From an uncultured bacterium (GTDB taxonomy: Bacteria > Patescibacteriota > Minisyncoccia > Phycocordibacterales > UBA918), in contig CAJXAG010000002.1 of NCBI GenBank assembly GCA_913050645.1, positions 1-42,348 on the forward strand: a DNA stretch of 42,348 nt. Direction: 5' to 3'. The notes beneath the pieces were generated by a model. That model saw nothing but the letters and a program-made list of their open reading frames with translations, did not search any database and was not told where the DNA came from. The position numbers were made by a program, and so were the translations under genes. This document shows positions 1 through 42,348 of the stretch, one piece after another (positions within the stretch are counted from its first letter, which is position 1; each line of letters starts with the position of its first letter).

Positions 1-86
1 ATACAAGTGACGACTCTGAAATATTAGAAAGTCCAGAGCTTATAGAAAATTCCACTAACGATAAGCCGCTAAAGCTTACGGAGGAA

Positions 87-977
87 ATGCGTATATCTGA
101 GGTAGGTTTGATCGAAGACTCCATAGGTGTGACAGAGAAGATGGAGCGTAGTGCTGCTGCCCTTATTGCTGCTAATGCTGCACTTGCAGAGACTGATGAA
201 TACAAGATTTTTGAACATGCTTTAGAAAAACTCAAAATATCGGCAGAGTCGGAAGAGATTTCGGTTACTGAACAGTCACTACTACAGCTACGGCGCAAAG
301 GTATTCAGCAAAAACTGGAAGCTCTTCGTCTTCGAGTAGCTGCAGAAAACAAATCTCAGGACAATGTTTCTGAGGAGGTTTTAAGTGAAGTTGAAGCAAT
401 GACTGCTGATCCAAGAAGCGATACATTTGAGTTCGGAGCAACACCAGAAGATTCTGCAGCAGCATTTGATGAAAGCTTTGTTCGTTCACAAGAGCAATGG
501 CACCAAGCTGCTGCTGAGCAGACAGAAGTGATTCCGATCAAAGAAAAGTTTCCGCGTATTTTTGGAAGCAAGATTCCTGAAGCTGGGGCAGCGGGTCGGT
601 TTGGTGCACGGTCATTTAAAGACGGATTGCTTCTGGTACGAGGTCGTGTTGCAGACCCAGAAATCCAAAATAAAATTGATGATGTATTGCGGATTGTGGG
701 GTATGTGCCTGACAGTGGTTTACGTGAACAAGACGTTGCAGAACTTGAGCGTCTTGCACATGCAATAAATATGCCAGAAAGTCTTTTGAAGATACCTCAG
801 TACAATCCTGAAAAAAGTTATCCTGGGGCAGAGCCAAGGGTGTATGAAGAGATTGCTGCACGGGTAAATGAACAACTGCCTGCACTGAGTGAAAAAGGGG
901 GAGCAAAGAAGAGATTTGTTGCTATGGGTAAAGCAATATTAACAGGGGGATTATTGCGTCGAAAAGGGTCACAATAA
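87..977 (+). CDS. hypothetical protein (possibly 5'-partial)
   Basis: Track ORF 87..977 (296 aa). The same frame has no stop back to nt 3, so the gene may begin left of the window. GGAGG at 80-84 lies only 2 nt before ATG 87. No motif recognised. Confidence 0.5.
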   Translation: MRISEVGLIEDSIGVTEKMERSAAALIAANAALAETDEYKIFEHALEKLKISAESEEISVTEQSLLQLRRKGIQQKLEALRLRVAAENKSQDNVSEEVLSEVEAMTADPRSDTFEFGATPEDSAAAFDESFVRSQEQWHQAAAEQTEVIPIKEKFPRIFGSKIPEAGAAGRFGARSFKDGLLLVRGRVADPEIQNKIDDVLRIVGYVPDSGLREQDVAELERLAHAINMPESLLKIPQYNPEKSYPGAEPRVYEEIAARVNEQLPALSEKGGAKKRFVAMGKAILTGGLLRRKGSQ

Positions 978-988
978 ATAATAGTACT

Positions 989-1282
989 ATGTCGATACAG
1001 CTCACAAATGAACAACTGCAGGAACTAGGTTTAATAGACCACACACCAGCACAACGTGAAGTGTTTTACACAAAACTAGGTAAAGCTGTTTTTGATAGTG
1101 CAATTTTACGTCTTATTGAAACTATGGATGAAAACCAGCTGTATGCCCTGAACCATGCGATTGATGCTCTTGATTCGTTTGAGTCAGTCATTGCATATTT
1201 GCAACAGACGTACCCTAATTTTCCAAAGTATATAGAAGAAGAGCAGGACATTTTTATAGGTCAAGTTTCAGCAGCTGAGTAA
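989..1282 (+). CDS. small hypothetical protein (97 aa, acidic, helical-looking)
   Basis: Starts 12 nt after the previous stop and ends at TAA 1280-1282. A terminator hairpin follows directly. No catalytic motif recognised. Confidence 0.55.
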   Translation: MSIQLTNEQLQELGLIDHTPAQREVFYTKLGKAVFDSAILRLIETMDENQLYALNHAIDALDSFESVIAYLQQTYPNFPKYIEEEQDIFIGQVSAAE

Positions 1283-1301
1283 TATAAAAAGAAATCCACA
1301 A

Positions 1302-1334
1302 GCGCCGGACACGCAGTGTCCGGCGCTTTGTTGT
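1302..1334 (+). terminator. rho-independent terminator
   Basis: gcgccggacac (1302-1312) pairs with gtgtccggcgc (1316-1326): an 11-bp perfect stem with a 3-nt loop, followed by tttgttgt. Confidence 0.8.
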
Positions 1335-1339
1335 ATACT

Positions 1340-2986
1340 ATGGGAGATATGTCCGATGCGACAGGAGGTTCTTCAGTGGTACGTTCTTCAGACCCATCTA
1401 CAAAGGGGGCTTTTGACCTATCGAACGAAATAGGTACACTGCAGCTTCTACGCGCCATCCATCAGAGTACGCTTGAGCCAGACGTGAAGAATAAACTTCG
1501 CGATACAGTGTTTGCGTTCCGTGCTGAAAAAGATGCAATGATAACCGCTGAACTCGCTACGTTGTTTGCTGAGCATAACTTTGTGTTGCTTGGTGCACCA
1601 GAAAAAGAAGCTGTCGAAGTAGCTCAGCAAGCACCAAAGCAAGAAGAAAAACCGGTGGCAGTAAGTCGACTAGGTATGGCACGCAAAAAACCACAGTTTG
1701 CTCCTGCTTCTGTAGCGGAAACTGCAGCTCCAGTCAAAACAGAAACAGTGCCAGAGCCTACTGTACAGGAGATACCTAAAGAACCAGTTGCTGAAGCAAA
1801 GCTAGCGCCCGAACCTGAAAAACCGGTAGAACCTACACCTGCACCTGCCCGAGAACCAGTGTCTGTTCCGGTGACTTCTGCACAGGCAGCTCCAAAACCA
1901 GAACCTGAGACACCAACACCAGCACCTGAACCGGTGCAAGCTCAAACGCAAGAGGTGCAACCAGATCTGGCTGCAAAAGCTGCAGAGCAACCCGTTACAC
2001 TCCCGGAAGCTCAAGAGCCTGCATCAGCAGTGAAAGAAACACTCACAGTAGAACAGACGAAGCAGCCAGAACCAGCTGCTGCGCCACAAGCAGCGTCACC
2101 TGTAACGGAGCGCATTAAAGAGATTAAACACGAGGTAAATGAAATGGTGGGCAACCCAGTTAATCTCATTGACGTGCATAATGAAGTAGGTCGTGAGTAC
2201 ATGAACGCACTGCTTGATGCAATGAAAAAGAGTGCTGGTGCTCCCAAGGGGGAGCAAGAGGCTGCAATGCAACGCCTGGAAGCAGCGTTTGCGGCAGTGC
2301 AGGAAACCATGGGTGTACATATACGAAATCAAGATGGTGATGCACCAATAGAAAAGAAAGAATCAACAGTCCCTAAGGAGTCCGTACCAGAATCCGAAAA
2401 AGCAGCAGAAACTCCCGTTCCAGTCAAATCAGATTTTGCATCTGCACAGGCTGTGGTCAGCGAAGAAACGGTAATAAAACAAAACACTGTCGCGAAGGAA
2501 AAAGAGGCGGCAGCTACAGATGTCTCAGAACCTGCACCTGTAGTACCAGAAGAAAATGCTGGACTGCCCTCAGTTGCAAAAGAGAAACAGGTCCAGGAAA
2601 TGATGGTTGCACAAAAACGCGAAGCAGCGACTACTGATCAGCAGCGCAAGGAAGCAGAGATTGCAGCGATGGACCCATTGATGACACCTGAGGTGACTGC
2701 AGGACTGGGGCAGCTACTTTCAGAGTGGGGTATCTTCAAACACAGTGGTCTGTTTGGCACTGGTCCAAGCGGTATGGATCACCCGTTGTATAAAAAGCTT
2801 TCAATTGTGCCCATGGCAGCAGTTGTAGCCGGGCGCTTTGAAGGAGTGACACCTCAAATCAAACGAAGTATCACTGACTATATGAACGGATGGCGCTATG
2901 AGGAAGGAATTATGCATGAGCAAGGTGAGGCGTTTGAAACATATCTCCGGCGTGTTATTAAACATGTTCTTGATAAACGAAAGTAG
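1340..2986 (+). CDS. hypothetical protein with long Pro/Glu/Ala/Thr/Val-rich low-complexity linker
   Basis: The track ORF starts at GTG 1316, inside the terminator stem. The first in-frame ATG after the hairpin is 1340. The central third is PEP/PAP/PVxE-type low complexity, and both ends look globular. Confidence 0.6.
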   Translation: MGDMSDATGGSSVVRSSDPSTKGAFDLSNEIGTLQLLRAIHQSTLEPDVKNKLRDTVFAFRAEKDAMITAELATLFAEHNFVLLGAPEKEAVEVAQQAPKQEEKPVAVSRLGMARKKPQFAPASVAETAAPVKTETVPEPTVQEIPKEPVAEAKLAPEPEKPVEPTPAPAREPVSVPVTSAQAAPKPEPETPTPAPEPVQAQTQEVQPDLAAKAAEQPVTLPEAQEPASAVKETLTVEQTKQPEPAAAPQAASPVTERIKEIKHEVNEMVGNPVNLIDVHNEVGREYMNALLDAMKKSAGAPKGEQEAAMQRLEAAFAAVQETMGVHIRNQDGDAPIEKKESTVPKESVPESEKAAETPVPVKSDFASAQAVVSEETVIKQNTVAKEKEAAATDVSEPAPVVPEENAGLPSVAKEKQVQEMMVAQKREAATTDQQRKEAEIAAMDPLMTPEVTAGLGQLLSEWGIFKHSGLFGTGPSGMDHPLYKKLSIVPMAAVVAGRFEGVTPQIKRSITDYMNGWRYEEGIMHEQGEAFETYLRRVIKHVLDKRK

Positions 2987-3018
2987 ACACGCTTTCTCCA
3001 AGAGCTCATAATACCGAT

Positions 3019-3636
3019 ATGATTGAAACGCATCACGCGCTTGTATATATAGCACCATCACTGTCGCGAAGTACACTCCCCGATACATTACGGAAACAAA
3101 CTGTTGACGTACAGCATATTATTGTTGATCGTTTAGGTATTGCTGATGCGCGGGCACTTATTGCGCAAGCACAGCAAACAGCAGTTACTGCGTCAGGGCG
3201 CTCGTTTGTGTTGGTGGCAGGAAATATTCCTGTTGAGGCACAAAATGCACTTTTAAAACTTTTTGAGGAACCGCCGAAAGGCGTACAGTTCCATCTTATT
3301 ATTCCACAGGAGGGACTTTTAATACCTACGCTTCGTTCACGTGTGCAGTTGGTTGCAAGAACAACTACTGCAGATAACGAGAATGACCTTTTTCAGACTT
3401 TTCTCACATCGTCATATGCTGAGCGTTTGACATGTATTGCTGATATTACTAAGCAGAAGGATGCTGCTTCTATTGAGGCGATTATACATGGTGCTGAACA
3501 GTATGCTGCACGTGATGTTGTAACAAACGCTGGTATTGCACCGTCGGTATTGCTGGCTCGTGAGTATGTACAGACACCGGGTGCTTCTAAGAAAATGTTA
3601 TTAGAGGAACTAGCGCTTGCTCTGCCACAGGGCTAA
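3019..3636 (+). CDS. holB: DNA polymerase III delta-prime-like clamp-loader subunit (reduced)
   Basis: 205 aa. NALLKLFEEPP and LIPTLRSRVQ match the clamp-loader NALLKxLEEPP and TIxSRC boxes. There is no obvious Walker A in the short N-terminus. Confidence 0.7.
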   Translation: MIETHHALVYIAPSLSRSTLPDTLRKQTVDVQHIIVDRLGIADARALIAQAQQTAVTASGRSFVLVAGNIPVEAQNALLKLFEEPPKGVQFHLIIPQEGLLIPTLRSRVQLVARTTTADNENDLFQTFLTSSYAERLTCIADITKQKDAASIEAIIHGAEQYAARDVVTNAGIAPSVLLAREYVQTPGASKKMLLEELALALPQG

Positions 3637-3669
3637 TTGTGTTAGTATTACAGGCATAAACGAACAAAT

Positions 3670-4209
3670 ATGATTGACATACAAACACGTGGAAAAGATA
3701 TAATCGACTGGCTTGCAACTGAATATGCAGGCATTCGAACCGGGCAAGCAACGCCGGCGCTTTTGGATAACATAAAAGTGGAAAGTTACGGGAGTATGAT
3801 GCCAATAAACCAAGTTGGTTCGGTCGGTGTTGAGGACGCGCGTACGCTTCGTGTTTCTGCTTGGGATGCGGGAAGCATCCCTGCTATTGAGAAAGCTATT
3901 ACTGATGCTGACCTAGGCGTTTCAGTTGCAACTGATTCTTCAGGTTTGCGGGTTATTTTTCCAGAGCTTACCAGTGAGCGGCGTGAGCAGCTGTTGAAGC
4001 TTGCAAAAAGCAAACTTGAGGATGCTCGCGTGTCAGTGCGAGCCGCACGAGATGAATCTATGAAAGATATTGACTTGCAACAGAAAGACGGGGAGATCAG
4101 TGAAGATGATAAATTTACCCAAAAAGAGGAAGTGCAAAAGCAGATAGATGAAATGAACAAGAAGCTGGAAGAGGCATATGCACAAAAAGAGACTGAGATC
4201 TCTAAATAG
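3670..4209 (+). CDS. frr: ribosome recycling factor
   Basis: 179 aa. IEKAITDADLGVSVATDSSGLRVIFPELTSERREQLLKLAK and the downstream coiled coil are typical of RRF. Confidence 0.95.
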   Translation: MIDIQTRGKDIIDWLATEYAGIRTGQATPALLDNIKVESYGSMMPINQVGSVGVEDARTLRVSAWDAGSIPAIEKAITDADLGVSVATDSSGLRVIFPELTSERREQLLKLAKSKLEDARVSVRAARDESMKDIDLQQKDGEISEDDKFTQKEEVQKQIDEMNKKLEEAYAQKETEISK

Positions 4210-4331
4210 CTGACTAAACTTGTCCCGCTAGAAGCAGCGGAGACCATAGTATATGCAACAACACTGTCGACAAAGTATATTACTAATAAATCGCGATGTA
4301 TTATCTACGTTCGCGTTAAACTTCTAATGGG
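4210..4331 (+). repeat. 122-nt intergenic element, copy A (paralogous to 8958-9079)
   Basis: The last 41 nt before the ATG (tcgcgatgtattatctacgttcgcgttaaacttctaatggg, 4291-4331) match 9039-9079 at 37/41 with identical spacing to the start codon. The upstream box ttgtcccgctagaagcagcggagac is also shared. Both intergenic regions are exactly 122 nt. Confidence 0.6.
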
Positions 4332-5432
4332 ATGACGATACTTTTATTTTTTGTAGTTCTTTTTGTACTCATTTTAGTACATGAGTGGGGTCACTTTATT
4401 GTGGCAAAAAAGACGGGAATGCGCGTTGATGAGTTTGGTATTGGGTTTCCTCCAAAGCTCTTTGGAAAGAAGTGGCGTGGGACCTTGTATACATTTAATG
4501 CATTGCCGATCGGTGGGTTTGTGCGTATATGGGGAGAAAATGCGGAAGATGCTGCTGACGCGAAAGAAGGGGGTGCTGACATAAGCGACTCATTTACTTC
4601 TAAGAGTAAGTGGGCACAGGCCGCAGTGCTGATTGCGGGGGTGACCATGAACATCATTTTTGCATGGTTCTTGTTTGTGGTGGTATTTATGATGGGTGTA
4701 CCGACACCGGTGTCTCCAGAAGAAGCAACAACTGATGCGCAGTTTACCGTCACACATGTGTCACAAAACTCACCTGCAGCAGCAGTGGGAGTGCCGGTTG
4801 GCGCGCAGATTGTGGCGGTGACATCAGGGGAAACGAAACTTGATACGCTCGAGCCTGAAACCTTTTCGAGCTTCATCCGTGGTACAGAAGAGTCGGTAGT
4901 GCTTACCTACAAAAAAGAAGATGCTGAAATGACCGTAGAGATAACACCCGAGGCCGGTTTGATTGCAGAGGATCCGGAGAAAAAGGCAATCGGTATTGGT
5001 GTTGCATTGGTTGAAAATGTGAAAAGGCCGGTACATGTTGCTATATATGAAGCACTGAAAACAACAGGAGGAGCACTTGTCGCTATTACGGTAGGTATTG
5101 CAACGCTCATTGCACAAAGTGTGCAAGGTACAGCAGACTTCTCACAGGTTGCAGGTCCAATAGGAATTGTCGGCTTAGTAGGGGATGCCGCTGAGTTTGG
5201 TCTGACCTCACTTCTGATGTTTACTGCAATTATTTCGCTTAACTTAGCAGTGATTAACATGTTGCCGTTCCCGGCGCTTGATGGGGGCCGATTGCTTTTT
5301 GTTGCAATTGAGGCGGTGATCCGTCGACCAATCAACCCAGCCTGGGTTGCACGACTTAACTTCCTCGGTTTTGCGCTGTTGATGATTCTGATGATCGCCA
5401 TTACCTACAATGATGTTAGTCGACTATTCTAA
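4332..5432 (+). CDS. rseP: RIP metalloprotease RseP (site-2 protease, M50 family)
   Basis: N-terminal TM with HEWGH (HExxH), FGIGFPPKLF, a central PDZ-like region, and C-terminal LNLAVINMLPFPALDGG (NxxPxxxLDG). Confidence 0.9.
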   Translation: MTILLFFVVLFVLILVHEWGHFIVAKKTGMRVDEFGIGFPPKLFGKKWRGTLYTFNALPIGGFVRIWGENAEDAADAKEGGADISDSFTSKSKWAQAAVLIAGVTMNIIFAWFLFVVVFMMGVPTPVSPEEATTDAQFTVTHVSQNSPAAAVGVPVGAQIVAVTSGETKLDTLEPETFSSFIRGTEESVVLTYKKEDAEMTVEITPEAGLIAEDPEKKAIGIGVALVENVKRPVHVAIYEALKTTGGALVAITVGIATLIAQSVQGTADFSQVAGPIGIVGLVGDAAEFGLTSLLMFTAIISLNLAVINMLPFPALDGGRLLFVAIEAVIRRPINPAWVARLNFLGFALLMILMIAITYNDVSRLF

Positions 5433-5552
5433 CGGCTTGAAATAGTAAGGAAGTGCGCTAGAATCGTCTTATTATGATTTTGTTTCAAAACCGTATTCCC
5501 TCTGGGGTAAATAACTGATTATTTGCAGACATTATTATTGTAGCTATTTACT

Positions 5553-6806
5553 ATGAGACAAACACATCTATTCACAAAAACAAAAAAAGAAGCACCAGGG
5601 GATGAAGTTGCGAAGAACGCACAACTTTTGATGCAGGCCGGGTACATCTACAAGAATATGGCGGGAGCGTATTCGTTTTTGCCTTTGGGGCTGCGTGTGA
5701 TTGAAAAGATTAATACAGTCATTCGTGAGGAAATGGATGCAATCGGTGGTCAGGAAATGCACATGCCATCACTGCAGGACCCAGCACTGTGGAAGCAGAC
5801 CGATCGTTGGAGCGATGAGAATGTAGACGTATGGTTTAAGTCTGAACTACAGGCTGGTGGAGAAGTGGGACTTGCATGGACGCATGAGGAGGTGATTACC
5901 GACATCATGCGGCAGTATGTTTCTTCATATAAAGACCTCCCATTTTTTGCGTACCAGATACAGACAAAGTTCCGGAACGAAATGCGTGCAAAAAGTGGCA
6001 TCATGCGAACACGGGAGTTTGCTATGAAAGACCTCTATTCGTTCTGTGCGACGCCAGAACAGCATGAAGCATTTTACGAAAGTTGTGCTGACGCATACAT
6101 GAAGATTTTTGATCGGTTAGGTATTGGTGACAAGACGTATAAGACATTTGCGTCAGGTGGTGCCTTTACAAAATTCTCACATGAGTTCCAGACGCTGGCA
6201 GAAGCAGGGGAGGATGTTGTGTATGTAAATGAAGAAAAGGGCATTGCAGTAAATGAAGAAGTGCTTGCTGAGGTTGATCTCTCAGAGCTTGGAGTAACAA
6301 AAGAAGAGCTGGAAGAACGAAAGAGTATTGAAGTTGGAAATATTTTTTCACTGGGCACGAAGTTCTCAGAAGCTATTGGACTTACCTTTAAAGACGAAGA
6401 AGGGAATGATCAACCGGTGATTATGGGTTCATATGGTATTGGTCCGGCTCGAGCAATGGGGACGGTCGTTGACCTTCTTTCTGATGAGAAGGGGATTGTG
6501 TGGCCAGAAAGTATTGCACCATATAAGGTGCACTTGGTAGGTCTTAATGGTGATGATGCTGAGGTTAAAGATTATGCCGATGGGATCTACACTGCACTGA
6601 AGCGTCGTGGAGTGGAAGTGCTTTATGACGACCGCACTGAAGTACGGCCGGGGCAAAAGTTTGCTGACAGTGATCTCTTAGGTATGCCATATCGTGTAGT
6701 GGTTTCTCGCAAGACAAAAGAAGAAGGAAAGTTTGAAGTGGTAACGAGAGCGACAGGTGAAGTGCGATACCTCAGTGAAGAAGAACTATACACCGATTTT
6801 ACTTAA
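5553..6806 (+). CDS. proS: prolyl-tRNA synthetase (short form, no INS editing insertion)
   Basis: Class II aaRS motifs are present: FRNEMRAKSGIMRTREFAMKDLYSF and GSYGIGPARA, plus a C-terminal anticodon-binding domain. At 417 aa it is too short to hold the bacterial INS domain. Confidence 0.92.
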   Translation: MRQTHLFTKTKKEAPGDEVAKNAQLLMQAGYIYKNMAGAYSFLPLGLRVIEKINTVIREEMDAIGGQEMHMPSLQDPALWKQTDRWSDENVDVWFKSELQAGGEVGLAWTHEEVITDIMRQYVSSYKDLPFFAYQIQTKFRNEMRAKSGIMRTREFAMKDLYSFCATPEQHEAFYESCADAYMKIFDRLGIGDKTYKTFASGGAFTKFSHEFQTLAEAGEDVVYVNEEKGIAVNEEVLAEVDLSELGVTKEELEERKSIEVGNIFSLGTKFSEAIGLTFKDEEGNDQPVIMGSYGIGPARAMGTVVDLLSDEKGIVWPESIAPYKVHLVGLNGDDAEVKDYADGIYTALKRRGVEVLYDDRTEVRPGQKFADSDLLGMPYRVVVSRKTKEEGKFEVVTRATGEVRYLSEEELYTDFT

Positions 6807-6973
6807 CCCGAGGCCCGGCCTAGGGTTACCGGTTCAAGGTTCAGTTGAGATGGTCTTACATAGACAAGACCTATGTAAATTAGAGGTATATTTGTTGAAA
6901 TGTGAAAAATATTGCCAAAACAAGTAATAATTTTCTTTCTGTTTGAAAACAAAGTATAATCACGTAACTATAT

Positions 6974-8050
6974 ATGCGTAAAGTGCTCAAACAGATGGAG
7001 AAAATGATAGAAGCGGTGTCAACCGATGTGGGTATTGACCTTGGGACAGCAAATACGCTCGTCTATGTGAAGGGGAAAGGAATTGTTCTGAACGAACCAA
7101 CGATTGTGGCGATGAACCGGAAGACCGGGCAACTGGTTGCGGTAGGAAATGAAGCAAAAGCAATGCTTGGACGGACACCAAACCATATTGAAGTAATTCG
7201 ACCGTTGGTTGACGGGGTGATTTCTGACTTTGAAATTACTGAAGAGATGCTCGCATACCTCATCGGAAAAGTGCATAGTGAGATGCGCAGTATTATTGCA
7301 CCACGGGTATTGGTGGGGGTACCCTCAGGGATTACGAACGTAGAGATGCGCGCAGCACGTGACGCTGCAAAAAACGCTGGTGCACGTGATGTGTTCTTGA
7401 TTGAGGAACCAATGGCAGCAGCAATCGGTGCGAAGCTCCCGGTAGGAAAGGCGGTTGGGAACATGATTATCGATATTGGTGGCGGGAACACCGACATCGC
7501 AGTGATATCGCTTAACGGTATTGTCGTTGCAAAGAATCTGCGGGTTGCAGGGGACCACTTAAACTCAGCGATTGTCAGCTACATACGCGATCAGTTTAAG
7601 GTGCTGGTAGGAGACAAGACTGCTGAAGACGCAAAAATAATGCTTGCAGCTATTACTGAGAATGATAACGAAAAGGAGATGGTGGTACGAGGTCGCGATG
7701 TGGTGACGGGCTTGCCGCGTGAGGTAATTATCACTGACACCGATATTCGTGAAGCGGTCTCGCACGCAGTAGACTCGATCGTTGAGGCAGTTCGTTCGGT
7801 GCTTGAAAAAACACCGCCGGAAGTGCTTGCGGATGTGATGCAGCGTGGGATTCACATCGCCGGAGGCGGAGCGCTTATTCCGGGTCTTGCACCACTACTT
7901 GAAGAAATGATGCAGGTACCGGTATATATTGTTCCTGACCCACTGCGTGCAGTTGTGCGAGGAACTGGTATTGTATTAGAGAACTTGGATAGTTATGAAG
8001 AAATTCTCGTCGATAACGAGGGTGAACTCTCGCCGTATCTCTCAGAATAA
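6974..8050 (+). CDS. mreB: rod shape-determining protein MreB
   Basis: GIDLGTANTLVY, LIEEPMAAAIGA, IDIGGGNTDIAV and GIHIAGGGALI are actin-fold phosphate/adenosine motifs typical of MreB. Confidence 0.95.
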   Translation: MRKVLKQMEKMIEAVSTDVGIDLGTANTLVYVKGKGIVLNEPTIVAMNRKTGQLVAVGNEAKAMLGRTPNHIEVIRPLVDGVISDFEITEEMLAYLIGKVHSEMRSIIAPRVLVGVPSGITNVEMRAARDAAKNAGARDVFLIEEPMAAAIGAKLPVGKAVGNMIIDIGGGNTDIAVISLNGIVVAKNLRVAGDHLNSAIVSYIRDQFKVLVGDKTAEDAKIMLAAITENDNEKEMVVRGRDVVTGLPREVIITDTDIREAVSHAVDSIVEAVRSVLEKTPPEVLADVMQRGIHIAGGGALIPGLAPLLEEMMQVPVYIVPDPLRAVVRGTGIVLENLDSYEEILVDNEGELSPYLSE

Positions 8051-8957
8051 AAAACGCGTACAGATAGCGGTGGTGGTACTCCTGTGTCTGTTAGCGCTGT
8101 TTAGTATGCCAAAAGTCTTTCGCACGGTGGCATCGGTGGTAGTCAGTCCCGTTGTGATGACGAAGTCTTGGTTTGCAGAGTCGGGCAGTAGCTTTCCGCA
8201 GTACCTACGCAACCGAAAAGAGCTTTTGGATGAATTGGCACTTATGCGAACTGAGCTCGCTGCAACTGGTGGTGAGCGTCATACGATTAAGACACTTGCT
8301 CAGGAAAATGAAGAATTGCGCAGCTTGTTGGGGTACGAAGGTGAAGAACGTATTTTGGCAGGGGTGATTGGTCGCCCGGGGAACATTCCGTACGACTCAC
8401 TGATGATTGACCAAGGTGTTTCTGATGGTGTGCGTGAAGGTGCGCCAGTATATATCGGAGATGGAACCGTGATCGGTATTGTGAAAAATGCGGCACCACA
8501 GACAGCACTGGTTGAGTTGATTACCACACCAGGTTTTGAAGCAACAGTATTCATCATGGGACCAGATATTTATACCAATGCAGTAGGTGTTGGTGGTGGT
8601 CAGCTGCGTGTGGGGGTGCCGCAGGGAATAGAGCTCGCAGTGGGAGATATGGTCGTGCTCCCATCTATTACTTCAGGTATTTATGGTGAGGTAAGTGTAG
8701 TACAGTCGGAGCCGACACGCCCTGAGCAGTATGGATTTGTTTCACCGCATACGCCGCTTTCAGGAATTCGTTTTGTGAGTGTTGGCACTACACCAATGCA
8801 AAGTGTTTCGTTTGAAGAAGCACAACAGATACTGGGTGAAATACGCTCGGAGTTCTTTATGGTGCCAGTACCAGAAGATATTTTGATCGATACAGAAAGC
8901 GGCAGTAGTACTGCTACAAGTTCCTTAGAAGTGTCGGAAGAATCCGTAGATATATAA
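7995..8957 (+). CDS. mreC: rod shape-determining protein MreC
   Basis: Basic N-terminus plus TM, a coiled coil (LAQENEELRSLLGY), then VIGRPGNIPYDSLMIDQGVSDGVREGAPV, as in MreC. ATG 7995 overlaps mreB by 56 nt and GTG 8022 is an alternative, so the start is uncertain. Confidence 0.8.
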   Translation: MKKFSSITRVNSRRISQNKKRVQIAVVVLLCLLALFSMPKVFRTVASVVVSPVVMTKSWFAESGSSFPQYLRNRKELLDELALMRTELAATGGERHTIKTLAQENEELRSLLGYEGEERILAGVIGRPGNIPYDSLMIDQGVSDGVREGAPVYIGDGTVIGIVKNAAPQTALVELITTPGFEATVFIMGPDIYTNAVGVGGGQLRVGVPQGIELAVGDMVVLPSITSGIYGEVSVVQSEPTRPEQYGFVSPHTPLSGIRFVSVGTTPMQSVSFEEAQQILGEIRSEFFMVPVPEDILIDTESGSSTATSSLEVSEESVDI

Positions 8958-9079
8958 CAGTTGTCCTGTTACAAGTAGCGGAGATTCAAAATTCAAAATT
9001 ATGAATACACAACAAAAATTGCACACATTATCAATATATCGCGATGTATTGTATACGTTCGCGTTAAGCATCTAATGGG
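8958..9079 (+). repeat. 122-nt intergenic element, copy B (paralogous to 4210-4331)
   Basis: tcgcgatgtattgtatacgttcgcgttaagcatctaatggg (9039-9079) and ttgtcctgttacaagtagcggagat (8961-8985) match copy A. The differences in the first hairpin are G-U compatible on the plus strand. Confidence 0.6.
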
Positions 9080-9331
9080 ATGATGATTCGAATTATTTTA
9101 TTTTGCGTACTTACGGTACTTGGTTTGGCCGGACCGGTGTGGTTGTTCGTACCTGCGCTTTTAGTGTATATGTTTTTGTATACTTCGGTGGAAGTGGTAT
9201 TGCTTGCCGCATTTATTGATGCGTATTATGGATACGGATCATCACTACCGTATCTGTATACATTGAGTACAGGAGGGGTGCTGCTTTTGATTCATATACT
9301 CCGACCACATTTTTTGGTGTACAATCGATAG
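9080..9331 (+). CDS. small integral membrane protein in the MreD position
   Basis: 83 aa, almost entirely hydrophobic (about 3 TM segments). It lies between mreC and the PBP2 gene, where mreD normally sits, but it is much shorter than canonical MreD. Confidence 0.45.
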   Translation: MMIRIILFCVLTVLGLAGPVWLFVPALLVYMFLYTSVEVVLLAAFIDAYYGYGSSLPYLYTLSTGGVLLLIHILRPHFLVYNR

Positions 9332-9394
9332 AATCTGTCCAAAATAAATTGTTTGATTTCCCCGAGTGTTTATTTTGGAATAGATTCTACTATT

Positions 9395-11092
9395 ATGTTT
9401 TGGCGTTGGCGAAAAAAGGATACACCGGTTGCGTATGAGGAGATTCTCCTTGATTCCTCAAATTTACCCTCATTTAACCGTGGGAGAATGGAGGGCCGTA
9501 TGGAGCTGCCGATTGCGATTCGTAATATCGGTATTGTCGCTGCTATTTTTGTGATCATCGCGGGCTGGTTTTTTAGCAAGTTATTTGTACTGCAAATAGC
9601 AAGAGGAGATGAGTATTACGACATCAGTGAAAATAACAGTATCGACGAGACAGTAATCATTGCTGAGCGTGGGGTCATTTATGATCGCAATGATGAGCTC
9701 TTAGCTTGGAATGAGCCAGATAAAGATGGTATGTATTCGTTCCCAGTGCGAGCCTACACCGACCGTCAGGGATTAGGACAACTTATTGGGTATGTCTCGT
9801 ATCCGCTGAAAGACAAAAAAGGATTCTACTATCGCACCGAGTATGTCGGACGCAACGGAGTTGAAGCTTCATATAACGACATACTTGGTGGAACGAACGG
9901 GGAGCAGTTGATTGAAACCAATGCATTTTCTGAAGTCATTGGTGAACACGTGGTTGATCTGCCTACGGCAGGAACTGAAGTGCGTCTCTCGCTTGATGCA
10001 AAGCTCTCTGAGGCTATGTACGACATCATTGCGACCTCAACAGCACAATCAGGTTCCCGAAGCGGTGCGGCGGCAATTATGGACGTTCATACTGGAGAAA
10101 TTGTGGGCATGACAAGTTTTCCTTCGTATGACCCAGAGGTGATGGCTGACGGCGATGATGCTGATCTTATCGCACAGTACAACACAGATGATCGATTCCC
10201 GTTTTTGAATAAAGTCCTTGCAGGAGCGTATACACCAGGATCGATTGTAAAACCCTTTGTGGCGTACGCGGCACTCACTGAAGGTATTATTAGTCCGGAT
10301 AAGATCATTGTGAGTACCGGTGAGATTGTAATTCCAAATCCATACAACCCAAGCAATCCTTCTATATTCCGTGACTGGCGTGTACAGGGAAAAATGACTA
10401 TGCAGGAAGCGATTGCCTATTCCTCTAATGTTTATTTCTATACTATTGGTGGAGGTTTTGGGGATCAAAAAGGGCTTGGTATCACCAAAATGGATGAATA
10501 CTTTGCCCGCTTTGGATTTGGTACGACCACGGGTGTTAATCTCGCCAATGAACAATCAGGAACGGTCCCGAGCCCCGCATGGAAAAAAGAGCTGTTCGAT
10601 GATGACTGGCGCTTGGGGGACACGTATTACACCGCAATTGGGCAATACGGTTGGCAAGTGACGCCGCTGCAAATGCTGGTTGCATATGGAGCACTCGCAA
10701 ACGGTGGAAAATTGTTTGTACCGCATATTGAAAAGGGGAAGATGGGAACGTATCGTGATCTTGACCTTGACCCATGGGCGCTGGGTATTGTGCGTGAAGG
10801 TATGCATATGACTACAAACTATCCCGGTGGTACCGCACGGTCACTTGAGAAGAAGTATGTAAAAGTTGCAGCAAAATCAGGAACCGCAGAGCTCGACTTT
10901 GCGAAGGCTCGTCTTAACACCTGGGCAGCAGGGTACTGGCCGTACGAAGATCCCCAGTATGCATTTATTGTGTTAATGGAAAATGCCCCATACAGTAACA
11001 GGATTGGAGGCACAAAACTTGCAGGGGATATTTTGGATTGGATTCATAACAATGCACCGGAATACCTCGGACTTGAAGCTGTAGAAGAATAA
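9395..11092 (+). CDS. mrdA: penicillin-binding protein 2 (class B transpeptidase)
   Basis: SxxK (GSIVKP), SxN (YSSNVY) and KSG (KSGTAE) motifs with an N-terminal TM anchor. The track ORF starts at TTG 9353; the first ATG is 9395. Confidence 0.88.
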   Translation: MFWRWRKKDTPVAYEEILLDSSNLPSFNRGRMEGRMELPIAIRNIGIVAAIFVIIAGWFFSKLFVLQIARGDEYYDISENNSIDETVIIAERGVIYDRNDELLAWNEPDKDGMYSFPVRAYTDRQGLGQLIGYVSYPLKDKKGFYYRTEYVGRNGVEASYNDILGGTNGEQLIETNAFSEVIGEHVVDLPTAGTEVRLSLDAKLSEAMYDIIATSTAQSGSRSGAAAIMDVHTGEIVGMTSFPSYDPEVMADGDDADLIAQYNTDDRFPFLNKVLAGAYTPGSIVKPFVAYAALTEGIISPDKIIVSTGEIVIPNPYNPSNPSIFRDWRVQGKMTMQEAIAYSSNVYFYTIGGGFGDQKGLGITKMDEYFARFGFGTTTGVNLANEQSGTVPSPAWKKELFDDDWRLGDTYYTAIGQYGWQVTPLQMLVAYGALANGGKLFVPHIEKGKMGTYRDLDLDPWALGIVREGMHMTTNYPGGTARSLEKKYVKVAAKSGTAELDFAKARLNTWAAGYWPYEDPQYAFIVLMENAPYSNRIGGTKLAGDILDWIHNNAPEYLGLEAVEE

Positions 11093-11122
11093 AACCACCT
11101 GAAATGTCAGGTGGTTTTTTGT
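11091..11122. terminator. bidirectional rho-independent terminator
   Basis: ccacctga (11095-11102) pairs with tcaggtgg (11107-11114). It is flanked by an A-run and tttttt, and lies between convergent genes. Confidence 0.8.
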
Positions 11123-11123
11123 G

Positions 11124-11441
11124 TTAGTGACTGTTTAGTTCATAGAATGGAACACCTTCGGCTTCTGCTGTGTTGATGATGTCTCGCAGGAACCCAGCAC
11201 CACAGTGTGTACCAAGCCACTGAATAGTGGCTGCCATGATGGCAATTTCTTCTGACGAATAGACACTTTTCCCGGGAATAGGTTCCAGAACCGCTTGTAC
11301 CGGAATTGCACCCATTTCACCTCGTGTGTTCCATTTCTGCCATACTTCCATGACAGCACGCTCACGTACATTTGTTATGTTTTGGAGACGTGCGAGTGAA
11401 TTAGGTAGGGTTTCACCTACAGGCGAGAGTGATTCAGTCAT
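11124..11441 (-). CDS. hypothetical protein (105 aa)
   Basis: The track ORF extends to 11477, but GAGGAG sits 7 nt upstream of the internal ATG at 11441 (MTESLSP...). No motif recognised. Confidence 0.5.
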   Translation of the reverse strand: MTESLSPVGETLPNSLARLQNITNVRERAVMEVWQKWNTRGEMGAIPVQAVLEPIPGKSVYSSEEIAIMAATIQWLGTHCGAGFLRDIINTAEAEGVPFYELNSH

Positions 11442-11534
11442 GTCTTTCTCCTCTGTTCTGTCTTTAACATACATCAATGCAGTTCGTTTGCAACGATATC
11501 AGGATCAGATTGCAGTTGTGGAAAACTCGATTGT

Positions 11535-11562
11535 TTGCTTCAAAAGTTTTTCTGCGTATAAT
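11535..11562 (+). promoter_or_regulatory. sigma70-like promoter of greA
   Basis: TTGCTT (11535-11540), a 16-nt spacer, then TATAAT (11557-11562), 22 nt upstream of ATG 11584. Confidence 0.55.
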
Positions 11563-11583
11563 TGAGTGAAATAATTTTTGCAT

Positions 11584-12051
11584 ATGAATGACACACAAGC
11601 ATATTTGACCAAAGAGAAGTTCGAGGAACTGAAGAAGGAACTTGAACACCTCAAAACCGTACGTCGAAAGGAAGTAGCAGAATCACTAGAATACGCACGA
11701 AGTCTCGGTGACCTCTCAGAAAACGCTGAGTACCAGGAAGCACGCGATATGCAGGCAGCGATTGAAGAGCGTATTAACCACCTTGAACAGGTTATCAAAG
11801 AGGCAAAGATCGTATCACACGACAAGAGTGATGTGGTGGGTCTTGGAAATGAAGTGTGTATTCAAAAGGCAGGCGAAAAAGGGAACATCTGTTACACGAT
11901 TGTTGGTTCAGAAGAAGCAAACATTCACGACAAGAAACTCTCATACCTCTCACCCTTGGGTGAAGCACTTATGGGCAAAGAGAAAGGGGAAGAGATTACG
12001 TTTGATACTCCGGCAGGAAAGCAGAAGTATAAGCTATTGAAGATTAGCTAG
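11584..12051 (+). CDS. greA: transcription elongation factor GreA
   Basis: LTKEKFEELKKELEHLKTVRRKEVAESLEYARSLGDLSENAEYQEARD is the GreA coiled-coil signature. The track start, TTG 11578, lies 6 nt upstream of the ATG. Confidence 0.93.
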   Translation: MNDTQAYLTKEKFEELKKELEHLKTVRRKEVAESLEYARSLGDLSENAEYQEARDMQAAIEERINHLEQVIKEAKIVSHDKSDVVGLGNEVCIQKAGEKGNICYTIVGSEEANIHDKKLSYLSPLGEALMGKEKGEEITFDTPAGKQKYKLLKIS

Positions 12052-12056
12052 GTCTA

Positions 12057-12103
12057 AAACAAAAGCTGCGCGAACCTTTGGTTCCCGCAGCTTTTGTTTT
12101 TTT
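12057..12103 (+). terminator. rho-independent terminator
   Basis: aaacaaaagctgcgcgaacc pairs with ggttcccgcagcttttgttt (20-bp stem, one mismatch, ttt loop), followed by a T-run. Confidence 0.85.
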
Positions 12104-12156
12104 GCATGTTGTAGTACGGTAAGAGGTAGAAAGAACTTTGTGAGGAGGAAGACAAA

Positions 12157-12680
12157 ATGACGTCATTTGCAGCGACTGTGCTGGATTTGAATCCGTACGT
12201 ACGATTTGGAAATACTCACGATATTGTGCTCACTGCTAAGTGCACGCACTATGATATGCCACAGGAAGAAGTTGTGGCACGTGCTGCGCGCAGTGGAAAC
12301 ATCGCGATTACATTTGCGGGCACAGGTGTACTTGCAGGTTTGTCTGCTTGGGTTTTTTTTCAGACGGTTCGCTTGGTGGTTTTCTTGCAAGCCTGGGTCT
12401 CTTTTTGGCTGCGACCTATTTGTATTTCTTTGCGTTTAAACACCCAAGGATACAGCGGTTTGTCTACGAAGATTACCCCGAGCTCATTCCAGCATCGGTG
12501 CGAACACAGATTGATGGCTTGCTGGAACAGTTTCCTGATATCTGGGTTGAATGCGTCGGGTATCTCAAGGATAAGAAGCTTGCAGGGCTCGCGTACATCC
12601 AAGTACATACCGAAAATCAGCAGGTGATGTTCTACCTACATCCTGATCTTTGCGAAGGGCCATATGAAATGGCTCTGTAA
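12157..12680 (+). pseudogene. two-TM membrane protein gene split by a frameshift in a T8 run
   Basis: ORF 12157..12627 looks protein-like only up to WVFF. ORF 12348..12680, in the -1 frame, looks protein-like from GFFSDG onward. The frames switch exactly at tttttttt (12353-12360), and a T9 run would give one ORF of about 174 aa. Confidence 0.6.
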
Positions 12681-12684
12681 AAGT

Positions 12685-12716
12685 AAAACCAGTGGTAATG
12701 TCACTGGTTTTTTCTT
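12685..12716 (+). terminator. rho-independent terminator
   Basis: aaaaccagtg (12685-12694) pairs with cactggtttt (12702-12711), followed by more T. Confidence 0.8.
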
Positions 12717-12753
12717 TGCATTACGAAGCATTTCTCGCTACTATAGCTTCATT

Positions 12754-14253
12754 ATGTCTATGTCAGGAGTTGAAGAATCGCGTGCAGATCGGCAACGGAA
12801 GCGTGAAGCGCTACGCGAGGCGGGGATGAACCCGTATCCAGCGGAAACTGCGTGTACGCATACGCTCGCTAAGGTGCTTGAAGATTTTCAAACACTACAG
12901 GAAAACGAAGAGGAATTTATCGTTGCAGGTCGCGTGATGGCTATTCGCGGTCACGGTGCACTTGCGTTTGTGGACCTTTTTGACGGCACCGCAAAGATAC
13001 AGGCGTTTTTCTCAAAAGAAGCCATGAGTGAAGAACACTTTGAGCTACTGCTTGATACCATCAGCGCAGGTGACTTTATTGAGGTAACGGGAAAGGCTTT
13101 TGTAACAAAGCGTGAGATGAACGCTGTAAAGGTTACTTCTTGGCGTGTGATCACCAAAGCTATGGTTGCCCTACCCTCAGAGCATTTTGGTATAAAAGAC
13201 GAAGACGATCGACTTCGAAAGCGATACCTCGACATTCTCCTGGATCAAGAAATACGTGAAATGTTTAAAAAGAAGGCAGCCTTCTGGCGTGCCTCACGTC
13301 GCTTCCTTGAAGACCAAAACTTTGAAGAGGTGCATACTCCTACACTTGAAACAACTACCGGTGGCGCTGAAGCAAATCCGTTTGTGACACATCATGACGA
13401 CTTCGACATCGATGTGTTCTTGCGTATCTCAGTAGGGGAGTTGTGGCAGAAGCGATTAATGGCTGCGGGTATCCCGCGTGTGTTTGAAATGGGCAGAGTA
13501 TACCGCAACGAGGGGACAAGCCCTGACCATCTGCAAGAGTTCACTAACATCGAGTTCTATGCTGCATACATGAACTTTGACGATGGCTTGAAGCTCCTTG
13601 AGGACCATGTTCACTATGTGCTCGATGAGGCATTTGATGGACAGCGAGTATTCAAGATGAAGGACTTTGAAGTGGACTTCACGGGTCCATTTGAAAAGAT
13701 TGATTACGTAGAAACGATTGAGAAGGCAACAGGGGTCAATGTGGTGACTGCATCATACGAGGAGTTGGCAGAAAAAGTAGCAGAACTGCAGATTGAGCAC
13801 GAGGGAGCTAACCGAGAACGACTCACTGACACACTCTGGAAGTACTGCCGCAAGAGTATCGCTGGCCCGGTGTGGCTTACCGGTCACCCGAAGCTTGTTT
13901 CACCACTATCGAAGGAGTCTGATAAGGGTGATGGTACGGTATTGCGCGCACAGTTGATTATGGCTGGTGCTGAGTTCAACAACTGCTTTGCAGAGCTTAA
14001 CGACCCTGATGAACAAAAGGAACGGTTTGAAGCACAGGCTGAGCTCTTGGCTCAAGGCGATGATGAGGCGATGATGCCGGACTGGGAGTTTGTGGAGATG
14101 CTTGAACACGGTATGCCACCAACGTTTGGTGCAGCTACACTCGGTGAACGATTCTTTGCATACCTGGTTGATAAACCAATCCGTGAGACCCAGTACTTCC
14201 CACTGATGAAGCCAAAGGTAGAGCAGGTACAAAAGGAGGACGGAGAAGAGTAA
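12754..14253 (+). CDS. lysS: lysyl-tRNA synthetase (class II)
   Basis: OB-fold N-domain, then RYLDIL, FEEVHTPTLE, FEMGRVYRNEGTSPDHLQEFTNIEFY and GMPPTFG. The track start 12664 lies upstream of the preceding terminator; ATG 12754 is the first start after it. Confidence 0.95.
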   Translation: MSMSGVEESRADRQRKREALREAGMNPYPAETACTHTLAKVLEDFQTLQENEEEFIVAGRVMAIRGHGALAFVDLFDGTAKIQAFFSKEAMSEEHFELLLDTISAGDFIEVTGKAFVTKREMNAVKVTSWRVITKAMVALPSEHFGIKDEDDRLRKRYLDILLDQEIREMFKKKAAFWRASRRFLEDQNFEEVHTPTLETTTGGAEANPFVTHHDDFDIDVFLRISVGELWQKRLMAAGIPRVFEMGRVYRNEGTSPDHLQEFTNIEFYAAYMNFDDGLKLLEDHVHYVLDEAFDGQRVFKMKDFEVDFTGPFEKIDYVETIEKATGVNVVTASYEELAEKVAELQIEHEGANRERLTDTLWKYCRKSIAGPVWLTGHPKLVSPLSKESDKGDGTVLRAQLIMAGAEFNNCFAELNDPDEQKERFEAQAELLAQGDDEAMMPDWEFVEMLEHGMPPTFGAATLGERFFAYLVDKPIRETQYFPLMKPKVEQVQKEDGEE

Positions 14254-14256
14254 AAC

Positions 14257-14282
14257 AAATCGCGCCAAAGGCGCGATTTGTC
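14257..14282 (+). terminator. terminator-like hairpin
   Basis: aatcgcgcc aaa ggcgcgatt followed by tg tc. The T-run is weak. Confidence 0.6.
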
Positions 14283-14324
14283 ACGAAAACTATTTAGCAG
14301 TAAGTACAGTTACAACAGGCAACA

Positions 14325-15044
14325 ATGGAGCAGAAAGATGGGTATCACGTAGGGCTGATTCTTGACGGGAATGGTCGCTGGGCAACGCAGCAAAATAAGC
14401 CGCGGCTTTTTGGTCATGCAGAGGGTGCAAATACTATGTTGCGGCTAATTGATAACGCAGCGCAAGCACAGGTGCATACACTCACCTTATATGCGTTCGC
14501 TATCGCTAACTGGAAGCGAGACGCTGAAGAGGTAGATGGGCTTTGGGCTCTTTTTATGGAGTTTCTGGAGGCACATCTGGAAACGCTGCTACAGCAAGGT
14601 GCGCGCTTTAAGTCTGTAGGCGATCGTACCGGTCTGCCGGCACATGTACGCACTGCTGCAGAAGATGCCGAAGAACGGTCAAAAGATAATACTGGTCTTT
14701 TGTTACAAATTGCCCTTAACTACGATGGAGTGGATGAGGTGGTACGTATGATGCGTGCAGCGGTTGAAAGCGGCATTACGCCAGAAGAGGTAACAAGCGA
14801 ATACATCTTGTCACATCTAGATACTGAAGCAGAGAACGATTTAGATATTTTGGTACGCACCGGCATGAAAGAGTCAGAAGGGAAGTTTTCATATTGGCGC
14901 AGCTCGTCGTTTCTTCCACTACAGTCAGTACAGTCGGTATGTGTTGGGACGCAGACCCTTTGGCCGGACTTTGAGGTAGAGGAGCTAAAGGAAATTATTG
15001 CCTTTGCAGATCCTAATGACCGTTTATTCGGCGGACAGCGTTAA
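14325..15044 (+). CDS. uppS: undecaprenyl-diphosphate synthase (cis-isoprenyl transferase)
   Basis: GLILDGNGRWA, GHAEGANT, TLYAFAIANWKR, LNYDG and LWPDF are the cis-prenyltransferase signature blocks. Confidence 0.92.
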   Translation: MEQKDGYHVGLILDGNGRWATQQNKPRLFGHAEGANTMLRLIDNAAQAQVHTLTLYAFAIANWKRDAEEVDGLWALFMEFLEAHLETLLQQGARFKSVGDRTGLPAHVRTAAEDAEERSKDNTGLLLQIALNYDGVDEVVRMMRAAVESGITPEEVTSEYILSHLDTEAENDLDILVRTGMKESEGKFSYWRSSSFLPLQSVQSVCVGTQTLWPDFEVEELKEIIAFADPNDRLFGGQR

Positions 15045-15045
15045 T

Positions 15046-15071
15046 AAAACCTGCCCAGCGGCAGGTTTTTA
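15046..15071 (+). terminator. rho-independent terminator
   Basis: aaacctgcc cagc ggcaggttt followed by tt. Confidence 0.8.
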
Positions 15072-15314
15072 GCTGTCCGAGGCGTGAGAAGTGACTTAAT
15101 GTCACTTCACAAGAGGTTGCCTGGTATTTTGAACTTGTGAAAAATAACGACAACCTGAACAGCTTCTGTAAGCGGAGTGAACACTTAGTAGGATCTGCAC
15201 GTAGCGCATGATTATACTTAGTGATTCGTGAGGTCAAAGGAAGGAGGTGTAACTTTTCTACACATAACTCTGTTATCTCTTCCCAGACACAGTACAAAAA
15301 GGGAGGTGTATATC

Positions 15315-15521
15315 ATGTCTATGCATGATCGAACAATACCTGTGTATGACGCAGATTTTCGTTGGGAACGACTTGGTCGCCGCCGCGCATTGCGCCGTGC
15401 AGGAATCAACCCTGAAACGGGCAAGGTACAGCCGGTTGGGTCTCTAGCCACCGAACCCAAAAAGAAACCGGTTTCTGCAACTGGTACAAAGCCTCGTCGA
15501 GATCCTATTCTCGGGCTATAA
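15315..15521 (+). CDS. small basic hypothetical protein (68 aa)
   Basis: GGGAGG at 15300-15305 lies 9 nt before ATG 15315. The track ORF start 15228 would ignore this RBS. The product is Arg/Lys-rich, and a strong terminator follows. Confidence 0.5.
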   Translation: MSMHDRTIPVYDADFRWERLGRRRALRRAGINPETGKVQPVGSLATEPKKKPVSATGTKPRRDPILGL

Positions 15522-15523
15522 AG

Positions 15524-15551
15524 AAAAACCGACTCAAAGAGTCGGTTTTTT
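15524..15551 (+). terminator. rho-independent terminator
   Basis: ccgactc (15529-15535) aaa gagtcgg (15539-15545), followed by tttttt. Confidence 0.85.
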
Positions 15552-15559
15552 AGTGCTTG

Positions 15560-15659
15560 GTGGGAGGAAATGTGTATAAGTGTGGTCGACGGTGGTATGA
15601 AGTGGTATATAATGTGCTCGTGGTGGGAGATAGTGGTATACTCTAGAAATAGAGTATAC
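15560..15659 (+). promoter_or_regulatory. dcw promoter region with phased GTGG[G/T] (MraZ-box-like) repeats
   Basis: GTGGG/GTGGT(AT) motifs start at 15560, 15582, 15592, 15602, 15623 and 15633, with weaker GTGT/GTGC at 15572 and 15614. Spacing is about 10 nt. TATAAT lies at 15608-15613, and a 9-bp inverted repeat (gtatactct/agagtatac) at 15636-15659. Confidence 0.55.
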
Positions 15660-15743
15660 AGGGACGAGTTGATCTGGAGCCCCTCCACGATCTCTCCACA
15701 GATTGTGGACGGACTCCAGGTCGACTCAAACTATCGAAACCTT

Positions 15744-16178
15744 ATGTTGATTGGTGAACACAAACATACGTTGGATCCTAAGAAACGGCTGTCCATGCCG
15801 TCCAAGTGGCGGAAGGAACTTGGGAAAAAACTTGTGGTCACACGAGGTCTCGATAACTGTCTCTTTGTATATCCATTGAAGCAGTGGCAAGTGATAACTG
15901 AAAAAGTTGCTCAGTTGCCACTGGGTCAATCGGATACAAGAAGCTTCAACCGATTCTTCCTTTCGGGAGCAGTTGAAGTGGAAGTAGATAGCGTTGGACG
16001 TATTCTGGTTCCAGATTTTTTAAAGGAATTTGCGAAGCTCGACAGCAAAGTTGTGCTTGCAGGTATCCATGATCGTGTAGAAATCTGGGATGAACATAAA
16101 TGGGAGGAATACAAACAACGTATTGAAGGTCAGGCTGATGCTTTGGCAGAGAAGCTTGGCGACATAGGTGTGCTCTAA
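15744..16178 (+). CDS. mraZ: transcriptional regulator MraZ
   Basis: MLIGEHKHTLDPKKRLSMPSKWR and a second VDSVGRILVPDFL repeat form the duplicated MraZ/SpoVT-AbrB-like fold. The track start 15570 would run through the promoter region. Confidence 0.93.
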   Translation: MLIGEHKHTLDPKKRLSMPSKWRKELGKKLVVTRGLDNCLFVYPLKQWQVITEKVAQLPLGQSDTRSFNRFFLSGAVEVEVDSVGRILVPDFLKEFAKLDSKVVLAGIHDRVEIWDEHKWEEYKQRIEGQADALAEKLGDIGVL

Positions 16179-16223
16179 AAACTCGATGGCTTCGAGAGAG
16201 ACACTACAGACACCGCGTAAAAA

Positions 16224-17135
16224 ATGCATTCGCGTATGCGACACGTGACCGTCTTAGCAAAAGAAGCAACCGATATGCTGAACCTCGGGAAAGGTTCTGT
16301 GGTTGTTGACTGCACGCTAGGAGCAGGTGGTCATGCAGAGCAAATCCTTAGTGTGATAGGAGATAGCGGTACCTATATAGGTATCGACGCAGACAAGACT
16401 GCCATAGAGGCAGCAACGTACCTCAAAACTCAGTATGGATCTACGATCCATCTTATACATGGAAATTTCCGAAACATTTCGGAAATACTCCAAGAACTTA
16501 ATATACCTTCAGTTGATGCTGTGCTTGCTGACCTTGGTTGGCGCATGGAACAGTTCGACGGTAGCTCAGGAGAGAAGCGCGGTTTTTCCTTCAAGGAAGA
16601 CGAACCGCTTCATATGACCTTTGGAACCCCAAAGGACTATCCATTTACTGCACAGGACATCATTAACGAATGGGACGCAGAAGATATCGCTAACGTACTT
16701 TTCGGTTACGGTGAAGAGCATTTCTCGCGCCGTATCGCAAAAGCGATTGTGAAAGCGCGGCAGGAAGTTCCAGTAACCTCGTCAATGCAGCTTGCAGACA
16801 TTGTGAGTGATTCAGTGCCCGCGCCATATCGACGTAGGCGTACCCATCCTGCAACGAAGACCTTTCAGGCGCTACGTATCGCAGTCAATGATGAGTTCGA
16901 CGCCCTTAACGATTTGTTGCGTGACGGCTTTAACGCGCTGCAATCGAAAGGTCGCATGGCGATTATTACGTTCCACTCACTTGAAGACCGTATCGTTAAA
17001 CAAACATTCAAAGCGTATGTGCGCGATGAGCAAGGTGTATTGGTACATAAGAAACCAATGGCTCCTTCAGAAGAAGAACAGAAAAAAAATCCACGAAGTC
17101 GTAGCGCAATGCTACGCACGATAGAAAAAACATGA
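16224..17135 (+). CDS. rsmH: 16S rRNA (cytosine1402-N4)-methyltransferase RsmH
   Basis: HVTVL...VVDCTLGAGGH, DLGWRMEQFD, FGYGEE, TFQALRIAVNDE and ITFHSLEDR are RsmH/MraW blocks. Confidence 0.93.
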   Translation: MHSRMRHVTVLAKEATDMLNLGKGSVVVDCTLGAGGHAEQILSVIGDSGTYIGIDADKTAIEAATYLKTQYGSTIHLIHGNFRNISEILQELNIPSVDAVLADLGWRMEQFDGSSGEKRGFSFKEDEPLHMTFGTPKDYPFTAQDIINEWDAEDIANVLFGYGEEHFSRRIAKAIVKARQEVPVTSSMQLADIVSDSVPAPYRRRRTHPATKTFQALRIAVNDEFDALNDLLRDGFNALQSKGRMAIITFHSLEDRIVKQTFKAYVRDEQGVLVHKKPMAPSEEEQKKNPRSRSAMLRTIEKT

Positions 17136-17449
17136 TACGACTGAACCTACAACAGAAGACAGAACAGAAAATTTGCATTGCACTTGCAACAGTTTTGCTT
17201 GGCATGTTTATTTCGTACATTTATTTAGTGAGCGCATCGATTGTGCATGTAGTGATTCGAACTGAACTTAATCAAGAAATCCAGCAAGTCAGTTCTGAAA
17301 TTAGTTTGCTTGAAAGCGAATATATCGCAGCGCAGCATCAAGTGAGCCAGAGCATTGCATCACTGCAGGGATATACAGAAAACTCACGAAAAATTTTTAT
17401 AGATAGATCAGCACCGAGTTTGGTGTATTCCGGAGATACAAATCGCTAG
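17132..17449 (+). CDS. ftsL: FtsL-like cell division membrane protein
   Basis: 105 aa with one TM followed by a coiled coil. It shares an ATGA overlap with rsmH and sits between rsmH and ftsI. The call rests on position and architecture only. Confidence 0.55.
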   Translation: MIRLNLQQKTEQKICIALATVLLGMFISYIYLVSASIVHVVIRTELNQEIQQVSSEISLLESEYIAAQHQVSQSIASLQGYTENSRKIFIDRSAPSLVYSGDTNR

Positions 17450-17487
17450 CGTGCGTAAGGTGTTTTTCGTACAATGGTAGGGACACT

Positions 17488-19212
17488 ATGAAAAGCGTTC
17501 GACAAAGTGCAGTTATCCGTATTCGCATTATAACGGGATTGGTGCTTTTTTTGTCTTTGATACTGATAGGACGTCTGTATCAGATTCAGATAGTGCAACA
17601 TGATCTTTTTTATAATCGCGCCCAGCAGCAGTACGTGTATACAGTACAAGATCTGTACACACGCGGCGATATTTATTTTTCTACAAAGAGTGACGAACAA
17701 GTTTCTGCAGCAACCATTTTGCGTGGCTATTTATTGTCGATTGACCCGTCACGTATAGAAGATGTGGAAGGAACATATGCGGCTCTCAATAGCGTCTACC
17801 CATTGGATCAGGATCTTTTCTTGTTGCGCGTAGGAAAGAAAGAGCGGACATACTATGAGATTGCACAAGAGCTGTCGGAAGATGAGGCTGATGCGATAGC
17901 AGCGCTTGGTCTGACGGGAGTTCAGCTGTATCGTGATCAATGGCGATATTATCCTGGAGATGACCTTGCTGCGCGATCAATCGGTTTTGTGGGACGTACA
18001 GAAAACTCCAATACGCTTACTGGTCGCTACGGTCTTGAACGATACTACGAAGAAGTGCTCAGTAGGGAAGATTCACGAATGTCAATAAATCTTTTTGCAG
18101 AAATATTTACCAACCTCGGAAGTATTATTTTTGATAATACAGAGTCGCGCACAGGAGATATAGTAACTACTATTGAACCAACTGTTGCACGCATGCTTGA
18201 CCGCGAACTGCAAAAAACACAAGAGGAGTGGGGTAGTGCGTTTACCGGCGGTATTATCATCAATCCAAAGACAGGAGCTATTTACGCAATGAACGTTGTG
18301 CCTACGTTCGATCTAAATCATCGTACTGGTGCGACTATTGAAGATTTCAAAAATCCGCTCGTGGAAGACGTATATGAAATGGGGTCGATCATTAAGCCGT
18401 TAACAGTTGCAGCTGGTTTGGACAGCGGTGCGATTGTACCTGAGTCTGTTTATGATGATCCTGGATGTGTTGAGCTCAACGAGTTTACCTTTTGTAATTA
18501 TGATGGTAGAAGTCGTGGGGTAGTACCAATGCAAGAGATTCTCAATCAATCATTGAATACAGGAGTGGCGTTTATCGTCGATACAATGGGTAAGAACAAG
18601 TTTCGGGAATATTTCAAAGCGTTGAAACTTGGAAGTGAAACTGGTATTGACTTACCGAATGAAACCTATGGCCTGGTGGCAAACCTTGACTCGCCGCGTG
18701 ATATTGAATACGCAACCGCGTCGTTTGGGCAGGGTATTGCGCTCACTCCGATTGCTACAGTGCGTGCCCTGTCGACACTTGGCAATGGTGGAAAGCTCGT
18801 AACACCACATATTGTGAAGCGTATTGAGTATCAAGATGGATCAAGTAAAGATGTTTTGTTTCCAGAGGGAGATCAAGTATTCACAGAAGATACGAGTACC
18901 ACTATTTCGCGTATGCTCACCACCGTGGTGGATGACGCACTCCGCAATGGAAAGGTAAAGCTTGATAATTATAGTATTGCAGCGAAAACTGGTACGGCAC
19001 AGATTGCTGACCGTGAGAATGGAGGGTACTATGAAGACAAGTTCTTACACTCGTTCTTCGGATATTTTCCATCATATGACCCTGAGTTTTTAGTTTTCTT
19101 GTATACTGTTGAGCCGAAACAGGTTCGCTATGCGTCTGAAACACTGACCGATCCGTTTATGGAGATTACGAAATTCCTGATCAACTACTATAATGTCCCG
19201 CCGGATAGATAA
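17488..19212 (+). CDS. ftsI: penicillin-binding protein (class B, FtsI/PBP3-like)
   Basis: N-terminal TM, SxxK (GSIIKP), SxN (SLNTG) and KTG (KTGTAQ) motifs, in a dcw cluster context. Confidence 0.88.
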   Translation: MKSVRQSAVIRIRIITGLVLFLSLILIGRLYQIQIVQHDLFYNRAQQQYVYTVQDLYTRGDIYFSTKSDEQVSAATILRGYLLSIDPSRIEDVEGTYAALNSVYPLDQDLFLLRVGKKERTYYEIAQELSEDEADAIAALGLTGVQLYRDQWRYYPGDDLAARSIGFVGRTENSNTLTGRYGLERYYEEVLSREDSRMSINLFAEIFTNLGSIIFDNTESRTGDIVTTIEPTVARMLDRELQKTQEEWGSAFTGGIIINPKTGAIYAMNVVPTFDLNHRTGATIEDFKNPLVEDVYEMGSIIKPLTVAAGLDSGAIVPESVYDDPGCVELNEFTFCNYDGRSRGVVPMQEILNQSLNTGVAFIVDTMGKNKFREYFKALKLGSETGIDLPNETYGLVANLDSPRDIEYATASFGQGIALTPIATVRALSTLGNGGKLVTPHIVKRIEYQDGSSKDVLFPEGDQVFTEDTSTTISRMLTTVVDDALRNGKVKLDNYSIAAKTGTAQIADRENGGYYEDKFLHSFFGYFPSYDPEFLVFLYTVEPKQVRYASETLTDPFMEITKFLINYYNVPPDR

Positions 19213-19382
19213 AAGTTTGTGATATGGAGCCATCTGCTTTGTTACGCTTCGGTAAAATGTTGTTCACCGTATACCTGATACGTCTCACAACATTTTCCTT
19301 GCGTGCCTCGCATATGACACCATCTGACAAACTTTTAAGTTACAGAAAGAGATTTTGATAAAATGCTAGGATAATCACTGAA

Positions 19383-20675
19383 ATGAAAGAACTATTTAAG
19401 AAAACAATTGTCGCCATCCTCACCTTTGAAGCAAAGGTGCTTTTACGACGTAAGAAACCAAAGATTATTGCAGTTACTGGAAGTGTTGGAAAGACCTCCA
19501 TCAAAGACGCTATCTACACCGCAATCAAAGACCAAGTGCATGCACGTAAGAGTCAAAAGAGCTTTAACTCTGACATTGGTGTTGCGCTATCAGTGCTCGG
19601 CTTAGACAATGCTTGGAATAATCCAGTTTTGTGGCTGAAGAATATTCTCGACGGTGCCTTCTCAGCCTTTTTCGCTCGAGAGTACCCTGAAGTGCTCGTG
19701 TTGGAAATGGGTGTTGATCGTCCTGGTGACATGGAAGCACTTACACAATGGATCAAGCCAGACGTGGTGGTCCTCACCCGACTACCTGACGTGCCGGTAC
19801 ACGTGGAGTACTTTGATTCACCCGAGGAAGTGATTGCAGAAAAGATGCAGCTGGTGCATGCACTGAAGGATGACGGAGTGTTTATATACAACAACGACGA
19901 CGAAAAAATACGACAGGAAGCAGAAGGGGTGCGACAGCAGTCGTTTGGATACAGTCGCTACTCGACCTCACACTTCATGATTGCGGGCGACGTGGTGTGC
20001 TACGATGACGCAGGGAAGCCAACAGGGATGCTCAGTACACTCACACACGTAGAGCAAACCGCGACGATGACTGTTGAGGGTTCACTTGGGGTACATCATG
20101 CATACAACTATGCTGCAGCAGTGGCGGTCGCACACGTGCTGGGGATTGCACTGACCGACGCAGTAGAAAGCCTCAAGGCACATAAGCCAACACCCGGACG
20201 TATGCGGCTCATTGAGGGGAAGCAAGGGAGTACGATTATCGATGACACCTATAACTCCTCGCCGGTAGCGGTAGAGCAGGCGCTGCAGACGCTGAAGGAG
20301 GTTGCATGCAAAGGAAAGAAGATTGCGGTACTTGGCGATATGCTTGAGCTTGGGCGCTTCTCAACACGGGAACATGAGCGCATGGGTGCGTTGGTTGCTG
20401 ATAGTGCTGATATGCTCGTGACGCTCGGTGTGCGTTCACGGAAGATTGCGGAGGGTGCACTTGAGCACGGCATGAGTGAGAAAGTTATCTTGCAGTATGA
20501 AGATGTCCACCGTGCCGCCAAGGAGTTACAAGAAAAAGTAGCGAAAAGTGATGTGGTACTGGTGAAAGCATCACAAAGCATTCGTGCAGAACGCATCGTG
20601 AAGGCGCTCATGGCGCATCCAGAAGAAGCAGAAACACTACTCGTGCGTCAAAGCAGCACGTGGCTCAAAAAGTAA
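19383..20675 (+). CDS. murF: UDP-N-acetylmuramoyl-tripeptide--D-alanyl-D-alanine ligase
   Basis: Mur ligase P-loop IIAVTGSVGKTS, EMGVDRPGDM, DDTYNSSP and VLGDMLELG are present. No N-terminal Rossmann extension is evident beyond a short lead-in. Confidence 0.88.
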   Translation: MKELFKKTIVAILTFEAKVLLRRKKPKIIAVTGSVGKTSIKDAIYTAIKDQVHARKSQKSFNSDIGVALSVLGLDNAWNNPVLWLKNILDGAFSAFFAREYPEVLVLEMGVDRPGDMEALTQWIKPDVVVLTRLPDVPVHVEYFDSPEEVIAEKMQLVHALKDDGVFIYNNDDEKIRQEAEGVRQQSFGYSRYSTSHFMIAGDVVCYDDAGKPTGMLSTLTHVEQTATMTVEGSLGVHHAYNYAAAVAVAHVLGIALTDAVESLKAHKPTPGRMRLIEGKQGSTIIDDTYNSSPVAVEQALQTLKEVACKGKKIAVLGDMLELGRFSTREHERMGALVADSADMLVTLGVRSRKIAEGALEHGMSEKVILQYEDVHRAAKELQEKVAKSDVVLVKASQSIRAERIVKALMAHPEEAETLLVRQSSTWLKK

Positions 20676-20689
20676 CAGAGAACAATAAG

Positions 20690-20726
20690 AAAACCGCCTA
20701 AGCTATCGCAAGGGCGGTTTTTGTTT
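20690..20726. terminator. bidirectional terminator
   Basis: aaccgcc (20693-20698 region) pairs with ggcggtt (20713-20719). tttttgtttt follows on the plus strand and a T-run on the minus strand. It lies between convergent genes. Confidence 0.7.
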
Positions 20727-21265
20727 TATGCGTGCCCGTACTGCTCAATGGCTGCACGTTCAAACGCGTCTTCGGCAGAAGCGTGGGACACTAAACAAAT
20801 GATCCCGTCCTTTTCTGTCACTTCACCTTCTTTGAGTTCACCTGCAACCTCAAGGAATGCAGGGAAGTACTGTGTGAAGAGTTCTTCCATGCGAGCCATG
20901 AGACCCTCAATACTTACGCGTTCCAAAGGTCGATCATCGTCATGATCGCAAGGAAGTTTGAAAATCAGAAATCCAGCATCCAAGTCGTGCGTCATTGAAC
21001 CATACTCAAGCCGTTTGTTCACAAGATTGAGTAGGCGAAGTACCTCCAATTCAGAAAACCTCTTCGGCGCATATTCACGTGTGCAAGAGAAGAGTGTTCC
21101 TCCAGCATTATGTGCAGCATGCGTGTGGTAGTGACCATAAGCATCTTGATGTTGAATGGTAACCATCTCTTCATTGTGACGACTGTGCGGCCATTCATGT
21201 TCTTGCGCAATCATTTCAACGATGTCGACAGGTTCCATATATTCACTTGTTTCCATGAAGGACAT
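20726..21265 (-). CDS. hypothetical acidic, His-rich protein (179 aa)
   Basis: GGGAGG lies 6 nt upstream of ATG 21265 on the minus strand. A His-rich patch (HQDAYGHYHTHAAH) is present. There is a vague YbjN-like feel, but no firm motif. Confidence 0.55.
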   Translation of the reverse strand: MSFMETSEYMEPVDIVEMIAQEHEWPHSRHNEEMVTIQHQDAYGHYHTHAAHNAGGTLFSCTREYAPKRFSELEVLRLLNLVNKRLEYGSMTHDLDAGFLIFKLPCDHDDDRPLERVSIEGLMARMEELFTQYFPAFLEVAGELKEGEVTEKDGIICLVSHASAEDAFERAAIEQYGHA

Positions 21266-21396
21266 GATCTGCCTCCCTTTTGAAGAACCGTTTAGTTATT
21301 TTTACTCTGGAACACACCTTTACACAAGGGGAAAGCGGGCACAGCAACACTTTTCTTTCTTTGTACAATTTGGTATAACTATGACCACTCAAACGC

Positions 21397-21468
21397 GGTC
21401 CCATCGTCTAACGGCTAGGACACATGGTTCTCATCCATGAAATCGGGGTTCGATTCCCCGTGGGATCA
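21397..21468 (+). tRNA. tRNA-Glu (anticodon CUC)
   Basis: Hand-folded cloverleaf. Acceptor ggtccca/tgggatc, D-arm gtct..ggac, anticodon stem catgg/ccatg with loop ttCTCat, T-arm cgggg-ttcgatt-ccccg, discriminator A. CCA is not encoded. The D-arm is very like bacterial tRNA-Glu. Confidence 0.9.
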
Positions 21469-21477
21469 CTTGACAAA

Positions 21478-21517
21478 TAGTAAAAACCATTGGGTTATAA
21501 CCCAATGGTTTTTACTA
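21478..21517 (+). terminator. 19-bp perfect hairpin downstream of the tRNA
   Basis: tagtaaaaaccattgggtt (21478-21496) pairs with aacccaatggtttttacta (21499-21517). Confidence 0.65.
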
Positions 21518-21536
21518 TTGTGCACGTACGTGCACA

Positions 21537-21551
21537 TCAAGTGATCCCACG
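21537..21551 (-). repeat. inverted copy of the tRNA-Glu 3' end plus trailer
   Basis: tcaagtgatcccacg is the reverse complement of cgtgggatcacttga (21459-21473). Confidence 0.8.
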
Positions 21552-21779
21552 AGCAACCTGCTGGGAGCTGGTTGCGCGGGGATCGAAAAGCTTTTGAGGT
21601 AGATTGGGAGTGAAACGAACCAATGTATCCAAAAGGTATACTGCTCCCGTAGGGAGAGATTCCTCGTGGTCATCTCTTTCGAGTCCTTACAGGACCTGTT
21701 CAGGTTGTCGCTGTTTTGGTTTGCATTCGTTCCAAAACAACAGGCAACCTTCTGAAACAGTGTAGTGACACTGTTTCAG

Positions 21780-21793
21780 CCCCGTGGGATCAC
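21780..21793 (+). repeat. direct copy of the tRNA-Glu 3' end (att-like)
   Basis: ccccgtgggatcac is identical to 21456-21469. Confidence 0.8.
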
Positions 21794-21842
21794 AAAATTC
21801 ACGAGATGAAGCTCCGGGCGTCCGCGATAAGGCGACGGCTGG

Positions 21843-21876
21843 AGTCAACAAAAAGCATCACAAGATGTGATGCTTT
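21843..21876 (-). terminator. rho-independent terminator of the KTSC gene
   Basis: aaagcatcaca (21852-21862) aga tgtgatgcttt (21866-21876). On the minus strand it is followed by tttttgttg. Confidence 0.7.
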
Positions 21877-21916
21877 CCCCAGACAACTCAATCATTTGTT
21901 AGTAATTAAGTTTGAG

Positions 21917-22180
21917 CTACCACTTCAATCTGTAGCCAGGTTTGTTACGGCTTATAAAGGAATTTAGACCATCGCCATTTATGGCTAGGACTTTCATGTG
22001 TTCAACATTCGAAGATCCTGCACTAGAATATGTATATTCGTAGTGCTGACAACTTCCAGATTTGAACTTCACTGTGATGCTGTCGCATTCAATCGCGAAA
22101 GCTTCCACGTTTGAATCGTGATCAATATCGGCATATATCTGCATAGTCAGTATATTCGTTATTGATTGAGTCGGTATCAC
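21917..22180 (-). CDS. KTSC domain-containing protein
   Basis: SNVEAFAIECDSITVKFKSGSCQHYEYTY...GLNSFISRNKPGY fits the KTSC pattern (SxNI..xxYD...L.V.F..G..Y.Y...., G.yfn..I). The track start is GTG 22180; ATG 22144 is an alternative. Confidence 0.55.
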   Translation of the reverse strand: MIPTQSITNILTMQIYADIDHDSNVEAFAIECDSITVKFKSGSCQHYEYTYSSAGSSNVEHMKVLAINGDGLNSFISRNKPGYRLKW

Positions 22181-22262
22181 TAAACACCGTCGTATTGACG
22201 TAGATTCAGCTCTACAAAATCACACCCTTGTAGCAAGATTTTTCTAGTACACATATCGGCCT

Positions 22263-22447
22263 GAAGTGGAAGTGGAGTAACCTTCTCCAGGAGTCCATGC
22301 GATAAGCACAAGTATAACAAATGGGTATTTATCCAGATTTTGGACGTGGTATTGGCTTTTTAAGTGAAAAAGAGAGATTCCAAAACATATATATCAAAAA
22401 ATAGGCACATATAATGCCGTATTTTAAAGGAATTCCACTTCCACTTC
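22263..22447. repeat. 14-bp perfect inverted repeat pair separated by 157 bp
   Basis: gaagtggaagtgga (22263-22276) and tccacttccacttc (22434-22447). Each arm is itself a tandem GAAGTG repeat. Confidence 0.7.
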
Positions 22448-22568
22448 TTACGTATGAGTATATACCCATAGGTAAAAATAAAAAATGAAATATGGGGATA
22501 AGTACCTTTTTGCTGTGGATAAGTTGCAAGAAAAATGAGTTACGCAACATGAATAGAGGTCTGTACAT
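22329..22568 (-). CDS. possible small membrane protein (79 aa)
   Basis: An open frame of 79 codons in very AT-rich DNA with a hydrophobic product. No RBS or homology is recognised, and one arm of the inverted repeat lies inside it. Confidence 0.25.
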   Translation of the reverse strand: MYRPLFMLRNSFFLQLIHSKKVLIPIFHFLFLPMGIYSYVRSGSGIPLKYGIICAYFLIYMFWNLSFSLKKPIPRPKSG

Positions 22569-22726
22569 ATATTAAAGAAGTCTCTGTCTTGGTTTGACTT
22601 CTGTACCATGGCATTACAAAAGTAAAGGTTTAGGCCTCAAATTGTCCTTAGATCATAACGCAACTATTGCGCAGTTGTAATTTTCGGAGTATTGTCTGAG
22701 TTGAGTTAATTAATACCATAAATATA

Positions 22727-23602
22727 ATGCCAAGAACATTAGAACAGGGATTTGGTGATTTCCATTCAAAATTAAAGTTGGTTAAAACCGAATCTGAAGC
22801 TGTTAAAAGCCATAGATCTTCAATTGAGACCTGCCTCAAGAATAATTTTGGCATGAATCGTTTCTTCCGCACTGGTTCAATTGGTAATGGTACTAATGTG
22901 AATGGATTCAGTGATACTGATTATTTTGCAGGGATACACAGAGAGAATCTGAGAGATAATTCGGCAACTACACTTAGGCAGGTAAAGGAAGTGCTCGAAA
23001 ATAGATTTTCGACAACGGCAGGAATACGAGTCGATAGTCCAGCTGTGGTAATTCCATTTGGCACAAGTGCGTCTGAAACAACAGAAATCATACCCGCTGA
23101 TTACTTGAGAACTACAAGTGGTGTAAATATATACGATATCCCAGACGGTAAAGGTGGCTGGATGCAGGCAAGTCCAAAAGCCCATAAGGATTATGTGACA
23201 GATATAAATGCAAAACTCAGCTATAAAGTGAAGCCCCTTATTAGGTTTGTGAAGGCTTGGAAGTTTTATAACAATGTTCCAGTTTCGTCATTCTATTTGG
23301 AAATGAGAGTCGCAAAATTCGCTTCATCTGAAACCTCAATAGCATACTCTATAGATTTGAGAAGTATCTTCAAGCATTTGGTCGATATAGATCTAGCTGC
23401 AATGAATAACCCTGCTGGAATTCCAGGTTCAACCCAGGCATGTAGATCTGCTGCTGCCAAAGTTGAAGCTATGTCAAAACTAAATACAGCTTTACGAAGA
23501 GCGAACAATGCACGAGATTGTGAATCAAGCGGGAATATTAAAGATGCATTTTACTGGTGGAATTTATTATTTGATCACAACTTTACTTCTTACTACTATT
23601 AA
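22727..23602 (+). CDS. SMODS/CD-NTase-like nucleotidyltransferase
   Basis: Pol-beta NTase core: TGSIGNGT (G50-S51), then FSDTDYF (D63xD65), a third acidic strand ETTEIIPAD, then W..ASPKAH and LIRFVKAWK...SSFYLEMRV. An N-terminal helix precedes the core, as in SMODS/CD-NTases. Confidence 0.7.
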   Translation: MPRTLEQGFGDFHSKLKLVKTESEAVKSHRSSIETCLKNNFGMNRFFRTGSIGNGTNVNGFSDTDYFAGIHRENLRDNSATTLRQVKEVLENRFSTTAGIRVDSPAVVIPFGTSASETTEIIPADYLRTTSGVNIYDIPDGKGGWMQASPKAHKDYVTDINAKLSYKVKPLIRFVKAWKFYNNVPVSSFYLEMRVAKFASSETSIAYSIDLRSIFKHLVDIDLAAMNNPAGIPGSTQACRSAAAKVEAMSKLNTALRRANNARDCESSGNIKDAFYWWNLLFDHNFTSYYY

Positions 23603-23604
23603 AA

Positions 23605-24480
23605 ATGAACATTATCACTACTCACCAAAATGAAGTCGAGTGTATTGATCGACTCGCTGCACAAAGATTTGCTTATGCCAAGGCAAAACAAATTTTCATA
23701 GTTAGAATTTCGATATCAACACTCTTTGCTGTGTTTGGGACTATGTTGATGGTCAGCATTGAGGAAACAAAGTTGTATATAGCAATTGCTGCGATTTTTT
23801 ACACAATGATCGATATTTTTTTACTAAGAAACATAGAAAATACATACAGAAGAGACGGGGCAAAAATCCAAGAGTTGTTTGATACCGGACTTTTTGGTCT
23901 TGAATGGAATCATTTAGTTGCTGGGAGTGTTCCAGAAAATGAAAAAGTTTGTCTCTATAATCAGCAATACCGACAAAAAAACGATATAGAGAACTTATTT
24001 AACTGGTATCCTGGCGATGTTGCTGAGCTAAGTCTTGAACAAGCAGCACTTGTGTGCCAGAGGACAAATATTTGGTGGGATGTGACTCTTCGGCAGAAAA
24101 TGTTTTGGTTGATTACTTTTGGTTTATTAGGTTTAACATTCATGCTATTCATTTTTTTTCACGGAAGTTCCCATCTATTGCTGACAGTTATTGTGACCCT
24201 ACTGCCACTCTATGAAGTATTGTGTGATTATGCCAGATCGCAATACTTGTCTATAAGCAAGATTAAGGAACTTCAGAGTAAAATTGAAGAAAGAATTGAA
24301 AGGGTGACTGGTGGAGAGTCTGTCTTACAGAGTCAACTTCGAACAATTCAGGATGAAATATTTAGACACAGAGAGAGTTGTTTGTTTGTTCCAGACTGGT
24401 TTTATTTTTTCTTTAGAGGTAAACAGGAAGAACAAATGAACTATGCTGCTTCACATTATGTTTCTAGATTCAGAAAATAG
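23605..24480 (+). CDS. 4-TM membrane protein, putative effector (S-4TM/SLATT-like)
   Basis: Starts 2 nt after the NTase stop. Hydrophobic segments lie at about aa 30-50, 56-74, 166-185 and 190-207, with a soluble loop between the pairs and a C-terminal coiled coil. This architecture matches SMODS-associated TM effectors. Confidence 0.55.
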   Translation: MNIITTHQNEVECIDRLAAQRFAYAKAKQIFIVRISISTLFAVFGTMLMVSIEETKLYIAIAAIFYTMIDIFLLRNIENTYRRDGAKIQELFDTGLFGLEWNHLVAGSVPENEKVCLYNQQYRQKNDIENLFNWYPGDVAELSLEQAALVCQRTNIWWDVTLRQKMFWLITFGLLGLTFMLFIFFHGSSHLLLTVIVTLLPLYEVLCDYARSQYLSISKIKELQSKIEERIERVTGGESVLQSQLRTIQDEIFRHRESCLFVPDWFYFFFRGKQEEQMNYAASHYVSRFRK

Positions 24481-24542
24481 CACCGCAGCTTGAATAGAGG
24501 TATAAATTTGGTTTTAATTCGCACTACTTAGGGCCACATAGT

Positions 24543-24570
24543 AAAAACATCAGCGGAACTGGTGTTTTTG
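24543..24570 (+). terminator. rho-independent terminator of the NTase/4TM operon
   Basis: aaaaacatcag (24543-24553) cggaa ctggtgttttt (24559-24569). There is one G-U pair, valid only on the plus strand. Confidence 0.7.
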
Positions 24571-24622
24571 GATAAAAGGTCTATTCTAAAACCATTACCA
24601 CCGGGAAAGGAATAGCTGTCGG

Positions 24623-24638
24623 AAAAAAAAGGGGGGGG
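24623..24638 (+). repeat. A8G8 homopolymer tract
   Basis: aaaaaaaagggggggg lies 60 nt upstream of the methyltransferase ATG. A G8 run is very unusual in this AT-rich island. Confidence 0.9.
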
Positions 24639-24698
24639 TGATTGGTAACTACGATGTAAATTGAGTAAAGTGCTCGCAGATGCTAATCTTTATTTGGT

Positions 24699-25739
24699 AT
24701 GGCCACAAAAACTTTAAATACAGCATTGAATAAAGCAGGTAAAGCAAAAAACGACGAGTTTTACACTCAACTCGTTGATATTGAAAAAGAACTTAAGCAC
24801 TACAAAGAACAGTTTCGTGGAAAGGTTGTGTATTGTAACTGTGACGATCCTTTTGAGAGTAATTTCTTTAAATATTTTGCGGCTAATTTTAATACGTTAG
24901 GGATCAAGAAGCTCATTAGTACGAGCTTTGTTAAATCGCCTATTGCAGGTGGTCAGTTACCATTGTTTGAAGTTAAGGGACTTAAGCCTGACGGGAAACA
25001 ACCGTTCAAAATTGAAATTACAGAAGTTACGGACATAGATGGAGACGGCGCTATTGATCTTGATGACGTCAAGAATTTGCTAAGGAGTAATAAAAACACT
25101 GCGACACCTCTTCTGGAGAATGGTGATTTCAGAAGTGCGGAGTGCATTGAATTGCTCAAAGAAGCAGATATTGTTGTTACGAATCCACCATTTTCACTAT
25201 TTCGTGAATATGTAGCACAACTAATTGAACATAATAAAAAATTCTTGATTCTTGGTGACCAGAACGCAATCACTTACAAAGAAACTTTTGGTTACATCAA
25301 AGATGACAAATTGTGGCTTGGCTATGACAACGGTGGGACTAAATGGTTTCAGGTTCCCGATGATTACGATATACAGACAGAATCAAGAAAGAAGATTGAA
25401 GATGGAGTCAAATATTTCAGTATGGGGAGAATTGTATGGTTTACAAACTTAGATACAACCAAGCGACACAACAACATTGACCTGTATAAACAGTATTCAC
25501 CCGAAGAATTTCCTAAATACGACAATTATGATGTGATCAACGTTAATAAGGTGTCTGATATTCCCAAAGATTATGACGGAGTAATGGGTGTACCGATTAC
25601 ATTTGTTGATAAATATAGCCCAAAGCAGTTTGAGATATTAGGTTTAGCCAACTCTGCAAGATGGATTGGTTATGAATGCTATACCATTATTCAAGAGAGG
25701 AAAATATACAACCGAATCATAATAAAGCGACAGAAATAA
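24699..25739 (+). CDS. N6-adenine DNA methyltransferase (EcoRI-methylase-like family)
   Basis: The N-terminal KNDEFYTQLVDIEKEL...GKVVYCNCDDP..SNFFKYF block and the catalytic IVVTNPPFSLF (NPPF, motif IV) are typical of the EcoRI_methylase family. Confidence 0.8.
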   Translation: MATKTLNTALNKAGKAKNDEFYTQLVDIEKELKHYKEQFRGKVVYCNCDDPFESNFFKYFAANFNTLGIKKLISTSFVKSPIAGGQLPLFEVKGLKPDGKQPFKIEITEVTDIDGDGAIDLDDVKNLLRSNKNTATPLLENGDFRSAECIELLKEADIVVTNPPFSLFREYVAQLIEHNKKFLILGDQNAITYKETFGYIKDDKLWLGYDNGGTKWFQVPDDYDIQTESRKKIEDGVKYFSMGRIVWFTNLDTTKRHNNIDLYKQYSPEEFPKYDNYDVINVNKVSDIPKDYDGVMGVPITFVDKYSPKQFEILGLANSARWIGYECYTIIQERKIYNRIIIKRQK

Positions 25740-25740
25740 T

Positions 25741-26832
25741 ATGAAAATTGAACTAAACAGGATCAAAATACGCGAGGTAATTGACAGCTACTCAGACAAT
25801 GCTGAAGAAGGCGTCGTTGCTTACGGGGGCAAACTTGATGTTCGTCCAAAATATCAGCGAGAGTTTGTATATAAAGGCGACCAACGCGATGCTGTTCTTG
25901 AAACTGTCAAACAAAATTTCCCGCTAAACGTTATGTACTGGGTGGTCAAAGAAGATGGAGGCTACGAAGTTTTGGATGGGCAGCAGCGCACTATCAGTAT
26001 TGGTCAGTACGTAAACGGTGATTTTTCTCTTGATGATCGCTACTTCGGAAATCTAACACAGGAAGAAAAAGATCAGATTCTTGATTATGAGTTGATGATT
26101 TATTTCTGTGAAGGAAACGACAAGGAGCGGTTGGACTGGTTCAAAACTATCAACATCGCAGGCGAACGTCTAACAGATCAGGAACTACGCAATGCAGTTT
26201 ACACAGGACCATGGCTGTCCGATGCGAAACTAAAATTCAGTAAATCTAATTGTGTCGCATATCTTGTCGCAAATGATGGTGGCTCACTTCTCAAGGGTTC
26301 TCCGATTAGACAGGAATATTTGGAAACTGCACTTTCATGGATAAACAATGACGAAGTGGCAGACTACATGGCAAAACATCAGCACGATAAAAACGCTGAT
26401 GAGTTATGGGAGTATTTCCAAAACGTAATCGCATGGGTGCGAGATACTTTCACAAACTATCGAAAAGAGATGTCGGGCGTGAACTGGGGAGAACTATGTA
26501 ACGAATTTAGCGATAAAAAACTTAACCCAGTCAAACTAGAAGAAGAAATCGCCAAGTTGATGCAAGATGAAGATGTTTCTAAAAAGTCTGGTATTTACCC
26601 TTATGTTCTAACTCGACAAGAAAAGCACCTTAATATTCGCTCATTCAACGACAAAATGAAACGTGAGGCATACGAACGCCAAAAAGGAATTTGTACAAAA
26701 TGTGGAGAGCATTTTGAGATCGGAGAAATGGAAGCAGACCACATCACCCCATGGCACGAGGGCGGCAAAACTATCGTAGAAAATTGCCAGATGTTGTGCA
26801 AGCAAGACAACCGTACGAAGTCTGGGAAGTAA
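25741..26832 (+). CDS. DUF262 (ParB/GmrSD N-terminal-like) - HNH endonuclease fusion
   Basis: RPKYQREFVY and LDGQQRT are the DUF262 signature. The C-terminus CTKCGEHFEIGEMEADHITPWHEGGKTIVENCQMLCKQDNRTK is a canonical HNH. The ATG lies 1 nt after the MTase stop. Confidence 0.8.
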   Translation: MKIELNRIKIREVIDSYSDNAEEGVVAYGGKLDVRPKYQREFVYKGDQRDAVLETVKQNFPLNVMYWVVKEDGGYEVLDGQQRTISIGQYVNGDFSLDDRYFGNLTQEEKDQILDYELMIYFCEGNDKERLDWFKTINIAGERLTDQELRNAVYTGPWLSDAKLKFSKSNCVAYLVANDGGSLLKGSPIRQEYLETALSWINNDEVADYMAKHQHDKNADELWEYFQNVIAWVRDTFTNYRKEMSGVNWGELCNEFSDKKLNPVKLEEEIAKLMQDEDVSKKSGIYPYVLTRQEKHLNIRSFNDKMKREAYERQKGICTKCGEHFEIGEMEADHITPWHEGGKTIVENCQMLCKQDNRTKSGK

Positions 26833-26915
26833 AATCATTGAGAATGAATAGCAATGAGAACAAAAATAAGAAATTTGAAAGCAAGCTCTAGTGGTCAGAA
26901 ATTATTTGAAAAAAT

Positions 26916-27046
26916 ATGGATGATGAACTAAAAGAAATAATGGAAGACTACGACCTTGAGGAGGGTGAAGCCAGGAAGTTCAAGATCTTGTTGATGAGCT
27001 AGGGGTCGACACGGACGATGCTCATGAGATCTGGGAGGCTATGTAG
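26916..27046 (+). pseudogene. frameshifted mini-ORF for a small acidic peptide
   Basis: MDDELKEIMEDYDLEEGEA... stops at TAG 27000. A second frame continues as QEVQDLVDELGVDTDDAHEIWEAM to TAG 27044-27046. The two halves look like one acidic helical peptide. Confidence 0.25.
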
Positions 27047-27063
27047 CCAAAGTGTTAATAGTG

Positions 27064-27072
27064 TGCTATAAT
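27064..27072 (+). promoter_or_regulatory. extended -10 promoter element
   Basis: TGcTATAAT, with TATAAT at 27067-27072. Confidence 0.45.
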
Positions 27073-27181
27073 ATCCGAGTAGTCAGGAATGACTATGATG
27101 TATGTCTCTTGGCAAGGCCGAGTAGGTGACCTGGGAAATCTGCGGGAAACCATATGATATACATGACTGACCTATAATAAG

Positions 27182-27238
27182 ACGGTTGGGAGATTTCATT
27201 CAGTTTTACACTGGATCAAATCTCTTAGCCGTTTTTTG
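27182..27238 (+). terminator. strong strand-specific intrinsic terminator in the leader of the HD hydrolase gene
   Basis: acggttgggagattt (27182-27196) pairs with aaatctcttagccgt (27218-27232). Three of the 15 pairs are G-U, so the stem forms only on the plus strand. tttttt follows, and the ATG of the next gene is 43 nt downstream. Confidence 0.75.
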
Positions 27239-27280
27239 TTTCCAGAATAAAAACTCTTAAAAGTTTAAGACAAAAACATT

Positions 27281-27988
27281 ATGACAAAGAAATTCATAGG
27301 GATGTGGGATGTTCACAAAGAGTTACAAAGTGACAATCCCGAAGTTATCGGTGAGGTCAGTAAAACGATTGCTGGTGATATAAACACAAAAATTAAGAAC
27401 AAGCAGGTAAACACCACGGTCTACACACAAAAAATGCAAGACGCGATCTACTTCGCAGTCAAAACACACGAGGTCTACCAGAAACAAAAGCGCAAAGGGA
27501 AGGATGTGCCGTATATCACGCACCCGCTCATTGTAGGGTTGATCTTAGCAAAAGCTGGGGCGAGTGAGGATGTGGTCACTGCAGGAATCCTCCACGATAC
27601 AATCGAAGATAGTGTTGATGAAAAACAGGTTACTAAAGAAATGTTGGCTGAGCGTTTTGGGGAAGGAGTAGCGGAGCTTGTCAGTGCGGTTTCTGAGAAA
27701 GATAAGTCGCTTTCGTGGCACGAGCGCAAGGAGCAGGCGCTTGAGGAGATCAAACAGTTCTCCCACGATGAGCTACTGCTGAAGTCGGGCGATGTGGTGA
27801 GTAACCTCACTGAGATCATTGGTGACTACAGTCGCGACGGTGATGCGACCTTCGACCGATTCAACGCCACAAAAGAAGACACGCTCGTACATTCAAAGCT
27901 GGTTATCGAAACGATCCTCGGCGCATGGGATGAAAACCCACTTGCGGTGGACTTACGCATAATCAAAGAAAAGCTCGCGGAGATGTAA
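27281..27988 (+). CDS. HD-domain (p)ppGpp hydrolase, small alarmone hydrolase (RelA/SpoT HD_4 type)
   Basis: KTHEVYQKQKRKGKDVPYITHPLIVGLILAKAGASEDVVTAGILHDTIEDS...FGEGVAELVSAVSE matches the SpoT/Mesh1 hydrolase block (H..Q.R..G.PYI.HPL.VA.IL...D....AA.LHD..ED). There is no synthetase domain. Confidence 0.8.
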   Translation: MTKKFIGMWDVHKELQSDNPEVIGEVSKTIAGDINTKIKNKQVNTTVYTQKMQDAIYFAVKTHEVYQKQKRKGKDVPYITHPLIVGLILAKAGASEDVVTAGILHDTIEDSVDEKQVTKEMLAERFGEGVAELVSAVSEKDKSLSWHERKEQALEEIKQFSHDELLLKSGDVVSNLTEIIGDYSRDGDATFDRFNATKEDTLVHSKLVIETILGAWDENPLAVDLRIIKEKLAEM

Positions 27989-28053
27989 AAGAAAAACAGG
28001 ATGAGTTTAAAGTTTTGGGTACGTTTGTAGCGAAACTGGAAGAGTAAAGACAA

Positions 28054-28090
28054 GAAAAACCCCGATGCAACTACATCAGGGTTTGTGTGT
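28054..28090 (+). terminator. terminator-like hairpin, module copy 1
   Basis: aaccccgatg (28058-28067) pairs with catcagggtt (28074-28083), with one mismatch. It is nearly identical to the module at 28393-28424. Confidence 0.55.
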
Positions 28091-28114
28091 ATCTACCCAG
28101 ATATCTGGGTAGAT
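28091..28114. promoter_or_regulatory. 24-bp perfect palindrome, candidate operator
   Basis: atctacccagat|atctgggtagat lies 18 nt upstream of the AbrB-like ATG. Confidence 0.5.
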
Positions 28115-28131
28115 CGTGTTAGGGTGAGTGT

Positions 28132-28389
28132 ATGAGAAAAAGAGAAGAACATAATCAACGAAAGATCCAAAAAGGATCAAGCGGGTCATACCGGATCACA
28201 CTCCCGATTGAAATTATCCGTGAACTGAAGTGGCGTGATAGGCAGAAGGTGAGGTAGTCTAGGAGACTACCGCAAGACCCTTTGTGACGGATTCGACCAT
28301 GGGGAGAATCTGCCCAAAGGGTGTACAGTCCCTGTAAGGGAGTAGTGAAAAAGAGAGGAAAGGGGATTTATATACAAGACTGGGAGTAA
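28132..28389 (+). pseudogene. AbrB/SpoVT/MazE-type DNA-binding mini-protein gene interrupted by a 90-nt insert
   Basis: The head, MRKREEHNQRKIQKGSSGSYRITLPIEIIRELKWRDRQKV, ends at TAG 28255. The tail, VVKKRGKGIYIQDWE* (28342-28389), is in the same frame. Together they form a complete SpoVT-AbrB swapped-hairpin-like sequence. Confidence 0.55.
28250..28339 (+). other. 90-nt structured insert inside the AbrB-like gene
   Basis: Flanked by aagg direct repeats (28246-28249 and 28336-28339). Contains in-frame TAG (28255) and TGA (28285). Hairpins: ggtagtct/agactacc (28253-28271), accctttg/caaagggt (28277-28322) and tccc/ggga (28329-28341). Confidence 0.5.
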
Positions 28390-28392
28390 GAA

Positions 28393-28424
28393 AAAACCCC
28401 GATGCGATTGCATCGGGGTTTTGT
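28393..28424. terminator. bidirectional terminator, module copy 2
   Basis: aaccccgatgc (28396-28405) gatt gcatcggggtt (28410-28420), flanked by an A-run and a T-run. Confidence 0.8.
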
Positions 28425-28426
28425 GA

Positions 28427-28867
28427 CTACTTTACTTCTTGAAGTAACCGAAACCATCGTTTATGGCGTTTGCGGTAGTAGGCATGTACATAGAGCCAAA
28501 GCAGGAAGGTTTCCAAAAACCATCTTCCTTGTACGTCGACCACATCTGTGTAGCTACAGGAACGACCATCAATCGGAGCAACATGCATCATATGATTCCA
28601 CGCTTTTACGATTCCGCCCTGTTCTTGGGTCAGGATGATGTGGTGTCGTGTATTTGCGCGTGCAACATATATTTCATACGGTACACGGCGGCCAAGCATG
28701 GGAACCGTTGTTTTGATCCGATCCCCTCTTTTCCATTGTTTTGTGAAGGAAGAAGTGTCTGCAAATACTTTGTTGCCGGTGACGTAAAACAAGGTGCTAG
28801 TTTGCTGTAGTAATGCCCAGACCTGTTTTTTGGGTGCTGGTAGCGTGGAAGCAATTACTGCTCTCAT
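28427..28867 (-). CDS. SRPBCC-superfamily-like protein
   Basis: GGAGGA lies 7 nt upstream of ATG 28867 (the track start 28882 overlaps this RBS). MRAVIASTLPAPKKQVWALLQ resembles the typical SRPBCC/START N-terminus (I.ap.e.VW..l). The call is weak. Confidence 0.45.
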   Translation of the reverse strand: MRAVIASTLPAPKKQVWALLQQTSTLFYVTGNKVFADTSSFTKQWKRGDRIKTTVPMLGRRVPYEIYVARANTRHHIILTQEQGGIVKAWNHMMHVAPIDGRSCSYTDVVDVQGRWFLETFLLWLYVHAYYRKRHKRWFRLLQEVK

Positions 28868-29008
28868 ATAAGTATCCTCCATTGTGTGCGAATCTTTTGG
28901 AACAATATACCAATGTGTGGTGGTGTCAAATACTTCTATGAACGTTTGCGTGACTGTTCTGTGTATCCGATCTGCTGCGTGTGTTGTTCAGTATGTTACA
29001 GTCTTTAG

Positions 29009-30250
29009 ATGAAAAAAATACTTGGTTTTGCACTGATGGTCGTGCTGCTGCTAGCACCAGTGCAACAGGCGTTCGCTGCTAGTCCTGATGAGCTTGATAA
29101 AAAGATAGCAGCACTCGAAGCGTATATTGAACGGAACTATCGCTCGCACGAAGATACTCGCCTATCGGTAGAGGAGCTTCGAGAAATTATTTCTGAAGGT
29201 GCACAGTGGATGAATAGAGCTCAGGAAGGTAATGGGCATTTTGCGTATGAGTACGATGTTTATGAAGGGCAATATCTTGATGATGATCATATTGTGCGGC
29301 AGGGTGGGGCACTCTATCAGCTTGGAGAAATTGCACGGTACGACACTGATAATGCACTCGGTACGCACGAGGTTATTGAGTCTGCAATAGAATACTTTGA
29401 AGACTTGTCTGTTGCCGACACGGAAGATGGAGAGAAAATTCTCTGTATCACCGAAGATACAGATCGAACACCATGCTTGTTAGGGGCTACGGCACTGGCA
29501 GTGACCGGCATGCTCGGCTACGTCGAAGCGGTACCGGAAAAAGCGGATGAGTATGATGAACTGATTGATGACTACATGGCGTATATCATGGCGATGAAAA
29601 AAGAAGGGGAAGGATTTCGTGATAAGTATCGTACTGGCTCATCATTAGTTTTCCTCAAAGAGTCTTCATTTTCAAACGGTGAGGCGCTGCTTGCGTTGGT
29701 GCGATATTACAAACACAAACCATCAGAGGAAGTAAAAGAGATGATCGATGAAACCTTTGCGTATCTTGCAGCAAAAGCGGAGTTCGAGAACCCCTTGTAT
29801 CTGTGGATTATGGCGGCGTTGAAGGATATGCAACAGCTTTGGCCGAGTGAAGAATATGTTGCATACGCGCAGGCATTTACCGAGTACAGGCGTGCACAGC
29901 TTTCTCGTATCCATTACACACAGAAGAACTACTGTGCGAGTACCGAAGGTTTGGCTAGTGCATACAGTGTGCTGCAGGGGAACGTAACTGACTATGAGTT
30001 GGGGCGCGTGCGTGACGAGATCGACTTCTGGAACAAGCACAACAGTGTTCTGCAGGTGACGGAAGTAGATGCGTATCGTTTGATAGATGACGAACAAGGA
30101 ATGCGACTGGTGCAAGCTCCCGACGTGAAAAATGCACAAGGAGGCTTTCTTACCAGTGCTACGGTACTCACGCAGCGCATCGACTACACACAGCACTGTC
30201 TGAGTGCCTACTTGCAGACGTTGGTGGATGTGGAGGGTGAGGTGTTGTAG
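29009..30250 (+). CDS. secreted hypothetical protein, helical-repeat (alpha/alpha-toroid-like?)
   Basis: Signal peptide MKKILGFALMVVLLLAPVQQAFA|A. The rest is helix-rich with repeated aromatic/Gly motifs. No firm family call. Confidence 0.6.
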   Translation: MKKILGFALMVVLLLAPVQQAFAASPDELDKKIAALEAYIERNYRSHEDTRLSVEELREIISEGAQWMNRAQEGNGHFAYEYDVYEGQYLDDDHIVRQGGALYQLGEIARYDTDNALGTHEVIESAIEYFEDLSVADTEDGEKILCITEDTDRTPCLLGATALAVTGMLGYVEAVPEKADEYDELIDDYMAYIMAMKKEGEGFRDKYRTGSSLVFLKESSFSNGEALLALVRYYKHKPSEEVKEMIDETFAYLAAKAEFENPLYLWIMAALKDMQQLWPSEEYVAYAQAFTEYRRAQLSRIHYTQKNYCASTEGLASAYSVLQGNVTDYELGRVRDEIDFWNKHNSVLQVTEVDAYRLIDDEQGMRLVQAPDVKNAQGGFLTSATVLTQRIDYTQHCLSAYLQTLVDVEGEVL

Positions 30251-30251
30251 C

Positions 30252-30281
30252 AAAAAACCAGAGGGAAGCTCTGGTTTTTTT
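30252..30281. terminator. bidirectional terminator
   Basis: aaaaaa-ccagag ggaag ctctgg-ttttttt, between convergent genes. Confidence 0.8.
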
Positions 30282-30282
30282 G

Positions 30283-32163
30283 TTAGTTTGTCTTCCGGAT
30301 CGATTCTTTTACATCAAACCTTGGGTTTACCTTCTTGCCGGGATTGAAAATGTCGTTGGGGTCAGCGATGTGCTCAACTTCACGGAACATTTCGAGTGTT
30401 TTCTTGTTGAACATCTTATTGAGGTGTGGAGTGCGGATGATGCCGTCGTTGTGTTCACCACAGATGTTTCCGCCGAACTTGCATGCAGTATCAAAGAAGT
30501 CTTCACACATTTTTTCAACCAGTTGTGGGGTTGTTTTATTGGTGAAGTCTAACAATGGATAGAAGTGTAGGTGACCGTTTCCTCCGTGGCCATGCACGGC
30601 AGCGGTGACGTTGTATTTCTTCAGGAGCTTTTTGATTTCCACAAAGAACTTTGAAAGATTGTCCGGTGGGACAGTCATGTCTTCAAGGAAAGCTGCAGGT
30701 CGCTTCTTGTCGTCCTGGAATTTAGAAAGTGTGTAACTTGCGCGGCGTACCTGCCAGAACATTTCTTGTTCAATGGGGTTACTTACCACACGTGCACGCT
30801 TACCACGGTTTTCTTGCAGTGTTTTTGCGATGCCTGCTGCAGTGCGGCTCCCAAGCTGCTTTTTATCAAGGGTGATCAGAAGGGTGAAGTCGGGTGTCTT
30901 GCGACCGTAGCGTACGTGGTACGTGGTGTACATAGTCAGGAGCACTTTGTAGTAGTCGAGTTTTGAAAGTCGGTCTTTGAAGAACTGTGGGTTTTTCAAA
31001 GCCAGGTCGAAGGTGAGTCCATCGAAGAGCTCAACGTTGATTGGGTTAAACTCAAGTGCCTTGACGATCACCGCACCTGCATCCATAAGGTCAAACACAG
31101 GGACAACTACAAGCTGTGTATCGTCTGCAATTGGCCGTGTGCGCATAGTCACTGACGTGATGATACCGATCGTACCCTGACTCCCTGAAATAAGACGGGT
31201 GAGGTCGAAGAAGCCATTTCCACGTTTGAAGTTTGTAACTGATACATCCAGCACATTCCACAGTGGGAAACCTGCGGAGTTCTTTTTGGTCTTTGGCTTC
31301 GCTTTTTCGATCGTCTTTTCATTTTCAGAAATGATACGGAATACTTCTTTTGCAATCGTTGCGTACGCGTTGTTCTTTTTAATGAGTGTCTTCAGTTCTT
31401 TGTAGTTGAGTGGCTTGATGGTGTAGGTCTTTGCGTCATACAAAGTGACGTCAAGCGACTCTACCCAGTCTGCACAGTGTCCAAAGCGTAGTGAGTCGGG
31501 GCCGGCAGCGTTGTTCGCAACTGAGCCACCAATGGTGCAGATGTCCTTTGAGGCAGGGTAGGGAGGAAGGTAGACGTTTTCCTTCTTCAGTTTCTTTTCA
31601 ACGTCCTTCCACATTGCTCCTGGCTGGCAGGTAAACATGGTGTATCCGCGAGACTTTCTGATCTCGCCGATGTCTTTCATGTGTGTGCATACGTCAACGA
31701 CGATTGAGTCAGTGAGTGAACCACCAGAAAGGCCGGTGCCCGCAGCACGCGGGGTTAGTGAAAGAGAAGGGAACTGCGCTGTTTTTTCTGCAATGACCTG
31801 TACCGCTGTCTCGACGTCTTTTTGATCCTTCGGCTGAACAACAATTTGTGGCTTGATGGAGAAAATACTTTCGTCAGTGCTGTATTTTTCGAGGACGTCT
31901 TTGTTTGTTGAGATTCCACCACGAAAACCAGCTTCGCGGAGCATTTTTTCAACCAGAAGATGTCCAAGTGGCTCACGCTTCAAGTGTGTTGCTGCTTGTT
32001 CACCCGGGTTCTTCACTTTGGGAGAAGTTGAGCGAGCTGTAGGTTTTTTAGCAGCACACTTCTTTTTTGAAACCGTTTTCTGTACGGCTTTTTTCGTTAC
32101 CTTTTTAACTGCTTTCTTTGCAGTTTTTCTAGTTGTTTTCTTAGCTGCTTTTTTTGTGGCCAT
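30283..32163 (-). CDS. FAD-binding oxidase/dehydrogenase (GlcD/D-lactate dehydrogenase-like) with Lys/Ala-rich N-terminal tail
   Basis: FAD_binding_4-type TPRAAGTGLSGGSL and C-terminal HGHGGNGHLHFYPL and GGNICGEHNDGIIR are present. The first ~55 aa are KKAAKKTTRKTAKKAVKK-type repeats. Confidence 0.85.
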   Translation of the reverse strand: MATKKAAKKTTRKTAKKAVKKVTKKAVQKTVSKKKCAAKKPTARSTSPKVKNPGEQAATHLKREPLGHLLVEKMLREAGFRGGISTNKDVLEKYSTDESIFSIKPQIVVQPKDQKDVETAVQVIAEKTAQFPSLSLTPRAAGTGLSGGSLTDSIVVDVCTHMKDIGEIRKSRGYTMFTCQPGAMWKDVEKKLKKENVYLPPYPASKDICTIGGSVANNAAGPDSLRFGHCADWVESLDVTLYDAKTYTIKPLNYKELKTLIKKNNAYATIAKEVFRIISENEKTIEKAKPKTKKNSAGFPLWNVLDVSVTNFKRGNGFFDLTRLISGSQGTIGIITSVTMRTRPIADDTQLVVVPVFDLMDAGAVIVKALEFNPINVELFDGLTFDLALKNPQFFKDRLSKLDYYKVLLTMYTTYHVRYGRKTPDFTLLITLDKKQLGSRTAAGIAKTLQENRGKRARVVSNPIEQEMFWQVRRASYTLSKFQDDKKRPAAFLEDMTVPPDNLSKFFVEIKKLLKKYNVTAAVHGHGGNGHLHFYPLLDFTNKTTPQLVEKMCEDFFDTACKFGGNICGEHNDGIIRTPHLNKMFNKKTLEMFREVEHIADPNDIFNPGKKVNPRFDVKESIRKTN

Positions 32164-32267
32164 AATAAAAAGAACGACATCCCTAAGTTCGTAATGATTC
32201 TATTGTACCGTATGACCTATGTAGAAGAAAAATCGTGTCCACAAAATGAAAGATGGAGTGATACCCT

Positions 32268-32365
32268 CTCAACAGGAATCATCGAATGATTCCTGTTGAG
32301 GATGTTTTGTAGGAGGTGTCGCGAGGACCCAGTACTTACAGGGGACATCCGATGTCCCCTGTAAG
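32268..32365. repeat. two unrelated 15-bp perfect hairpins
   Basis: ctcaacaggaatcat/atgattcctgttgag (32268-32300) and cttacaggggacatc/gatgtcccctgtaag (32335-32365). Confidence 0.7.
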
Positions 32366-32402
32366 AGTATAAGAGTGAGGGAAGGGAAGTTTCGATTGTA
32401 TT

Positions 32403-32441
32403 CACAAAAGAAAAGACCGCCTGAGAAACTCTCGGGCGGTC
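32403..32441 (-). terminator. rho-independent terminator of the 32456..32986 gene
   Basis: gaccgcctgaga pairs with tctcgggcggtc (32415-32441). On the minus strand ttttcttttgtg follows. Confidence 0.7.
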
Positions 32442-32455
32442 AAAGTCGTTCGCTC

Positions 32456-32986
32456 TTACTTGAAAAGATTTGCCAAGTTCGAGCCGCTCTGTGGAACAGG
32501 CGTCATGGTGATGCCACCGGGGATTGGGTCGTAAGCACGGAAGATCTCGGCGTTCTCTGCAGCTTTCTTCAGCGCCTTGTCTCCGCCGACGAACATGCGA
32601 TGTGTCAGTTCTTCCGACGTGGGGCGAATCTCGACGTAGAGAAATTCTTTGCCGTCGTCCCGTACCTTCTTGCGGATTGTGGCTGCAGCGCGAACGACAG
32701 ATCCTGCCTTCAGCCACTTCGGATCGAAGTAGCAGTACACGTTGATGAACTTCAGATGAGCAGTTGCCCATCCGATCTGAACGTAGCTTTCTTCTGTTGC
32801 CGGGTTCTGTAGTTTCCGCTGCCGGAACGGAGGAACCTTGAAGTCGACAATGAAGATTTTGTCGGTCACATTTTCATGCGACGATTTCAGAACCTCTTGG
32901 GTGTACTCCGGGTCAAAGGTGACCGGCGGTTCGGCCGGAGTTGCCGTAGCAGCTTCGGGGTTCAGGGTGGCAAATGGGCTGGACAT
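32456..32986 (-). CDS. hypothetical protein (176 aa)
   Basis: The composition looks protein-like and the gene has its own terminator. A competing Arg-rich ORF in another frame was rejected. No motif recognised. Confidence 0.55.
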   Translation of the reverse strand: MSSPFATLNPEAATATPAEPPVTFDPEYTQEVLKSSHENVTDKIFIVDFKVPPFRQRKLQNPATEESYVQIGWATAHLKFINVYCYFDPKWLKAGSVVRAAATIRKKVRDDGKEFLYVEIRPTSEELTHRMFVGGDKALKKAAENAEIFRAYDPIPGGITMTPVPQSGSNLANLFK

Positions 32987-33064
32987 GTTATGTCTCCTCT
33001 TGTGTTGGAACTGTATTTGTGCGAAATAATACCATGGATAAGCGTAAAAGTCAATCTTTGCGTT

Positions 33065-33246
33065 GGCATCTATGCAAATTAATTTCCTGGATAGCTTCGG
33101 CAGTAGTCTCGCGAAGACGGAAAAACCTTTGGTTTTTCCTTAGACAGCAACTTCGTTGCTGTCATTGCGAGCTTCTGCGAAGCAATCCAGGTTGCTTACA
33201 ACTGCAGTATGGCTTGCTTGCTAGGTTTTAATTAGCATAGGTTCCG
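33065..33246 (+). mobile_element. MITE-like repeat, copy 1 (~180 bp with terminal inverted repeats)
   Basis: About 85 percent identical by hand alignment to the reverse complement of 39181-39363. The ends ggcatctatgcaaattaatttcc (33065-33087) and ggttttaattagcataggttcc (33225-33246) are inverted repeats of each other. Internal hairpins: ggaaaaacc ttt ggtttttcc and cagcaac ttc gttgctg. Confidence 0.65.
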
Positions 33247-33449
33247 CGTTAGGTACCGTCATAGTTATATCCCTGTATGCAGCCCTATCAGTACTTATTT
33301 TCTGAATTACTTACTTGAGGGTTTGCAATGACGGCCAAAAGCGAAGCTTTTGGCCGTACAACAAAACAGTCATGGTTTTAAGTGTACAGTGGTATACTGT
33401 TACAACTTTTGTTACTAGCCCCTAAAAGCTAACTGCTAACAACTAATTC

Positions 33450-35144
33450 ATGACGCAAGACAGAGCGCTCGATATTCTCAAAACAGGTGGCAACGTATTC
33501 CTTACTGGTGAACCGGGAGCAGGAAAGACGTATGTGATTAATAAATACATTGCGTACCTTGAAGCGTGTAAGGTGAAAGTTGCAGTGACTGCAAGCACCG
33601 GGATCGCTGCAACGCATATTGGTGGTATGACCATTCATGCATGGAGCGGTATTGGTGCACGTGATGAGCTTTCGCAGTATGACCTTGAAGCAATTACAAC
33701 AAAAGAAAAGATTGTTCGTCGGGTAAAAAAGGCACAAGTGTTGGTGATCGACGAGGTTTCGATGCTTGATGGAAAAATCATCGACATGCTCAATGTCATC
33801 TGTAGAACCATCCGACAAAGCAATGAGGCGTTTGGTGGTATCCAGGTGGTGTTTGTGGGTGACTTTTTTCAGCTTCCGCCAGTGACACGACACGGTGACA
33901 TGATGCGCTATGCGTTTGAGTCACGCGCGTGGGATGAGGCGCGCCCGATGATTTGTTACCTTACTGAGCAACACCGGCAGGAAGATGAAATGCTTCTGGG
34001 TCTGCTTGGCTCTATTCGTAAGAACGATACTGAAGAGGAGCACTTTACACTTCTGCAAGAACAGAAAGATATCGGCTACGAAGGGATTGAACCGACAAAG
34101 CTCTACACACACAATGCTGATGTGGATGCAGTGAATAACGCACGCCTTGCTGAGCTGCCTGGGAAAGCACGCGTATTTCAGATGGTTGGAAAAGGAAATA
34201 AGCTCATGCAGCAAGGTCTAGTGAAGAACTGCCTTTCTCCAGAGCGGTTGGAACTAAAGGAAGAAGCAATGGTGATGTGTACCAAGAATAACTTTGAAGC
34301 AGGGTATGTAAACGGGACACTCGCACGTGTGATTGAGTTTGATAGTGTTGATGGTTCTCCAGTGATCGAAACTACTGAAGGAAAGAAGATAAAAATGGAG
34401 GAAAGCAGCTGGTCGGTTGCAGAAGACAATAAAGTGCTTGCGGAAGTTGCGCAGATACCGTTGCGCCTAGCGTGGGCAATTACGGTACACAAAAGCCAAG
34501 GGATGTCGCTTGATGCTGCGGAGATTGATCTCTCAAAAGCGTTTGTGTTTGGGCAGGGGTACGTAGCACTTTCGCGTGTGCGGACACTTACCGGTTTAAA
34601 GATGCTCGGTATGAGTCCAACAGCACTTCGGGTGGATCCAAAAATAGTGCAGTATGATGCACGGTTTCATGAAGAAGCGGAAGACGCAGAACAGGCATTT
34701 GAAGAGCTTGGTGAAGAGGAGACAGAGCTTATGCATAAGCAGTTCATACAAGCATGTGGGGGTACGTACGTCTCAGGAGATATAGAGGCTCCAAAAAAGA
34801 AAGGATATGAGCGTGTACAGAAAGAGAGTACCTATGCGTTAACAAAAGAATCGCTCCTGAAGGGGAACACGGTGCCTGAAATAGCAAAAGAGCGGAGTAT
34901 CGGTGAGACAACAGTTTGGACGCATCTGGAAAAGTTGGTTGCGCAGGAAGATGTAACCGAAGCACAGTTCGCACCGCTTATAGAAGGTGAGGAAAATTGG
35001 GAAGAGGTCTATGGATACTTACAGGGCATAATGGACGAAGAAGGTACCGAGAAACTGAAACCAATTTTCGTGGCAGCGGAAGAACAGTACGATTACAACA
35101 CGATTCGTCTTGCGCGGATGGTGTACTCACTCCAAAACGGATAG
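33450..35144 (+). CDS. Pif1/RecD-like ATP-dependent DNA helicase with C-terminal HTH-like domain
   Basis: Walker A GEPGAGKT, Walker B LVIDEVSML, VFVGDFFQLPPV and AITVHKSQG are SF1B (AAA_30/UvrD_C) motifs. A ~130-aa C-terminal extension (ETTVWTHLEKLV) follows. Confidence 0.85.
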   Translation: MTQDRALDILKTGGNVFLTGEPGAGKTYVINKYIAYLEACKVKVAVTASTGIAATHIGGMTIHAWSGIGARDELSQYDLEAITTKEKIVRRVKKAQVLVIDEVSMLDGKIIDMLNVICRTIRQSNEAFGGIQVVFVGDFFQLPPVTRHGDMMRYAFESRAWDEARPMICYLTEQHRQEDEMLLGLLGSIRKNDTEEEHFTLLQEQKDIGYEGIEPTKLYTHNADVDAVNNARLAELPGKARVFQMVGKGNKLMQQGLVKNCLSPERLELKEEAMVMCTKNNFEAGYVNGTLARVIEFDSVDGSPVIETTEGKKIKMEESSWSVAEDNKVLAEVAQIPLRLAWAITVHKSQGMSLDAAEIDLSKAFVFGQGYVALSRVRTLTGLKMLGMSPTALRVDPKIVQYDARFHEEAEDAEQAFEELGEEETELMHKQFIQACGGTYVSGDIEAPKKKGYERVQKESTYALTKESLLKGNTVPEIAKERSIGETTVWTHLEKLVAQEDVTEAQFAPLIEGEENWEEVYGYLQGIMDEEGTEKLKPIFVAAEEQYDYNTIRLARMVYSLQNG

Positions 35145-35155
35145 TTATATGCAAA

Positions 35156-35200
35156 GCCAGATACAAAAGTGGAGGCAAGGCCTCCACTTTTGTATCTGGC
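35156..35200 (+). terminator. 21-bp perfect hairpin after the helicase gene
   Basis: gccagatacaaaagtggaggc aag gcctccacttttgtatctggc. The T-run is weak. Confidence 0.6.
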
Positions 35201-35272
35201 GGGTGTTTGTAATTGTATCTCGTGTCTTGTGTCAGGGTGGTACTATAAACACATACTAAATAAGATCTTGTT

Positions 35273-36667
35273 ATGAAAAAGCGATTACTAGCTTCAGTTT
35301 TTAGCGTGATGATATTTATTGCGCCACTGTTTGCGTCCGCACAAACAATCGATTTCTCAAGCGCACTCAAGCGCATGGATGCGATTATTGTAGAGATGAA
35401 TGCACTTCGAGTGGAATTTGCGTCCCTCGCTGCCCAGGTGGGTGTTTCTGCACCTGCACCCGCTGCGTCAGCTGGTTCAGTAGTGCTCGGTAGTGACCTA
35501 CGCTATGGTTCAACCAACGAAGACATTGCACGTGTGCAGCGTCTGCTTGCCACTGACGCAGATATTTACCCGTATGGTGTTGATTCAGGATATTATGGTC
35601 CAAAAACGCAGGAAGCAGTAAGGCGGTTTCAGTCACGGTTTGGACTTGATACAGTCGGGGTGATTGGTCCAAGCACTCGTGCACTGCTTGAGGCATTTAT
35701 GGCAGCGTATCCTGACGGAGACTATCCTAGTGATGTACTGGAAAAGACCGCACCGAAACCTACTGCAAAACCAGCTACAAGCACTACCGTTAGTACAGGT
35801 ACTGGCGAGCTGAAGTCGCTGAAGGTCAGTGAAGACGATGGTGAATACATTGTGCGCAGTTACAAGGCAAATGGCATCCGCAACCGAGATCTTATCCTCT
35901 ATGCTGATGAGTATGATGACTTAGTAGGACAGATTGCGAAGAAACTTGGTGTGAGCGAATCTGAAGTGGAGCGTCTGTTTGATGAAGACGCTGTCGACTT
36001 TGAAGAGAAGAAAAAAGATGATGATGATTACGATGAGGATGATGCGGAAGATGCAATCGATGAAGCGGACGATGCGATTGATGAAGCACGTGACGCTATC
36101 AATGAAGCTGAGGACGACGACCTGGACACTGATGAGGCTGATGACTACTTCGATGATGCCAAGGAAGAATTTGAAAAGGCTGAAGATGCACTTAATGACG
36201 AAGACTATAAAAATGCGGTAAAGAATGCAGAAGACGCAATTGAGCTTGCAGAAAAGGCACTTGATGCACTTGAAGATGCGGAAGAAGCGGGTGATGAGAT
36301 TGACGAGATTCGTGTTGAGGTCAAAGATGGTGAAGCTGACGTAGAGGTAGAGTATGAAAATGGAGATGAAGAAGACTTTACAGTCAACGATGACGATGAG
36401 GAAGATATCATTGAAGAAATTGCTGATGAACTTGATATCGACGAAGATGAGGTTGAGGATGTTATCGAGTTTGATTATGGCGATCTTGAGGAGGTATTTG
36501 CTGAGCGTGACGGCGGTCAGACACGCGTTGTGGTCACCTTTGAGTCAGGCGTTGAGGTCAAGTTGGTGTTTGATGAAGAAGATGAAGACGATGTGATTGA
36601 AGCTGTGGCTGATGAGCTTGACCTTGACGAAGACGACATTGAACGTGTCTTCGATAGTGATTTATAG
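35273..36667 (+). CDS. secreted peptidoglycan-binding (PG_binding_1) protein with hyper-acidic repeat region
   Basis: Signal peptide MKKRLLASVFSVMIFIAPLFASAQ. PG_binding_1-like GSTNEDIARVQRLL...GYYGPKTQEAVRRFQSRFGL. The C-terminal ~270 aa are about half D/E, with three copies of a ...(D/E)DxIxEIADELDxDEDEVExV... module. Confidence 0.7.
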   Translation: MKKRLLASVFSVMIFIAPLFASAQTIDFSSALKRMDAIIVEMNALRVEFASLAAQVGVSAPAPAASAGSVVLGSDLRYGSTNEDIARVQRLLATDADIYPYGVDSGYYGPKTQEAVRRFQSRFGLDTVGVIGPSTRALLEAFMAAYPDGDYPSDVLEKTAPKPTAKPATSTTVSTGTGELKSLKVSEDDGEYIVRSYKANGIRNRDLILYADEYDDLVGQIAKKLGVSESEVERLFDEDAVDFEEKKKDDDDYDEDDAEDAIDEADDAIDEARDAINEAEDDDLDTDEADDYFDDAKEEFEKAEDALNDEDYKNAVKNAEDAIELAEKALDALEDAEEAGDEIDEIRVEVKDGEADVEVEYENGDEEDFTVNDDDEEDIIEEIADELDIDEDEVEDVIEFDYGDLEEVFAERDGGQTRVVVTFESGVEVKLVFDEEDEDDVIEAVADELDLDEDDIERVFDSDL

Positions 36668-36681
36668 GAAATGACATTAAG

Positions 36682-36712
36682 AAAAGCCGATGTATTTACA
36701 TCGGCTTTTTTA
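36682..36712. terminator. bidirectional terminator
   Basis: agccgatgta tt tacatcggct flanked by aaa and tttttt, between convergent genes. Confidence 0.8.
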
Positions 36713-37045
36713 TACAGACTGAGGCATCAAAAATGCCAGACGTTCTGCTTGGTCCTCGTGTTCTTCTTCGGTGCACATTCCAAACACCTTTGAGATTTTG
36801 AAATGTTCTTCAAAAAAACTAAGGACAAGTGCGCGTGTCATTTCGTCTACGACAAGATGTTCACCATTTTTGTTCACATGTTCCGTGGTGTACTGCTCAT
36901 GAATGTTGTTCCAAGTGATACGGAAATAGACCGTTACGAGTACGTCACATTCGAATGTGAGCGTGACTCGCTCGTCCACTTCGAGTGACTTTTCGGCGCT
37001 GATTATCTTGCGATATGCGTCGGGATCGATTGGTGCATTATCCAT
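36710..37045 (-). CDS. hypothetical protein (111 aa)
   Basis: The track ORF reaches 37117 (TTG). ATG 37045 gives an ATGGATAA start/stop overlap with the upstream gene, typical of translational coupling. Confidence 0.45.
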   Translation of the reverse strand: MDNAPIDPDAYRKIISAEKSLEVDERVTLTFECDVLVTVYFRITWNNIHEQYTTEHVNKNGEHLVVDEMTRALVLSFFEEHFKISKVFGMCTEEEHEDQAERLAFLMPQSV

Positions 37046-37397
37046 GTAGCTGTCTTTCTTGGGTGTCCATCTGGATTTCACGTTCTGAAATGGCTCCATG
37101 TACCTGATCAACACCAAATTTCGTAAGCTTTTTTCTGATGAAGAGCATCATCGCGTGCGGGAAGACAAGGTCTGGTCCTCTTGGCGGGTATCTTTCTATC
37201 AAAGGAAAATAGTGTATCGGAAGAAGGACAGCATGCAGTGTTTCAGCCTCTCGTACGAGGCATACATGTGCCTTTTGCTTTTCACGATTGCCACCTTTAG
37301 GAATATCCATCCAGAAGCTTAAAAAAACACCGGGCACTCGATGTGGTTGCTTTAGTCTACGCAGGATTATGTCACCTGCCTGCTGTGTATGGTTCAT
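37038..37397 (-). CDS. hypothetical protein (119 aa)
   Basis: ATG 37397 is preceded by GGAGGT on the minus strand. No motif recognised. Confidence 0.5.
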   Translation of the reverse strand: MNHTQQAGDIILRRLKQPHRVPGVFLSFWMDIPKGGNREKQKAHVCLVREAETLHAVLLPIHYFPLIERYPPRGPDLVFPHAMMLFIRKKLTKFGVDQVHGAISEREIQMDTQERQLHG

Positions 37398-37451
37398 GTG
37401 AAGGTACCTCCTATATATCTGTATACCGTTTGATACAATAAGTCGTCAAGT

Positions 37452-37871
37452 ATGTTTCGTATTAGAAAACGTAGAAGAAAAAGAGCAAGTTCAGTTACCA
37501 AGCACTATCTTGAACATCAAGAGGCTGCACGTGCGTTGATCCATGCACGTCTTGTGCACTGGAATCAATTTTATAATTTCCAGTATAAGCGGGTTGCAAT
37601 CCGCAATCAGCGACGGTGCTGGGGGAGTTGTACGTCACTACGAAACCTCAACTTCAGTTATCGGATACTCTTTTTGCCACCACATCTGCAAGATTACATA
37701 ATTGTGCATGAGCTGTGTCACCTAGAGGAATTAAACCACGGAGAAAATTTCTGGAATTTGGTCGCACAAGAGATTCCTACGTACAAAGCGCATATACAGG
37801 AATTGCGCGCAATAGAGCAAAAAGGTATTAGTGTGTACATACGTGAAATACAACAACATAGTGGAGCGTAG
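37452..37871 (+). CDS. YgjP-like (DUF45/M48-type) metal-dependent hydrolase
   Basis: RRCWGSCTSLRNLNFSYRILFLPPHLQDYIIVHELCHLEELNH carries HExxH in the YgjP context (W.GSC......i.fn..l....p....YvvvHELcHl.e.nH). Confidence 0.75.
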   Translation: MFRIRKRRRKRASSVTKHYLEHQEAARALIHARLVHWNQFYNFQYKRVAIRNQRRCWGSCTSLRNLNFSYRILFLPPHLQDYIIVHELCHLEELNHGENFWNLVAQEIPTYKAHIQELRAIEQKGISVYIREIQQHSGA

Positions 37872-37898
37872 CAATAGATATACCAGGAAACTCAAGCT

Positions 37899-39179
37899 AT
37901 GAAATATGTATTATCACTCAGTCTTTTTATATTCATTCTTGGGGGAATCTACTTTGTGCAAAAGCATACTCAGATGAGTACTCGTATAGAAAAAGACTCT
38001 TTACTTGATCCTGCTGTAACGTTTGAAGATGTACAGCAGCAACTTGAGGATGGTGCCAAAGCAGCACCTGTGGCTGTATCTGAACCTGAGAACTTTCAGG
38101 AGACGAACGATTCTCTTATGATGACAGAGACAGCATTTGATGCAGTAACTGATACCACAGCCACCATGCTCGTGGCAGGCGGCTGTTTCTGGTGTATTGA
38201 AGCTGATCTTGAGAAGCTCTCTGGGGTGATCGAGGTAGTTTCTGGATACGCAGAAGGAAGTACTGAAAACCCAACGTACAAAAACTACATACAAGGTGGA
38301 CATCGAGAGGTGGTCGAGGTGACGTATAACCCACAGGTAGTGAGTTTTGAAGAAATTGCAATCTATACAATTAAACATATAGATCCTACTGACGCTGACG
38401 GTATGTTTGGTGACCGTGGAAATTACTATTCCTCAGCACTCTATTATGAAAACGACGCACAGCAAGCACTTATAGAAAATCTGATTACAGAAATAGACGA
38501 GTATGGTCCGTATGATGCACCACTGGCTATCGAGGTTCTTCCGCGCCCAGCGTTCTGGGCTGCAGAGGACTATCATCAAGACTATTACAAGAAAGGTATT
38601 TCAGCACTGAAGTATAAGTACTATCGAAACGGATCAGGACGGGACGACTTTATAGACACATACTGGTGTGATGATGCCGGTGCATCGCTCTCGTGGCGAG
38701 AAACGGTATCTTCTCAAACACAAGGAGATTGGAGTACTTTTAAGAAACCTTCTGATGCAGACCTTAAAGCGCAACTCACAAAGATGCAATATAAAGTCAC
38801 ACAGAAAAATGGTACCGAGCCTGCGTTTAAAAATGAATACTGGGACAATAAAGCAGACGGGATTTATGTAGATGTTGTCTCAGGTGAGCCACTTTTTTCT
38901 TCGACTCATAAGTTTGACTCCGGCACAGGATGGCCGTCGTTTACACGACCAATCGAGTTTGCATACGTAACTGAACGTGATGACTTTCTCTTATTGCAAA
39001 AACGTACAGAAATCCGTTCAGCAGTTGCCGATTCACATCTTGGGCATGTGTTCAACGATGCACCGGCTGAGCTTGGCGGGGTGCGGTACTGCATGAACTC
39101 GGCGTCGCTACGCTTTGTTGCAATGGAGGATATGCAGCAAGAGGGGTGCGGGAACTTTCTCTATCTTTTCACAGGGTAA
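37899..39179 (+). CDS. msrAB: bifunctional methionine sulfoxide reductase MsrA/MsrB with N-terminal membrane anchor
   Basis: MsrA GGCFWCIE...GYAEG and MsrB GTEPAF...[19 protein letters not shown]...GHVFNDAP...RYCMNSASL are both present. Confidence 0.92.
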
Positions 39180-39180
39180 A

Positions 39181-39363
39181 CACCTATACATATACAAATT
39201 AAAACCGAGCAAAAAACCATACTTCAGTTGTACACAACCTGGATTGCTTCGCAGAAGCCCGCAATGACGGCAGCGAAGTTTCCGTCTACGGAAAAACCTT
39301 TGGTTTTTCCGTCTTCGCGAGACTGCAGTCAAGCGATCCAGGAAATTAATAGGCATAGGTGCC
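39181..39363 (-). mobile_element. MITE-like repeat, copy 2 (inverted relative to 33065-33246)
   Basis: The reverse complement aligns with copy 1 across the terminal repeats, the ggaaaaacc/ggtttttcc hairpin and gtcattgcg(a/g)gcttctgcgaagcaatccaggttg. Confidence 0.65.
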
Positions 39364-39413
39364 AAGGTAGTGTATTCGCAGTATCACACAATATCTAGTA
39401 CACTTAGTGACCA

Positions 39414-40271
39414 ATGCTGAGTAAACTATTCTTAGAAAGTAGCGATTCACTTGAAACAAAAGAGTTTTTGGCATTACTTGGGGAACTTGATGGCCAAGTG
39501 GTGACTCCTCGCTCCTTGAACAAGCATCCGAAAATAAGTACATATCTTGCAGAACAGGGTGCCTATGAGCGTCGCGTTTTCGCGCAGCAATATGAAACGA
39601 TTGTAGGGCAGATCGCACGCGAACTTCCAAGTGGTTCTATTATTGCATCAGTATATTTTAATGCAGACATGACCGCTGACGAGTTTATTGATGAAGGAAA
39701 AGAGGTGTCATGCTGGTCACCGTGCGTACACGCACAGTTGCCAGCAACACTTGCTGGTGTTGAGGCTACAAACATGCTTACACAGGCCGGTTTTCGTCTT
39801 GCGGTGAGTCAGGTCTGCACACAGCAGCAGGCAGGACTGATGCATGAAATAACCACACAGGCTCGTGAAGGTGAGGTCTATATAACACTTGATATGCAGC
39901 AATTGCGTGCTGGAGGATGCGACGGACGGTCGCTTGTGCTCAATGTGCAAAAGATGTACCGTGTTGGCAAAACCCACGTGATGATACTCATGGGTGGTGT
40001 ACAGGACATTGAAACACTCATCTGGGGTATTGAAAATGGGGTTGATGCGATTTCAGCTTTACCAGAGGTATACCGTGCATGGGTAGCACAAGGTAAACCG
40101 ATGACATTAACTGTCGAACAAGAAAAGGAGCTTGCAATAGGCGTACAAGAGTGCACGTATGAGGAGATAGATATACACCAAGAAACAAACTCCTACACAC
40201 TGTCGCACGAACTCACTGATCAGGGCATAGCGCAGATTGTATCTGATTGGAATACGTTGATTCAATTATAA
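39414..40271 (+). CDS. transaldolase/FSA-family-like protein, apparently lacking the Schiff-base lysine
   Basis: KLFLESSDSLETKEF..LDGQVVTPRSL resembles kiFlDtA..eeI......dGvTTNPsL. The block corresponding to vvKIPmT reads VHAQLPAT (Q108), and ySPFvGR reads YITLDMQ. Confidence 0.45.
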   Translation: MLSKLFLESSDSLETKEFLALLGELDGQVVTPRSLNKHPKISTYLAEQGAYERRVFAQQYETIVGQIARELPSGSIIASVYFNADMTADEFIDEGKEVSCWSPCVHAQLPATLAGVEATNMLTQAGFRLAVSQVCTQQQAGLMHEITTQAREGEVYITLDMQQLRAGGCDGRSLVLNVQKMYRVGKTHVMILMGGVQDIETLIWGIENGVDAISALPEVYRAWVAQGKPMTLTVEQEKELAIGVQECTYEEIDIHQETNSYTLSHELTDQGIAQIVSDWNTLIQL

Positions 40272-40455
40272 AATACGAACCGTTTTGGTATAGTGCCGTT
40301 TGGCGCTGTACATACTTTGAAAACTTTGCGGTACCATTCTGGTTCGACCTCGCTACACCAGGTTTCAGCTCGGTTTCTATCTCACAGCTGGCACGAATTT
40401 TCAAAAAGTATATAAGCTATTTAGCGTGGGATTAGTTCTAGTGTAGAATAACCGG

Positions 40456-41412
40456 ATGGAATGGATTCAGATTTTGCTGTGGACGATATATCTTGCTGCA
40501 GCACTTTTCGCACTTGTGCGCGGTGCAGACATGTTTGTGGTCGGCGCGAAGCAAGTCGGTGCGTCGCTCGGGATGAGTAAGTTTGCGATTGGAGTTTTGA
40601 TTGTGGGATTTGGGACCTCATTGCCAGAACTTGCATCGTCTGTTGCTGCAGCATTGGACGGTTCAACAGAGATTGTGGTTGCCAACGCAGTTGGATCAAA
40701 CATCACGAACATCTTGTTGGTGGTCGGTGTACTTGCAGCACTGGGTGGCCGTGTGGTTATCAAGCGTGATCTTATTAAAACAGAGCTCCCAATCTTTTTT
40801 ATTGCAAGCACACACTTCCTTGCAGTTGTCTGGGATGGGACGGTAGATCGACTGGAGGCAGTGCTTTTATTAGGAACGTTTTGTGCGTACATGTGGTATC
40901 TCTTTGTTGAGGCACGGACGGAGGACTCTGTTGAACTAAAGAAGTCGACAGGACGTGTAGAACGACTCGAGGCAAAATCGATTGCATTTATCCTTGTAGG
41001 TATTGCTGCGGTACTGCTCGGGGCTCACTTTACCGTGGAAAATGTTGTAAATATCGCAACGTCGATGGCGGTGCCGCTTGGCTTGGTTTCAATCGTTGCT
41101 ATTGCGCTTGGCACGTCACTTCCAGAGTTATTTGTATCACTCAATGCTCTGAAGACGGGAGAAGCTGAGCTTGCGATCGGAAATATCTTTGGATCAAATG
41201 CATTTAATATACTGATTGTGATTGGTATTCCTGCACTCATTACACCGCTTGTTGCCGATGATGTGGTAATGCAGTTAGGTGTCCCTGTGTTACTTGCAGC
41301 GTCTCTTATTTTCTTTGTTAACGGCCTTGCACGGCAGATTATGCGCTGGGAAGGGATGATGATGCTTCTTTTCTTTGGTTTCTTTCTCATCAAACTCACT
41401 AACTTCCTGTAG
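40456..41412 (+). CDS. CaCA-family cation/Ca2+ antiporter (YrbG-like)
   Basis: Two alpha-repeats, GFGTSLPELASS...GSNITNILLVVG and ALGTSLPELFVS...GSNAFNILIVIG, with about 10 TM segments. Confidence 0.88.
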   Translation: MEWIQILLWTIYLAAALFALVRGADMFVVGAKQVGASLGMSKFAIGVLIVGFGTSLPELASSVAAALDGSTEIVVANAVGSNITNILLVVGVLAALGGRVVIKRDLIKTELPIFFIASTHFLAVVWDGTVDRLEAVLLLGTFCAYMWYLFVEARTEDSVELKKSTGRVERLEAKSIAFILVGIAAVLLGAHFTVENVVNIATSMAVPLGLVSIVAIALGTSLPELFVSLNALKTGEAELAIGNIFGSNAFNILIVIGIPALITPLVADDVVMQLGVPVLLAASLIFFVNGLARQIMRWEGMMMLLFFGFFLIKLTNFL

Positions 41413-41426
41413 TGTACACATCGAGT

Positions 41427-41466
41427 AAAAAGAAAATACTCCAATCGATTGGAGTATTTTCTTTTT
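41427..41466 (+). terminator. rho-independent terminator
   Basis: A 40-nt perfect palindrome, aaaaagaaaatactccaatc|gattggagtattttcttttt. Confidence 0.8.
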
Positions 41467-41518
41467 AGCTACTGTGCTATATTTGCCATCATAATAACTT
41501 CCGTTAGAAACTACAAAT

Positions 41519-42298
41519 ATGAAAGATAAAGAAACATACCAAGCGACCTCAGCGGACTCTTGTCCTGTTTCTAACGGAACAAAACTGCCAGAAATAATGC
41601 TTATCGACAAACCGTCAGGCATGACGTCGTTTGATATCATTCGCGTGTTGCGCAAGAAGTTAAACCCAAAACCTGAAGAAAAAACAGAAGGATGGTCTCG
41701 ATTGAAAATCGGACACGCAGGGACACTAGATCCCTTAGCTACCGGCCTAATGGTCCTTGGACTTGGGAAGGGTACCAAGAAACTTGCAGAGCTTGTAAAG
41801 CTGGATAAGGAGTATATTGCAGAGATTCGCGTAGGGGAGCGACGGAGCACCGGTGACCTTGAAGGTCAGGTGCTAGAGGAAGTGGTTGTGAACGAATTGG
41901 ACCATGAACAAGTGCGAGAGGAGCTACGAGGAATGATTGGTGTGCTGACACTCCCGGTTTCTGCATACAGCGCGATTAAAAAAGATGGAGTGCCTATGTA
42001 TAAGCGTGCTCGTAAAGCTGAAGCAAAAGGGGAGATAGTGGAAGAGGTACCCTATCGTGATATGGAAGTGATGGAAGCTGAACTTTTAGATATACAAAAT
42101 ACCTCGGTTAACCGCGGTAGTGATAACCAGTTTGTTGTGGTTACTGTGCGGTTTTATGTACGCAGTGGCGTCTATATCCGTTCATTGGCTGAAGAGTTTG
42201 GAAAGCTCATGGGGTATCCGGCGACACTGCAGAACTTGCGGCGTACGAAAGTGGGGGAGTTTTGTGTAGAAGACGCACAGCAACTTGAGAGTTTGTAA
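41519..42298 (+). CDS. truB: tRNA pseudouridine(55) synthase TruB
   Basis: LIDKPSGMTSFDII and KIGHAGTLDPLATGLMVLGLGKGTK (catalytic Asp motif) are present. ATG 41597 (MLIDKP) is an alternative start. Confidence 0.92.
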   Translation: MKDKETYQATSADSCPVSNGTKLPEIMLIDKPSGMTSFDIIRVLRKKLNPKPEEKTEGWSRLKIGHAGTLDPLATGLMVLGLGKGTKKLAELVKLDKEYIAEIRVGERRSTGDLEGQVLEEVVVNELDHEQVREELRGMIGVLTLPVSAYSAIKKDGVPMYKRARKAEAKGEIVEEVPYRDMEVMEAELLDIQNTSVNRGSDNQFVVVTVRFYVRSGVYIRSLAEEFGKLMGYPATLQNLRRTKVGEFCVEDAQQLESL

Positions 42299-42302
42299 GT
42301 GA

Positions 42303-42336
42303 AAAGCCACCGGCAACGCCGGTGGCTTCTATCTTT
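42303..42336 (+). terminator. rho-independent terminator
   Basis: aagccaccggc aac gccggtggctt followed by ctatctttg. Confidence 0.75.
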
Positions 42337-42348
42337 GTGGCAGAGCCA

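Follow-up and report, generated by a model that had tools for sequence, protein, structure and literature searches.

Organization of the locus

We analysed a 42,348-nucleotide stretch (the window) of a contig from a marine member of the Patescibacteria belonging to the Parcubacteria group. Two reading frames of equal length, separated by only 2 nt, lie in it on the same strand, flanked by a tRNA gene and short unannotated ORFs on one side and by a restriction-modification (R-M) gene pair on the other:

21397..21469, + strand: tRNA-Glu(CTC) (ARAGORN; Rfam tRNA, 59.5 bits)
22727..23602, + strand: ORF1, predicted CD-NTase/SMODS oligonucleotide cyclase, 291 aa, ATG start
23605..24480, + strand: ORF2, predicted S-4TM membrane effector, 291 aa, ATG start
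24542..24570, + strand: candidate intrinsic terminator downstream of both genes (12-bp stem flanked by an A-tract and a T-tract)
24699-25739, + strand: EcoRI-like adenine methyltransferase (Pfam EcoRI_methylase, 1.5e-134; PADLOC MTase_II, 4.2e-121)
25741-26832, + strand: restriction enzyme with GmrSD_N and HNH domains (GmrSD_N, 1.9e-16; HNH, 2.6e-12; PADLOC REase_II, 2.7e-138)

The coordinates of the two 291-aa frames and their 2-nt gap are exactly those given in a preliminary description of this DNA. The annotated starts are right, since homologues of ORF1 share the N-terminus MPRT... and those of ORF2 share MN.I...QN... Likewise, the full-length profile matches of both proteins (Pfam S_4TM, 6.8e-71; PADLOC cyclase, 7.7e-115) indicate that they are genuine genes and not chance ORFs. 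The GC content falls to 0.37-0.40 over 22-27 kb, compared with 0.42-0.51 in the rest of the window, which agrees with the AT-rich setting past tRNA-Glu noted earlier. The tRNA, the sole match in an Rfam scan of 20.5-28 kb, forms the upstream edge of this low-GC defence island. The R-M genes (24699..26832) are a separate Type II pair in the same island, outside the CBASS mechanism.

A terminator common to both genes had also been proposed. The corresponding hairpin, AAAAACATCAG-cggaa-CTGGTGTTTTT, at 24542-24570, is indeed stable as RNA (-14 kcal/mol, z = -3.42; a single one of 200 shuffled sequences was equally stable), but it was not among the calls of a consensus terminator scan, and its role as an intrinsic terminator is plausible but not proven. 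The promoter scan returned 15 sites against 16.8 expected by chance, that is, no significant signal.

ORF1, a predicted CdnD-like cyclase

ORF1 matched the Pfam SMODS profile (PF18144) with 48.2 bits (1.8e-12; cut-off 26.5 bits) along profile positions 3-164 of 164, and the PADLOC cyclase model PDLC00776 over its entire length (381 bits, 7.7e-115, positions 1-287 of 287). It also aligned with the whole NCBIfam model NF041117 (CBASS_cyclase_b, positions 1-275 of 275), at 125.2 bits and hence below the equivalog cut-off of 200 bits; ORF1 is thus akin to this equivalog group but falls outside its membership. An AF2 model of good quality (pLDDT 86.3, pTM 0.80) predicted the bilobed cGAS/DncV-like fold, and all of the top 50 Foldseek matches in the PDB were CD-NTases. 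The best of them was CdnD of P. aeruginosa ATCC27853 (PaCdnD; PDB 6P82/6P8U/6P8J), a Type III CBASS cyclase (TM 0.78, 22% identity, E 2.8e-14). A profile search of the PDB pointed to the same protein (3.6e-28), with other solved relatives at 2e-5 or weaker. Both profiles and predicted fold thus agree with the SMODS/CD-NTase identity proposed earlier and place ORF1 among the cGAS/DncV-like nucleotidyltransferases of a CdnD-like group, with PaCdnD as by far the best solved relative.

The idea that the two proteins are divergent did not hold: their profile matches run from end to end, there are 312 matching cluster representatives at E<1e-30, hundreds of relatives are more than 50% identical to ORF1, and NCBI already labels relatives of ORF2 'S-4TM family putative pore-forming effector'. 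The nearest enterobacterial relatives of ORF1 are 54% identical (a Salmonella, Yersinia and Raoultella cluster); neither megablast nor blastn found them in any of 5,426 complete E. coli genomes, and all plasmid matches were below 60% identity.

The motifs previously claimed for ORF1 were all found: G50-S51, D63-x-D65, W145/P150/H153 and R173-x-x-K176-x-W178-K179, all of them invariant among 21 relatives with the exception of H153. In a wider set of 107 sequences (106 cluster representatives plus ORF1), G50 was conserved in 106, S51 in 105, D63 in 92 and D65 in 104. Column 120, counting ORF1, contained E in 79 sequences and D in 12. ORF1 E120 aligns with PaCdnD D132 inside the strand E-I-I-P-A / D-A-V-P-A, ahead of which PaCdnD has a longer loop, and the Asp of 'MDVVP' in 9SA4 falls in the same column. 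Pairwise and profile HMMER alignments to PaCdnD preferred D125 instead, at low posterior probability; this column is variable (F/Y/D/I/V) in the 106 representatives. We chose E120 over D125 because column 120 is E/D within a conserved [E/D]-h-h-P-A motif. The predicted catalytic set is G50-S51, D63, D65 and E120, the choice of E120 being alignment-dependent. A glutamate at the third catalytic position had been proposed correctly; most of the subfamily has it, however, and it is not a novelty. ORF1 and PaCdnD share the GS / DxD / [D/E]-h-h-P-A layout as well as the C-terminal lobe.

ORF1 is compact. Several CD-NTases (EcCdnG, DncV and EclCdnD), with which it has in common the superfamily and the downstream logic, are activated by cleavage of a surface loop of ~30 aa (Hobbs and Kranzusch 2026, PMC12991175). 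Such protease-sensing activation loops have been shown for clades A and G and for some of clade D, and clade D clusters devoid of the loop showed no response to protease (PMC12991175). A disordered loop of this size is absent from the AF2 model of ORF1, in which pLDDT drops below 50 only at residues 53-62, a 10-aa stretch joining the GS and DxD motifs.

ORF2, a predicted S-4TM membrane effector

The match of ORF2 to Pfam S_4TM (PF18159) covered profile positions 2-289 of 291 with 239.4 bits (6.8e-71; cut-off 26.9 bits), and nine PADLOC 4TM effector models also recognized it (5e-72 to 3e-35, the best at 5.2e-72). With its full profile match, four transmembrane (TM) helices and a SMODS neighbour, ORF2 is not distinguishable from this family, which comparative genomics has predicted to be a SMODS-associated effector. 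SLATT effectors belong to a different family with 2 TM helices, and ORF2, with four, had no SLATT match in Pfam. The hydropathy peaks at ~30-50, 56-76, 166-186 and 190-210 delineate two TM hairpins, in agreement with the two pairs of hydrophobic helices described before.

The AF2 model of ORF2 (pLDDT 93, pTM 0.88) is all-helical, including the C-terminal region, and its TM peaks fall within long helices. The soluble helical parts (N-terminus, 76-165 and 212-291) share one side of the membrane, presumably the cytoplasmic one, and they contain all 11 invariant residues of the protein (A86, Q89, E90, D93, W134, C151, Q152, R163, R246, Q249 and R256). The nearest relative of ORF2 shares 58% identity with it; most effectors partnered with cyclases that are >50% identical to ORF1 share only 25-35%. 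The ORF2 sequence had no meaningful match in the PDB, and a Foldseek search with the model retrieved no relative among solved structures (best E 0.09). The ABC-exporter TM domains that came up had TM scores below 0.3, which is noise. Ligand binding and pore formation by S-4TM proteins are assumptions.

Gene pairing and system type

Among 80 species genomes carrying a relative of the ORF1 cyclase, 61, distributed across many phyla, had an S-4TM gene directly downstream of it (0-20 nt), which bears out the pairing of cyclase and TM effector proposed for this locus. In several of the remaining genomes, SLATT or other multi-TM proteins occupy the S-4TM position, including SLATT genes downstream of close relatives of the cyclase (for example at locus L013; SLATT_4, 2.7e-8). 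S-4TM and SLATT therefore appear interchangeable, since both are found in the slot downstream of closely related cyclases.

Searches of the flanking ORFs with Pfam and PADLOC revealed no Cap2/Cap3 (type II), HORMA/TRIP13 (type III) or QueC/TGT/OGG-like (type IV) genes. Because no accessory gene of these or other kinds is present, we assign the locus, on its gene content, to Type I CBASS, as what appears to be an intact two-gene system. Profiles, fold, adjacency and absence of accessory genes all agree with the minimal Type I CBASS-like module initially suggested. The lack of Cap2/Cap3 had been noted correctly but, rather than being new, it merely defines Type I. The locus also differs in this respect from that of PaCdnD, whose partners (HORMA and Trip13 regulators and the NucC nuclease) are all missing here.

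A closer counterpart in architecture is the Type I operon EcCdnD12-4TM, which in E. coli restricted phages of five families by at least 10,000-fold (bioRxiv 10.1101/2023.05.21.541620) and whose toxicity requires the cyclase active site (Richmond-Buccola et al., bioRxiv 10.1101/2023.05.21.541620). In both loci a CD-NTase of clade-D type, putatively so for ORF1, is combined with a 4TM effector, and accessory genes are lacking. The searches of E. coli genomes gave no sequence link between ORF1 and the validated operon; the likeness is at the level of architecture only, and the host here is a marine patescibacterium and not E. coli.

Host, defence island and mobility

The reduced-genome episymbiont host guessed from the sequence proved right at the level of Patescibacteria. 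However, defence in such lineages is less poorly characterized than had been supposed, as a catalogue of CPR defensomes exists (PMC12259885). Identical contigs were present in several marine metagenome assemblies, and their recurrence indicates that the CBASS genes are intact in the natural population.

The low GC content (0.37-0.40) and the adjacency to a tRNA gene support horizontal acquisition of the pair. The 1.25 kb between tRNA-Glu and ORF1 contains only short ORFs (52-87 aa), and searches of it with the proteins of a Woesebacteria element found no recombinase remnants. At position 21780, 14 bp of the tRNA 3' end are repeated, which suggests old integration scars. The Woesebacteria genome carries a related CBASS pair 3' of tRNA-Glu(CTC), beside a serine recombinase. 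The only long contig available from a relative, whose LysRS is 83% identical, breaks off exactly at the junction, directly behind the MurF/YbjN-like genes.

Proposed mechanism and alternative explanations

We consider it highly probable that the pair is a CBASS abortive-infection module in which a signal made by ORF1 leads to membrane disruption by ORF2, encoded in an AT-rich island acquired horizontally. Family, fold, catalytic residues, topology, pairing, accessory-gene absence and host lineage were observed at this locus; that a signal is made, that it gates the effector, and that membrane damage and defence follow would be expected from the literature on relatives. Upon sensing of phage infection, ORF1 would be switched on, and its active site (G50-S51 / D63-x-D65 / E120) would link NTPs to form a cyclic di- or tri-nucleotide. 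This molecule would bind the conserved soluble, probably cytoplasmic, helical domain of ORF2 which, anchored by its two TM hairpins, would disrupt the membrane, so that the infected cell would be killed or arrested ahead of phage release. The CBASS pair would have arrived horizontally together with the Type II R-M system in the island beside tRNA-Glu.

ORF1 might instead be a non-signalling nucleotidyltransferase (MNT/KNT antitoxin, CCA-adding or poly(A)-polymerase-like), in which case its pairing with ORF2 would be coincidental or toxin-antitoxin-like. A weak Pfam match to the central palm domain of MTPAP-like proteins (E 6.4e-4), which at 20.3 bits stays below the threshold of 27, points in this direction, but it reflects only the common Pol-beta fold. 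ORF1 scores above the SMODS threshold, matches the PADLOC cyclase model at full length (7.7e-115) and CD-NTases in all of its top 50 structural comparisons, and conserves the helical lobe at the C-terminus, including its RxxKxWK motif. ORF2, for its part, belongs to a family that co-occurs with such cyclases, a pairing kept in 61 of 80 genomes. A non-signalling ORF1 is effectively refuted and we regard it as exceedingly improbable.

A cassette that is the decayed or silent remnant of a mobile element, deprived of its recombinase and unexpressed or non-functional in a streamlined genome, seems unlikely. The stretch between tRNA-Glu and ORF1, with nothing left of a recombinase or integrase and only 52-87 aa ORFs, the absence of a promoter signal above chance and the possible scar at 21780 would fit such decay. 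However, recombinase loss need not mean that the function of the cargo was lost, ORF1 and ORF2 are complete and have kept all of their catalytic and invariant residues, the neighbouring R-M genes are likewise intact, and the identical sequence comes from several metagenome assemblies. Membrane effectors can produce reversible arrest, and this general property, together with the missing protease-sensing loop of ORF1, would be compatible with CBASS-like signalling whose main role in an episymbiont is reversible growth arrest or dormancy, or signalling during host attachment. Against this, the pair shares a defence island with R-M genes, and modules of the same type also occur in archaea and, across many phyla, in free-living bacteria, which argues against an episymbiont-specific function; we judge such a role very unlikely.

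Implications for the CdnD-like/S-4TM family

The locus is a further example of a well-known kind of CBASS and not a new system. It brings another intact Type I CBASS into the catalogue, from a marine genome of the Parcubacteria group, where it lies beside R-M genes in a tRNA-linked island. This is in line with recent surveys, which found streamlined CPR genomes to be densely equipped with defence systems. A more far-reaching proposal is that the loop-less CdnD-like subfamily, with its Glu at the third catalytic position and its lack of regulator genes, senses a yet-undescribed trigger, that S-4TM proteins are a structurally new class of nucleotide-gated membrane effectors, and that in Patescibacteria the module spreads on serine-recombinase elements with tRNA-Glu(CTC) as their target. 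We advance it only tentatively and consider it rather doubtful as a whole. S-4TM may represent a new effector class: its confidently predicted fold has no solved relative, and invariant Arg, Gln, Trp and Asp residues are located in the juxtamembrane soluble region. If true, all of this novelty would belong to the family and not to the locus. ORF1 and ORF2, compact and well modelled, make the pair a candidate for S-4TM structural work, for which many equally good ones exist in culturable bacteria. The locus bears on the CdnD-like/S-4TM family as a whole, namely on the trigger of loop-less cyclases, the identity of their nucleotide and the way in which S-4TM proteins may bind it and damage membranes.

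Organization of the locus and its host

The pair under study consists of two open reading frames of 291 codons each, separated by 2 nt and located after a tRNA-Glu gene, just as the preliminary description had read them. The features of this region are:

21397-21469, tRNA-Glu(CTC), 1.26 kb upstream of the ORF1/ORF2 pair
22727-23602, + strand, ORF1, cyclase gene, 291 codons
23605-24480, + strand, ORF2, S-4TM effector gene, 291 codons, 2 nt after ORF1
24699-26832, Type II R-M pair: EcoRI-like methylase (1.5e-134) and GmrSD_N/HNH restriction enzyme (PADLOC REase_II, 2.7e-138)

The GC content around ORF1 and ORF2 is 0.37–0.40, versus 0.42–0.51 in the remainder of the window. A hairpin flanked by A and T tracts (24542-24570) was recovered by RNA folding (-14 kcal/mol, z = -3.4) but was absent from the output of a consensus terminator scan; the terminator common to both genes proposed earlier is thus plausible, with a fold but no consensus call. 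Directly 3' of the tRNA-Glu, a strong hairpin with a T-run (AAAAACCATTGGGTTATAACCCAATGGTTTTT; 21476-21515) is probably the terminator of that tRNA.

The identical contig is present in Tara Oceans marine metagenome assemblies, and the flanking housekeeping genes include a dcw-type cluster (mraZ, rsmH, PBP, murF) and aminoacyl-tRNA synthetases. Since its class II LysRS shares 58–72% identity with proteins named from the Parcubacteria group, Zambryskibacteria and Paceibacteria, the host is a Patescibacteria (CPR) bacterium, in line with the initial guess of a reduced-genome episymbiont.

A CD-NTase with a conserved third carboxylate

Profile searches and structure comparison agreed in identifying ORF1 as the SMODS/CD-NTase enzyme that had been proposed. 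Its Pfam SMODS score of 48 bits exceeded the threshold of 26.5, and it matched a PADLOC 'oligonucleotide-cyclase' model end to end (7.7e-115) as well as ~30 more cyclase models, while scoring 125 bits with NCBIfam CBASS_cyclase_b, under the equivalog cut-off of 200. All the motifs listed at first (G50-S51, D63-x-D65, W145/P150/H153 and R173-x-x-K176-x-W178-K179) were found and, H153 excepted, were invariant across 21 relatives. The AlphaFold2 model built from these 21 relatives was confident (pLDDT 86, pTM 0.80), and its 50 best PDB structural matches were all bacterial CD-NTases. The first was PaCdnD, the CdnD of Pseudomonas aeruginosa ATCC27853 (TM 0.78, E 2.8e-14), which was also found by sequence profile (3.6e-28), the next solved CD-NTase lying more than 20 orders of magnitude behind. 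PaCdnD is thus the nearest solved relative of ORF1 both by sequence profile and by fold; it is a member of a group producing cyclic trinucleotides.

The third catalytic residue could be placed at two positions. Pairwise and narrow-profile HMMER alignments set D125 opposite the catalytic D132 of PaCdnD, whereas a broader MAFFT alignment, made of PaCdnD and 106 full-length representatives, paired E120 with D132, P123 with P135 and A124 with A136, defining a motif [E/D]-h-h-P-A. In this alignment 79 of the 107 sequences have E in column 120 and 12 have D; column 125 is unconserved (F/Y/D/I/V). An HMM derived from it still aligned PaCdnD ungapped, with low posterior probability, and placed the Asp of the 'MDVVP' stretch of the CD-NTase 9SA4 on the E120 column. 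Residues 118-130 lie on one strand of the model. Given the variability of column 125 and the predominance of E/D in column 120 within the motif, we rejected D125 and conclude that E120 is the predicted third carboxylate. The Glu suspected at this position was therefore correct, although it is no peculiarity of the locus, being the majority residue of the subfamily.

Nor did the claim that both proteins are divergent hold: full-length relatives of ORF1 with 50–76% identity number in the hundreds, and when 1.84 billion cluster representatives were searched exhaustively, 2,301 matched at E<=1e-3, of which 312 reached E<=1e-30.

The S-4TM effector

ORF2 matched Pfam S_4TM (6.8e-71, profile positions 2-289 of 291) and nine PADLOC '4TM effector' models, bearing out its proposed nature; NCBI labels its relatives 'S-4TM family putative pore-forming effector'. 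Its structure model is all helix and of very high confidence (pLDDT 93, pTM 0.88). Foldseek found no similar solved structure (best E 0.09, TM <0.3) and a sequence search of the PDB found nothing. Hydropathy placed two transmembrane hairpins at about 30-50/56-76 and 166-186/190-210, with connecting loops of 4–5 residues; consequently, the N-terminus, 76-165 and 212-291 lie on one membrane side, presumably the cytoplasm. All 11 residues invariant in a 44-sequence alignment (A86, Q89, E90, D93, W134, C151, Q152, R163, R246, Q249 and R256) fall in these soluble parts, and we infer that they form a putative ligand-sensing site.

A Type I CBASS with an exchangeable effector

In the ORFs around the pair we detected no Cap2/Cap3, HORMA/TRIP13, CapW/CapH-CapP-like or other defence-associated genes. 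Because such accessory genes were not detected, ORF1/ORF2 is, judged by gene content, a Type I CBASS; the lack of Cap2/Cap3 that had been noted stands, but it is the definition of this type rather than a novelty. The R-M pair directly downstream is a separate system and, together with the CBASS pair, makes the low-GC segment at 22-27 kb a small defence island. In a Patescibacteria MAG (L003, 3686-5990) each of the four genes has a homologue (identities: methylase 47%, endonuclease 36%, cyclase 70% and 4TM 31%), but there the R-M genes precede the CBASS genes, whereas in the window they follow them. An A8 then G8 tract (24623-24638) lies ~60 nt 5' of the methylase start codon. Homopolymers beside R-M genes can drive phase variation; this one may do so or may merely hold the ribosome-binding site.

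Co-occurrence of ORF2 with nucleotidyltransferases in other genomes, set beforehand as a test, was found in a sample of 80 loci from species-representative genomes encoding an ORF1 relative at 48–70% identity. These belong to Patescibacteria, Zixibacteria, Bdellovibrionales, Nitrospirales, Bacteroidota, Planctomycetota, Chloroflexota, Poribacteria, many Proteobacteria, Cyanobacteria and also Bathyarchaeia. An ORF2 homologue directly follows the cyclase in 61 of them, with a gap of 0–20 nt in all but two. Of the remaining 19, six extend only a short way downstream. In at least one of the 19 the effector is a 2TM protein of the SLATT_4 family, and two further loci look similar; others encode different multi-TM proteins or show a weak sub-threshold S_4TM match. 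Throughout, the partner of the cyclase is thus a membrane effector, and one that can be swapped. Cyclase and effector identities to ORF1 and ORF2 are 70/31% in L003, 64/30% in L004, 65/49% in L006 and 58/29% in L007; the L003 cyclase is the closest genomic one, yet its effector is only 31% identical to ORF2. Judged from these identities, cyclase and effector divergence is uncoupled; together with the SLATT or other TM partners of some close cyclases, this points to effector shuffling or far faster effector evolution in this subfamily. In Raoultella ornithinolytica (L084, 1569-7198, adjoining mutS) the order is reversed, S-4TM then cyclase, in a defence-island-like setting with a tyrosine integrase and an AAA_15 + DUF4435 gene pair.

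Mobility and origin

The nearest cyclase relatives are partly from Patescibacteria/Woesebacteria, with other phyla mixed in, and this mixture indicates horizontal exchange. In a Candidatus Woesebacteria contig (L004, JAGOVG010000007.1, 6001-11422), a 64%-identical cyclase and an S-4TM gene come first, then two unknown ORFs and the gene of a large serine recombinase (516 aa); the end of that gene runs into a tRNA-Glu(CTC), the tRNA species also present in the window. This suggests that a tRNA-Glu-targeting integrative element carries CBASS among CPR bacteria. In the window, the last 14 nt of tRNA-Glu (CCCCGTGGGATCAC; 21456-21469) are repeated exactly 324 nt downstream (21780-21793; 0.09 expected by chance), with a partial inverted copy of the tRNA 3' end between the repeats (21541-21554, - strand, 2 mismatches). 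The 14-nt repeats look like att-site scars of past integration at tRNA-Glu; the downstream one lies upstream of the low-GC island and not at its far end. A search with the proteins of the Woesebacteria element found no recombinase remnant between tRNA-Glu and ORF1. The cassette probably came on an L004-like serine-recombinase element, and we infer that its mobility genes have been lost since.

An 87-aa ORF in the same interval (21917-22180, - strand), without Pfam or PADLOC match, resembles phrog_17428 (4.7e-13) and phrog_24656 ('virion structural protein', 6e-10) and may be a piece of a phage or mobile element. The only long contig of a close relative (L083) ends after murF/YbjN-like genes, exactly where the tRNA-Glu island of the window starts; this would be consistent with the assembly breaking off in a variable region.

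Proposed mechanism and implications

By analogy with known systems, infection would activate the ORF1 cyclase and a cyclic oligonucleotide would build up; ORF2 would bind it and compromise the membrane, and the infected cell would die or arrest. The two-gene Escherichia coli operon EcCdnD12-4TM restricts phages from five families at least 10,000-fold, with toxicity dependent on the cyclase active site (bioRxiv 10.1101/2023.05.21.541620). A 2026 preprint (PMC12991175) showed that many clade A and G cyclases, and ~18% of those in clade D, become active once a disordered loop of ~30 aa is cleaved by a phage prohead protease, and that loop-less clade D enzymes do not respond. The ORF1 model is compact, its sole low-confidence segment being 10 residues (53-62), so that ORF1 probably belongs to the loop-less group.

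All the defining features of CD-NTases, S-4TM proteins and Type I CBASS that were examined are present in this pair; ORF1 stays below the NCBIfam equivalog cut-off and does not fit the protease-loop group. A large-scale survey of CPR defensomes has already been published (PMC12259885). The trigger, the signal, the structure of S-4TM and its mode of action concern the family as a whole and can be addressed in culturable hosts.

Follow-up and report, generated by a model that had tools for sequence, protein, structure and literature searches.

Type II restriction-modification (R-M) systems pair a DNA methylase with an endonuclease encoded by a separate, adjacent gene. R.EcoRI has a PD-(D/E)XK fold, while the HNH-type Type II restriction endonucleases include KpnI, Hpy99I and MnlI. 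The latter combine a beta-beta-alpha-Me HNH domain bearing cysteine zinc ligands with an adjacent methylase and are blocked by methylation. We know of no enzyme of this kind that carries a ParB/Srx-like NTPase domain, a divalent metal being sufficient for their activity.

The DUF262 nucleases characterised biochemically, GmrSD, BrxU and SspE, are all modification-dependent and not modification-blocked (PMC4619093, PMC8565348, PMC12707154). In BrxU, nucleotide binding and hydrolysis are needed before DNA is cleaved (PMC8565348). In SspE, the arginine of the DGQQR motif is essential for GTP hydrolysis, which in turn licenses the HNH domain (PMC13251355). Fusions of DUF262/COG1479 ParB-like domains to HNH, with linkage to R-M systems, were pointed out in 2013 (PMC3632139). 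In our literature search we found no study characterising an EcoRI-family methylase together with a DUF262-HNH partner, and the mechanism of the family, including NTP gating and the recognition site, appears to be uncharacterised. The HNH-type R-M enzymes of PMC8989522 and PMC11473606 were considered as possible family members and rejected as unrelated proteins.

The window, by which we mean the whole 42,348-nucleotide stretch of DNA analysed here, contains such a pair on its forward strand. According to the ORF reading of the window, it is a two-gene cassette in which an ORF of 346 amino acids (24699-25739) is followed by one of 363 amino acids (25741-26832). The TAA stop codon of the methylase (25737-25739) and the ATG of the nuclease (from 25741) are separated by a single t at position 25740, as the earlier note had stated. 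We take this TAAtATG junction (25737-25743, forward strand) to couple translation of the nuclease to that of the methylase: with the nuclease ATG one base past the methylase stop, ribosomes completing the methylase probably go on to translate the nuclease. A methylase-first order would fit a need for the methylase to come before the nuclease. Of 78 related genome loci, 47 have precisely this 1-nt spacing and 9 an ATGA overlap of 4 nt; in 67 the distance is at most 5 nt. In viral loci the ATGA overlap is the most frequent junction (25/77), so that TAAnATG or ATGA can be regarded as the usual junction across relatives. The abutment is more than chance, since 1-nt or overlapping spacing recurs across the 78 related genome loci. 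Matches from promoter and terminator scans of the operon surroundings were no more numerous than those in shuffled sequence.

The first gene (24699-25739, forward strand) encodes a predicted EcoRI-family N6-adenine DNA methyltransferase. It matches Pfam PF13651 (EcoRI_methylase, E=1.5e-134) over residues 10-320 and the PADLOC model MTase_II (PDLC03297, E=4e-121) over residues 1-344 of 346. Motif IV, NPPF, lies at residues 162-165 (nt 25182-25193), within the best-conserved ten-residue block of the protein (0.99 identity to the window). The protein is 46% identical over its full length to a methylase on the Klebsiella michiganensis plasmid NZ_CP058125.1, which adjoins a gene annotated as 'EcoRI family type II restriction endonuclease'. 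More generally, the nearest outgroup of the DUF262-HNH-linked methylases consists of M.EcoRI-type proteins (46-58% identity). Judged by its sequence, the assignment as a full-length EcoRI-family N6-adenine methylase with an intact catalytic motif is confirmed.

The second gene (25741-26832, forward strand) encodes a DUF262-HNH nuclease, a putative restriction endonuclease according to PADLOC, its homologues and an AF2 model (mean pLDDT 90.7). NCBI names it only 'DUF262 domain-containing protein'. The PADLOC model REase_II (PDLC03418, E=2.7e-138) covers residues 1-363 against profile positions 1-372, so that both proteins of the cassette match Type II models end to end. Three regions can be distinguished. 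The first is a ParB/Srx-like DUF262 (GmrSD_N) NTP-binding domain at residues ~1-155 (25741-26205, forward strand), matched by Pfam PF03235 (E=1.9e-16, residues 34-154). It contains KYQREFVY at residues 37-44, with Q39-R40 inside the QREF motif, and DGQQRT at residues 79-84, of which DGQQR (D79-G80-Q81-Q82-R83) occupies nt 25975-25989. Across 52 diverse relatives, reaching down to 34% identity, five of these residues are invariant (Q39, R40, D79, G80, R83), and conservation of Q81 and Q82 is at least 90%. The strict conservation of the DGQQR/QREF site suggests that NTP is involved in the reaction. Structural comparison of this domain gave weak Foldseek matches to ParB/Noc CTPases and to BrxU, together with a profile match to BrxU (7p9k).

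The second region is an all-helical central domain at residues ~156-313 (26206-26679, forward strand; AF2 helices 157-313), which has no Pfam match. Its residues R190, Q191, W200, W232, F237 and W249 are conserved among the 52 relatives, and we infer that it is a DNA-binding or specificity domain. The third is a C-terminal zinc-finger HNH (beta-beta-alpha-Me) domain at residues 314-363 (26680-26832, forward strand), supported by Pfam PF01844 (HNH, E=2.6e-12, residues 318-361) and by alignment with the Gme HNH. The block reads C318-x2-C321, D333-H334 (nt 26737-26742), N348, C353 and N357, with C318, C321 and C353 (plus D356) as zinc-site residues. Aligned residue by residue, D333, H334, N348 and N357 correspond to D53, H54, N68 and N77 of Gme HNH 4h9d, whose roles are summarised in PMC4619093. 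C318 and N348 are invariant and D333, H334 and C353 at least 90% conserved among the 52 relatives, N357 is conserved there as well, and the suspicion that the HNH might prove degenerate on alignment was not borne out. DUF1524 was not matched in Pfam, and the motif positions and Pfam matches together confirm the combination of DUF262 signatures with a classical C-terminal HNH that had first been read from the sequence. Sequence and profile searches of the PDB returned only generic HNH domains and the weak BrxU DUF262 match. Foldseek with the AF2 model gave no PDB match at E<=1e-3 and only ParB/Noc, BrxU, Gme HNH and McrA fragments. These searches thus provided no solved-structure template for the whole nuclease or for its helical middle domain.

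With the EcoRI system the cassette shares the Pfam family of the methylase (PF13651, full length) and the format of a two-gene cassette carried on small plasmids. The nuclease is unrelated to R.EcoRI, being a ParB-fold plus HNH protein, and the order is methylase to nuclease with a 1-nt junction, whereas on NZ_CP058125.1 it is endonuclease to methylase. No EcoRI-family endonuclease ORF was found in the islet that surrounds the pair, either in the ORF list or with Pfam. With GmrSD and BrxU the nuclease has in common the N-terminal DUF262 ParB/Srx-like domain and DGQQR, and also a C-terminal His-Me finger nuclease and a defence-island context (PMC8565348). It differs from them in its nuclease module, which is a classical zinc-finger HNH (PF01844, CxxC) and not DUF1524, and in its size (~360 amino acids against ~590 for BrxU). 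GmrSD enzymes are moreover solitary and modification-dependent, whereas the nuclease described here is linked to a methylase in essentially every testable locus.

SspE comes close in that it is also a DUF262 NTPase with an HNH-type nuclease and forms the restriction arm of a self-marking modification-restriction system (PMC13251355). It is much larger, and its mark is a phosphorothioate made by SspABCD, while the mark here is predicted to be N6-methyladenine made by a single methylase. The DUF262 core is further shared with Menshen NsnA (PADLOC E=2.4e-24, residues 30-158) and with PD-T4-2_A (PADLOC E=4.4e-09, residues 30-93). NsnA has N-terminal DNA-binding modules and lacks an HNH (PMC12065111), and our nuclease matches it over the DUF262 core only. 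Partner genes NsnB and NsnC were not found near the nuclease, the genes around it being those of CBASS and one for an HD-domain protein. The likeness to KpnI, Hpy99I and MnlI extends to the zinc-liganded HNH and the adjacent methylase and, by prediction, to methylation blocking. From the sequences, three features of a Type II R-M system are present: separate adjacent genes, a full-length methylase whose catalytic motif is intact, and a putative endonuclease whose catalytic residues are intact and which an REase model matches. An NTP requirement, if confirmed, would place the enzyme outside the orthodox Type II definition, which calls for Mg2+ only.

The association of the two genes is not a peculiarity of this contig. 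The nuclease has more than 8000 homologues; when these are clustered at 50% identity, ~500 groups reach E<=1e-30. Among the carriers are Patescibacteria, Bdellovibrionales, Gammaproteobacteria, Bacillota plasmids and phages. Immediately upstream of the nuclease, and on its strand, 78 of 80 genome loci and 77 of 80 viral loci encode an EcoRI-family methylase. Of the three viral loci that depart from this, two are cut by contig ends and one carries the methylase immediately downstream. Taken together, adjacency is kept in 155/160 loci, and the five exceptions comprise three contig ends, one reversed order and one true absence. In one genome locus (L006), a methylase is absent from both the 3.3 kb upstream and the 6 kb downstream of the nuclease. 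Other loci have genes inserted between the methylase and the nuclease, encoding T5orf172, RhuM, Bro-N or DUF2130, which are accessory genes typically embedded in R-M operons. The pairing is real, not due to chance, and very widespread, and the possibility raised in the earlier note that homologues elsewhere would prove unlinked to methylases did not hold in this survey of their neighbourhoods.

The two genes differ in how they evolve. Mean pairwise identity is 80% for the nuclease and 63% for the methylase, and the pairwise identities of the two are only weakly correlated (r=0.17). A nuclease that is better conserved than its methylase, with so weak a correlation between the two, is atypical for cognate Type II pairs and counts against an R-M reading. 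Recent horizontal transfer as the source of the high nuclease conservation was ruled out, since four-fold degenerate sites of the nuclease are only ~32% identical and thus saturated despite ~80% amino-acid identity. This combination indicates long-term purifying selection on the nuclease and not a recent sweep.

In order to look for a recognition site, palindrome avoidance was assessed as maximal-order Markov observed/expected ratios in the window, in 80 genome loci (0.86 Mb) and in 80 viral loci (0.69 Mb). For GAATTC the ratio was 0.76 in the genome loci (rank 17 of 64 six-base palindromes for avoidance) and 0.71 in the viral loci (rank 32 of 64), and the window contains 3 sites against 5.3 expected. 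Mild depletion is common to many palindromes, and GAATTC is not distinctive among them. It is nevertheless plausible that the methylase recognises GAATTC or a close relative of it, because M.EcoRI-type methylases are its nearest outgroup. A literature search for a methylome motif of the family yielded nothing usable.

Directly upstream of the R-M pair, and in the same orientation, lies a type I CBASS pair (22727-24480, forward strand). It consists of an oligonucleotide cyclase at 22727-23602 (Pfam SMODS; PADLOC Cyclase, E=8e-115) and an S_4TM effector at 23605-24480 (Pfam S_4TM; PADLOC 4TM effector, E=5e-72). The composition profile shows that CBASS and R-M pair share a low-GC islet (22000-27000) with a GC content of 0.37-0.40, against 0.43-0.51 in the flanks, and a tRNA-Glu(CTC) gene is found beside it at 21397-21469 (ARAGORN, Rfam). 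The HD-domain protein encoded next to the R-M pair has no PADLOC match. Short direct repeats were also sought as island boundaries and were too short to interpret. On the best reading, the R-M pair belongs together with CBASS to one low-GC defence islet adjoining tRNA-Glu.

We consider it likely that the two genes form a Type II-style R-M cassette in which the DUF262-HNH protein acts as a methylation-blocked endonuclease, as the earlier note had suggested. This reading is favoured by the near-universal methylase linkage, the conserved HNH and DGQQR residues and the full-length PADLOC REase_II and MTase_II matches, and also by the conserved junction, the R-M-type inserted genes and the adjacent CBASS defence context. 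That every characterised DUF262 nuclease is modification-dependent counts against it, as does the nuclease of locus L006 with no methylase nearby. In the mechanism that we propose, the methylase would mark the host's own DNA with N6-methyladenine, and the nuclease would probably follow from the same ribosomes. The DUF262 domain would supply an intact nucleotide-binding and hydrolysis site (QREF, DGQQR), the helical middle domain would probably read DNA, and the zinc-finger HNH domain would cut. Incoming unmethylated DNA would thereby be cleaved and methylated host DNA spared. As the precedents of BrxU and SspE suggest, the HNH most likely becomes competent to cut once the DUF262 domain has bound or hydrolysed nucleotide. 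The pair itself, its domains and conserved residues, and a synteny and junction kept in chromosomes, plasmids and phages are observed; that methylation blocks cleavage, that NTP gates it, what the helical domain does and which site is recognised are points that we infer. It is possible, if somewhat doubtful, that the DUF262-HNH protein is an NTP-gated ParB/Srx-fold endonuclease that reads the absence of m6A, and so is a mirror image of GmrSD and BrxU. Such an enzyme might work as a nucleotide-driven clamp or switch in the manner of ParB, or run through a 'recognise-hydrolyse-activate' cycle like that of SspE. If true, this would explain why the nuclease evolves more slowly than the methylase, and a widespread 'Type II' family would represent a distinct mechanistic class of R-M.

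A mark may also activate a nuclease instead of blocking it. SspE, with its DUF262 and HNH-type C-terminal domains, follows a 'recognize-hydrolyze-activate' sequence on the host phosphorothioate mark (PMC13251355), and the DUF262 domain described here could similarly sense its partner's m6A on host DNA, hydrolyse NTP and let the HNH nick an unmarked invader, the methylase then being needed for activity and not only for protection. The strict conservation of DGQQR and QREF would fit such a scheme, strict co-occurrence with a modification gene would be expected equally, and the unusually strong purifying selection on the nuclease would suit a multi-step allosteric enzyme. However, at only 363 amino acids the nuclease is about half the size of SspE or BrxU, with no identified mark-reading pocket. 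Methylase-first order with stop/start coupling is the classical arrangement for protection against a toxic nuclease, and PADLOC classes the family as a Type II REase. As nothing specifically favours mark sensing over mark blocking, we regard self-mark activation as unlikely.

Mobility of the pair invites another interpretation, namely that it is an addiction (post-segregational killing) cassette or a phage or plasmid weapon whose presence here is incidental hitch-hiking. The pair is also found on plasmids of Ligilactobacillus, Macrococcoides, Moraxella, Leuconostoc and Apilactobacillus, some of them very small (7.5-10 kb), in Flavobacterium phage laban6-1 (37% identity) and in many IMG/VR contigs. 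In the window it sits in a low-GC islet next to a tRNA, and the T5orf172 and Bro-N genes inserted in other loci look selfish. We nevertheless consider a selfish function more improbable still as a competing account: it implies the same R-M biochemistry with another beneficiary, so that both roles are compatible and the mechanism is not different, and saturated synonymous sites at 80% protein identity point to long-term purifying selection, not to a recent sweep by a single element. Least probable of all is a Type IV, GmrSD-like nuclease acting on modified phage DNA beside an unrelated orphan, decoy or protective methylase, which the earlier note had offered as an alternative; the modification dependence of the characterised DUF262 nucleases (PMC4619093, PMC8565348, PMC12707154) and a very weak PADLOC mREase_IV match over the HNH region (E=0.007, with no strong Type IV match among the PADLOC models) speak for it, but Type IV enzymes need no cognate methylase while here practically every locus open to testing, as far down as 37% identity, has one alongside, the 1-nt or overlapping junction is conserved, the DUF1524 module that defines GmrSD is absent according to Pfam, and an m6A-dependent nuclease tied to an m6A methylase would be suicidal.

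The family to which the pair adds a new member is already in the catalogues: PADLOC-DB 2.0 has a Type II REase model that covers the nuclease over its full length. In the PADLOC papers, REBASE appears solely as a reference-list entry. The view that this is not a textbook system was therefore overstated as a claim of novelty, given that model and the 2013 observation (PMC3632139).

In the window, the pair, which we read as methylation-blocked R-M, is an ordinary, intact member of its family inside a small islet of CBASS and R-M. Among the two-gene defence modules of uncultivated bacteria, the cassette ranks with the more widespread. Knowledge of its recognition site would be useful for transforming the lactic-acid bacteria, staphylococcal relatives and candidate-phyla bacteria that carry it. 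Should the conserved nucleotide site indeed gate cleavage, the family would connect classical methylation-blocked restriction with the ParB-fold NTPase switches known from Type IV and Ssp systems.

The gene pair consists of an EcoRI-family methylase (24699-25739, forward strand, 346 aa) and a DUF262-HNH nuclease (25741-26832, forward strand, 363 aa), with a single base between the methylase TAA (25737-25739) and the nuclease ATG at 25741. The methylase is covered by the Pfam family EcoRI_methylase (PF13651, E=1.5e-134, residues 10-320) and carries motif IV, NPPF, at residues 162-165. The nuclease joins a GmrSD_N/DUF262 domain (PF03235, E=1.9e-16, residues 34-154), with the motifs KYQREFVY (residues 37-44) and DGQQRT (residues 79-84), to a classical HNH domain (PF01844, E=2.6e-12, residues 318-361), and DUF1524 was not found in it by Pfam. 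The earlier note had placed both reading frames exactly, and its description of DUF262 signatures with a C-terminal HNH lacking the DUF1524 module is borne out by motifs and Pfam.

In the survey of nuclease neighborhoods that the earlier note had proposed, an EcoRI-family methylase lies upstream on the same strand in 78 of 80 loci from species-representative genomes encoding a close nuclease relative (76-86% identity). The carriers are Patescibacteria, Bdellovibrionales, Gammaproteobacteria, Flavobacteriaceae, Omnitrophota, Fidelibacterota and one archaeal bin. One exception has just 463 bases of upstream sequence, and in the other (L006) the methylase is truly missing from a 10-kb locus. The same arrangement holds in 77 of 80 more divergent viral loci from IMG/VR (54-82% identity); two of the remainder are truncated by contig ends, and in the third (L161) the order is reversed, with the methylase immediately downstream. 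The pair is also annotated on plasmids of Ligilactobacillus agilis (7.5 kb), Moraxella osloensis (38% identity), Macrococcoides canis, Leuconostoc, Apilactobacillus, Variovorax, Gordonia and others, and is encoded by Flavobacterium phage vB_FspS_laban6-1 (37% identity, 4-nt overlap). Tara Oceans marine-metagenome contigs encode an identical nuclease in the same gene order. The two genes are 1 nt apart (TAAnATG, TAGnATG or TGAnATG) in 47 of the 78 genome loci and at most 5 nt in 67, while 9 show an ATGA overlap, which is the dominant junction in viral loci. Methylase and nuclease are a co-evolving two-gene module, not chance neighbors. Single loci vary: L142 has two tandem EcoRI-family methylases ahead of the nuclease, and in L019 and L167 the methylase is frameshifted and the nuclease intact, which could reflect assembly error or decay.

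In an alignment of the window nuclease with 51 relatives (34-94% identical to it), Q39, R40, D79, G80, R83, N138, Q147, E148, N151, W232, F237, C318, G342 and N348 are invariant, and Q81, Q82, D333, H334 and C353 are at least 90% conserved. Selection thus acts on both the nucleotide site of the ParB/Srx-like domain and the HNH catalytic center; the degenerate HNH that the earlier note had considered as a counterargument was therefore not found. Within the HNH pattern (C318-x2-C321, D333-H334, N348, C353, N357), D333, H334, N348 and N357 align residue by residue on D53, H54, N68 and N77 of Gme HNH (4h9d), its critical residues as summarized in PMC4619093. The fourth zinc-ligand position (D356, window 26806-26808) is Asp in the 80%-identity clade of the window, Cys in the majority of distant relatives, and either His or Ala in a small number; the Asp/Cys swap is probably a minor variation.

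A confident AlphaFold2 model built on the 52-sequence alignment (mean pLDDT 90.7) divides the nuclease into an N-terminal alpha/beta domain (residues about 1-155), a middle domain made up entirely of helices (about 157-313) and a beta-beta-alpha HNH domain (314-363). A Foldseek search of the PDB returned nothing at E<=1e-3, only weak partial matches to the ParB and Noc CTPases (6sdk, 7ol9), BrxU (7p9k), Gme HNH (4h9d) and EcoKMcrA (6ghc). The full architecture is not represented by any solved structure, and no family is assigned to the helical middle domain. The best matches among viral models (BFVD) were GmrSD_N proteins of similar size (364-482 aa, TM about 0.5, E down to 1e-10) from the giant viruses Catovirus, Indivirus, Hokovirus and Yasminevirus.

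The reading that the earlier note had put first, a methylation-blocked restriction-modification (R-M) pair, holds as the best supported, and we consider it probable. The methylase would mark host DNA at its own site, ribosomes finishing the methylase would reinitiate on the nuclease, so that no nuclease is made without methylase, and the nuclease would cut DNA lacking the mark. That cleavage is blocked by methylation we infer from the conserved methylase-nuclease module with intact sites. By analogy with characterized DUF262 nucleases, there is about an even chance that cleavage is gated by NTP. In BrxU, the DUF262 domain must bind and hydrolyze a nucleotide before DNA is cleaved (PMC8565348); in SspE, GTP hydrolysis requires the DGQQR arginine and in turn licenses the HNH domain (PMC13251355). 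The DGQQR motif is strictly conserved in the DUF262-HNH family too. An SspE-like system, with the mark activating the nuclease instead of blocking it, appears unlikely to us. We give little credence to a mainly selfish or addiction role, which amounts to the same biochemistry with a different beneficiary. A Type IV enzyme beside an unrelated or decoy methylase is very improbable, since methylase coupling is universal, DUF1524 is lacking, and an m6A-dependent nuclease tied to an m6A methylase would be suicidal.

As a rule, a restriction endonuclease evolves faster than its methylase. Across 71 methylase-nuclease pairs, mean pairwise identity is 80% for the nuclease versus 63% for the methylase, and the two sets of identities correlate at just 0.17. 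Because the genome loci were selected for the best match to the nuclease, identity to the query is inflated; pairwise identity among loci is affected less. Four-fold degenerate sites are saturated relative to the window sequence (about 32% identical for the nuclease, 30% for the methylase), so the high nuclease identity reflects long-term purifying selection; recent spread of one element is ruled out as its cause. These reversed rates are the most unusual property of the family, and the slow nuclease evolution is consistent with an enzyme having several coupled activities.

The methylase-nuclease junction is also an insertion hotspot, with genes wedged in at about one locus in eight. Inserts of 0.4-1.9 kb occur in about 10 of the 78 genome loci and at a comparable frequency in the viral set. 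Eight inspected genome loci (L005, L007, L012, L046, L049, L053, L061, L063) hold T5orf172/MUG113 (GIY-YIG-like), RhuM, Bro-N or DUF2130 genes, or unassigned ORFs. T5orf172, RhuM, Bro-N and DUF2130 are characteristic accessory genes within Type I R-M operons, and their presence thus again places the module among R-M systems.

The window methylase is 46% identical over its full length to a methylase on Klebsiella michiganensis plasmid NZ_CP058125.1 that adjoins an 'EcoRI family type II restriction endonuclease'. The 71 DUF262-HNH-linked methylases share 46-58% identity with M.EcoRI-type proteins and 63% on average among themselves, and form a clade excluding EcoRI-type proteins in a neighbor-joining tree. 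Because of this relatedness, GAATTC or a related AATT-core sequence is a reasonable guess for the site and no more than that; GAATTC did not stand out in site-avoidance statistics.

Directly upstream of the methylase lies a complete type I CBASS operon, comprising an oligonucleotide cyclase (22727-23602; SMODS; PADLOC Cyclase E=8e-115) and a 4TM membrane effector (23605-24480; S_4TM), with 2 nt from cyclase stop to effector start. GC content is 37-40% at 22-27 kb versus 43-51% elsewhere in the window, tRNA-Glu(CTC) (21397-21469) sits just before this interval, and the flanks are housekeeping genes (PBP transpeptidase, Mur ligase and MraW upstream; FAD oxidase and PIF1-like helicase downstream). 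We read the CBASS and R-M interval as a small acquired defense islet. The last 14 nt of the tRNA recur at 21780-21793, with a reverse complement near 21544-21554; these repeats, without a match in Rfam, could be the remnant of an old integration or belong to a structured element. The CBASS operon is bracketed almost exactly by an imperfect direct repeat of 18 nt (22543-22560 and 24484-24501, 16/18 matches), which could mark where the module was inserted or have arisen by chance. An A8G8 tract ahead of the methylase (24623-24638) could act as a phase-variable promoter element. Its G8, which ends 61 nt before the ATG, is the sole G or C homopolymer of at least 7 in the 42-kb window; among 138 other loci, a G8 was seen in one (L130), at -59 and within a hairpin. 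Just downstream of the islet, a stand-alone HD_4/RelA-SpoT-like hydrolase-domain protein (27281-27988, 235 aa) is similar to small alarmone hydrolases and matched no PADLOC model.

The comparison with PADLOC models, also suggested in the earlier note, matched both proteins end to end: in PADLOC-DB 2.0, the REase_II model PDLC03418 spans the whole nuclease (E=2.7e-138, residues 1-363 against profile 1-372) and the MTase_II model PDLC03297 the whole methylase (E=4e-121). A defense-annotation tool would therefore already call the pair a Type II R-M system. The remaining PADLOC matches cover the DUF262 core alone (NsnA, PD-T4-2_A) or are marginal. NCBIfam holds no family-level model for either protein, and in PGAP annotation the nuclease goes by 'DUF262 domain-containing protein'. 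Frequent fusions of the COG1479/DUF262 ParB-like domain with HNH and other nucleases, and its links to DNA-modification systems, had already been noted (Makarova et al., 2013, PMC3632139); our literature search found no study characterizing a DUF262-HNH enzyme whose partner is an EcoRI-family methylase. The pair adds a new member to a family that is already catalogued and does not represent a new kind of system; its remaining interest lies in the biochemistry of a very widespread and unusually conserved ParB-fold restriction nuclease.
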